DNA from: Octopus vulgaris
Lineage: Eukaryota
Length of the DNA stretch: 64,000 nt
Direction: 5' to 3'
Assembly: GCA_951406725.2 (NCBI GenBank)
Contig: OX597824.1
Coordinates: forward strand, 84,816,001-84,880,000
The notes under the pieces were generated by a model. It made no database searches. It had not been told where the DNA came from and worked only from the letters and a program-made list of their open reading frames with translations. Position numbers and translations under genes: made by a program. Positions 1 to 64,000 of the stretch are shown in pieces (position 1 is the first letter of the stretch; each line of letters opens with the position of its first letter).

Positions 1-28
1 TACACTTGCACACAACCTGCTTCATTCC

Positions 29-398
29 GGAGGAGGTGGAGGAGGAGGAGGAGGAGGAGGAGAGGAGAGGATGAAGAGAGGAGAGGAGAGGATGAAGAGA
101 GGAGAGGAGAGGATGAAGAGAGGAGAGGAGAGGATGAAGAGAGGAGAGGAGAGGATGAAGAGAGGAGGAGAGAAGAGAGGATGAAGAGAGGAGGAGAGAA
201 GAGAGGATGAAGAGAGGAGGAGAGAAGAGAGGATGAAGAGAGGAGGAGAGAGAGGATGAAGAGAGGAGGAGAGAAGAGGATGAAGAGAGGAGAGGAGAGG
301 ATGAAGAGAAGAGGAGAGGAGAGGATGAGGAGAGGAGAGGATGAAGAGAAGAGGAGAGGATGAAGGGAAGAGGAGGAAGAGGGGGAGGAGGAGGAGGA
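29..398. repeat. Polypurine minisatellite (GAGGAGAGGATGAAGA-like); second array at about 1630-1850
   Basis: visible tandem units. Confidence 0.9.
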
Positions 399-799
399 AA
401 TGGTTTTGTCGATGGCGGTTCAATCTCAGGTCTATTTTGATTCGGCAAACCTGTGATCAAACGCATTGCAGATTTATTTTAAAGCCTTTGTATATAAATT
501 CAATACATCCTTCTTGTTTTCTATAACAATAGTATGTGGTATGAGGGAGATTCTGGGTGCTATTTCTAGCAGATCAAAAGTTCCATTTGTGGACCATTCG
601 CTCTTTTAAATTTCCAGCATAATGTCATCCAGAACTATATAATAAAATTTCTTCTTGTTTTAAGGCAATAGACGTACGATTTGAGAAGCATCTTACGAAG
701 AGATGTTTTTATCCTCTCTGTCTGTCTTTCTCTTTCTTTTCCCTTTCTTTTTTCTTTCTTTTCTCTCTCTTTTTTCTTTCTTTCTTTTCTCTCACTTTC

Positions 800-1235
<436 letters not shown>

Positions 1236-2274
1236 CGCCGAAGGAGTAAATTAGTGCGTGCTTGCGCCCATAAATATCTATTTTGGACATTGGTGACATT
1301 GTCATATTTGCGAAGAGGCGACACACACAACGGTAAATATTTATAAATATTTGACTAATATAGCTACCGTTTGCTTGTTATTGGCTGCGTGACAGTGAAC
1401 CGTGAGTCACCCAGAAATAACTTCACACAACTTCCTTAAAATACACGCATCTCATGGAAGGAAGGTCCAATGAACTGCTCACCCACTTCACAAACAGAGA
1501 CTGAAATTTAACATTAAAATTACGCTCTAGATCAGTGGTTCTCAACTGGGGTCGGTCCATTATTGGCCTTTAGTGGTCCATATAAGATTTTGGTGTTACA
1601 ATTTATATGCAAAATTCCAAATGCAACCCAGAGGAGAGGATGAAGAGAAGAGGAGAGGATGAAGAGAAGAGGAGAAGATGAAGAGAAGAGAAGAGGATGA
1701 AGAGAAGAGGAGAGGAGAGGATGAAGAGAGGAGAGAAGAGGATGAAGAGAGGAGAGGAAGAGAGGAGGAGAGAAGAGGATGAAGAGAGGAGAGGGGAGGA
1801 TGAAGAGAAGAGGAGAGGATGAAGAGAGGAGAGGAGAGGATGAAGAGATGGAAACCCATGGATTTCTTCGGGCCAGACTTAAGTTGAGGAAGGAGATGTA
1901 GAAACAATGAAGGTTGTAATGGAGCAGTAGTTGTATAGAGGTGTTAGTGTGATACACACAAACGCTGATAGTTTGTCATGAGAAACGGTGCTTTTCGTTT
2001 TCTCCTTCAGTGTTTCTTTAATCCCTTTCGTTTCCTCTCTCCTTCTTTCTTTCTTTCTCTTTCTCTCGATTTACACACACACACGTACGTACGAATGTAT
2101 GTATATGTATATATATATATATATATGCTTGAATGTATGTATGTATGTGTTTGTATGAATGTGTATGTATGTATGCATATATGTATGTATGTATGTATGT
2201 ATGGATGGATGTATGTATGTATGTATGTATGTATGTAAGTATGTATGTATGTATGTGTAAGTGTGAGAGTAAGT

Positions 2275-2647
2275 GACTAACACCACCACCACTAACATCA
2301 CCACCCTCACACCACTAACACCACCACCACACCACTAACACCACTACAACGCCACTAGCACCACTACCACACCACTAACACCACCACCACACCACTAACA
2401 CCACTACCAGGCCACTAACACCACTACAACGCCACCACACCACTAACACCACTAACACCACCACCACACCACTAACACCACCACCACACCACTAACACCA
2501 CCACCACTAATACCACCACCACTAACGCCACCACCACCACTACAGATACAAAGTGCTGAAAATACACCAGCACTAACACAGAGTAGCTAGACCAGCACCA
2601 GCACCACCACTACCACCACCGCAACAACAACAACAACAACAACCACC
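2275..2647. repeat. (ACC/ACT/AAC)n degenerate trinucleotide array
   Basis: direct reading. Confidence 0.9.
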
Positions 2648-3408
2648 GTCCCATTACTAGGCTTTCACTAAGTCTATAATTACACTTAGCTTCTACTATA
2701 ACATCTGTCACCTTGTTTATCGCTCCTTGTCTTTGAATTAAGTTATGACAGCTTACCTCTTACCCTCAACCATCCCTTTGATTCTCCTCCCTAATTCCTT
2801 ATGTCCCCTCTCTCGTATAAACACGCCCATATACGGATAAGGACACTCATGCACACATACGAATACAATCTACACACACACACACAAACATACACACACA
2901 CACACAACTACACAAACACGAGAATAACACAGATGACAATCAAGGTCAAGTGATATTGTCTTTTATGAGTCGAGGACTGTTACCATCAAACGTGGCCCAC
3001 TAACCACGCGGCATTTTTCTATTCTTTTTTTTTCTTTTCTTTTTATACAAGTTTACACATTTTACAAGACCAGGTTACTTGATGATAACTTCTTCAACAC
3101 GTGTCGATTGCGGGGCGAAGAGAAGTGAACCAAGTTCGACCACGGAGTGAAACCTATTTCTTTATTACCCACAAGGGGCTAAACACAGAGGGGACAAACA
3201 AGGACAGACATAGGTATTAAGTCGATTACATCGACCCCAGTGCGTAACTGGTACTTAATTTGTCAACCCCGAAAGGATGAAAGGCAAAGTAGACCTCGAC
3301 GGAATTTGAACTCACAACGTAACGGCAGACGAAATACCGCTAGGCATTTGGGTGAAACTGAACATGCATTCATGGTTTATGAACAGCTGACTTCTTCCTT
3401 GTATGATA

Positions 3409-3673
3409 AAAAAAATAATAATAAATGCGCCCTTTTAAAGCCTAGCCAGGCTCATGGGCCCGGTTTCCCAGTTTCTATGGCGTATGTTGTTCCCCAGCTG
3501 GACGGGACGCCAGTCCATCGCAGCGTTACTCATTTTTGCCAGCTGAGTGGACTGGAGCAACGTGAAATGAAGTGTTTTGCTCAAGAACACAACGCGTCGC
3601 CCGTTCCAGGAATCGAAACCACAATCTTACGATCATGGTGCTGCCACCCTAACCACTACGCCACGCGCCTCCA
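3409..3673 (-). mobile_element. tRNA-derived SINE, family C; other copies at 18048-18306 (+) and 54651-54899 (-)
   Basis: head gcgcgtggcgtagtggttagg...ggtttcgattcc; 15-bp TSD cttccttgtatgata. Confidence 0.9.
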
Positions 3674-4173
3674 CTTCCTTGTATGATATATTTCTTTACT
3701 GCCCACAAGGGGCTAAACATAGAGGGGACAAACAATGACAGACAAACGGATTAAGTTGATTACATCAACCCCAGTGCGTAACTGGTACTTAATTTATCGA
3801 CCCCGAAAGGATGAAAGGCAAAGTCGAGCTCGGCGGAATTTGAACTCAGAATGTAACGACAGACGAAATACCGCTAAGCATTTCGCCCAGCGCGCTAACG
3901 CTTCTACCAGCTCCTTGTATGATAGAGATTAATAAAGGGGCGCGCACCCTCATCTCTTATCGGAAAACAAATATGATTATTATTTAATTGGCTAGTAATA
4001 ATTTTTTTTAATGTAAAAATGATATTAAAAATTATGAGAATCGGTTTGAGACAGAAATAAACAGCAGGACATCGTTGCATACTCCCTAAAGGCCCACTTA
4101 CTCCTTCGCGATTAAGAGCAATGTACAACAACAGCTCGGGACTCAAAGGGCCACAGTTATTCAATATTCTTCT

Positions 4174-4366
4174 GCGTAGGAGTGGCTGTGTGGCAAGTAA
4201 CTTGGTTACCAACCACATGGTTCTGGGTTCAGTCCCACTTCGTGACACCTTGGGCAAGTGTCTTCTACTATAGCCTCGGGCCGACCAAAGCCTTGTGAGT
4301 GGATTTGGTCGAGGAAACTGAAAGAAGCCCGTCGTATATATGCATATATATATATATGTATGTATG

Positions 4367-4441
<75 letters not shown>

Positions 4442-4655
4442 ATGTTTGTGTGCCTGTGTTTGTCCCCCCACCCAACATCGCTTGACAACCGATGCTGGTG
4501 TGTTTACGTCGCTGTAACTCAGCGGTTCGGCAAAACTGACCGATAGAATAAGTACTAGGCTTACAAAGACTAAGTCCTGGGGTCGATTTGCTCGACTAAA
4601 TGCGGTGCTCCAGCATGGCCACAGTCACATGACTGAAACAAGTAAAAGAGTAAAA
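4174..4655 (+). mobile_element. tRNA-derived SINE, family A (internal microsatellite, CORE-like accttgggcaagt, (GTAAAAGA)n tail)
   Basis: A/B-box-like head (gggttcagtccc); many similar copies in the window. Confidence 0.9.
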
Positions 4656-5044
4656 CATAAGACGTATGTGTGGAGTGAATGTGAACATCTTCAAGAAAGA
4701 AATTAGACATTCTACAGTGCACAATCTCTGGTAAACCTACATCTAGACAAGGGACACAAATAACTGCGGTGGCATCGAACTCGCTTATTCATCAAATGCA
4801 GAGCACAAGACATAAATCGATATCACAGCGGTATCACCGGCATGGCCTCAGCCATATAGCTAAAACCTGTAAGAGAGAAAGGTCTGCTTGCGAGTTTCGG
4901 GTCTATCTGTTACCTACGATGAAACCACATTGGCTACCAAACCTGCCATACACAGACAACTTCAGCTTCATATATATAGAGATATAGTAATGTCCCTAGA
5001 CTCAAACAGAGGTGTTTAGAATGACCCGGCTTTTAAAAACAAAT

Positions 5045-5840
5045 ACTAAAATACGTATTGCGGCATAGAATGTTGAAATCTGGCGACTGACTTTAAACTG
5101 GAACAATTCAAATTTGATATTATATTTACCTCGGCGATAGATTGATCAAATCGTTATACGGAAGACAATGCATTCTTGATGTCTGAAAGGGGGGGTAATA
5201 CGAGATGTGATGGAGTCGGCTTGATTCTGAATATAAATAGCATTGCATCAATGGTAACCTTTAGCTAATTTCAGAATGCTTTTAATAAAACTTAAAGCTA
5301 AGTAATGCAACATCAATATTATTGTTATGGACCTATAAATAATGCAACCGGAGGAAAAGAAAAAGTTTCTTCCATCCATCGTTGCACGCAGGAATTGATT
5401 GTGTAGCAGCAAGAGATATGATGTATTTGATTCCTGATCTAAATACAAAAGCTGGCAGTAGCAACGAAAGTGTAAAACAAACAGTGAGTATATATGGGCT
5501 TGAAGATGGTAATGAAAATTGTTTAAAATTGATTAACCTCTGTGTAATTAACAATCACATTATAGGAGGTATTGTCTTTAAATGCAGGGATATTCATAAA
5601 TATGATTAATCATGGGTAGGCAAAAACAGAAATAGTAATCCAATAGCTTGCATTTTGATAAATCGGCAAAGTATAAAACAAACCACTGCAAGATGTTAGA
5701 ACAGATTAAGTTGCGGGTATCGAAAATGGTCATCAGCTAAAAGTAGGCACAATTCAGTTATGTTGAAGGCTGATGAAAATAGGAAGGAAGGGATTACTAC
5801 TCGTAGGTTTGATAGCGAAAAGCTGAAAGATGGTAAAATT
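5045..5840 (+). pseudogene. Highly decayed RTE-clade LINE endonuclease (APE) domain
   Basis: DLNTKAG, YGLEDGNEN and IIGGIVFKCRDIHK resemble GDLNAKVG, HGLG..NEN and IGGT.F.HK.IHK. Confidence 0.65.
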
Positions 5841-5922
5841 TAAATGAATTTGTATTTGATATTGAAATCATGGTGCTACTTTGGTGTGTGATCTACAAGG
5901 GAGGTTATTTTAGGTTACTTTT

Positions 5923-6382
5923 AAGTCGACCTCGGCGGAATTTGAACTCAGAACGTAGCGGCAGACGAAATACCTATTTCTTTACTACCATCAAGGGGCT
6001 AAACACAGAGGGGACAAACAAGGACAGACAAATGGATTAAGTCTATACCCCATTGCGTAACTGGTACTTATTTAAACGACCCCGAAAGGATGAAAGGCAA
6101 AGTCGACCTCGGCGGAATTTGAACTCAGAACGTAGCGGCAGACGAAATACATATTTCTTTACTACCCACAAGGGGCTAAACACAGAGGAACAAACAAGGA
6201 CAGACAAACGGGTTGTCTATTACATCGACACCAGTGCGTAACTGGTACTTATCTAATCGACCCCGAAAATATGAAAGGCAAACTCGACCTCGGCGGAATT
6301 TGAACTCAGAACGTAACGGCAGACGAAATACCTCTAAGCATTTCGCCCGGCGTGCTAACGATTCTGCTAGCTCGCCGCCTTA
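5923..6382 (-). mobile_element. SINE family B head-to-tail concatemer (~180-bp units)
   Basis: one full copy, one headless unit and a partial third. Confidence 0.88.
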
Positions 6383-7016
6383 ATGCAACGTATTTTATCC
6401 TATTGACTCCGAAAGGATAAGTTAACTTCGCGGGGATTTGAACTCAGGACGTAAAGAGCCGAAATATGAGTTACAAGTTATTTTTCGACGCTTTAATAAT
6501 TCTGCCAAGTCGAATAGACATAACTGGTTATCTTTCAGAGAAATTTTAAGCCTGGGAGTGGAGTGTTCCAAAGAGGTACGAAAACGTTTGTTTAGGGGTG
6601 CGTTTATGTGTTCTCGCGCAGCTATTGCAATGTAATGGATGAGTATGTATTATGAAGGTCTGTCTGTGTGTTTGGATTGTGTGTGTGCGCGTGTATACGT
6701 ATATATGTATATCTGTGTGATGTCTGCATCATACACACACATGCTCACACATACACATATATTTGTGTTTGTATATATGTTTGCTTGTGTGTGTGTGTGT
6801 GTGTGTGTGTGCATATGTTCATTTGCTTATCCGTGTACGCACTGGTGAAAGAGAGAGAGAGTGTGTGTGTTTGTGTGTGTGTGTGTGTGTATGTGTGTGT
6901 GTGTGTGTGTTCGTGCGTGTGTGTGTGTGCAGACATACATTAATTATTTGTATGTGTATACGCATAAACTCGTGTGCACGCGTATACATTCACACATGTG
7001 TGTGTGTGTGTGTGTG

Positions 7017-7092
<76 letters not shown>

Positions 7093-8029
7093 GGGTGTGT
7101 ATATAATCAACCAAAACAACCAAAATTACTATTTGCTTAGATAATCAACCCGGAATTAACTGAAATGAGAGACTATCAGAAATTACAAATGAAAGATTTC
7201 GCATGATAACTTCTCAGCCCAGATAAAGTACTGTCGACATACACAGACAGGCAGCGAGGTTGGGAAGTGGAGGTTCGACAAGTTCGGGCAAAAACCTCAC
7301 CATAGCTCCGTATATATACATAATTATTATCAAACACTTATCTTAATTTTGTTGTTTTTCGCAAATTAGACACCTAATCTCGATCCATTTTCAAACTTGA
7401 GAGCCTTCAGTTAAAATTCTTTTGTATTAGGAAGGAATGGCGTTTTTGTGAACATTCCACGCTATATGGTATCAGATTCTGGTAAAAGGTCAGCAATTTC
7501 GGGGGAGTCGTATGTCGATTACATCGGCTCCAGTGCTCAGCTGGTACTTATTTTATCGGCCCCGAAAGATAAAAAGGCAAAGTCGGCCTCGGCAGAAGTT
7601 GAACTCAGAACATAAAGATGGACGCAATTCGTTAAGCATTTTGTCCGACGCGCTAACGGTTCAACCAGCTCGCCGCCTTAATCCGCACTTTATGGGATAA
7701 GGGATTACTACAGACACTTTGAGTCCTTTTGAACGAGACGCTGGTTCATTTCAGGGTTTAAGTCCAGAAATTTTTGAGAGAAGCGGGAACCCTTGATTAC
7801 ATCAACCCCAGCACTTGAGTGGTACATTATTTTATAGAATGGAAAACAACGGTAAACGCAAAGTTGACTTCGGCAGAATTTGAACTCTGAACGTAATGAG
7901 CCAGAAGTAATCCCGCTAAGAGTTTTGTCCGACGTGCTAACGATTCTACCAGCTCGTCGTCATCATTGTGTTGTTGGTACTTATTTATTGGCTCTGAAAT
8001 GAAGGATATTCGATTTTTAAAAAATAAAA

Positions 8030-8457
8030 GGATCTTTTCGGTTTGAACGGCAGTTTTTTCTAGCGGTGTCATATGAAATTGTCACCCATAATTATGACCC
8101 TAGTATCGATCTATTGCATTTCAATCTATTTTAGGGTTAGGGTTAGTTAGGGTTAGGGGCGGGGGAGGGGTATCTTTTTTTCTTCACAAATATAAATAAA
8201 CCCAATCTGTTTCTTAAACGAGGGACATATTCATACGGTACAGAATGTTTTTTTTACCTCAATGGACGTCAGTGATTGGTTGAAATTGCAGAAATTGAAG
8301 AAAAAAACAAAAAATATCTTACAAACTATAGAATTTTCTCAATAAAGCCAAGAGAAAAAGATTCTTTTATAAACACATTCTACCAGTATACGAAGTTTAA
8401 AAGTGTTTAGTTACGTGGAAATTATGTTAAAAACTGCCGTTCAAACCGAAAAGATCC
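8030..8457. mobile_element. MITE with GGATCTTTTCGGTTTGAACGGCAGTTTT TIRs, 8-bp TSD and internal TTAGGG repeats (Merlin-like)
   Basis: TSD aaataaaa at 8022-8029 and 8458-8465; GG termini; superfamily assignment is inference. Confidence 0.85.
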
Positions 8458-8681
8458 AAATAAAATCGACTTTCATGGGATTAGAACTCTGAGCAAGAAG
8501 TGTTGAGACTAAATTTATTGGGGGCTTACCATTTGTGCTAATTTACGAAACGCTCAATACAGTGACTCTTATACGTACTTAGATGTACTATGATGTGTAA
8601 TTAGATGTGTCAGCAAAAACATCTAAAATTACACTTAGAAAATATACAAAATTACTTTCAAACATAAATTTTAAATATAAG

Positions 8682-9115
8682 GGATCTTTTCGATTTGAAA
8701 GGCAGTTTTTAACATAATTTCTAGGTAACTAAAAAATTTTAAACTTCGCATACTAGTAGAATGTGTTTATAAAACATCTTTTTCTCTTGGCTTTATTGAG
8801 AAAATTATATAGTTTGTAAGATATTTGTTGTTGTTTTTTCTTCAATTTCTGCAATTTCAACCAATCAATGACCGTCTATTGAGGTGAAAACATTCAGTGC
8901 CGTATGAATATGTCCCTCGTTTAAGAAACAGATTGGGTTTATTTGCATTTCTGAAGAAAAAATATACCCTTCCCCCACCCCTAACCCTAACCCTAACTCT
9001 AACCCTAACCATAAAATAGATTGAAATGCAATAGATCGATACTAAGGTCATAATTATGGGTGACAATTTCATATGACAACTCTAGAAAAAACTGCCGTTC
9101 AAACCGAAAAGATCC
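8682..9115. mobile_element. Second copy of the same MITE, opposite orientation
   Basis: TSD aatataag at 8674-8681 and 9116-9123; CCCTAA tract near 8978-9010. Confidence 0.85.
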
Positions 9116-9726
9116 AATATAAGTCTTAATATACAATACAAACCTGAACAGGTTGCCTAAATATCCTAATTTACTTTATTATACGCAGTGAATAAAAAGT
9201 GCTTAGAAACTTCCACTTATGTAAATGACTTTTGAGACACGTAGAGACAATGAGATGTCACAACATTCTCATAGCATATATTATAATGCGTAATATATTC
9301 GGTATTTTTAAACTTGTTCCGGGATATTATGAACACTTGCGTCTTGAATTTAGGTCAAATGCATTACGACACGAAGTATTTCATTCGGGTTTTTCCCCAG
9401 ATACGACCTATATTAATCACATGAGATTCTTCACGTAAAAGTTGAATCCAGAGTCGCCAATAATCTGCGGCAAGTCATTCACCATCAAAGTTCCTTGGGA
9501 AAATTTTCGTCTCTGAAAATAGAAAATGCGCATCGGGAAAAGCTATAAATATCTTTTGCATAACTAGGCGCAGACATGGTTAAGAAGCTTGCTTTACTGA
9601 CCACGTGGTTTCGGGTTCAATCCCAGTGCACGACACCTTGGGCAAGTGTCTTCTACTATATAGCCCCGGGACTAACCAATGCCTTGTGAGTGAATATGGT
9701 AGAAGGAAACTGTGTGGAGGCCCATC

Positions 9727-9768
<42 letters not shown>

Positions 9769-10022
9769 TCATACATACATTTAAAAGATTTTGGTACTCC
9801 CATACATATGTAGTTCAAAATATAGACAATAAACCATAAAATAAATTTATATTTTTCAAAATGAAACAAAACTAACAGTAAGATGGAAAATAATGTTTAT
9901 TTCTGAATACTTCCACTCTATATTTGAAAAGTTTTCTTCTGCTTTTTTTCCATTGCAAAGTCTTGGATCAGATTCTCCCTTATGTCACCATGAACACTTC
10001 GAAATTATATTTCCGATCATAT

Positions 10023-10438
10023 AGGCGCAGGAGTAGCTGTGTGGTAAGTAGCTTGCTAACCAACCACATTGTTCCGGGTTCAGTCCCACTGCGTGGCATC
10101 TTGGGCAAGTGTCTTCTGCTATAGCCCCGGGCCGACCAATGCCTTGTGAGTGGATTTGGTAGACGGAAACTGAAAGAAGCCTGTCGTATATATGTATATA
10201 TATGTGTGTGTGTATGTGTGTGTGTTTGTGTGTCTGTGTTTGTCCCCCTAGCATTGCTTGACAACCGATGCTGGTGTGTTTACGTCCCCGTCACTTAGCG
10301 GTTCGGCAAAAGAGACCGATAGAATAAGTACCGGGCTTACAAAAGAATAAGTCTCGGGGTCGATTTGCTCGACTAAAGGCGGTGCTCCAGCATGGCCGCA
10401 GTCAAATGACTGAAACAAGTAAAAGAGTAAAGAGAGAG
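10023..10438 (+). mobile_element. SINE family A, full length
   Basis: colinear with 4174..4655. Confidence 0.9.
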
Positions 10439-10957
10439 TATACAAACCACTTTCGAATATTATTTTAGCAAGTTTAAAGTGATTTCTTTTGTGCCGTAAA
10501 CCCTTTACCATTTCTTGTGCTCCCTACCACCACCTCCCTTGATGCCCTAGGCATGTGCTTACTTTGCTTAATGATTAATCCAGCGCTGTTAGTCAGGATA
10601 AACAAGCAGACTTCCGCAGACCATGGAGTTAAAAATGACCAAATATTTTGCTTAGGCACATTGTACAACGTTAACGTCGGATTCCGTTGGCTTTTAGTAA
10701 TAGTTTTTGCAGGCTTTGAAAGGCCTTTGATATTCTATGTAGGGTTCACTCGTAATTTGTAGGAAAAGCATGTTAATCTAATAGGAGCAACACATCGAGG
10801 AAGTACCATATTTGATGGCATAAAAGACGCACGGGCATGTCTGACGCACCCACAATTTCAGCAACGCATATTTCTGAAATAAAGTTTCTACAGCATTAAA
10901 ACGTGTAATATAAGCCCAACTTTAAATTCAGGATCCGGGCTGAGTTTTTTAAGATAT

Positions 10958-11023
10958 TTTATTATTATTATTATTATTATCATTATTATTATTGTTGTTG
11001 TTGTTGTTACTATTATTATTAAT

Positions 11024-11066
<43 letters not shown>

Positions 11067-11155
11067 CTATTATTATTGTTGTTGTTGTTGTTGTTGTTGT
11101 TGTTATTATTATTACTATTATTATTAATATCATTATTATTGTTATTATTATTATT

Positions 11156-11187
<32 letters not shown>

Positions 11188-11201
11188 TGTTATTATTATT
11201 A

Positions 11202-11232
<31 letters not shown>

Positions 11233-11258
11233 CATCATCATCATCATCATCATCGTTG

Positions 11259-11341
<83 letters not shown>

Positions 11342-11342
11342 G

Positions 11343-11394
<52 letters not shown>

Positions 11395-11395
11395 A
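10958..11395. repeat. Compound trinucleotide microsatellite (ATT/ATC/GTT)n
   Basis: direct reading. Confidence 0.95.
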
Positions 11396-11479
11396 TTTTT
11401 TTTATTGTGTGGCTTGTATACCAACAAAGCGGTAAATGCTGAGTAACTGTAGGTGGTCAGCTCTCAGATAAAATTCAAG

Positions 11480-11952
11480 TTTAGCGCCTTGCTCAGCTTC
11501 AAATTCATTTTGTGCCTCTCTTGTTTGCGTTTTCTAATAAACTACGTTGTTAAGGAAACACTCGGAGATTGAGGTAAAGAAATGAATAAGTCTTATGGAA
11601 AATATTTAAAAGAACTGGATTATGCAAATGATATTGTTTTCCTTATAGATTCAAAATTTCAGAAAACCATGGTGTGTTGGTGTCTCCTCATGTCCATAAA
11701 AGAAATATTGTTCATTAGAAACTTTTGCAATGCATGTGAATATATATTCTCTTATCTGAATTTCCATATTTTCCTCTCACTTCAAAGCAAATGTCGCTTT
11801 TTCACTTTATCCTCTCTTTCGATATCTGCTCTCTTCAAAGCATAAAGAAATTAAAAGAATTTTACGGAAATTAACGAGCAATCATATGATCCCGTATATG
11901 TCGAGTTGATAACTTTGCTTCTTCAAACGAAAGAATGCCGTAAAATAACTTG

Positions 11953-12020
<68 letters not shown>

Positions 12021-12830
12021 TAAAAAAAGACAAAAGGTTGTGCTTGAAGATAAACGATTAAACTGAAATTGTAAGGACCAAATAAGCAGATAAACGAAAT
12101 GCGTCAATGGATGAGCACATGGTAGAGGAGTTGAATAAGTTTAAATATCTTTGAACTTTTATCGTAATTAATGGGTTTTTAAAGAGTGAATTTTATTAAT
12201 TTGGGAAGGCAGATCAAGCAAGGGAAATGCTATGATATGTGTAGAAATCATATTACATAGACTAGGGATTCATACGAAAATTAAGCTATGTAAGTCATTA
12301 GCAAGAAGTATTTTAGTACAGAGAAAAGAGTCAATATGTCATAGTAGAAAAGGCGGCGAGCTGGCAGAATCGTTAGCACGCCGGGCGAAATGCGTAGCCG
12401 TATTTCGTCTGCCGTTACGTTCTGAGTTTAAATTCCGCCGAGATCGACTTTGCCTTTCATCCTTTCGGGTTCGATTAAATAAGTACCAGTTACGCACTGG
12501 ATTCGACATAATCGACTTAATCCATTTGTCTGTCCTTGTTTGTCCTCTCTATGTTTAGCCCCCTGTGGGCAATAAAGAAATATATATATATATATATATC
12601 CTTGGCGATCTTCTTCAGTTGTTTGAGCTTCTGAAGAAGGCATACAAAATACCATACCATATAAATTCTTGATTTCTTGAAATTATATTCACTTCGAGAG
12701 AATGTAAACAAATGCCGAGTGGCAATATCGACCGAATCCGAGTGAAAAGAAAAGATAATCTCACGAATCAAGAATTCTCAGGAATTGACGTGTCATCAAG
12801 GAAAAGACATTCTGTTCTGTTGGGTTTTTT
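11480..12830 (+). pseudogene. Highly decayed LINE reverse-transcriptase region, interrupted by (CA)n and a SINE
   Basis: LDYANDIVFL (YADD-like), EELNKFKYL and TKIKLCKSLARSIL motifs. Confidence 0.6.
12349..12582 (+). mobile_element. SINE family B; other copies at 3154-3351, 3689-3911, 7470-7680, 7760-7960, 13155-13515, 54950-55140, 58150-58310 and 63554-63675
   Basis: colinear with 37390..37627. Confidence 0.9.
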
Positions 12831-13741
12831 TCTGGGGACAAGAGGAATTGTAGACACGTTTAACTGCCTTCCTAAATAGGTAAATATGTTAATCTTAACA
12901 TTTTATACTCTCATGAAAGATAAATAACTCTCTAAACATTTGCTCAGTTATCTCAAGTAAACATTGTTACACGCGCGCACACGCACCTCGTTGATTAATG
13001 ATCGGCGTGACATTGAGTGAAAGGCAGAAATCATTCTTCCTTTATGATACGATATTTAATATATTTTGAAGATCGTGGTTTTAATATCGTCACGACTTGT
13101 GGTTTAGCAACTTCAAATATTAGCACACACACACACACACACACACTCACACTCTTTACGTCCTGAGTTAAAATTTCACCGAGGTCGACTTTGCCCTTCA
13201 TCCTTCCGGGGTCGATAAATTAAGTACCAGTTTAGCCCTGGGATCGATGTAATCGACTTATCCACTTTCCCGTAATTGGTATCTTTGTGCCAGGATTTGA
13301 AACCAATTGTTGATTGTAAGGCTGCGAGATAGCAGAATCCTTAGCACACCAAACAAAATACACAACGACCTTTCTTCCGAGTCTTTACGTCCTACGTTCA
13401 AATTCAACCGAGGTCAGCTCTGCTTTTCATCCCTTTGGGGCCAATAAAATGAAGCACCAGCCAAGTACTGGGATCGATGCAATCGATTTGTTCCGTCCCC
13501 TCAAAATTGCTCACCTTCAACGGTTCAACAGACTTGTCTTCCGTTCAGGGGAAATGCTGTGATCTCGATCAATTATATACCACAGAAACCGGTTAACGGC
13601 CCTTATGAGTAACTAGGGCTCAACAAAAAAATAGCTGGCTGTTAAATTCCAGATGTATCGAATAAGTTTGCGTGGGAGTGCGAGTCCCGAGAGTCAGAGT
13701 GGCTGTTCCAGCACATCTCCTTCGCCATCCTCTTCCGAGAT

Positions 13742-14265
13742 GCGAAATTTTTTTTCCCACGAGAGTTCCGGACCCTAGTTATGAACTCATTTGCATACAG
13801 CCAATCAGAGCTCAGCTATCAAACTAATTTATGAGCGCGTAACAAGTGATGAGCGATAAATGCTTGTTGTTATTGCTTCAACCATGGCTGCCTCTGCGTA
13901 GTTATTTGTGTTGTTGTTTACTTTGTAAAACAGTAAGGGGAGAGGGTTGCTAGCACATCACCCTCTACCCACATTTTCCCCATCCGCATTTTTATTATAT
14001 GGGGTCCTAACAATATCCGATAATAGGTATAGATGCAAATCTATCTAATTACTTGTCTCCTTCCAAAATCAGGCATAACTTGGCGATCGGTTGACTTACA
14101 ACCAGCGTTCTTCGTTTTGAGTTTACTTGGTAGAATGTGTTTACCCAAGAGATTGGTTGCTTTTAACACATTCACGAATGTTATGTTGGGCTTTGCGTTG
14201 ATTGGCTGTATGCAAATGAGTTCATTACTGGGGTCCGGAACTCGCGTGAGAAAAAAAAATTACAC
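13742..14265. mobile_element. MITE-like element with ~75-bp imperfect TIRs
   Basis: 13742-13816 is the imperfect reverse complement of 14190-14265; TSD not resolved. Confidence 0.65.
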
Positions 14266-15147
14266 CTCCGGTACCAGGCCTTTTTCCATTTTGTCTGTTG
14301 GGACCATGAGGCAATTTGAATTACAGGAAATTACACGTTCCGCTCCTTAAATATTTAGACCCATGCAATAACTTAATATTTTAGGGCTCGAACTATTTAG
14401 AAACAAATATACTAGTTAAAATTTAATATAATTTAATCTGGACATTTTGTCACTGGTTTTTACGCTAGAATCCTTTATGGTTTGTGAGTGACGTCCTATG
14501 CGTTATCTGGACACGTCAATGTGTGTATATTTAATTGGGTGTGACAGTTTGACAGCGCTGCATACGTTGAATACCTGTCAAGGGAATTATTTTTATCTTT
14601 ATTTCTGGTCAAAAAATACGCCACCCAGTTCACGGTCTGTACAACTTTTGTTATGAAAATGATAATTAACAGCGATCTCACAGACGTCATTTTTATTACG
14701 TAAGCATAATCCTGATGCTGACTAATGGATAGAGAGATAGCAACGATGGGAAATCTATTGTTAAAATTAGGATAGCCATGACCATCTCTTTGCGCGCGCT
14801 TATGCGTGCGTGTGTGCACCTTTATTTTATGTTAATGCGTCGGAACATTAAACAGAGGAAGTACAGAACCGAAAAATGAGGTGGGTGACGAGCCGTACAA
14901 GTGGACAGGTAAATACAGGAGAAGTAAAGGAAATTGTTATTGATAAAAGGAGGTTCTTGTGACGTAAATAGAATAGTGGAAGAATGAGTCGATTTACCTG
15001 CGTGTATATGCATGTGTATGTAAATGTATTTACATGTGTGTGCGTACATATAATAATCTATCTATCTACCTACCAATCTCTCTCTCTCTCCCTCACCTGT
15101 GTGTATGTATGTGTGTATATATTCATACACACACACATATACAAAGA

Positions 15148-15178
<31 letters not shown>

Positions 15179-15226
15179 AAAATATATAATATATATATGT
15201 ATATATATATGTATATATATATATAT

Positions 15227-15275
<49 letters not shown>

Positions 15276-15299
15276 TATTTATATATATGTGTGTGTGTG

Positions 15300-15377
<78 letters not shown>

Positions 15378-16039
15378 TATGTGTGTGTGTGTGTAAGGGT
15401 GCAAAATAGAACCTGTAATTGCTAGAAATGAGTCTGCACCCTCACTAGCGTAGCTAGAGTGTGTGTGTCGCAAAACCCCATCCCACCCCTAGCTACAGTA
15501 GTGTGCACCCTTATTAATGAATTTTGCCTTTTTGGTTTTAGCAAATATATATGCGATTTATCGGAAATCTACAATGGTCCCATAACTCTTGTCTCGGCTA
15601 TGAGCTTGGAGCCATGGTAATCCTTTACATCACTTACTCAGCGTATCTAGTCGTTTAGATCACCTGTGAACTAAACCCCATATTTTGTGCATATATATAT
15701 AAGAGAGACCAAAGTGTACGTACGCCTCGAAAGACACCTGTTGTTAATGTTTACATTTGTATTTGTGTACTGTTTCTCCGGTTTTCTTTTCGTCTTTGTT
15801 TTCGTATACATTCGCTGCTTTCTTTCAAGGAATCTTGTGCTCTTAGCTTAGATTTTCTTTGGGGCTGGCCAGATTAGAGCAGTCTCCAGTATAACCAACC
15901 GATACTGCAAAGATAATCTGGAACTCGACTGAGGAAAGAAAATTCCGAATGACCCGTCCTTGTTTTCTCATGTCCCTTTTTGTATCATCCAACTGCCTGG
16001 ATGCTTCGTTGTCACCAGTCGCGTTCTTGTCCCATTATA

Positions 16040-16070
<31 letters not shown>

Positions 16071-16078
16071 GTATGTAC

Positions 16079-16147
<69 letters not shown>

Positions 16148-16201
16148 TGTACGTACATATGTATATATATATATGTATGTATGTATGTTTGTTTGTTTGT
16201 T

Positions 16202-16251
<50 letters not shown>

Positions 16252-16468
16252 AGAGGTATTAGTGTCAAGAAGACCCAAAGGTGTCAGGTAATGCTGAGGA
16301 AGTGCTACGGACAGACTATAGTCAAGCTCCATGTTCGATAATGATACGAATGAGGAGTCCAACGTAGGTCGTGCATTAGCATATATATATGTGTGTATGT
16401 ATATAACAGATTGAGATAAAAAAAAAGAAAAGGCTGTGAATAGTTTTCAGAACATTTATAAAGAGAAG

Positions 16469-16516
16469 GTCTTACAGCTGTTTCCGGTATATTTTATATA
16501 ACCTTTCATCAGAGAC
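16469..16516 (-). ncRNA. Minimal type I hammerhead-like motif (left arm, mirror copy)
   Basis: exact reverse complement of 16653..16700. Confidence 0.62.
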
Positions 16517-16652
16517 TGTGCGAGAAAATGTTTCAGTAATTGTTGTTATAGAGAAGATATGAAATACAGAGTGAAGTGTTTTCATTCCTCCACTTCACTC
16601 TGTATTTCATATCTTCTCTATAACAACAATTACTGAAACATTTTCTCGCACA

Positions 16653-16700
16653 GTCTCTGATGAAAGGTTATATAAAATATACCGGAAACAGCTGTAAGAC
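16653..16700 (+). ncRNA. Minimal type I hammerhead-like motif (right arm of palindrome)
   Basis: gtct-CTGATGA-aaggttatataaaatataccg-GAAAC-agct-GTA-agac; stem I gtct/agac, palindromic ACAGCTGT stem III; base of stem II imperfect. Confidence 0.62.
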
Positions 16701-16758
16701 CTTCTCTTTATAAATGTTCTGAAAACAGCCTTTTTTTATTTCAATCTGTTAATCTTTA

Positions 16759-16815
<57 letters not shown>

Positions 16816-16981
16816 CGGGATCAGCCATCTGAATGTGGCTAGGGACAGGGCGGGGTGGTGGGGGTGTTACTGATGCATTTAGCCCCAGGCGACTATAGAC
16901 GTCACCAGAAGAGCCGACACCATCACGGTGTCCTTGCTAGCCTGCAAAGGGAGATCAGCCTCCCCGAAGATACGGATGCTA

Positions 16982-17024
16982 CACACAGACCGGTTTCGAG
17001 GTAGTCGCCTCTCGTCAGCGCATG
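16982..17024 (-). ncRNA. Minimal type I hammerhead ribozyme motif (Penelope-like element type)
   Basis: minus strand catgcg-CTGACGA-gagg cgacta cctc-GAAA-ccg-GTC-tgtgtg: full core, perfect stem II, palindromic ACCGGT stem III, stem I with G-U pairs. Confidence 0.75.
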
Positions 17025-17143
17025 GCAAGCACCGTTCTTCGTTGAGGGACTTCCTCTACAGGCTAGATATATATAGATTTTCACAGTAAACACAGTCACT
17101 GGCGTAGAAAATCTGTTCGATAACAATAATAAATCTCTGAGCG

Positions 17144-17229
<86 letters not shown>

Positions 17230-17460
17230 ATACATACATACATACATACATACATACATACATACATACATACATACATACATACGACGGGATTCTTTCA
17301 GTTTCCGTCTACCAAATCCACTCACAGAGCTTTGATCAGCCCGAGGCTAAAGTAGAAGACACTTACCCAAGGTGCCACGCAGTGGGACTGAACCCAGAAC
17401 CATGTGGTTCGTAAGCAAGCTACTTACCACACAGCCACTCCTGTATATATAGTTTATATG

Positions 17461-17509
<49 letters not shown>

Positions 17510-17811
17510 GTATGTATATGTATTTATATTTATGTATGTATGTATGTATGTATGTATGTATGTATGTATGTATGTATGTATGTATGTATGTATGTATGTA
17601 TGTATGTATGTTGCACATTACATGCACATATCTAGAGTAGCCACTAATTTATAATTACGTATGTGAGTGTACACGGAGGCGAATTGATTTCAGTGAATGT
17701 AGTAGATACAGGGCAATCGTTTCGCTCTCTTAAACAGCACGACGTAAAAGTTTTAAATATTTTGTTGAGAGAACAAGCCTGGTCACTCCCTCTCTCCTCT
17801 CTCTCTCTCTT

Positions 17812-17892
<81 letters not shown>

Positions 17893-18520
17893 TTCTGAGC
17901 GCGTGTGTGTCTGTCATGCGTGCGGCACAGAACGTCATATGTAATTTCCATATTGTAAATACTTAACCGATTTAAGTTGGTAAATTTGCGTTGACGATTG
18001 GCTTCGAAGTGCTTACGTCATAATATTATGTTACTACAATATATTATTGTGGAAGCACGTTGCTTAGTGGTTAGGGTGTCAGCATCATGATCGTAGGATT
18101 GTGGTTTCGATTCCTGGACCGGGCGACGCGTTGTGTTCTTGAGCAAAACACTTCATTTCACGTTGCTACAGTCCACTCAGCTGGCAAAAATGAGTAACGC
18201 TGCGATGGACTGGCGTCCCGTCCAGCTGGGGAACACATACGCCATTGAAACCGGGAAACCGGGCCCACGAGCTTGGCTAGGCTTTAAAAAGGGCGAATTT
18301 ATTATTTTTTATAACATATTATTATCTAATTTCGTTGAGGCTTACTTGGCCTTTCATTCTTTCGGGGTCGATAAAATAAGTTCCATTTGAGTTCTGAAGT
18401 CGATGTAATCAATTTTCGCCTCTGCTCAAAATCGCTGGTCTTGTATCAAAGCAGGAAACAATTATGATATATTATTATAATATTACATGCATATTATAAT
18501 TATATATTATATTAACACTA

Positions 18521-18822
18521 TATCACGTGATCACGTGACCGACCAGGCCATCAGATGTTGCTACACATCGCTGGTCACAATGTGCTTCGCATTGTTTTAG
18601 CTTTCAAATGACGCCACCCCGCTGGCTAAGCGAGCAGGCCAACAGAAGAAAAAATGAGAGAAAGAGTACAGCAGGGATCACCACCAATCCCTGACGTAGC
18701 CTCATGGAGTTTTAGGTGTTTTCGCTTAATAAACACTCACACTGCCCGGTCTGGTAAACCGAAACCGTGATCCTACGACCGCAAGTCCGCTGCTCGAACC
18801 ACTGGGCCATTGCGCCCCCACA
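18521..18822 (-). mobile_element. tRNA-derived SINE, family E (head like D, different tail ending cacgtgatcacgtgata)
   Basis: head tggcccagtggttcgagcagcggacttgcggtc. Confidence 0.82.
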
Positions 18823-18989
18823 ACATTATATCATATGTATCAATATCTATATCAATATTTATATAAATAATCAGAGCACAATGCATTAATAAGGTGATAC
18901 TGACCTTATTGCAAACTCTGATTGGACAAACCTGTGTTCAAACACAATCTTGCATGTGCACTTCCCACCATTTTATGTAGTTGATGAAT

Positions 18990-19022
<33 letters not shown>

Positions 19023-19384
19023 AAGTATGTATGTGTATATATATGTACCTATATATAGATAGACAGATATAGATATACATGTATGTATGTATGTATGTAT
19101 GTATGTATGTATGTATGTATGTATGTATGTATGTATGTATGCATATTTGTATGAATGTATGTATGTATATATGCATGCATGTATGTATGTATGTATGTAT
19201 GAATGTATGTATGTATGAATGTATGTATGTATGAATGTATGTATGTATGAATGTATGTATGTATGTATGTATGTGCAAGAAGATTTTTTTAAAGTGAGGA
19301 AAGGCATTGCACAGGCATTGCACGATAACAACATTGATTAAGCTTCGTGCAATGGCCATACTTGATAACGAGGGGGCAGCCACC

Positions 19385-19970
19385 ATGTATATATGTATGT
19401 ACTTGTATGTAAATGTATGTATGTATGTATGTATGTATGTATGTATGTATGTATGTATGTATGTATGTATGTATGTATGTATGTATGTATGTATGTATGT
19501 ATGTATGTATGTATGTATGTTTTATGTATGTATGTATGTATAAATGTATAAATGTATGCATGTATGTGTATGTATGAATGTATGTATGTATGTATGTATG
19601 TATGAATGTATGCATGTATGTATGTATGTATGTATGTATGTATGTATGTATGTATGTATGTATGCATGTATGTATGAATATATATATATCTGTCTGTTTG
19701 TATGTATGTATGTATCTCTGTATGTATATGTATGTATATATATATATATGTATGCATGTATGTATGTATGTCTGTATGTATATGTATGTATGTATATATA
19801 TATATGTATGCATGTATGTATGTATGTCTGAATGTATGTATATGTATGTATGTATATATGTATGTATGCATGTATGTATGTATGTATGTATGTCTGTATG
19901 TGTATGTATGCATGTTTGTATGTATGTATGCATGTATGTATGTATGTATGTATGTATGTATGTATGTATA
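19385..19970. repeat. (TATG)n array; similar arrays at 19020-19275 and 28840-29275
   Basis: direct reading. Confidence 0.95.
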
Positions 19971-20677
19971 CATCTGCTTACCGTGATGTAGTTTGTTTTT
20001 TGTCACAAGAACACCTGTCTCTTTGGTACACCTACTCATCGGTGCACAGTTTTTGATGTCCCAAGAATCACAATTCTTAAATATATAACAATGTCGTTGC
20101 TACAAATCAGATTTTTAACGATATCGCATTGAAAACTATGAACTGTGAACTAATACTTAATGACTGGAAAACTACCCGTTTAACATTGTGAATTGGTGTA
20201 ACCATGTGCACCACATTCTATTCTCTCCTTATTATACCCACCCACTAATTCTACAGCATATGCACGCTTAACGCTTATTTCTTATACAAAGGCTTTTTGC
20301 AAGTAGAATTTCAGTTGCTTCTGCTTCTTGGCTTCATACTCCTATTAGCGAGACACCATTTTTATTACATCTAATAAGATATAATAAAGACTAGCTATTT
20401 TGACCCGTGGTGGTGGTGATGGTGGTGTTGTTTTGTGCGTGTTGTCTCCTTTTCCCTTTCTTCTTTTGTTCGTCTTCTTTGCCTGGTTCTTTTCATTGCC
20501 CTCTTCTTTACCACCACCCCTTTCCAAACTCCCCTCCAATTTTTTACACCCACAATTAAAGACAACCGCCTCTAGCCCCTGCAGCAACACGAAGAGCCAC
20601 CATTATTCAAACAGCGCAACCTGTCTATCCCATAAAACTCAATTTTTTCCATATTCCTCACCATGGCAACCAACCGG

Positions 20678-20993
20678 TTGCCTTTCATCCTTTCGGGGTC
20701 GATGAATTAAGAACCAGTTACGCACTGGGGTCGATGTAATCGACTTAGTCCGTTTGTCTGTCCTTGTTTGTCCCTTCCTATATCTAGCCCCTTGTGGGTA
20801 GTAAAGAAATAGGTATTTCGTCTGCCATTACGTTCTGAGTTCAAATTCCGCCGAGGTCGACTTTGCCTTTCATCCTTTCGGGGTCGATTAAATAAGTACC
20901 ATTTACGAACTGGGGACGATGTAATCGACTTAATCCCTTTGTCCTTGTTTGTCCCCTCTATGTTTAAGCCCCTTGTGGGCAATAAAGAAATAA
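20678..20993 (+). mobile_element. SINE family B head-to-tail dimer
   Basis: same junction as in 5923..6382. Confidence 0.88.
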
Positions 20994-21299
20994 GAGTTGA
21001 GAGTCTCCCTACACCTTCTTTATGTATTCAACAACGGGAATCTTCCCCTTTTGTTCTAAGAACAAATCAGACGATAAACTAACACAAATGGAATCTAGTT
21101 AAACCTCCAGGATTAAGAAAGTCAGAAAGGTTAGACGTTATCTTCAAAGACTGGATTTATGGTTAAATAATGATGTTGGGCGGGAGGTGAATGATAAGAG
21201 ATGAGCAATCAATTTATTTGACTTGTGTGTTATATTAGCCGATGTTATGCATAGGTAAAGAGTCAACGGCGTTGAAGAGCAAACAGATTAAAGTTGTCG

Positions 21300-22420
21300 T
21301 TGAGAAAAACATAGCTGGCAAGGAGGACTCGAAGCCATTTGAATATTTGAACAGGGTAAACTGTATCATGATGATTCGCGCCAAGTATCAAACTACCGAC
21401 ATCATGACTGCTGCTCAATGATCTATGGACATTGTAAAGGCTGTAAGACGTAACATGGACAGCTGCAATGGAGACTACGAAACTATGGCTAGCAGGCAGG
21501 GATACAGCGGACATTCTGATTGTGTCCGCAAGCCGGAGTTTATCCATTAACTGCAGGATGAGATGATGGAAGACCCAAACGAGGGAATCCGGGCTATGGT
21601 AAGAAAGATGGGTGTTGGAAGTACCAGGGAGAAATTGTGACAGCCAAGGCGAAGAAGCTCCTGAACTTGCTGAGACATTCGGTTGAGCTGGGGATGATCC
21701 GGTTCTTCTCAGATTAAAAGAACTTTTGCCAGGATCGGTTGCACAATGCCCAGAACAACAGATGGCTTGCCTACAATTCATGTCATGTCCCAGATACCAT
21801 GAAAACCAAGTTACCACAAACTGTGATGGTCTTTGAATGTGTCTCCAGTGAATGTGACATCATGCCGCCCCACATCTTTGAACAGAGCCTTAGACCCAAT
21901 TCAGACGGTTATGTAAAGCTGCTTGAGACTGTGGTCAAATTTTGGTTGGAGAGGATTGATGCAAGAAATAGCATATGTTTGTCAACAAGATCCGGCTCCT
22001 TGCAATAGCTCCGGAAAGAGTCAGAAGTGGTCGTTGGAGAATTTCTCCGACTTCACCGGTTCCAATTTCTGGCCTCTTAAGTCACCCAATTGTATTCCCA
22101 TGGATTACTATGCGTGAGGCAGGGCGGTCGTGAAAAAGACTCCAACCGCTCTGTCTGCAACACCAACGCCGAGCTGGTGGCGGCCAAGATCAAGCAAGTA
22201 TTCGAAGATCTTCTCGGAAACACAGTGAGAACACATGCGCCAGGTTCAGGGGCTGTCATGAGATCGTAGCAGAAGCTGAGGGCGGTTGCTTTAATTAAAC
22301 TGTTATCCCCCAGTCATAAGCTGGTTGACATCTTGTTTGTTTTTTTTCTTCTTTTAAATACTTTTATTTTGTGGTGGGATATATTCTTTTCCTTTTATGC
22401 AAACTATCAAATTTAGCCCG
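21300..22420 (+). mobile_element. Decayed DD37D (maT-type) transposase relic
   Basis: QNNRW, VMVF..VSS and QQD...FWP..SP...PMDYY with D-37-D spacing counted in ORF 21923..22117; ends approximate. Confidence 0.8.
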
Positions 22421-22451
22421 AATATAATGTGTGTGTGTACACATCCATACT

Positions 22452-22520
<69 letters not shown>

Positions 22521-22602
22521 GCGCAGGCATTGCTCTGTGGTGAAGAAGCTCGCTTCACAACCTTATGGTTTAATGTTCAATCCCACTGAACATATGCATA
22601 TA

Positions 22603-22635
<33 letters not shown>

Positions 22636-22636
<1 letters not shown>

Positions 22637-22796
22637 GGCGTGTTTGTATGGTAAGAAGCTTGCTTCCCAATCATATAGTTCCGGGTTCAGTCCCGCTGCG
22701 TGGCACCTTGACAAGTATCTTCTACTATAGCCTCGGGTTGACCAAAGCCTTGTGAGTGGATTTGGTAGACGGAAACTGAAAGAAGCTCACCGTATA

Positions 22797-22855
<59 letters not shown>

Positions 22856-23094
22856 GTGTGTGTGCGTGTGTGTATGTGTGCGTCTGTGATTGTGTTTGTC
22901 CCCTCACCATCGCTTGCCAACCGATGTTGGTGTGTGTACGTCCCCGTAACTTAGTGGTTTGGCAAAGTACTTGGATAAGTACTAAGCTTACAAAGAATAA
23001 GTCATGGGGTCGATTTGCTCGATTAAAGGCGGTGCTCCAGCATGGCTACAGTCAAATCACTGGAACAAATAAAAGAATAAAAGAATAAAAAGAA
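22636..23094 (+). mobile_element. SINE family A
   Basis: colinear with other copies. Confidence 0.88.
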
Positions 23095-23531
23095 TATTAT
23101 TGAAAAGGTTGCAAGACCCAACGAAAATTTTAGGAAAATAAAAATAAGAAATAAGTGGAAATTTTACCGGTGAGTGTGTTACATATAAGGCACAAAAAGA
23201 AAATGATGATCTGGTTCTTGACTGAAGATTAGAGGCTTCGAATAACCCGTCCGTTTTTTGTGTCGTCTATTTGAGTGTTTTGCGTTCTTGTCCCAATTTG
23301 TATTTTTATATATATTTTTATACATATATATATATATAAGGAAGGTTTACGAAAAAGACGAAGACAGGTGGTGTACAAAACAAACAGATGTATTAGTATA
23401 ATAGTCTATTAGTATAATAGTCTTTTACGTTTCGAGCCTACGCTCTTCTACAGAAAGGGACATAGAAAAAACAAGGAGAGAAACAAGGAGAGAAAAAAAT
23501 GTGTGTAGTGGCTAAGTATCTATCATGGCGA

Positions 23532-23571
<40 letters not shown>

Positions 23572-23574
<3 letters not shown>

Positions 23575-25167
23575 TTGCGGTCAAAATGTTCAGAACGGCA
23601 TTGTTTTCGTCAGAAAAGTAGGGTATAATTTTTTTTATCAAAGTTGTTTTATATTCAATAATTTTCACAAACAATAAATACGATATTATTTGTTATTGTC
23701 TGAGATTTTGGTGTAATTTGAGAGGATAATACAAAAGTTATGGATGATTTAGTGATTTACTGCAAAACCCATGGCGGCTAAATTGATCAGAACGGTTGCT
23801 TTTACTCCGTGTTTTAGTATATTTAACCGGCGAACTCTAATATTTCGAATTTGTCTACGTGACGGTTCGTTTACGAAACAGTAAGAATATCTGCAGTGTA
23901 CTTTGTAAATATAATGCCACTTACTCCATTAGCAATTCGTCAGCAGATTATTAAGCTTCGAAAGAAGGATAATTTAAGTATTAGGTCTATTGCAAAGACT
24001 GTTAACAAGTCAAAAATTGTTGTTCTCGGCATTCTTAAGGTCTACGATGATTGTGGTTCGTGTGTGGTTCGTGTGAAGCAAGAAAGTCTACAGGTAGGCC
24101 AAGAAAAACGACCAAGAGGGAAGATCGTGCTATGGTAAAGTTGGCTAAAAAGGACAGATTTAAAACTGCTGCTGCTGTTTCTCGGGAAATGAGCATTGTA
24201 CTGAAGAAAACTTTATCTCGAAAAGCTGTCTCGTCGTTTAGTTGAACATGACCTACAAGCAAGAGCACCCGCAGTGAAGCCACTGATCAGCTCCAAGAAT
24301 AAAAAGTGTCGTCTTACCTTTGCAACCGAACATGTGTTGTGGTCTCAAGAACAATGGTAAACGGTGCATTTCAGTGATGAATCTAAGTTTATGTTATTTG
24401 GCTCAGATGGGAAAAGTAGATGAAAAATTGTCGCTTAAATGCCTTAAGACTAGTGTTATGGTTTGGGGGATGATATCTGGAGATGGTGTGGGAACTTTGG
24501 TGTGATTACATGGAAAGGTAAATGCAGGAGTTTATAAACAACTTGTAAAAGATCATGTCTTGCCTGTGCTGAGAAATTCAACTAAGCTACCACCCATATT
24601 CATGCAGGACAATGCTCCATGTCACAAGGCTAAGGTGGTCATGAACTTCTTCAAGGCTGAAAAGGTTATTGTTATGGATTGGCTTGCTCAAAGCCCAGAC
24701 CTCAATCCTATTGAAAATGTGAGGAATATTCTAGGAGAACGTTCGAAAGCCAGAAATTCTAAAACAACCGAGCAATTACGGAATGCCCTTCAGGAAGAAT
24801 AGAATAAGATCACCGAGCAAGAAATTGAAAATTTAATTTTTTCATGCAGTCGAAGATGTCAAAGTGTGATTGAAGCTAAAGGGCTTCATCTAAATATTAA
24901 ATAATTCCAGTATTCGCTGTTATTTTTGATTATTTTGTTATTTTTTCAATCGTTCTGATTATTTTGGCCGCCATAAGTTTTGCAGTAAATCACTAAATCA
25001 TTCATAAATTTTGTATTATCCTCTCAAATTACACCAAAATCTCAGACAATAACAATTAATATTGTATTTATTGTCTGTGAAAATTATAGAATATGAAACA
25101 ACTTTGATAAAAACTTATACCTACTTTTCCGACGAGAACAATGCCGTTCTGAACATTTTGGCCGCAA

Positions 25168-25170
<3 letters not shown>
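23572..25170 (+). mobile_element. Tc1-like (DD34E) transposon, near full length, disrupted transposase
   Basis: ~220-bp TIRs starting CAGTTGCGG with an inner direct repeat; inside (TA)n; FSDES, FMQDNAPCH and SPDLNPIEN with D-34-E spacing; stops and frameshifts. Confidence 0.95.
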
Positions 25171-25239
<69 letters not shown>

Positions 25240-25361
25240 TTCAAATTTACAGGAAACAAAAGACGAAGGCAGGTGAGAGAACAAGCAGGTGTTTTGGCTT
25301 CACGCTTGGAAAGAATGGAAAAGTCTTTAACGCTTCCAAAACACGCGCGCGCGCACACACG

Positions 25362-25416
<55 letters not shown>

Positions 25417-25682
25417 GCATTGTTATTACCGGTTCAAATATGGTTGTGGTACGTTCGAACTCGTAAGAAAGCCCTTCACTGTGTTTTATCATGAAGAAAA
25501 TTACCCCATTCGCCTACAGCGAGAAATTTTCTCCATGACAAAACACAGTGAATGGCTTATAACAGGGGTGCGATCAATTAGCAGTCATGTGCATAAATGC
25601 AATGTTATTACCAGATGGAATATGCCAATGGTAGGTTCGAACTCGTAAACAAGCCATTCACTGTGTTTTGTCATGGAGAAAA

Positions 25683-25980
<298 letters not shown>

Positions 25981-26069
25981 TGGAGAAGCACAATAGTTGG
26001 TTCATCAACTTTAGGACATTAAAATGTTAACTTATTTATTTATCAAAACTACAACCATAATAACATACA

Positions 26070-26133
<64 letters not shown>

Positions 26134-26174
26134 CATATAAAAAGATATATACTATATATACACACACATACATA

Positions 26175-27506
26175 GAGGTGTCCCAAAAAGATCTGCTCAC
26201 TCTTTGACTTCCCAGTACTCATGCATTTTGTGTTTTTGTGTTCAGGTAGATGTTTCTTGATATGGAATCCTACAATCCCAAAAAGTTAAATTAAATTCAG
26301 GAAAATGAATTGTTGCAGAAACGATTATTTATTGTCATTTAGAATTTTTTAATGTTCTCTCTCGTTCCTGCGTGTTCGCAAATGTTCAAACTGCCTTCCT
26401 TCATTTTTCCAAACAAAGCTGATAAACGTCCAACAATGGATTCGACAACATTGCCAAACATTTCATTTGGAATTGCGAGACATTGTATTCGAATTTCATT
26501 TTTCAAATCATCAATTGTCACTGGTTTTGCAGCGTAAACCTTATCTTTGAGAGGAGATGTCCCCATAAAAAAAAATCCATTGGCGTGAGGTCTAGGGAAC
26601 GTGCCCTCCCAATCCATTTGTTTGGATTTGTTGCATCGAGGTAAACCAGTAGATCACGATGGCAGTAAGAAGGAGCGACATCTTCCTGGAAGTAAAACTC
26701 CTCGTCCCCAAACATCTCTTCAATTCGTGGACCGACATTTTCCATCAGTAAGTTTAAGTAAACTGGGCCACTGACAATTTGGTCAAAAAAAAAATGGTCC
26801 AACGATACCCAATGTTGACCTCCCACACCACACTGTGTAAGTTCAGATGGTGTTCCATAGTAAAATGTGGATTTTCACGGACCCAGTATATGCAATTATG
26901 TTGGTTGACTGAACCATTCAACTTGAAGGAGGCCTCATCGTTCCATAAGATTTTCTCTGGAAACGTTGCATCCTCTGCGAATTTGTTCAGATACCATTCG
27001 CAAAATTGAACTCTACGATCAGGACCATCTTCATTGAGGGCTTGAATTAATGTTGGAACGTAACTTTTCCAATGAGCTCGTTTCAAAATCCGATGAACAC
27101 TCGATTCTGGGATTCCTATCTCACGACTCAATTGTCTTACGGATTTCTTTGGGGATCGGGAAAGGGTTTCCATTAATTGGTTGTGTCTACTGGGGCTGGT
27201 GGATGTTCGTGGTCTTCCAGAGTGTTGCTCACTAACGTTCTGAACAGTTCCGTATGCTTCAAATTTATCTCTGATGCGAGCAATAGTGCGTAGTGTTGGT
27301 GGTGTCTTCTGAAACTGTCTGTTAAATTGTCTTTGCTCTTCCGTGACATTTTCGTGCTTCCAGTAGCACTTTAATATAATTCTTTTTTTCCCTCAAACGT
27401 TAGTTGTGCATTTGCTATTGTGAAGGGTTGGTTGCGTCTGAAATAAAAAAAATACAATACATTAGTAATCGTCTGTCAAAGAGTGAGTACATCTGTTTGG
27501 GATAAC

Positions 27507-27509
<3 letters not shown>
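26175..27509 (-). mobile_element. Tc1/mariner superfamily transposon, DD41D(rosa/VS)-like, decayed
   Basis: ~34-bp TIRs with TA flanks; motifs [28 protein letters not shown] and DLTPMDFFLWG; frameshifts. Confidence 0.85.
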
Positions 27510-27591
<82 letters not shown>

Positions 27592-27807
27592 GGAATAAAT
27601 CCAAACTTACAGGGAAAAATTAGATTTAGAATTAAATCCAATTTTATAGTATAAATATATTATATTATATTATATTAAATCAGAGATAAAACCACTATTA
27701 GGCAAATCAAACAGTGAAAAACATAAGCCAATACATAAAATTAATTTAAAAATATAAAAGTTAAAAATTAAAAAATTATTAAAATAATTTAAACTTATAA
27801 ATTTTAA

Positions 27808-27862
<55 letters not shown>

Positions 27863-28272
27863 ATGTATATTTTTATATTTATATATTATTTTGTTTATAA
27901 ATTAATTAATTTATTTATTTTTTATTTATTTTTTTTTATATTTAAAAAAAAATTTTTTTTAATATAAATATCAAAAGTATTAAAAGTTTAATATATATAT
28001 ATATATATATATATTACTATTATTATTATATGTGTGTGTGTGCGTGTGTGTGTGTGTATATATATATACATGTTCTTATCTCTTACCTGTTTCAGTCATT
28101 AGACTGCGGTCATGCTGGAGCACCGCCTTGAGGAATTATTCGTCGAATGAATCGAACCCCGTACTTGCTTTTAAGCCTTGTGCTTATCATATCGGTCCTT
28201 TTGCTGGACGACTAAGTTACGACTGTCAAGCGGTGGTGGGGGACAGACAGTCGTAAATGCAAACATACATAT

Positions 28273-28674
28273 ACTCTTTACTCTTTTACTTGTTTCAGTC
28301 AGTTGACCGTGGCCATGCTGGAGCACCGCCTTTAGTCGAGCAAATCGACCCCAGGACTTATTCTTTGTAAGCTCAGTACTCATTCTATCGGTCTCTTTTG
28401 CCGAACCGCTAAGTGACGGGAACGTAAACACACCAGCATCGGTTGTCAAGCAATGCTAGGGAGACAAACACACTCACACAAACACACACACGCATATATA
28501 TATATATACATATATACGACAGGCTTCTTTCAGTTTCCGTCTACCAAATCCACTCACAAGGCATTGGTCGGCCCGGGGCTATAGCAGAAGACACTTGCCC
28601 AAGATGCCACGCAGTGGGACTGAACCCAGAACCATGTGGTTGGTAGGCAAACTACTTACCACACAGCCACTCCT
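28273..28674 (-). mobile_element. SINE family A, with flanking partial copies at 28072-28250 and 28750-28838
   Basis: reverse complement of 10023..10438. Confidence 0.9.
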
Positions 28675-29616
28675 ATATATATATTTACTCATATATATAT
28701 ATTTACACACACACACACACATATATATATACACACACACGCACGCACACACACCGGGCTTCTTGCAGTTCCCGTCCACCAAGTCCAAGGCTTTGGTCGG
28801 TCCGAAGCTATAGCAGAAACACTTGCCCAAGGTGCCATCATATGTATGTATGTATGTGTGTGTGTATGTGTGCATGTATGTATGTATGTATGTATGTATG
28901 TATTTATGTATGTATGTATGTATGTATGTACGCATGTATGTATGTGTATATATGTATGTATGTATGTATATGTGTATGTATACATGCATTTATGTATACG
29001 TGCATGCATGTATGTATGCGTGCATGCATGCATGTATGTATGTATGTATGTATGTATGTATGTATGTATGTATGTATGTATGTATGCATGTATGTATGCA
29101 TGTATGTATGTATGCGTGCATGTATGCATGTATATGTATGTATGCGTGTATGTATGTATGTGTGTAAGTATGCATGTATGTATGTGTATATATGTATGTG
29201 CGCATACAAGCGTATGTGTGTGTGTGTGTGCGTGTGTGTGTATGTATGTGCGCATACATGCGTGTGTGTGTATGATGTCTAGACATACTGATATATCTGT
29301 AAATTATTGTTGTCGTTGTTGTTGTTGCTGTTGTAGCCGACCATTTTCCCCCTCTGCGGTTGAAATTGTTTTATGGCTGATATTTGCTTTGTGGTGGTCT
29401 TCGGTGGTTTGTCGTGTTTCTACATGAATATACTTTCTCTAAAGAATGTTGCTGAGACATTGGAACGATTTTCTTCCCTCTCCGCTCGATGTAGCAAAAG
29501 TCTGACTTCATTAATTGTCGTGTTTGGCGGGAAGGCTTTTTGCTGAAATTTCGAAAATACATGCTTCAATGGTAGCGTCAATGATAATGATTTATCGAGA
29601 TATTTGAAGTTCCCGT

Positions 29617-29773
29617 AATGATGATGGTGATGATGATGATGATGAAGATGATGACGACGACGATGATGACCACGATGGTGAGTATAATGACGATGATGTT
29701 GATGATGATGACGATAATGATAGTGAGGAGGAGGACTATGACGACGACGACAATGACAACGAGATGATGATGG

Positions 29774-29807
<34 letters not shown>

Positions 29808-29913
29808 GGTGGGTGTAGTGGTGGTGATGATGATGATGATGATGGTGATGATGATGGTGGTGGTGGTGGTGGTGGTGGTGGTGGTGGTGGTGGTGATGAT
29901 GGTGATGATGATG

Positions 29914-29944
<31 letters not shown>

Positions 29945-30094
29945 TGATGATGTTGATGATGATGAGGAGGAGGAGGAGGACAACGACAATGACAACGAAA
30001 GGACGATGATGAGGATATTGATAATGATAACGATGACGACGATGATGACAATTATGGTGATGATGACGATAATTATGATGACGACGATGACGAC

Positions 30095-30130
<36 letters not shown>
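29617..30130. repeat. Compound (GAT/GGT/GAC)n microsatellite
   Basis: direct reading. Confidence 0.93.
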
Positions 30131-30364
30131 CAAAGGATGTGATCCTCGAATACCGAAAGCACAATTTCCGCCGGTCCAGTACATGTTGCAAGGTTCACAG
30201 ACAGCAGGTGAACCCACGCAAGTTGCCAATGGATATCCAAGTAATTGGAGAGGAGGGGTAAGGCCACTCGAAAGGCCTCCAAGACGATAATAAAACGATA
30301 TCGACCGAGACAGGAAAAAAAAAGGATGAATCGATGATGATAATGATGACGAGGAAGAAGAAAA

Positions 30365-30468
<104 letters not shown>

Positions 30469-30491
30469 ATGTGCGTGTATGTATTTATGTA

Positions 30492-31345
30492 CGAGGTCTG
30501 ATCAATAAGTATCCGGACTGTTACCATAGTAACGATACTAAAGCACGCAGAATGGACCTTGAACTCAGCTGTGCATGCGCACTAAGTTTTAACGTTCTAG
30601 CTGGCTTCCGCTATTTACAGCAGTGTTTGGAAGGAAGGTGTGTTGCGTCAAATCGTCGCATTGACCATGGCTTAGAAAGTTGTCAAGGCTATACCTGCTC
30701 AGAGGCCAACACAAAGTTGCAGAAAATGTATGGCGAGGAATGTATGAGCTGCACACAAGTGTACGAGTGGTTCAGACGTTTCAAAATGGCCGAAAAAATG
30801 TCAATAGTCACGAACGTTCTGGGAGACCCGCAACCAGCAGGACTGAGAAAAACATCGCAGATGTGTGTGCAGCTGTGAGGGGAAATCGTCGAATCACCAT
30901 CCGTGAGTTATCAGAGGATGTGCGGATTAGTTACGGTTGAGTTCAGTCCATTATCACTGGAGATTAGGGTATGAGACGTGTGTCTGCCAAGTTTGTACCA
31001 AAACTGCTTTCAACTGACCAAAAGGACACTCGGGTTTCAGTTGCACAAGATATCCTTGATTGTGTCGAGAACGAGGAAAACTTTTTCAAAACTTTGCGTT
31101 AAGCTTTTGACAAAATTTGATGCAAATTCTCTGTTCAGCTTTCTCTGTCATGGTCAATGCAATGATCACACGCTACACACCTTCCTTCCAAGCACTGCTG
31201 TAAACAGCAGAAGTGAGATAGAACGTTAAAACTTTGTGCGCATGCACAACAGAGTTCAAGGTCAATCTCTGCCAGGCAGCTTCACTCTGCGTGCTTTAGC
31301 TTCGCTACTATGGCAACAGTCCAGATACTTATTGATCAACCCACA
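30492..31345 (+). mobile_element. Non-autonomous mariner derivative with two 5' ends
   Basis: TA flanks; mariner N-terminal HTH motifs (VYEWFRRFK, RSGRP, RRITIREL, KFVPKLL); right end is an inverted copy of the left end. Confidence 0.88.
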
Positions 31346-32154
31346 TATGTATGTATGTTCAGGGTGTGTAAGATTCAACCAGTACGTCGTTCCGGGGCTC
31401 GGATAGCAAAGAAGGGCCCATGATAGCAAAGAAGGGCCCATGACTATCTACAGGTCCCTCACCAACAAAAATATTCTTTACGACCCCCTTGAATATTGAA
31501 AGGAGCCTTACTTCGGGTGTTCCAAAGTAGTCAGTTTTCTCTCAGAGACCCAGTCTGTCTGTGTGTTTATGTATGTATGTATATTACCTTATGTACGATG
31601 GATTGTCTGCACTGAGACTAGTGAGCATCATCTACCCTTGACTATAGTGGGGTGGAGAGCTGTTGACTCTCCTGGGTTCCTTTGAACTTTAACGTGTCTT
31701 ATTCTTCATCCTGCTTCATGTCCAGAAATCGCCCTTCTCTCACCAAATAATTTTGGTATTGTTGCTGGTTTACTCGCCGACGACTTGACGATGCAACAGG
31801 TCATAGTCGGTTACATATTACCTGTATAAAGGACAAGAGAGATTGGAAATTATATTATGAAATTCATTAGCTAACAGTTGTTGCTGCTATAAGGTGCAGA
31901 GCTGATGCAAATGCCTTCCAAACTAAAAATGCACATCGTTTTCGAAGTCCAAGGAAGTTATAAGGTGCTCTGCGTGCACTCCGTCTTCAGCAGAAACAGC
32001 TGTAAGCCAATGAAGTTCATTGCGCGGTTTCCAGTTCCCTTGGCATTTACTTGATTTCATATTATGCTCTTTCCTCGTCTAAAGCTTTATTCTGAAGCGT
32101 ATCTATGTTGGGCTTTAACAACAGATTGTTCGTATCGTTGTGCCTTAGCAAAAT

Positions 32155-32227
<73 letters not shown>

Positions 32228-32516
32228 GAAGAATACTGAGAAAAGATTGAAAAGGCGTCGAAATTTTCATTTATGAGTGTCTGCGTGCGCGTGTGTGTGT
32301 ATGTGTGTGTACATTCTGTCTGTTACTAAAAAAGTTTGAACCTTTTAACATAGGGGAAGAATAGTTTTATTTTATATATTTATATGTATGGAAAATAAAA
32401 ATATAAAAGTGCGTCTTCACAGAATAAATGAATGAATGAATGAATGAATGAATGAATGAATGAATGAATGAATGAATGAATGTATGTATGTATGTATGTA
32501 TGTATGTATGTATGTA

Positions 32517-32579
<63 letters not shown>

Positions 32580-32824
32580 TTATATAGCCATGTCTATTTT
32601 ATGACCAGTTTTCTAAGAACTGTGGGTTTAAATATAAAAATAAATACATAAAATCGCTGTAAAGAGTACATTTCTGTAAATTGTGATTTTTACCTCCACA
32701 TTCATTTCGCTTTTTTTTTAATGGAAACATACAATAGGCGCAGGGGAGTGACTGTATCAAGGAAGGTCGCATTGTAACCACATTGCTTCGGGTTCAGTCA
32801 CACTGTGTGACACCTTGACCAACT

Positions 32825-33127
32825 TGGAGGTACGTGGCTTAGTGGTTAGAGCAGCGGACTCGCGGTCGAGGGATCGCGGTTTCGAATCTCAGACCGGGCG
32901 ATGTGTGTGTTTATGAGCGAAGCACCTAAGCTCCATGCGGCTCCGGCAGAAGGTACTGGCGAACCCTCTGCTGACTCTTTCGCCACAACTTTCTCTCCCT
33001 CTTTCCTCCTGCATCTTGCAGCTCACCTGCGACGGACCGGCGTCCCGTCCAGGTGCGGAACCTATACGCCAAGGAAACCGGGAAACCGGCCCTTATGAGC
33101 CAGGCGTGGCTCGAGAACGAACAAACA
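32825..33127 (+). mobile_element. tRNA-derived SINE, family D, nested in a family A SINE
   Basis: TSD accttgaccaact/accttggccaact at 32812-32824 and 33128-33140; host SINE resumes after it. Confidence 0.88.
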
Positions 33128-33624
33128 ACCTTGGCCAACTGGCTTTCACTATAGCTCCGAGCCGATTAATGCCTCGCGAGTGAACCTGGTGCAAGGAAAC
33201 TGTATGGAAGCCCATCGTATGAATGTGGAGGGGATGCATGTATGTGTTTGCCTCCCCACAACACTTGGCAACCGGTGTTGGTTTGTTTATGTCCCCCTGA
33301 TATCGTTGCTACGCACAATTGGCCAATAGAATAAGTACTTTTAAAAATAAGTTCTGTGATCGATTTGTTTCTCTAAAACCTTTCAAAGCGGTGCTCCAGC
33401 ACGACCCAACAACTTTATATATTATGGGACTCATTAACTTCACGTTCACTTCCACTGGTATTCAATCAGTTGGCTGGATTCGTCTCGTTGGCGCATCCAG
33501 TCAACTGATGAATTGGGAGAATTGCCAGAGAAAATGCATTGAGGTGTTCGTTTCAGTTCTTTAGTCTCTGAGTTGAAGTCTCACTGAGGTCTTCTATACT
33601 TTTCATACCCCGATTTTAACAATG

Positions 33625-34022
33625 ACTAGCAGTATCGCCCGGCGTTGCTCGGGTTTATTTTCTTTTCGACCCTTTAGAATTGGAATTTTTGAAAAGTAAA
33701 AATGTTGCATTATGTAGCTTGTTATTCTCTTTAAGTGAACATTTTTCTGGTTGAAATACACCGAAAAATGGCGACACAGCAGTGAAAACATCGTAAAAAA
33801 TAGGGATTTTCATAGAAAAAAAGCACCATTTTGATGTAAATAATTTTTGGTGTTAACATGGTCCGATTTGAATTTTTTCTTCTACGGAATGAAGAGCAAG
33901 CCTTCTTCTATCATACTCTCAATTTTGGTCAACTTGCGCCGCAGGGTCTCGGAGGAGATAGTGTTAGTTGAAGGCTACCAAACCTGCCATACACAGACAA
34001 CTTCAGTTTTATATATAGAGAT
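33625..34022 (+). mobile_element. Helitron/Helentron-like non-autonomous element
   Basis: ACTAG next to a GC hairpin (cccggcgttgctcggg) at one end, TATATATAGAGAT at the other; no TSD seen; terminal ~50 bp shared with 4932-4983. Confidence 0.6.
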
Positions 34023-34624
34023 TTTAATGTAGAGAAGAAAAAAAAAGCATTACGTAAGGTGTTTTTGAATGGTTATGGAACTAAGGGAGACAACTCAGAA
34101 TTTTTTTTAACGAGCCGACACGCTAGAGTTTACTACTTGAGATTAGAAACAAATAATTCGGCGGGGAGAAGAATAGTCTGATTTTCAGCAGTTATGGTAA
34201 TAACTCCGGATATGGTTTAGTCTTAGTTTAGCTCTATTTGCATCAGCATCATTAAATATTTTTTTAAATCGTTTATTTTACATTAACCATATTGTTCGCA
34301 GCTTCTTTTAAGTCAACTGGCTGTGATGTTTGGCATATTCACTGAAGATGGAAGGGAGATAACCTTGTTAAACATATCCAGAAACGGCAACAGACTCTCT
34401 TGTGGAGTTTCGTTGTTGAAAATGGTTTAAAACTTTCTTTGTCGATGAAGTTGATGAGAGAAACATAGAGACGTGATTATTCTTAATTATATAAGACGGC
34501 GAGCTGGCAAAATCGTTAGCACGCCGGGCGAAATGCTTAGCGGCACTTCATTTGGCTTTATGTTCTGAGCTCAAATTACACCGAGGTCGTCTTTGCCGTT
34601 CATCCATTCCGGGTTGACATAATA

Positions 34625-34801
34625 CCGTATTTTTAACGTGTATAAGACCGATAGAATAAGTACTAGGCCTTGGGGGTCAAAAATGTCTAAAAAATATGGG
34701 AGCTTCTTATTCATGGATAGTTTTATAACCCCTTACAAAACTTTTTTTCCAAATTTTAAGCCCCAAAAATTAGGGGAGACCTTATACATGTTAAAATACG
34801 G
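34625..34801. mobile_element. Small Tc1/pogo-type MITE nested in a SINE
   Basis: TIR ccgtatttttaacgtgtataag / cttatacatgttaaaatacgg with TA duplication; interrupts a family B SINE at 34495-34830. Confidence 0.8.
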
Positions 34802-34907
34802 TAAGTACCAATTGACCAGTGTGGTCATTTAACATGTATTTCATACTTTCGGTTGTTACGAAACCACTAATGATTTAACCAACTGGAACTAATTGGTAAA
34901 TTAACGC

Positions 34908-34944
<37 letters not shown>

Positions 34945-35124
34945 TGACTTGGCGCATTAACAAAGTAAAACTGGAAATAATTATGCGAGGTGAAAATTAA
35001 GACAAAAACAATGTAATCGCCAATCAGATCTCCATTTTGCTCGCAAATTCTTGGCCAGGGGGAACAACTCTGGACACGTTTAGCTTATTCTGACTTCAAT
35101 AACAAATCACTGCCTTCATCATAC

Positions 35125-35486
35125 TTACTCTTTTGCTTGTTTCAGTCATTTGACTGTGGTCGTGCTGCAGCACCGCCTTTTAGTCGAGTAAATCAACCCC
35201 AGGACTTATTCTTTGGAAGCCCAGTACTTATTCTATCGGTCTCTTTTGCCGAATCGCTAAATAACGGGGACGGTTGTCAAGCGATGTGGGGGAGGGGGAA
35301 CAAACATACACACACACATATATATATATACGACGGGCTTCTTTCAGTTTCCGTCGACCAAATTCACTCACAAGGCTTTGGTCGGCCCGAGGCTATAGTA
35401 GAAGACACTTGCCCAAGGTGCCACGCAGTGGGACTGAACCCGAAACCATGTGGTTGGTAAGCAAGCTACTTACCACACAGCCACCC
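35125..35486 (-). mobile_element. SINE family A; partial copies also at 9566-9770, 17284-17443, 47490-47650, 49290-49437 and 50280-50460
   Basis: sequence similarity. Confidence 0.87.
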
Positions 35487-35688
35487 TTGACTATTAGAGA
35501 TATTGCTGGACAATTGCGTTCATGACAGCTATTGAGCCAGAAACATGTCCACAACTGTCTTCGTGACAAAACCATAAGGCAGTCTTTTTCCTTAATGGAA
35601 TGTCGATACAGAAGATTATCTCCTTTTCTCATATGGAGCTGGTCTTGACGGTTGGCAATTGATATCCTCTAGAGGTGGAGATTATTAA

Positions 35689-35897
35689 CCCTTTCGTTAC
35701 TGTATTTATTTTGAGATTTTCTGCCTTTCTTTCAATTACTTTAAATATAACAAAGAATTCAGTAAAATCACTTAGTTGTCATTAAGCTAGTGTTAGGAAC
35801 AATTTGTGACTAAGGTTTGGTGGAAGATTTTAATTCAAAACTTTTGAAAAGACATTTGTACTCAGAGATGGTTTCAGCCGGGTTGGTATCGAAAGGG
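35689..35897. mobile_element. piggyBac-like MITE; related copies near 52634-53249 (split by a SINE), 56420-56600 and 57393-57609
   Basis: TTAA flanks, CCCTTTCG...CGAAAGGG termini. Confidence 0.82.
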
Positions 35898-37389
35898 TTA
35901 ATAAATCAGGAATTTATGTTGTATGGTATTTGATATGGCAGTTTATATAATACATAGACACACACAGTTTTGAATTCTTATAGTGATTATTATTTGTCGA
36001 TGGTCTTAAGAGAGAGGATGATTAATCTTGCAAACAAAATCTGGAAAAGAACTATTAAAATCTATTATTTTGCAGTTATAAATTACTAGTAAGCCTAAAA
36101 GTTGTGTGGAGCAGATCCGGATCCTCTCACTAAAAAATCTTGCCATTGCTGAAATAAAATTCTATCATCAAAGGATTCACTGAATTTATTTTTAAAATAG
36201 ATTAATCTGTGTGAATATTAAAAATAATCTTTAACAACCTTTTTAACAACCACAAATTCATATCAGGCTGAATGAAATCAACCAATACCAGTTTTTACAC
36301 CCATCTGACAACTTTAATTACATGCAATTTTTTTTCTTTTTACATAGAAATGGCATCCAACTGTTAAGACTATTATCAATCACATTACAGCATAGGCTGG
36401 TTGCATTTCATCATGCAGACCAGCACTAGAACGGTTGCCTACAGTGATTCCAGTGTCTTCTTCATCTTGCATCAGATTTTACTTGGCGTCATTACTTTCT
36501 GTGATGCGTTACCATAGCTACAGCTGGCTGAGTCACAGCTCTATAATTTCTTTTGTAACTGCAGAAGCAGTATAATTGAAGTGAAATATCTACCAGTAAA
36601 TGAAACCGCCTCAAGAAAGCTCACTTCTTGCGCAATATCTAAGTCAACTCTTTCCTATTTTCCAAGGTTAAGAAAATAATGTCCTATAAAAGCTCACACA
36701 GACTAAAATGACAATACATCATCATTTCTCTCTCAGTTTCATATTTAAATGTGTTAAATAGTAGTATTAAATCTTGTACATCATCATTGTTTAGCATCCG
36801 TTTTCTGTATTAGCACGGGTTGGACGGTTCGACTGGTGTCTGGGAAGCCAGGAGGCTGCACCAGGCTCCTGTCTGATCTGGCAGTGTTTCTACAGCTGGA
36901 TGCCCTTCCTAACGCCAACCACTCCGTGAGTGTAGTGGGTGCTTTTTACATGCCACCAGCACAGAAGCCAGTGCTGGCATTGGCCTTGATGGTGCTTTTT
37001 ACGTACCACTGGCACAGGTATCACAATTACAATTTCCATTTGATATTTATTCATTACATTTATTTTATATCCATGCAAAGTAACTGGATTTGTTATCCTT
37101 AATCTGTACAATAACTTTGAAGGTGGCACCTTATCATGGCCTCTGTCCAGTGACTGAGGCAAGCAAAAGAATAAAATAGAACAGAAGAGTTGACTAAATG
37201 CTCTAGGTTATTGAGCCTACTTTTGTGTGTTTCAAAAGAGTTCAAATCTCACAAGATTTACTGCCTTTCATCAATCAACCCTCTTGAGGTTGACGTCATC
37301 CTCATTTAACGCTTGTTTTCCATGCTGGCATGGGTTGGACAGCTTCACAGATGCTGGTAAGGCCAAGGGCCACACAGGTTCTCTAGTCT

Positions 37390-37627
37390 AAAGGCGGCGA
37401 GCTGGCAGAAACGCTAGCACGCCGGGCGAAATGCATAGCCGTATTTCGTCTGCCGTTACGTTCTGAGTTCAAATTCCACCGAGGTCGACTTTGCCTTTCA
37501 TCCTTTCGGGGTCAATAAACTAAGTACCAGTTACGCCAGTAACTGGGGTTGATGTAATCAACTTAATCCATTTGTCTGTCCTTGTTTGTCCTCTCTGTGT
37601 TTAGCCCCTTGTGGGTAGTAAAGAAAT
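37390..37627 (+). mobile_element. tRNA-derived SINE, family B, full length with 14-bp TSD
   Basis: TSD aggttctctagtct at 37376-37389 and 37628-37641; A box tggcagaa, B box gagttcaaattcc; body gcctttcatcctttcggggtc. Confidence 0.92.
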
Positions 37628-37954
37628 AGGTTCTCTAGTCTGTTTTAGCTTGGTTTCTATGGCTGGATGCCCTTCCTAACACCAACCACTCTACAGAGTG
37701 TACTTCATGCTTTTTATGTGGCACCAACACCTTTTACACAGCACCTAAAAGGCACTAGTGCTGATGTCACATAAAAGAGATTGATAAGTTAAATACCAAT
37801 TATAATATACAGGACAGACACAAGACTCACTCCCACTCCTCTAAAAAGAAATTAGTTAATTAGGTGACATGAGAATGTAATTTTTTTTTTTTTGTTTTTT
37901 TCCTTTTTAATCAAAATGAAAGAAGTGAAGTGAAAGATAAACAACAAGTCGTTA

Positions 37955-38843
37955 TTAACTGTTTATGGCTTCTTTATTAATGATAGATCACTTCAGCCAT
38001 ACCACCAACATAGTTAGAAATACGGAATCATTTTTGCTTCGGTCAATCACAACGCCTCCTGGCTAACTGCTATGAGGCACTGCACCATGGATTCCCCACC
38101 AACAAGTGTTGCTGTGGAAACAGCCGCTATTGTCCATTCAGCCAGCAAGTGTCCAGCATATAAATTTATCTTCATCCATGCACACAACACAGCCAAAAAA
38201 AGAACTCCTTGTAGCTAGGCAGCTTTGACAGAAATTCAGGTCTTACCAGGACCAACAAAACCTCAGAATTTTGGGTCAAATTTAAATTGGGGGAGGAGAG
38301 AGAAAAAAAAAAAAAAAAAAGAAAAATAAATGAGAAGTAATTGTTTTTTTCATTCCTTTTAATATTGTTGTGGTTGTGTTGTTTTGCTCTCCATCTTATT
38401 ATTTTAACAAATGTTTTTTTTGTAGATACCAATATATTATATAATATTATATTATTATTATTATTGTTATTAATTATTATTATCATTAGTTAACTTCCCA
38501 TTTCTCCTGTAAATGTGTTTTATTTCTTCAATGACTAACCTTCAACTTTCCACTGAGTGTGGAAACTCGCCAGTTTTAAAGCATAGTAGAATAAAGTGAG
38601 CTAGACCACACAGTCAGATCAAACCTACACCAGGGTTTTTTTACAGCGATTCAACAATGAACAGATTATATCAAACCAAATTTCAACCATAACTGACTCC
38701 TGCCCTTCATTGAGTTAAGATTATTTTTGTATGTAAAACAATATCAAATCTGTGCACATATGTAAACAACTGGGAACCTGTTGCAATATTTACTTTTGAG
38801 TAACTGCTTACAAATGTACACTATACATACATATATATATACC

Positions 38844-38874
<31 letters not shown>

Positions 38875-40677
38875 GTACATATATATATATATATATTTAC
38901 ATATTTATATATCTCCACTTATGACCCTTCCCAAGAAGACTATTTTAAAATTTACTTGACCCTGCATTTTAGATAGATATTTGTTAAATAAATGAAAATA
39001 ATAATAATAATTCAAAACACCCAATGGAATAATATATAAGCTGAATCCATTAAAATAAAGAAAAGGCTGTATTTTTGTTTAAAACTGAATTTAGGAAGAG
39101 AAAAAAAAAGGAATAAATACAAAGGAAAACTGGGAAAAGAAATCTGAATTCAGTTGTGAGAAATCTTTTATTTTATTTTTTAATTTTTTTTTTTTTTTTC
39201 AACAACTAGACTTATTTTGTCTAAGGAAACTGCCAAGGAGACGTGGTTATGGCCAGAAATCACCAGGACCATGTCAACCGGGGGGCAGCTGAACAGAACA
39301 GTCAAGCCAATGGCCTAGTTTGAATCCCAATTCCAAATGTTCAATAAGGGGAAGGAAGGGGGGGGGGGGAACAGGGCTTTGGGGGATGGGGAAGGAGATA
39401 TTAGAAACAACAGAAGGATGGTGGATTTTGCCCAGTAAAAACTGGGGTTGAACAAAGAGGAAAAAAAAAATAAAGAATAGTCTCAGATTTGGGCCAACAT
39501 TTGTTGGATTCAGAGTTTTTTGGTTTTAGTTTGCTTTGCTTTTAAAAAGAAAAAAGTGAGGAAGGGGGAAAAAAAAAACAACAACCACCACAAAAATGCA
39601 CTTTGTGGAGTAGAGGGGGCTGGTGCAGGTGGAGTAAAAGAGACAGGTTGTTGCTTAATGGTCAGATGGAGATGAGGTCACTGCTTGTTGTGTATGTGTG
39701 TGCGTGTGTTCTTTGTGTTATGTCTATGTGCGTGTGTGTTGTATGTGTGATACGACTGTGTGGTCCACCACTATCTGGCTACAGTTATTTCATCCAACAG
39801 AGATGCCACATATTGATAGAGAGAGAGAGAGAAAGAAAGAGATAGGGTCAGCAAAAGAGAGCTATAGAGACAGAACTATACAGAGAGAAGTGAGAGAGCT
39901 GACAGAAAACTAAATATAAAGGAGAGGGAACAACATATATATATATGTATATATGTGTATATATATGTATATATATATATGTGTATATATATATGTATAT
40001 ATGTGTATATATATGTATATATATATGTGTATATATATGTATATATATATATATATATCATCTTTCATCATCATGTGTATATATATGTATATATATATGT
40101 GTGTATATATATATATATATGTGTGAGACAGAGCTACACAGAGGCAGCAAAAACTACAGAGACAGTTAGAGCTAAGGTGATAAAGAGAGAGAGAGAGGAT
40201 TACAGAGACAGAGCTAAAGAAGGGTAGACAGAGATAGCAAGAGAGTAATTCAAGAACAAGACAGCCTCGCTGTTATATTTTTTTTCAAATTACCAAATTC
40301 TAGAAAAAAATATTTCAATAAAATTCTTAATTAGTCATATATTTATATATAGAGAAAGAAAGAGAGAGAAGGAAAGAGATAAAGAAAGAACCAAAGATTG
40401 AGAGAGGGAGAGAGAGATATAATCTGATTGAGAAAACCCCAAAACAAAAAAAAAATTATAGTATATATACTTGAGTGGAATTCAAACCAATGTTTAAAAT
40501 ATTCCAATTTCCTTGTTAAACTGAAGAAAGTTGAGAGTGGAGGATGAGAGCGATCCCCCTCTGGCTGATGGGTGTGGCATCTGTGTGTGAAGTAGAAACT
40601 GCTAAGATTGCATCTTTAACAAAGAAAACAGGCAGAAAGCACACTGGGTATGTAGTAAGGTCCGGCACCAAAGTCTC
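37955..40677 (-). other. CNOT4: Predicted CNOT4 3' UTR (~2.7 kb)
   Basis: follows the stop; U-rich on the mRNA strand; no recognisable interspersed repeats, unlike both flanks; ends near an AATAAA. Confidence 0.55.
37973..37978 (-). terminator. Candidate polyadenylation signal AATAAA
   Basis: tttatt on + strand; GU/U-rich element (ttgttgtttatctttc) downstream on the minus strand. Confidence 0.5.
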
Positions 40678-40688
40678 TCATTGTAAAC
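40678..40688 (-). CDS. CNOT4: Probable last coding nucleotides of CNOT4 (G-L-Q-stop), start of terminal exon
   Basis: ccatttcttctgctttttcag acceptor, phase 1 match; followed by a long stretch free of recognisable SINEs. Confidence 0.6.
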
Positions 40689-42208
40689 CTGAAAAAGCAG
40701 AAGAAATGGACCGAGTTGAAAGACAGCTGTCTTGGTTAGTACCATCAAGAGTTAAAGAGATTACTTAAGGGATAGAGAAGGCACCTGTGTTCGAAAGTGG
40801 GGTCCTACAACATCTAACTAAGGGTTGATAAATACATATAAGACTAAGAGGAATGCTGTAAGAGGAAGTGAGGTAGAGAGGCTGAATGTTGGAAAACCTG
40901 CTCTACTCTGACCTCTCCTCTCATACCTTAAGCCCCGACTAATCTACAGAAGAAACATCCAGAGGAAACATATTCCTTAACTTAATTTGTTGGGCTACAT
41001 GGTCACTTCAACAGTGCAGGTGGCATGAAAAAAGCACCAAGTACACACTGTAAACTGGCAGGTGTTAGGAAGGGCAACCAGCCATAGAAACCATACCAAA
41101 GAAGACACTGGTGTACGATGCAGTCCTTGATTCACTGGGTCTTTGTCAAACCATCCAAACTATGCCAGCATGGAACACAGATGTTAATGGTTGGTGTGTG
41201 TATGAAATAAACATAGATGAGTAGTTTAGTTCACTTCACAGTCGTGAGGCCTTGGATATAATTCCCCTGTTTAGTATTTTGAACAAGAATGTTTAGCATA
41301 CTTTTAGTGGCATAAAAATTTTTGCAGTTAAAAGCTTTTCATCAAGTACTGGTCTTCTCAAAAACTGTATGGATTTGTTTGGGCAATTTCTTATCTCGTC
41401 ACGCTCCAAGGACTTTGTATACATACCATATTGATGGGGTTTTTTTCATACACATCTACACACACAAACTTTAACGTCTCATATTCTTTCCTTTCTTTAT
41501 TCTTTTATTTATTCATTTATTTAGGCCTACACAATGAATAGAGTCTTAAAGAATCACTGTCCTTAACCAGCTTATGATATCTAGATTATACATCAATTCG
41601 GCATGTGAAATCTGATTTATACTTCACTCTGGCCAGCAAAGCCTATAGAGGCTGAACACACCTGCAGTAAATTCTACACCCTCATATACTGAGCATATAG
41701 AATTCCTACAAACAAATAAAATGTGTTGGGAAATTAAAAGTAATTTTAGATAATCTATTGGTCCCTCTTCACAACATGTTCAGAAAGAAATGTCTATATT
41801 AAAGCAGGGATTCTTTTCTATACGCTATGTTTTTCCTTGACCCTAAATCCCTCAAGAATAAAATACATCTGTCTACACAATGCAATTGTTAAATCGTTAA
41901 AACTGTTCAGAATATAGAATAAGTGATGTCACTGGCTTAAGAACAGTACCGTCTACCAAAGCTTTATAAACAATTTCTAAGTTCAATCAGCTGCTCTTAA
42001 TGCAGTATAATACATTACCATAACACTTTCTGAAGTCAAATGAAGAATAAACTTGAAGAGCTAAACACCAACTAGATTGCAGCAAACTTAGAAGAGACGG
42101 TTGCCATATCAGGAGCTAACAGATTGAAACTAGATTTTGTCCATATTCAACACCTTAATTCAAAATAAAGGGTTTAAAGAAAAGAGTAGTCCAAACGAAA
42201 TAGTTTAC

Positions 42209-42307
42209 CCTCAGTCATCTTATGTGGTTCTGTAGTCTGAGTTGGGGGTCGGATCTGTGTATGAAAGCCTGGTGGAGGGTTGTGAGTCTGTGGTACCCAG
42301 CCAGCAC
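42209..42307 (-). CDS. CNOT4: CNOT4 exon with C-terminal PPPGF motif: AGWVPQTHNPPPGFHTQIRPPTQTTEPHKMTE
   Basis: ttgcag acceptor; gtaaac donor (read-through would stop at 42174-42176); PPPGF...RPP motif. Confidence 0.85.
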
Positions 42308-42633
42308 CTGCAATTTGAAAATGCTCAGTGATAAACACACCATTCAGAATTGTTCAGAAAAAAGAAAAATGAAATTTAAATATAACTGTAAGGACTGAAT
42401 GTCTAAATCTATGAGGGAAGTTAGTATAATTGTCTTGAATATTAACCTCACCTTTCAAACCCAATCAGGTACTCTACACATATCATGCATTAAGACATTT
42501 GATGACAATCAGATTAAATTGATCCATTATTAGAAATTAAATATTAGCATTTAAACCAGCCATATCAGGCCCAAACTGTCTACCTGTTTTATGCTAAAAG
42601 TGGCCAGACCTAGTCTCCCACAACACCTTACAA

Positions 42634-43534
42634 ACATCATCCTCATCATTTAATGTCCATTTTCCAGTTTGACAGAGGTCTGGAGAGCCAGCAGCTACAC
42701 CAGGCTCCAGTCTGATCTGGCAATGTTTTTACAGCTGAATGCCTGTCCTAACATCAACCACTCCAAGAGTGTAGTGGGTGCTTTTTACGTGCCACCAGCA
42801 CAGGAGCCAATCAGGCAGGCCTGGCATTGATCACATTCAGATAGTGCTTTTTATGTGTCAATGGCACAGGAGCCAGTGAGAGGGTACGGGCATCAGCCAC
42901 ATTCAGATGGTGCTTTTTATGCGCCACCGGCATGGGAGCCAGTCAGGCAGACCTGGCATTGGCCACGTTCAGATGGTGTTTTTTACGTGCCACTGACATG
43001 GGAGTCAGTCAGGGAAAACTGGTATCAACCACGTTCAGATGGCACATTTTACATGCCACTGGAACAGGAGCCGATCAGTGGGCACTGGCCACAGCTATAA
43101 TTTTGGTTATACTTGGCTCAACAGGTTTTCTCAATATCATATCACCTGGCACATCAAGGGTACTCTTTAATGGGCCGGACATGCAACACTGGCATCGGCC
43201 ATGGCTGCAATCTCAATCACAGCATATCTCCAAAGATCTCGGTCTCCTGTCATTGCCTCTGTGAGGCCCAATGTTCGAAGGTCAAGCTTCACCACCTCAT
43301 CCCATGTCTTCCTGGGTCTACCTATTCCAGAGGTTCCTTCCACAGTTAGGATGTGGCACTTCCTCACACAGCTGTCCTCATCCATACATAACTCATGATC
43401 ATACCAGCGCAGTCATCTCTCTTGCACACCACATTTGATGCTTCTTATGTCCAACTTTTCTCTCTGGGCGCTTACACTCTGTCGTGTATGCACATCAACA
43501 TTACACATCCAGCGGATTATACTAGCTTCATTTC
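42634..43534 (-). mobile_element. Second copy of the same LINE 3' end with a tandem array in the UTR
   Basis: VEGTSGIGRPRKTWDEVVKLDL...DRDLWR; UTR-only copies near 36780-37030, 37295-37745, 41010-41190 (+), 55329-55612 and 56600-56720. Confidence 0.85.
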
Positions 43535-43849
43535 TTAAAAATACACAATCACATCATTAAAATCTTGAAGCCTTGAGAAATACATGATTAATTCAAAATA
43601 AATAAATATTACATATGACAAAGTAATCTGGATGCTATAAAGTGTTAAAGATGAGGCTGGTTATCCAAACAAATATAACCTTATGACTGAATCAAACAAT
43701 TCTTACTAATTCAGGGACATTTTTATAAAAAAAAAAAAGTTTATCTAAACATGAATGTTTTAGGTTCTCAGCTGAGTTTGGTCAACATTGAATTTAAATT
43801 TTTAGCAGTTGTTATTGATACTTAAATAGAGAAAAGCATTGATACTGAC

Positions 43850-43966
43850 CTCTAACCGGAAAATGCTGTACAAAAGGCCTGTGTGTGTGACCTTGTGAAT
43901 CAAATTCTGTCAGTTGTTGGATGGATTTCATCCAGTGTGGATTATCTGGCATATGTGAGAAATTAC
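43850..43966 (-). CDS. CNOT4: CNOT4 exon: NFSHMPDNPHWMKSIQQLTEFDSQGHTHRPFVQHFPVR
   Basis: tttacag acceptor, gtcagt donor; resembles PPHWLKSLQALTE; too short for the ORF track. Confidence 0.87.
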
Positions 43967-44742
43967 CTGTAAAATTAATAACTATTTATGTATTGGTGAA
44001 AGGTAGAATTTTAACTTCAGAAAAAAAAAAATGATAAAGAAGAGGAAAAAGAAAATTAAAAAACTGCCTCTGAACCATTGTCAAGTCTAAAATTTGAACT
44101 TAAACATCTTACACTTTAAAGCATTAGTTATCAAGATGGAGAATTAAATACTACTCTCAGATCTCCTGATTATCACTCGATTTTCTGCTGAAATTTACAA
44201 TGCATTTGTTTGGGAAGCTGGATTACAAAAAGAAAATGCATTAAAAACCTGTTTGACATACCTTAACCCTTTAGTATTTAAACCGGCCAAAATAGTTAAT
44301 CTGTTTTATGTTCAAACTGACCAGATCCAGGCTCTCACACCTACCCTACAATGTTATTCTACATTAAGTAATTACACCATCAAGCTCTTGAAGATATGAG
44401 ATAATGCATGATTAATTCAAATCAATGTGAATCAATAAGCATTATGTTTGATAGAATAATCTGAACACTAAAGCCTTAAACAGCACAGCAAACTGAGCCA
44501 AGCACAATGCTTATTATATTACGTGATTTACAGTAATTTGTCACTATTTGAAATGAACTGCCTAAATTTTATTAATCAAAACCATGTGGCAGGAATTTGA
44601 AGCAGATGGAATAAACTCTGGTAGAATATACCTCTGACTACACAATAATATACAGTAACACTCTGAATAGGAGAGCATCTATGGTGCTGTTGGTATTAGA
44701 ATAGCAACAATTTTTTTTTCATTGTTATATTCTTTTTTAACA

Positions 44743-45725
44743 CCATCATCATCATCGTTTAACTTTTGTTTTCCATGCTGACATGAGCTGGACGGTTTGA
44801 CTGAGAACTGGGAAGCCAGGAGGCTGCACCAGGCTCCAATCCGATTTGGCAAGGTTTCTACAGATGGATGCCCTTCCTAATGCCAACCACTCAGAGTGTA
44901 GTGGGTGCTTTTTATATACCACTGGCATCAGCCACCCTTGAATGGTGCTTATGTGCCACCAGGATGGGTGCCAGTCAGGCGGCACTGGCATTGGTTACAA
45001 CTACAATTTCACTGGGTGCAACAGGTCTTCACAGGCACAGCATATTGCCCAACGATTGAAAGGTGCTTTTAAACAGGCCAGTTATGCGACACTAGCATCG
45101 ACCACGACTATGATTTCACTTGGCTTGCTGTGTCTTCTCAAGCATCACATATCTCCAAAGGTCTCAGTCACTTGTCATTGCCTCTGTGAGGCGCAACGTT
45201 CGAAGGTCATGCTTCACCACTACATCCCATGTCTTCCAGAGTTTACCGCTTCCACGGGTTCCCTCCACTGTCAGAGTGTAACACTTCACACAGCTGTCCT
45301 CATCCATACACATCACATAACCATACCAGTGCAGTTGTCTCTCTTGCACACATCTGATGCTTTTTTATGTCCAACTTTTCTCTCAGGACACTCACTGTTG
45401 TGCAAGTACACTGACATTATTACATATCCAGTGGAGCATACTAGCTTCATTTCTTAGAAGCCTACGCATGTCCTCAGCAATCACAGCCCAAGTTTCACTG
45501 CTGTGTAGCATGGCTCTTCACACACAGGCATCATACAATCTGCCTTTTGCTCAGAGAGAGGCTCTTTGTAACCAGCAGAGGTAGGAGCTCTCTGAACTTT
45601 GCCCAGCCTATTCTTATTCTAGCAGCTATGCTCTCAGAGCATCCACCCCAGCTACTGACTTGGTCACCTAAGTAATGGAAGCTGTCAATTACTTATAGTT
45701 TTCCCCCTCTGGCATGTGATGGAAT
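44743..45725 (-). mobile_element. RTE-like LINE 3' end (ORF C-terminus, 3' UTR, (GAT)n tail)
   Basis: LHWYGYV, VEGTRG and KTWDVVVKHDL motifs; tail ...gttaaacgatgatgatg. Confidence 0.85.
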
Positions 45726-46885
45726 CTATTTTCTGTACATTTTTGGTGTTAAACTTGAATTTTCACTCTTTGGTTGATAAATAGAGGTTTGTGAAAGTAC
45801 TTTTATTTGAAACAATAAGAAGGATGAAGCTAATAACAACTACCTATAATTTAATACTATTACAAAATTCAGTGCTCATTCTAACCACTCCTTCTTTTAA
45901 CTCCAATATATGTGGTCTCACAGTTCCCTTGAGCCATTCATCCACACCCATCTACATTATCTAAAAAAAGCAATATGTAGGATTCCGTCAAACATGGAAT
46001 TGCTGGCTTTCTGCCATGCATTTCCCTCAAAGGTGTTTTACAAGACATATCTAAAATCTGATATTTGTATGCAAAACCTAAAGTGGACATCATGTCACTA
46101 TTTTTCATCAACATTTCTATGACTACCACCTTCATGACTCAATCTATTTAAGTTGAGGCCTTCCTGCAGCAATTGCAGCACCTTCCAGCATAATCTGATT
46201 GAATAAGTAACTGGTGAAATGTCGACACATCCAGAATTAACAGCAACTCTCCCTAAGCATCCTAAAACTTTTTTTCAGCTTCATGACTTTACTCACTACC
46301 TTCCATTTGTCTTCAAGGTTAGGTCCTTTTGTTGGCTGCATTCAAAACAAGTGTCCCCTGTGTCTTGCAAAGCCACTTCCGTGCCTCTTCCTTTTCGTGA
46401 TTACTGTGAACAAGTATACCAATGTCGTTATGGAAACATGAAATAATCCATAAAAGGAAAAAAATGTCAAATCGAGAAATCTTCAACTTAACAAAATGCC
46501 ATGTCAAACTACCTTCTACAACCAACTCCAATTTAAACACGGCAGATTTTTACCTCTTAAACTAATGAATACCTAAATGCACCTATGCCCTCTTTGTTAA
46601 ATCCCCAAGATACCATCTAAACAGGGTCTTTTAATAAACCTATTTCTAACTGAACACCCTGAAAGTTTGACAACTGTGCATGAGATTTTTTATGCACGTT
46701 GAGGCATCCATACGTGGAATTACTTCAGGTATGTAAAAGATTGTATACATGTGACCTGGTACTCTAAAATTCACAGAATGTTAAAAAAAAATTTTCCTTT
46801 TTTAAATTATGCACAGATATGCAAATAAAATCTAAACAGAATCAAGATACCAAAAATAGTTTCTATAGTGCTTCTTGATACTTAC

Positions 46886-47054
46886 TTTTTTGAGTAGGGT
46901 TATTTTGTGACTGTTGTACGGTACACGGTGTAGAGGAGGAGGGCTGCTGCTGTGGGGGAGGTGGTTGGGATGGAGATGCACCAAAGCTTATGTTGATATT
47001 TGGCAATAAGGCCCGCAAGCCATCTTGTAGATCTTTCAGATGAAAACCATCGTG
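46886..47054 (-). CDS. CNOT4: CNOT4 exon with DLQDGLRALLPNINISFG motif
   Basis: cag acceptor, gtaagt donor; matches the conserved QDGLRALLPNINI motif. Confidence 0.92.
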
Positions 47055-47884
47055 CTGAGAGACAAGAAAAAAAACGTACATTAGTGGAAGTGCAATAGTC
47101 ATACAACAACTGACCAAATAATGGACAGAGAAGATTTATATAATTATAATATTTATATTACAGTATTTATACACATAAAAATTATAATATTTAACAATAT
47201 CATACAAAGAGAAGACAACTCAAAAGTAATCAGTCATTTGAAATATGACATTTGACTTAGAGTCAACAATTCATATGTAATGAAATTCCATATTAAACTA
47301 CACTTATATGTTCTCTCATCATTATCTCAGTAAATACTATTAAATAATCTATTTTAGACTGATTGGATTATGGCTATTATAAATTTTGCCTTGAAACCTT
47401 TCTCAGTAGTCTGGGTCAAATATCCTCAAACAAAATCACACATGATTCTGTAACATCAACTTTAGAAAATAAGGGTCGCACACATAAATGAGTGGTTAAG
47501 AGATTCACTTGACAACAACAAGGTTCAGAGTTTGATCCTACTGTGTAGTATCTTGAGCAGGAGCCTTTACCATAGCCTCAAATCAACTCATATTCTCATA
47601 TGCTACGAGTGAATTTGGGTAGATGCAAACCACAGAAATCCATCAGATGAAATGTATTTGTAATTCAAAATTCCAAGCTTGTCCTGCTATATCAAGCTGT
47701 TTCTACTTGAGAATTACACTAGAAGTACTTGTGTCTGAGGAATATTCAACCACTGCAAGCTAATTCAATGAGTAGGGTTATCCAGTTAATCATAAAAATG
47801 AACAATCAAGTCAAAATCTGTAGAAGAGTCCATCAAATGAAATAAGACTTGATAATCAAAAATTACCTTTATACAATACTTCTT

Positions 47885-48380
47885 TATGCCTTTAACCCTC
47901 CAACGCGGTGTATAGGCCACTTGTAATTGAATTCCATGTCGCATAATTTTTTGCTTCAGTACTTATACTCTGCCATGAATGTCCCCCTTTCTCTAGTTCC
48001 TTTTGTGTTGATCTACGCCACGGGTTCTTAGGCCTACCTCTTCTTCTATATCCATCTGGTTTCCACTGTAAAGCACTTTTCGCTACATTTGGTGTGTCTT
48101 TTCTAATTGTGCTACCAATCCACTTCCACTTTTTCTTAAATATTTGCTCCCTAATCAAAACTTGATTTGTTCTTTGCCATAGCTCCATATTGCTTATGTG
48201 TTCGGGCCATCTAATTTTAAGTATACTACGCAAGCATCTGTTGATGAACGATTGTATTTGCATATTTGTTGTTCGCCATGTCTCAGCCCCATACAATAAC
48301 ACCGCTTTTACGTTAGTGTTAAAAATTCTTATTTTGTTCTTTATTGAAATTACACTTGCACTCCATACTTTTTTAACGAG
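47885..48380 (-). mobile_element. RTE-clade LINE 3' fragment in CNOT4 intron
   Basis: LLYGAETW, CLRSILKIRWP, WKWIG and RRRGRPK motifs of the RTE ORF C-terminus. Confidence 0.88.
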
Positions 48381-48583
48381 TGAAAAGCAGTCCTTACAAT
48401 ACTACCTTTTTAAAATAACTTCAAACGAAAGCCTAACTTAAATACTGGTAAACTGCAGTAGATTTGCTATCAGAGTGAACTAAGACCGATGAACTTTTAT
48501 CAAACACTATGATTCCATCCAAACTATGATGCACATCTTTTCAATGAAAAGATAACTGAGCCTCTAAAGTTAAATTGACTTAC

Positions 48584-48723
48584 TTGTGAACTGTTTTGCA
48601 TCAGCTGCTCTTTACCCTGGAGATGCATTTCTGGTAAGACTGTATGAAAAGAATTCTGCACAGGCTGTTGAGGTAATTTTGGTTGGTTGTAAATATATTC
48701 CACCACTTTGCCACTATTGAATT
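48584..48723 (-). CDS. CNOT4: CNOT4 exon, Gln-rich linker: FNSGKVVEYIYNQPKLPQQPVQ...MQNSSQ
   Basis: strong polypyrimidine tract plus tag acceptor, gtaagt donor; phase 1/0 bridges neighbours. Confidence 0.8.
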
Positions 48724-51700
48724 CTACAGAAAAGGAAAAAAGAAAAGCATTTCTAAATTACAAACACTTCAAACGAACATAATGTTTTATTATTATAGAG
48801 AGAACAATTAGAGTAAGACAGGCAGTTTGATTTCAAACCTAACAATATTTGAACAAATATTTATTGTTACTATAGGGCAAAAATACATTACAAGGACCTG
48901 TCGATCAGAGGGTGTGCATTCATATTTAATGAATAATTATGATTTGGTTGAGTTAATGACCAAGTCAACAAATTATATCCTTATTACCATAAGCAAGTCA
49001 GGTGTGCTACAACACAGGTCCAGATGAGCCCCAAGTTGTGGAAATTTTATCACCAAACACTTTGCAGGGTGTACTGGATGCATTTTATGGTGTACCACCA
49101 CTAGAAGTGATACCCATGATAGTTGAGGGATTACTATATTCTATGACCAGATGCCCTTTCAGTCACCAACTCTTATGCTTACGTTTCACACTCGACAAAA
49201 GTGCCAAAGTGATGCATGTTTAAGAGAGGCAAAATACCATCACCATTTTGGCCCAAACAGTGACATTGTGAAGAGATACAGAAACACACACAACAGACTT
49301 TCATATAGTTTCCCCAACTAGATCTCACAAGATATAGGAAGGGTGTAGTACTTGCCCAATGTACCATGCAGTAAGATAGAACCCAAATCCATGTGGTTAC
49401 AAAAGAAACGTCTTAACCACACAGCCATACCTATGCCTATCATGCTAAATGAGTAACTGAAAATATATTTTTAAAATGCACATCTACATGCAAAAATACA
49501 GCAATGTGTGTGTGTGTAAAAACTAATAATACAAGGGAAATAACTTGAGAGATTCGTTTTTGGATTTGGTTTGCAAGATTCTTTATATGAGTTCGTGTGT
49601 TGAAGCATATTTTGTTGTGTCGGGGGAGAGTCATTTTTTTTTGTGCCTTATTATGTAAGTCAAGACTATTGAAAAGGTTGCAAGATACAACGAAAATTTT
49701 AGGAAAATAAAAATAAGCAATAAGTGGAAACTTTACCAGTGAGTGTGTTACATTATAAACCACAAAAAAAAAAAATAACTCTCCCCCGACACAACAGAAC
49801 TCAAGAGTTTTTATCCACTTTAAAACAAAAGTTTTTCAAAGTGAATAGTAAAAACAATCAATATCCCAAATTTTAAGAATTTAGAACATTTAATTTCCCA
49901 CCTCTGTTTGGAAAGATTTTAAACGCTTTACCAACAGCTAAAAGTCTAAGTGTATTTCTCTTCATGTGTGTATATGTGTGTGTTTGTATCTTGGTGGTTC
50001 AGGTATTTGGCCTGCAATCAATCATCCCTGGACGAAATACTGCACTGTGTCCTTGAGCAAGGCACGTCATTTCACGCTGCTCCAGTCTGAGCAACTGAAA
50101 ATGAGCACCAGTCCCCTGTTGGTGCAGCTCTTTCTCCCTCCAGCTGTCAAATCCTCAATGTGTCCCATTGGATCAAGTGGTGAGAAGACTGAGATCATGC
50201 CTATGTCAACATAAGACTACATGGGCATTTTAAAATAATTAAAAGCATGATACAAACTAATATATATATTTTTTTTTTTATTTTTATTTCAGTCGACTGT
50301 GGTCATGTTGGAGCGCTCCCCTGAAGGGTTTAAATCGATCAACTCAACCCCAGGGCTTTTTTTTTTAAAGCCTAGTAACTTGTTCTACAGGTCTCTTTAG
50401 CCAAACTTAAGTTACGGGGACATAAACACACCAACACCAGTTGTCAAGCTGTGGTGGGACATGAGCTGCTTTCAATTTCAGCTTCATTTAAGAAAAAACT
50501 TCCTGTTTGTCCCGTGTGTTTTTTGTTCTTTTTTGGCATTTTATCAAGTGAATTTCTTTTGATTTCTCTCCCCTTGATTTTTGAGCATCATAGCAGTTAA
50601 CACCTCGAGCAGTGGGTTAGAATTTGCTTATATTTATTAATGATTTATTTATTATTATTAAGCGAAAGAGAGAGATTAGACTTGGAGAAAGTCAGTGATA
50701 TTTTGGTGTTATCTTTACATATCAGCAATCTAAGTGGTATCAGGATTTATCAATTCTAATAAAGACTGGGTTGATCACTTAGTTGAACCTAGATGTTTTT
50801 TTCTGCACAATGTTGGCCCTACAAAACCTTTGAACTTAGAAGTGAAGCCTGTTGACTATCCTCATTAACTTTCTGTAGAAATATTTGTCAGGATAAACAA
50901 TGAGGACTACAAGTTATGTGCATCAAAAGAGCAATGCTATAATATCATAACAACAAAAGAGGAGACATTTTATATCTTAAACTTTTTATACAAGTTAGGC
51001 GGCTTCCAAGTTACAGGCATTACTGAAACAAGTTCAGCTCTGAGACAGGAAATTAATGCTCAGAAATCAATATCTTGTAAATATATGTGAAAGCACTTAT
51101 GAGCAATCAACTTACCTGTGCTCACCTGGGCAGGTGAATGTGAAATAACAGGTAAAAATTAGCAAGTAAGATCCAGGTTCAAATTCATGCAAGTTATCTT
51201 TTTATGATTTTCTTATAATGGATTAACTGAACTTTTGGTTTCTAACAGGATTGAGAGATTTATAGAGAAAGCATTATATATACACACACACACACACACA
51301 TACGGTCTAACCCATGGTATGGGGAACAACAATGATGTATGTACGTGTGTATATTTGCATATGTGTGTATGTGTATATGCCTACGTGTGTATGTATATAT
51401 GCCTACAGGTGTATGTATAAATGCTTGCATGTGTGTGCCTATATGCCTGCATGTGTATGCATATATGCCTGCATGTGTGTCCATATATCCCTGCATGTGT
51501 GTGTATATATCCCTGCATGTGTGTGTATATATGCATACATGTGTGTATATGCAAATGTGTATGTATGTGTGTGTATATATGCATGTGTGAGTGCGTGTAT
51601 GGCCTAGGCTGTAGGTCAAGAATTGAATTTCAATCACTTCACAAATTGCACCTCTTATGGATAATAACATGACAGAGATATCAATCTCAAAAAAAAAGTC

Positions 51701-51742
51701 AATCACAACGTTGAAACTAATTAACTAATTTGAGGAACATAC

Positions 51743-51777
51743 CTTGTCGGAACATCTGTTGATGTAACTGTTGATGC

Positions 51778-51809
<32 letters not shown>

Positions 51810-52162
51810 CTGTTGCTGTTGTTGTTGTTGTTGCTGCTGCTGCTGCTGTTGATGGTGTTGCTGCTTTATTTGCTGCTGCAGCTGTTGTAAATGACCTATA
51901 GAGAAACCTGGTGGTATGTTTGGAGTGTGGATTGGGGGCCGCATATTATTTCTATAAGCTTGGTGTGCAATATTCAAAGTCTGCTGCTGAGGTTGTTGCT
52001 GTGGCGGTGTTGGTGGGTGTTGTGGTTGTTGTTGTGGGTGGTGGAGATGTGGGTGGTGGTGGTGCAGGTATTTGTTAGGGTTTTCCCTGATATCTCTATT
52101 GCCATTCTCCTTCTCCATGAGATCAGCTAATGCTTTTGAAGATTCATTCCAAGGATCGAAAC
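51743..52162 (-). CDS. CNOT4: CNOT4 exon: CAF40-binding-motif-like GFDPWNESSKALADLMEKE followed by His/Pro-rich and polyQ tracts
   Basis: cag acceptor, gtatg donor; matches the recalled GFDPFxxxxKALADLIEKE motif of metazoan NOT4. Confidence 0.92.
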
Positions 52163-52342
52163 CTGAAATTATCAAAATGCAAAGCAAATTAACAAGAATT
52201 AATTAAAAAAAAAAATTTTTTTTAAAAAGGCAAAATATATCAAGAGTAACAATTAATTGAAGAAAGTTCTATGGAAGAAATTTGTAGAATTGTCCAAAAA
52301 AACAAACAAAAAAAAAAACAAAATTTGACAAGAATATCTTAC

Positions 52343-52465
52343 CAAGATCATCATCTTGATAATCAACACTCTTTGGTGCAAATCCAAATGCTGCTTGCCA
52401 GTCAGTTGCACTTGTTACTGGAATTGTGTCTGGGATTTCCAGAGAAGGTAAGGACTCCGGGATTC
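52343..52465 (-). CDS. CNOT4: CNOT4 exon with DWQAAFGF motif
   Basis: cag acceptor, gtaag donor; IPVTSATDWQAAFGFAPKSVDYQDDDL matches the metazoan CNOT4 motif. Confidence 0.92.
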
Positions 52466-52749
52466 CTGTTCAATAAACAAACAAACTTAATAAATAATAG
52501 AACTTCGAGATTTCTTTCCTTCTCTTTTTCATCATTACCCATAAGCAAAACTGACAAAAACTAACGGACTAGGTGGCTAACAGTCCAGTACATGTAAAAG
52601 ACAAATTTACAGAAGGACTGCATGTAGTATTAACCATTTTGATACCAACCCGCCTGAAACCACCCCTGGCTCTGTAGTACAAATGTCTTGTTTTCAAAAG
52701 TTCTGAATTAGAATCTTCCACCAAACCTTTCCTAACTTAATGATAACTA

Positions 52750-52954
52750 ACTCTTTGCTCTTTTGTTTCAGTCATTTGACTGTGGCCATGCTGGAGCACT
52801 GCCTTTTTAGTCGAGCAAATCGCCCCCAGGATTTATTCTTTGGAAGCTTGGTACTTATTCTATCAGTCACTTTTGCTGAACCGCTAAGTTACGGGGACGT
52901 AAACACACCACCATCAGTTGTCAAGCGATGTTGGAGGGACAAACACAAACACAT

Positions 52955-53002
<48 letters not shown>

Positions 53003-53166
53003 GATGGGATTCTTTCAGTTTCCATCTACCAAATCCACTCACAAGACTTTGGTTGGCCCGAGGCTATAGTAGAAGACACTCGCCCAAGGTGCCACACAGT
53101 GGGAATGAACCCGGAACTATGTGGTTCGTAAGCAAGCTACTTACCACACAGCTACTCCTGCGCCTA
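52750..53166 (-). mobile_element. SINE family A inserted in a piggyBac-like MITE, CNOT4 intron
   Basis: MITE sequence resumes on both sides. Confidence 0.88.
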
Positions 53167-53630
53167 TGTTATTTTACTAAATTCTTTGTTATATTAAAAA
53201 TTGAAAGAAACACAGAGCATCTCAACAGAAATATAGTAACAAAAAGGGTGAAATACTAAAATAGAGGGAAATGAGTAAGTTAAACAGAGTCTTGTCTAAA
53301 CTTAAAACGTTGAAAGAACAACTGTTACGGCTTTAAATAACAAATCAAGATTTTAGTTCAAGATTAATTTACAATCCTCTGGTTCGTTTTCTTTGTAACA
53401 AAATTACAGCAGAATAATTAATAATAATATGTCGACCATTTTCAATGCAAGGGTAAGAGACATTACAATGTCAGTCTCAAAGAATGCCAGTGATTATGTA
53501 TCATCAGACATTATATCAATAGTAATGATGGTTTCAAATTTTAGCAAAAGACCAGCAAATTCTTCAGGCAAGTTAATTACATCTACGGAATTTGAACTCA
53601 AAACATAAAGACAGATCAAATACTACAGAG

Positions 53631-53849
53631 CAGTGCTTTTCAAACTTTTTGCTGGAGCGGAACCCCAAGGAAACATTCCACTGGCTCGAGGAACCCCTGT
53701 GCAATAATTTAATAGTCTTATGCACACATATCTGCACAGGAGACTTAAAAATTACTGCCGATTTTAGCAGTTTTGTAACTTCTTGCGGAACCCCTGGACT
53801 GTACTGTCGGAACCCTAAGGTTCCGCGGAACCCTGGTTGAAAACCACTG
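53631..53849. mobile_element. hAT-type MITE
   Basis: CAGTG...CACTG TIRs, 8-bp TSD ctacagag/cttcagag, repeated ggaacccc subterminal motifs. Confidence 0.85.
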
Positions 53850-54228
53850 CTTCAGAGCATTCTGCTTATGTGTGTGTATGTGAAATGCCACATACACATG
53901 CGTACACATATACACACACGCGAACGCATACACACACACGCATATACACATACATACATACACATACTGATTCTGCCAGCTCATAGTAACTTTTTCTACA
54001 AGAGACACAAGGCTTGAAATGTTAAGAAAGGAAGCTTGTCATTACATCAAACCCAGTACATTACTGGTACTTCTTTTATCAAACCTAAAAGGAAGGCAAA
54101 GTCAACTTTGGTAGAATTTGAACTCAGAACATAAAGATTAAGGAAAAGCCGCAACACACATCGTCTGGCATGCTATTGGTTCTGCTAGCTTGTTGCCTCA
54201 AAAGATAATAAATTTCTGATTGCCTCAC

Positions 54229-54506
54229 CCGTAGAATGCTGGATTGCGGAATTTTTTGTTGTCTCCCTCTCGCTGCCACTAGAGAAGCCATTACCACTGA
54301 AAAATGAAAGACTGTCTGCATTCCTTTTTTCCAGCACTTGTCGTGATACCTGGTTTATGCCCATAAGTGTTAGAGATGGATTCATTGCGGTAGCAAATGC
54401 ATCATTCATGTGGACTGCTGAAGTTGGCGATGGTGCTGAGTAGGACGACGATGTTGAAACCCGAATATTTGGGGAATCAATTGAACCATTACTGTAATTT
54501 TCTACC
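54229..54506 (-). CDS. CNOT4: CNOT4 exon: VENYSNGSIDSP...DSLSFFSGNGFSSGSERETTKNSAIQHST
   Basis: cag acceptor, gtgag donor; 278 nt, phase 2/1, no stops. Confidence 0.82.
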
Positions 54507-55774
54507 CTGTAGAATGTAATAGCAACAAGTACAGAAGGAGATTTTTTGTTTTTTTTGGTATTTTTACAGGAATAAGACTCAAAGAATTAAGAAACAAAAC
54601 AAAAAATGTAACAAATATACAGAATATTTTGTGTGACTTTAAAGGCAAAAATAATAAAATGCGCCTTTTTAAAGCCTAGCCAAACTCATGGGCCCGGTTT
54701 CCCAGTTTCTACGGTGTGTTTCCCAGCTGGACGGACACTAGTCCATCGCAGCACTAATTTTTGCCAGCTGAGTGGACTGGAGCAACATGAAATGAAGTGT
54801 TTTGCTCAAGAACACAACACATCACCCAGTCCAGGAATCGAAACCACAATCTTACGATCATGATGCTGACACCCTAACCACTAAGCCACGCGCTTCCACA
54901 AAGGCAAAAATGCAAGAGGTAAAATAAAATGGAAGTAAAATGATAAATTAGTTTCAAATTTTGGCACAAGGCTATCAGTCTTTGAGGAGGGGCCATGTTG
55001 ATTGACTCCAATGTTCAACTGGTACTTATTTTATCGATCCCAAAAGGACGAAAGGCAAAGTCAACCCCTGTGGAATTTAAACCCAGAACACGTAAAGACA
55101 ACCAAAATGTGGCTCAGCATTTTGCTAACAATTCTGCGAGCTTGCAACTTTATACAAAATAATAAAATAGTAAATCAACAACTCAACTGACTAATTTATA
55201 ATCTATTTAGGATGCAAGTCATCTACAGATTGTATAACCTGGTAAACAAAATCAAGTTTACAAACAATAGAAATGTAAATCATTCTGATAACATTGCAAA
55301 GATCATTCTGATAACATTGCAAAGATCATTCATCATCATCATCGTTTAACGTCCGCTTTCCATGCTAGTATGGGTTGGATGATTTGACTGAGGTCTGGCA
55401 AACCAGATGGCTGCACCAGACTCCAATCTGATCTGGCAGAATTTCTACAGCCGGATGCCCTTCCTAACGCCAACCACTCCGAGAGTGTAGTGGGTGCTTT
55501 TACATGCCACCGACACGAGGGCCAGTTAGGCGGTACTGGCAACGGCCATGCTCAAATGGTGCTTTTTATGTGCTACCTGCACAGGTGCCAGTCCAGCGAC
55601 ACTGGCAACGACCTGTAGGAAGGGGAGGAATCTAATATTTTGGGATGTAGAAACATTCATCTTTAAGATTTTTGTCTGAACACCTGGAAGACTTCAAGAT
55701 TCTACAAACACTAATCAAATAACGAATTGCAGTAGAATGAAATCAAAATATTAAAAAGTCGAAGTAAAACTTAC

Positions 55775-56092
55775 ATTGATAATTTATCAGGATCTCGTTT
55801 GTCTCTAAGACATTTGTTCTGTTTGGTTGGTGTGCTTGGTCTGTGAGTATGATGTCTAGTTGTGTTGGGCACTTTGTTACCATTGAGGAGTCTCTCAGCA
55901 CTGGTTGCTTTGCTGCCAACTGGTGTGACATTACTCCCTACTATTGTGGTTCCAACAGTAGTCGCACTGCTTGTACCACCACCACTGTTCAGAACTGGCC
56001 AGACATCTTTGCTTGCATTGAGTGCTGCTTGTTGCTGACTGGCTGCTAAACCAGATCCCACCACCAGAGAAGAGGAAGTGGAAGAAGCTGAA

Positions 56093-56124
<32 letters not shown>

Positions 56125-56233
56125 GGAAGAGGACCCTGTTGAGAGGAACTGCAGTTCTGTTGTTTGCTGGAGTAGTGTTGACTGTTGGGGTGGAGATGAC
56201 TGTTCAACTGTGACAGGTGACGAGGATTTTTTC
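55775..56233 (-). CDS. CNOT4: CNOT4 exon, low-complexity Ser/Gln-rich region with poly-Ser
   Basis: open frame within ORF 55771..56301; tandem aagtag acceptor, gtaag donor; phase 2/2 fits flanking exons. Confidence 0.82.
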
Positions 56234-57841
56234 CTACTTGAAAATAAACAAACAAATATATTAGAAACCTCATTTCCATACAGATTTCTAATTTCAAACA
56301 ATGGGTTAGCTAGGTCTGTACGTAGAGCATATATTTGGAGAGATTAAATCATGCTATATAAACTGGATTATGTTCCTTACACTAACAAGACCAAATTTAT
56401 AGAGGAATATCAAAGATTTGACCCATTTTAATACCAACCCACCTGAGACCACCCTAGCCCTATAATATAAACTTCATGATTTAAATGACCTAAAACCCTC
56501 CCTCAAAATTCTATGTTAATTTATTCGTTCCAAACATCAATGTAATAATGACAAAATTATTTTATTAAACTTTAATTGAAACAGAAGCAGTGTATTTCTT
56601 TAATGTCCGCTTTCAACTGAGGGCTGGCAAACCAGATGGCTGCACCAGGCTTTAATCTACAGCTGGATGCCCTTCCTAACGAGAGTGTAGTGGGTGCTTT
56701 TTACATGTCACCGGCACGTTTAAATAAAGACATGAAATGGTAATATCATGATTAGATGAATCAGTTATATAAAAATCACAACTCAAAGCCCTCATCAGAG
56801 GGAAGAGAATGCTTTGATCTGTTTGAAATGAAGTTAGTTTTGTCCGCTGTAATACATTAAAAAAAGTGGCCAAAAGCCTTTTTTTTTTTTTTTTTCAAGT
56901 GATTGGCACCATCCCTGAAGAGTGTCCATAGAATCCTTGGAAACAGAACTAGGCTGATATATCATAAAACCGATGTTGGACCAAATGCAGAATACAGATG
57001 AATGGAAAAGGAATATAAGCCCACATTTTCTTCATTCATTCTTGGACACTGTGAAATGCAGTTAGAAAACTGAACCAAAAAATCACATCTCAGCAATTCT
57101 ATTCATATTTTCCTATCACCCTCAATATTTATAATATTCAAAGATCTCAAACATTTCCTTGGCCAGTAAGAATGGCATCTCGAATTTACATTGATAAATT
57201 AAAATTATCAAATAATAGCAATCAAAATTATGAAATATTCTGATTTTAATTGTACAAGGGGTCCACATGTCTAGCTGTTTAAAAGCCCTACTTATTTTTC
57301 TCTATGCATCAAAATAGAGCAGTTCAATACTGAAACAGAAAATTAGCTAAAATATGGAGGTGAATGTGTACTATTATTCAATGCCTACCTTAACCCTTTT
57401 GTTACCAACCCACCTGAGACTGCCCCTAGTTCTAGGACACAAACATCTTGTTTTAAAGTGATCTAAATTCAAACCTCTCATCAAGGTTTCAAGTTAATTT
57501 AAGTTTCAAGTACCAACTTAGTGACAAAATTGTGCTAATTTCTTAATTATTTTTTAAATAAATTGAAACAAAAGGAGGATATTTCAGCAGAAATATGGTA
57601 AAGAAAGGTTTAAGTATAAAATAAGTAGGAATATTGTAAACAGAATTTTAGCCAAAATTATTTAGTTGAAATACTTTGGAAATCAGATATTCCATTACAG
57701 TTTTAACTCAGATATTCCATTACAGGACAAATAATTTAAACATCAGTTATGTCCAGCTTTTACATCAAGATGAAATTTATCTGGTAATCATAACACTTAA
57801 GATTGCTGATGTACAGAGTTTTAGAAATGGAGTTGACTTAC

Positions 57842-57940
57842 CTTGAAGTTATAGTTTTACTGGATGTTACATGGTTATTTGCTAAATTTTGGGAATTCAT
57901 AAACTGTTCTAACAATTTCTGTTCATATTCTTGATGTTTA
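57842..57940 (-). CDS. CNOT4: CNOT4 exon: KHQEYEQKLLEQFMNSQNLANNHVTSSKTITS
   Basis: cag acceptor, gtaagt donor; GKHQEYEQKLL conserved motif; phase 2/2. Confidence 0.93.
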
Positions 57941-58564
57941 CTGAAGAGTGGAAAAAAAAAAAGAGAAAGTAAAATTACAATGTTTCTTTTTACACTAATT
58001 AAAAAGTAAAATGAGAGGAAGAAACTAATTGCCTTTCTTCATCATTGTGAATAGATATCATCATCATATAAGTGGGGTTGTGCATTTGCAATTTTCATGA
58101 ATACATATCCAGCTATTGTGCTGTTAGTGTTCAAAGGACTAGGAGAAATATAAAGTCAATTACATTAACCCCTGTGCTCAACTGATACTTATTTTATCAA
58201 CTCCAAAAGGATGGACAGTAAAGTTAACCTTGGCAGAATTTGAACTCAAAACATAAGGAGTGACAAAATACCACTAAGCATTTTGCCCTGCTTAGTAATG
58301 ATTCTACCAGCAAATGACAAGTAGCTATGTGAGACAGAAAAGAAAAACAGACTTGACTTGTGGCAGTTACTGATAACACCACCGATAACGTACCTGCAAT
58401 TCCCTTAAGTACAATATAATCTTTTGCTACTTTCCTCTCAATAAACAATAACAAAAGTGAATGCCCAAAACATCTTTAGATGATGACTACAATGAAGTAT
58501 AGCTGCTCTACATTTAAAGATTTATATAATTAGATTGAAGAGTTACATCAAATGACTGACTTAC

Positions 58565-58632
58565 CCCATTTGCATTTCTTCTTTTGTAAAACTTGCTGCC
58601 TCTTCCCCTAACTCATGTAAATACATACAATC
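58565..58632 (-). CDS. CNOT4: CNOT4 exon, end of C3H1 zinc finger: DCMYLHELGEEAASFTKEEMQMG
   Basis: cag acceptor, gtaagt donor; CMYLHE and SFTKEEM motifs. Confidence 0.95.
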
Positions 58633-59478
58633 CTGCAAGGAGAGAAAGAAAGGAAAATGTTACTAAGGTGAGCATATAACACTGGCCAATATGAAGTGAC
58701 GAGTTCAAGTTAGACTGGTAAAATCTTTGAATTTTAACCCTGTAATGCCATATTCTCGCTATAGTGGGAATATGGTTAAATGTCGTCTCTGCCAGATTCC
58801 AGGTAAAGTGATAATGAACGCAGCCAAATCTGTCCATTAGTTTTCCTGAAATTGTTACTCTTGAGCTGTATAAGCAACCATTTATTTTTTTGCTCAGGAG
58901 CCCAGGTAGAGGATAAAGTTGAGATAAGTGAAGTACTCATTTAGCACTTCACATTTTTTTTTTCCAATAATGTAGATGGGATTACATTATCCAATTCTCT
59001 TTTAAAGGCAATAGATTGCAATTTCCTGTTCCTTTGGTTGCTACCTTTAACAGATCAAAAGACTATAGCTTTCTGAGGCTTCTTCGTTGACTCAAACAAT
59101 TTAGGCAGGGAAGTGTAGGTGAAGAAGTATTTCAATTCTTAAGTCAGATAACCATGGGATTGGACTGGATTGGATTTGTCCATGTTCAGTCTACAGCAGG
59201 ACAAGGGCCTCAGCATGTTCTCTCCACCAACCATGGTCTGATGTAGTGGCTTTGAATTTGAGCTTGAGATCATAATGGTTTGATGAGCCTACTCTGCCAC
59301 ACTGGCCCGGTATGTCTTGGCAGAGGGAACCACAAGATACTGAACTGAAATAAATATTTAGCAAATGTCTTCCAACTCAAGATTGTAACCTTCCATCCCG
59401 CCTCAAAACTGCCTCCTCGGCAAGCTCCAAACATAGAGAATCATGAAACACTTGGCCTGTTTAAACACTGTGACTTAC

Positions 59479-59643
59479 TGATTTAGGACATTGCGCTCCT
59501 TTGAGAAAGTGACTGCAGTACTTTGTTGTGCCCAGTGATGCTTTCAGTGTTCGACCATCTACATGAACGTTATTGACTGCTAAAATAGCTTTCAGAGCAT
59601 CTTCAGATCTGTTGTATGTTACATATGCACTGGCACTTGGACC
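59479..59643 (-). CDS. CNOT4: CNOT4 exon, RRM C-half and start of C3H1 zinc finger: GPSASAYVTY...ASLGTTKYCSHFLKGAQCPKS
   Basis: cag acceptor, gtaagt donor; 165 nt, phase 0/0; hallmark Not4 LGTTKYC motif. Confidence 0.96.
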
Positions 59644-60503
59644 CTGCAAGAAAACAGAAATAACACATCAATCTCAAAAGACAGGTTCTCTGTACATCGA
59701 CAGAAGTTAATGTATAAAGAAAGTTATCTCACAACTATTTCAATTTTAAACTCTAAACATTTTGTTTCACTTACAGAAATCAAATATAAAACATTTATGA
59801 TTGGTAATGTAATTAGTTAGAAAAGTTGGCAATACATGTCTAAACATGTTTGGGAGACCTAATGTACTGATCTCTTACTGTATCTTCTTTAACCTCTTCA
59901 TAATAACAACATACTTTCTATGGTCCATTTGGTTAATATTTTTGATATTCAGAAACTAAACATTATGCAGTTTTGTGACTCTCTGAAAGTGAGAGAACAC
60001 CTTTTCACTGAAGCTTCCTATGACCCTTTGTCACAGCCATACCAAGTTACAATTAAAAATGTATCCTTTTTAAGAAGGGAAACAATGTAAAGGAGAAGTT
60101 TCATTACCAGTTAAAATCCTTGTAGCTACCTAGATGCAAAATCAATGTTCGATATTAACTTGTCCAAGTAACTTCTATAATCAGGACAAATTAACATCTT
60201 AAAATTTTCCCTTATTTATAGCAAGAATCCTAATATTTCCTTGTAATAGAATCTCAGGCAAGAAGAATTAAGTGAGAAATACATAACTTTAATATAAGCC
60301 TACTAATAGCTATCTACACAGGTGGTGCTCTAGCATGGTCGTCACTATGATAGCCTTAAAAAAAACAACCTGAAGAACTGACAAACACCGGTCTATTTAT
60401 TTAGTCCTACACCTTGTACACATACAAGCATGTCTAGATAGAACAGTAGTAATAAACATTTGAAATAAAATGTGTGTATAATAATATGTAAATTAAAACA
60501 TAC

Positions 60504-60651
60504 CTGGGCCCCTGCATAAGATGTGCTTTGATTAATGACAACTTTGTGGATCTTTCCAAATTTACCAAAATATTCATGCTTTTTTAATACGTCAGGTTCT
60601 GCTAACCTTTGAGATAGACCCACAACAAAAACAAGATTTTTTTGAACAACT
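60504..60651 (-). CDS. CNOT4: CNOT4 exon, RRM N-half: VVQKNLVFVVGLSQRLAEPDVLKKHEYFGKFGKIHKVVINQSTSYAGAQ
   Basis: ttttcag acceptor, gtatg donor; near identity to the Not4 RRM; phase fits both neighbours. Confidence 0.96.
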
Positions 60652-62147
60652 CTGAAAAGAAAACGAAAATATAAACATTAAGAACATACTAAAAGATTAG
60701 ATATCTGCATTTTCAAAATGATGTCCATAGGAAAATTACTATATATACTACCCTGCAGCTTGAAAAATCTTGCTATAAATAATAAGGGGAAATTTTTAAG
60801 AAAACCAGCTTTTTTTTAAAGTAAAACTATTTAAAATAGAATTAATATTTCGTCTGTATTTTTACTTTGTTACTTTTGTGTAACACTACTTAGAGTTCCT
60901 TTACAAAAATTCTAAAATGGATTTAGATGCTCAAAAATTGAAACCTAATCTTTGACAGGTTAAAAAAAATAAAATCTTTCAATTGCAGTCATTATGATCA
61001 TATAGTATAGTTTTAGCATCTGCCTTAATGAGGAGGAATGTTATTGGCAAACCAAATCCACAATGTAGTTTTCATTAACAGAACCATTTCCGCTACATCG
61101 TAAACCCCCTTCAAAGGGGGAATGAAGATTACAATCTGATATTTCCTCTTGTTTTAAATAGCCTAATTAAGATATCACAGGTAGCTGAATTGTCAGCCAA
61201 AGAATTTTTTTATTACAACTAGATCTAAAACAAAGAAATGGCTTTATTAACAGCAATAAAACATTAGAAATAAGAAACGGAAAACTTTTTTTTTTGCAAA
61301 TCAAACACAGTAACAATATCTCAAAGATAAAAATTTAACATTGGTGGTGCTATCATTTACAGTAGAACTATCATAACAGAATTATCAAAATCTCACTGCT
61401 TTGTCCCTGGTTGACCAGGATAGGACTTCTGGTTTAGTTAAAATTGTATTAGTTTCTGAAAATACATGTTTCACATATAATAAAATCATCACATTTAAAA
61501 CATTGCCTAGAAATATACATTTTTAAGTAGTAATTTCAAAAAATAAATTTTTGAAATTAATAAAGCATAGAGGAAGGATATAAAGAAGAGAAAAAAAACT
61601 AAATTGAAATTAAAGAAATTTGGATATGATTTTTCATTGAAACATTTTAGCTTAATCTTCAGTGCTTTGGTTCAGATTTGTTACACTTAAAACGGTAAAA
61701 ACAAGCCTTCTAGCATCACATAAAAAAAAAATAAGCAATCTTCCAGTTTTAGTTCACACAGACATTGCTTCCTCTGTAGATCTTTCTGTCTCTTTTCTTT
61801 CTTTATCCTATGTAATTGACAGGACATAGTTCTTGAATTGAAAATATTGCTGAAAAGATGGGCACTAGTAAAAGGGACTTGAAGAAATAAGGTCAAAGTA
61901 AAGTGCCAACACATTCAAGATTCTGTTGACAAAGGAACAAAGCTTTCTTAGTCAGATATAATTGTAATATCAAAGAATGCAGTTACCATTTGTTCTTGTT
62001 TTAGCCTCATACTGGTACCATTATCATCAGCCAAATTAACTCCTTACTCAACTGATCCTTCAACAGTTTTTCTCATGTATTCTAAACTTCCAAGCAAACA
62101 CTCCAACATTTAAAAAGAACCTTTTTAAAAAAAACTGATCGACCTAC

Positions 62148-62237
62148 CTAACATTTGCTAAATGTTTTCTGTTTTCAGCTGCTTTCTGCTTCCTCTGTAG
62201 ATCTTTCTGTCTCTTTTCTTTCTTTATCCTATGTAAT
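62148..62237 (-). CDS. CNOT4: CNOT4 coding exon (coiled coil after RING): LHRIKKEKRQKDLQRKQKAAENRKHLANVR
   Basis: tag acceptor and gtagg donor; 90 nt, phase 2/2; matches the recalled vertebrate CNOT4 segment LQRIKNEKKQK...ENRKHLASVR. Confidence 0.93.
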
Positions 62238-64000
62238 CTACAGGACAAGATTCTGCATTGTAAATACTTAAAATAAAACATCAGACAGCAAAATTAACAT
62301 GTACAATGATGGAAAGATTTCTCTTCTCTTCTGTTTGCAAGTAAGGATAATAGTCTACAAAAAAATGTAAAAGGATGAAATGTTTTAAATGCTAAGGAGC
62401 CAATATAAACAATATAAACCTATTGACTGACTTGACAGCATTCGCCCGGGGTGGGTTGAGCTGGCTTCATTCATCCTCAATGCTGCATCTCTCACAATTG
62501 ATACAATAGGTTTCTCTCAGAGATGAGAGTGAGAGAAACCTATTGTATCAATGCTAAGGAGCTATTATAAATCTATTGTATCAACCACAAATTTATACAT
62601 CACATGCATGTAAAAGAACACACTCAGACATATATGCCCATTAAAAATATAGAGCCTGGTTAGAACATACCACAAGCAACCATTTCAAGATAGAGTTCCT
62701 TCCTATGTTGTTACAATTATTTGGCAAGAAATATTGCAGGAAACTTAGTTGAATAGTAAAATCTTAAGGTTATATTACTTAATGTTCTAAAAACATTAAG
62801 AAAATAATTTCATTAAGCATGAATTTTAATAACAGAGAAAGAAAACTAAATAGCTATGATGTTGATACAATTTCAAATTGTATGAGTTCAGGCGAAACAA
62901 CTGAGAACAGAAACTAAGCTGAATTGAAGAACTTATAATATGACATCAACATTGTTCATAGATATAAAAAAGACATAAGTACCACAAGGTATTTAATCCG
63001 AGTTAGATTCCTACCCAAAGGCAACTTTACCTGTCAGCATTTCAAACATGATTAAACACTTGTTGACCACCAGTGTCAATTTGATCCACAGAACCTCTCA
63101 AAATGTTTGGCCTTGTGCTCAAATTAGGAATCAATATTATAAAATTAACCAGCTTTTTACAAAGAAAATTATAGGAATAAATGTGCTGAATAAAAACACT
63201 CACAGTTTCCACTGCATAACTGCAGTAGTGAAATTGTAATCTATCTCATTGAAGGTTAGAGAAGCTGTAAATAAGCAGCAAATGCATTTATCTATTTACA
63301 GCACTAACTTAGCAGACTAACGACCTTTGCATCGAAAAAATGATGTTAAAGAAATTTTTGCTGCAGCAATTATTTAGGTAGAAATACTAAGTAGTCATAA
63401 TCATTTAGGTAGAAGTCTATAAAAAAAAATCTCAAATTATTATTTATGACTGCTTTGGATGACTTCAACACTTCTTTCTTCCAATCCTCTTTCATCTATC
63501 TCTACCATGGATACACTATCAACTTGCAATAGGTTTTTTTTTTTTTTATTATCCTATTTCTTTATTGCCCACAAGGGGCTAAACATAGAGGGGGCAAACA
63601 AGGACAAAGGGATTAAGTCGAGTAGATCAACCCCAGTGTGTAACTGGTACTTAATTTATCAATCCCCAAAAGGATCTAGCCTGTATTCATCATCATTGTT
63701 TTACTGATCCTTTTTCCATGCTTGGATGCATCAGACAGAAATGCTGAAGCACATTTTTCTGTGACTGAATGCTCTTCCAGTTGCCAATCCTCACTGGTTT
63801 CCAAGCAAGGTAATATTTCCTCCTAAACAGACTGAAAATGAATGACACCACGTTTATGATGGTGATGATGATGCAAGCTTACATCTACCATGCAATGACA
63901 AGACAAGGAAACACCAAAAAAAGGACACCCCCCCCCCCAACCAGTTTCTTTCAATTTCTATCTTGCAACTCCACCCACAGGGTTTTGGCTAACCTCCAGA

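Follow-up and report, generated by a model that had tools for sequence, protein, structure and literature searches.

Two (TA)n tracts in the genome of Octopus vulgaris enclose a GC-rich island that carries a hammerhead ribozyme motif on its minus strand. The locus raises the question of what kind of element the island represents and how such an element came to lie in a TA tract. The window analyzed, a stretch of 64,000 nucleotides, was originally predicted from its letters to hold here a second ribozyme-bearing retroelement family, "Penelope pLTR or retrozyme-like", close to another element with two further hammerheads.

The hammerhead motif in the window

The GC content of the island is 52%, against 37% in the window as a whole. 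The hammerhead itself is present with the sequence and coordinates first given for it, including an intact core, a 4-bp stem II, a palindromic stem III, and a GUC site (Table 1). The elements CUGANGA, GAAA, and NUH, by which hammerhead cores are defined in PMC4209133, are all found in the window copy, and a helix I of 6 bp, a helix II of 4 bp, and a short palindromic helix III make up the canonical type I layout. The label "minimal", which the original prediction attached to the motif, does not apply in the sense of PMC4209133: the motif is canonical, and its 6-bp stem I extends via an internal loop into a rod of ~130 nt. Features of the minimal type of Penelope-like elements (PLEs), namely a helix II of 7–8 bp, a helix I of 4–5 bp, and an unpaired base 5′ of helix II, are not seen in it.

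Table 1. Positions of the retrozyme copy, its hammerhead, and the adjoining elements in the window
Feature	Position	Strand	Basis or remark
Retrozyme unit, 5′-clipped, positions 1–332 of the 360-nt monomer, single arm	16815..17146	-	Genome matches
Long rod extending stem I, internal loop beside 6-bp stem	16936..17068	-	Folding; compensatory changes in sister lineages
Hairpin AGCCA..TGGCT and "short" 3′ end merging into (TA)n	16811..16840	-	Arm-end pile-up; putative RT start site 1
Second half of the ~45-nt "tail" motif common to sister families	17120..17146	-	Exact matches, arm ends; 3′ edge is putative start site 2
(TA)n target, 3′ side of insertion	16757..16814		Sequence
(TA)n then (TACA)n, 5′ side of insertion	17147..17284		Sequence
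Type I hammerhead	16982..17024	-	Descriptor match; covariation
Stem I, 6 bp	17024–17019 / 16987–16982	-	CATGCG with TGTGTG
Hammerhead core CUGACGA	17018–17012	-	Read from sequence
Stem II, 4 bp	17011–17008 / 17001–16998	-	GAGG with CCTC, loop CGACTA between
Hammerhead GAAA	16997–16994	-	Read from sequence
Stem III ACCGGU, palindromic	16994–16989	-	T at 16989
Predicted cut of GUC site	16988^16987	-	C is 16988
C-to-T change, position 1.1	16987	-	Cut-adjacent G-C pair becomes G-U
Older inverted element, unrelated, bearing two hammerhead-like motifs	16404..16756		Motifs 16473–16512 (-), 16657–16696 (+)

A descriptor drawn up after the motif had been seen (stem I of at least 5 bp, 4-bp stem II, palindromic stem III) matches one site in the window and none in 200 shuffled windows. 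Rfam searches with 6 kb and with the island alone returned no hammerhead model, the matches being of the microsatellite, hairpin, or chance kind. The ribozyme caps the ~130-nt rod, with z = −6.2 for the 146 nt around the motif and z = −3.4 for the whole island.

The base after the cut is C (GUC^C, in a G-C pair) in 41 of the 42 copies that have a complete hammerhead segment; the T of the window copy is the exception and would have arisen by CpG decay. Helix I holds three G-U pairs in the window copy and two in copies of the family. Stem III can form either one A-U pair with a CCGG loop or two pairs with a 2-nt loop that cannot be closed. A dimer is therefore predicted to be necessary for cutting. 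The internal loop adjoins stem I, and loop 2 ends in an A that is invariant in all 27 aligned copies and may take part in a tertiary contact between loops 1 and 2.

A dispersed family of tandem 360-nt units

The genome searched consists of 227 contigs totalling 2.8 Gb. The island matches 121 places among the 40 scored of 1,501 candidates, and the 59 next-best full-length matches elsewhere in the genome are 96–99% identical to it. The tandem copies that had been expected were found, with a period of 360 nt. The exact core pattern occurs at least 105 times (control, 0), and a looser pattern finds at least 1,613 related cores (control, 0), a clan in which sister lineages have units of ~353 nt. 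A 33-nt motif over the unit junction is common to the family and at least one sister lineage, with 238 exact matches in both families together.

The sequence is therefore neither single-copy nor devoid of covariation: the collected paralogs are many, and their stems covary across sister lineages. Being multi-copy and tandem, and having no significant similarity to its neighbor, the island does represent a second, independent ribozyme-bearing family in the TA tract, as was proposed. Of the two identities offered for it, that of a retrozyme fits. Identity as a Penelope pLTR is not supported by the insertions and PLE families compared, yet the insertions do have Penelope hallmarks, so that each half of the proposal is in part correct. 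In 66 insertions the unit does not occur as the regular terminal repeat of an ORF, apart from one chimera (L067); this chimera aside, the copies are dispersed and have neither an LTR nor a linked coding element.

Animal non-LTR retrozymes have been described from mussel (350–390 bp) and axolotl (Rtz_331 and Rtz_353; Cervera and de la Pena 2020, PMC7229834). Like them, the octopus family consists of short, tandem, non-coding units in the range of 150–450 bp, each containing a single type I hammerhead and predicted to form a self-paired circle; it also shares with them duplications longer than 4 bp (11–13 bp in octopus) and coexistence with PLEs. The octopus stem III, one pair with a palindromic tetraloop, resembles that of HHR_Amex1, while the stem III of sister lineages, two pairs with a tetraloop, resembles that of HHR_Amex2 (PMC7229834). 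The GC content of the octopus family, ~50%, is at the upper edge of their range. Judged by all the features that can be tested on sequence, the 360-nt family is an animal non-LTR retrozyme.

Literature searches on hammerhead ribozymes and octopus returned no description of the 360-nt family by title or abstract. A 2026 octopus repeat annotation never uses the terms retrozyme, ribozyme, or hammerhead in its main text, and the family may be present without a name in its repeat library. Nor does the main text of PMC7229834 contain "inverted", "octopus", or "cephalopod". Parts of the unit, among them the ribozyme, are covered by contigs from runs that may be RNA; such contigs cannot reveal circles, ends, or strand and were given no weight as evidence of expression. 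In many sister lineages (L174–L228), stem II starts from a mismatch, C-A or U-U, at 10.1–11.1, where young-looking lineages have G-C.

Covariation and fold

Covariation was assessed in 27 copies from several lineages, selected with a pattern in which part of the core and of stem I is fixed. In 19 named pairs, 93% of the cells are standard pairs, and 9 of the 19 show change on both sides. None of 500 shuffles was as high, a significance overstated by the pattern-based choice and the kinship of the copies, and slid controls gave 16–56%. Separately from this test, stem III remains palindromic through five sequences (ACCGGT, ACTCGAGT, ACCCGGGT, ACTGCAGT, and ACTATAGT), and the outer stem of the rod is conserved in sister lineages with compensatory changes. 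Predicted circular folds of five natural units have z values from −3.5 to −7.1; a sixth locus yielded no complete unit. For family-A units folded as circles the values are −3.8, −4.8, and −5.5, with the core predicted to be unpaired in all three; part of the core is paired in the predicted circular folds of two sister units.

Anatomy of the insertions

The 66 distinct insertions were picked by best match or intact core, with arm lengths biased upward. Forty are inverted, with two back-to-back arms whose 3′ ends face outward, and 26 are single-armed. The 3′ ends fall at two fixed sites ~45 nt apart, at unit positions 337–344 (47 of 106 arms) and 21–27 (54 of 106), five being atypical. One long and one short end were found in every scorable inverted insertion (36/36; p = 1.5e-11 against a coin, with four unscorable ones left out), and the same arrangement was seen in 12 of 12 more from sister subfamilies, scored by eye among 20 further loci. 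The 5′ ends, on the other hand, are scattered: a single one of the 106 comes within 3 nt of the site cut by the ribozyme, where 2.1 would be expected. Arms are longer than one unit in 61 of 106 cases, the maximum being 2,037 nt. Duplications of 11–13 bp are clear at 5 of 65 loci (L026, L028, L056, L061, and L073) and probable at 3, the remaining loci lying in (TA)n, where a duplication is unreadable; the duplications show short target-RNA matches at the priming end. The insertions thus bear the hallmarks of Penelope, i.e., (TA)n targets, 5′ truncation, partial tandems, inverted arms, and a one-ended tail.

The window copy is a single arm from the short site, ~337 nt in length, joined to its target through TATA: the first TATA from 17147 onward corresponds to unit positions 357–360. 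The tail half at 17120..17146 sits at the 5′ end of this copy, and its 3′ edge is the "long" end elsewhere. Most of a 28-nt spacer, present in tandem copies, is missing. Having a single ribozyme and a stem I that is weakened, the window copy is probably an inert, dead passenger, that is, ordinary debris.

Many insertions resemble inverted repeats, and this resemblance, like the lack of an Rfam match, is what a satellite or MITE-like DNA-level repeat with a chance hammerhead-like motif would show. The inner ends of the arms, however, are truncations without a fixed position, and the tail makes the outer ends unequal; moreover, the stems and the core pair covary, and the descriptor is silent in the 200 shuffled windows. 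We regard this interpretation as largely refuted and extremely improbable.

Units diverge by 1.1–1.3% within arrays, against 3.6% between arrays, and arrays are subfamily-pure. Only 34 of 97 units have their nearest unit in their own array, so that a circular template is indistinguishable by this measure from a homogeneous linear multimer; private shared variants are few and give no decision between the two. In one five-unit arm (L062, C3:51539400–51542800) variants recur with a period of three (unit 1 equals unit 4, and unit 2 equals unit 5), which would reflect either a trimeric circular template or a block duplication. At L021, a sister-family copy lies 36 nt from a retrozyme array, and at L068 and L083 two retrozyme insertions occupy the same site of another repeat; these placements suggest target hot spots. 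Fixed A-to-I editing of the copies was considered and is not supported in this family (A>G at 21 sites and T>C at 16, p = 0.11; 12 and 10 among within-array singletons).

The core pair 3–8

In the window copy, positions 3 and 8 of the core form a C-G pair. CUGACAA takes the place of CUGACGA in 10 of 64 arrays, and A is found at position 8 in 148 cores, with U at position 3 as well in 79 of the first 100 listed. A separate search found 29 C3-A8 cores, 27 of which occur at 18 loci and have one loop type; subtracting these 29 from the 148 leaves about 120 U3-A8 cores. U3-A8 is the natural covariation of C3-G8 and has been reported active in vitro (PMC3088659, PMC4209133). Compared with the U3-A8 variants of those reports, the octopus case differs in that C-G, U-A, and mismatched C-A coexist in one lineage of ~10% divergence. 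Both core changes also turn up in contigs from runs whose labels name other organisms.

A tree of 34 units and 6 outgroups, computed with the two core columns dropped, shows the C3 group as a clade (100/99) nested in U3-A8, and monophyly of U3-A8 is rejected (AU p = 0.017). The C3-A8 clade is firm (98/97). Monophyly of C3-G8 receives 34% bootstrap and an AU p of 0.47 with the core columns dropped, so that C3-A8 may be either basal to C3-G8 or derived within it, and a grouping of C3-G8 with the outgroups is only marginally disfavored (p = 0.053). A history of the core pair from C-G to U-A and back to C-G appears likely. It is plausible that C3-A8 arose by CpG decay from C3-G8, G8 lying in a CpG; at locus L088, G8A is present in one arm and G8 in the other.

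The C3-A8 clade is as young as the others (1.6% between arrays) and includes multi-unit insertions, with arms of up to 1,056 nt. At one C3-A8 locus (L099), a base is missing at the cut site in both arms. The mismatched C3-A8 core is likely inactive in cleavage, a view that the G8C and C3G results given in PMC11167929 support only indirectly; a search for literature on G8A hammerhead activity returned nothing.

A candidate Penelope-like partner

Two autonomous families, PLE-1 and PLE-2, were compared with the retrozyme. The chimera L067 is a single insertion bounded by (TA)n, in which a retrozyme arm is joined to GIY-YIG endonuclease coding sequence and an inverted PLE-2 3′ arm; both of its arms carry the long end, against the one-long-one-short rule. 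PLE-2 is young, 150 of 150 scored matches being 100% identical over a 92-residue query, and has intact frames of 717 residues in four copies, with a unit of ~2.6 kb. Its motifs (RWK, DKT, CxCX5C, CxxC, and CxH) are the Hydra set of PMC8557442, section 11, and its clade is assigned from these motifs rather than from a tree. Like the retrozyme, PLE-2 targets (TA)n, and it has one long and one short end in all 12 inverted pairs visible among 24 loci, with the ends ~70 nt apart versus ~45 nt in the retrozyme. At all of 20 PLE-2 loci save the chimera, the 3′ end differs from that of the retrozyme. The PLE-2 terminal repeat (L170:2150–2580, C5) carries a variant hammerhead in which the core reads CCGAAGA, with C at position 4, the site is GUU, and stem III is nearly palindromic.

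PLE-1 is a high-copy family with Hydra-like motifs, a fragment of which adjoins a retrozyme array at L098; at L142:6545–8710 it has an intact frame of 722 residues, 39% identical to PLE-2. The L142 copy also has a long low-complexity TA/TG 3′ region with partial tandem copies. PLE-1 is not supported as the partner, as it has no DNA in common with the retrozyme and a canonical hammerhead was not found in it. The tail matches the PLE-2 ribozyme at 12 of 13 nt, which was taken as chance (E = 1.5). Pfam and PDB searches with the PLE proteins and a tested fragment gave no useful match; their look-alikes in a protein atlas carry HTH_animal, GIY-YIG, and RVT_1.

Comparison of the retrozyme with the two families revealed no significant sequence common to it and either PLE-1 or PLE-2, and the case for a partner therefore rests on one chimera together with shared habits. 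The mobilizing partner is likely of Hydra type; of the two families compared, out of thousands of PLE candidates, PLE-2 is the best candidate.

The same evidence bears on whether the unit could instead be the pseudo-LTR of an unseen autonomous Penelope-like element, its copies being 5′-truncated debris of that element. Every insertion hallmark is PLE-like, the L067 copy is joined to endonuclease coding sequence, and homology between a retrozyme and a pLTR has been reported in Xenopus (Li, Clavereau and Pollet 2026). Nevertheless, arms that continue past one unit run into another unit and never into a shared ORF in the 66 insertions, the PLE-2 loci have a 3′ end of their own with the one exception, and the ribozyme is canonical rather than of the pLTR minimal type. 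In our opinion, this origin is very unlikely.

A model of copying and the nature of the template

We consider it very probable, from the insertions as they stand in the genome, that the family is a non-LTR retrozyme copied into (TA)n by Penelope-type TPRT on both strands, from two fixed starts and with a template that the ribozyme cut does not end. The island is one clipped copy of this 360-nt retrozyme, whose non-coding tandem units are expected to cleave only in dimeric form; the enzyme that wrote it into the (TA)n tract likely came from a PLE, most likely of the Hydra clade. Tandem loci would be transcribed, and the units of the transcripts would pair via the palindromic ACCGGU and could be cut to monomers and circularized. 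The PLE protein would recognize the conserved tail region of ~45 nt and make a staggered cut of ~12 bp in AT-rich DNA, each cut strand then priming cDNA at a different edge of the tail. Reverse transcription would continue past the ribozyme site and cover as many as ~6 units, the template being either circular or a multimer that was never cut. Two cDNAs joining at their 5′ ends would give back-to-back arms; survival of the cDNA of one strand alone would give a single arm, as in the window copy.

Given the mismatched C3-A8 clade at 18 loci, jumping either does not require self-cleavage or relies on cleavage in trans, and the spread of this clade argues that cutting to monomers is not always needed. 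Taken further, the family could be a non-autonomous PLE that is always copied from an uncut linear multimer, with circles playing no role and the hammerhead kept for processing, stability, or escape from silencing. The C3-A8 spread with its arms of up to 1,056 nt speaks for such a template, as do the L099 arms without a cut-site base, the absence of a pile-up of 5′ ends at the cut, and the in vitro insertion of an anole PLE, which was unaffected by ribozyme mutants (PMC11167929). Arms of five to six units, however, would require of a linear model a separate way of array growth, and the subfamily-pure arrays and the period of three at L062 also count against it. Furthermore, the 3–8 pair was restored twice, which indicates that cleavage is under selection, and circles have been shown for coral, mussel, and axolotl retrozymes (PMC7229834). 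An always linear template is accordingly a substantial possibility, albeit one that we do not favor.

For the retrozyme copied from circles or uncut multimers, then, subfamily-pure arrays and the L062 period suit circles, and the C3-A8 clade suits uncut templates, unless its units are cut in trans. In our own reading of the dimer in PMC4209133, each junction of a double hammerhead is made of the enzyme strand of one unit and the cut site of the other; since C3-A8 keeps stems I and III, trans cleavage is structurally allowed. A more elaborate and rather doubtful scenario is that the retrozyme flipped from U3-A8 to C3-G8 via a still-jumping C3-A8 cheater, which would have been cut in trans by an active partner, then circularized, and copied by a dimeric Hydra-type enzyme priming both DNA strands at its two fixed sites; the palindromic stem III and the common stem I would let a dead unit pair with an active one. 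If true, dimer-dependent ribozymes would allow complementation, a neutral path over an otherwise lethal core mutation.

Relation to known elements

PLE insertions are known for 5′ truncation, partial tandems, an inverted 5′-truncated arm, a tail that is often one-ended, and (TA)n targets (Craig et al. 2021, PMC8557442). The insertion structures of the octopus retrozyme are alike, and (TA)n is the target of both. For another PLE studied in vitro, the tail is the stretch between two internal RT starts, with cutting and extension taking place on both strands (Frangieh et al. 2024, PMC11167929). Non-autonomous multicopy tandem PLEs are also on record, such as MRC1 (PMC8557442, PMC11167929). In contrast to the PLEs of these two papers, the octopus unit has no ORF, its tail is ~45 nt rather than 30–40, and the one-ended rule is strict (36/36). 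The anole PLE of PMC11167929 initiated without homology, whereas the octopus duplications show short target-RNA matches. As read from the 66 insertions and the two PLE families compared, the octopus family behaves as a non-autonomous PLE and does not qualify as a pLTR.

Mobilization of retrozymes by PLEs was proposed in PMC7229834, without insertion-site evidence. Li, Clavereau and Pollet (2026; bioRxiv 10.64898/2026.07.22.740005) reported co-occurrence and pLTR homology, mostly in vertebrates, and suggested local tandem amplification. The octopus unit differs in having no pLTR homology to the PLEs compared, and its arrays look as though they formed at insertion, both arms having the same subfamily variants and the ends being fixed.

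A PLE role in the return of retrozymes to genomes was put forward in PMC7229834 and gained support from homology in Li et al. (2026), leaving the question of enzyme and template. The octopus family adds to this a strict one-ended rule, a candidate enzyme, and a three-state core series. It makes an exact prediction of two starts ~45 nt apart, one per DNA strand, and a staggered cut of ~12 bp. A young candidate enzyme of Hydra type with intact frames makes mobilization testable, and the natural C-G, U-A, and C-A core states form a control series for testing if jumping depends on self-cleavage and on circles.

Neighboring repeats

The element at 16404..16756 is a neighbor and lies outside the retrozyme. 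As originally stated, the island is unrelated in sequence to the palindromic hammerheads nearby, the best match to the inverted neighbor having E = 0.25. We infer that three hammerheads within 600 bp are a by-product of shared (TA)n targeting and of the inverted neighbor rather than a functional cluster.

The family to which the neighbor belongs is AT-rich, older, and hammerhead-bearing; it forms an inverted pair here, is 84–93% identical to its best copies, and matches 44 places among the 40 scored of 2,175 candidates. Its hammerhead has a stem I of ~4 bp, a long stem II, a palindromic stem III (ACAGCTGT), and a GUA site, and is nearer to the minimal form of PLE hammerheads than is the retrozyme motif. 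No PLE coding match was found near members of this family at 18 loci. The stretch 16229–16380 appears to belong to the same family. Two repeats follow the TA tract, at 17285–17445 and 18050–18275, which we take to be SINE-like; the type at 17285–17445 also flanks several other loci. Farther along the window, 42777–43078 is a 66-bp tandem repeat of 4.5 copies with ~74% matches.
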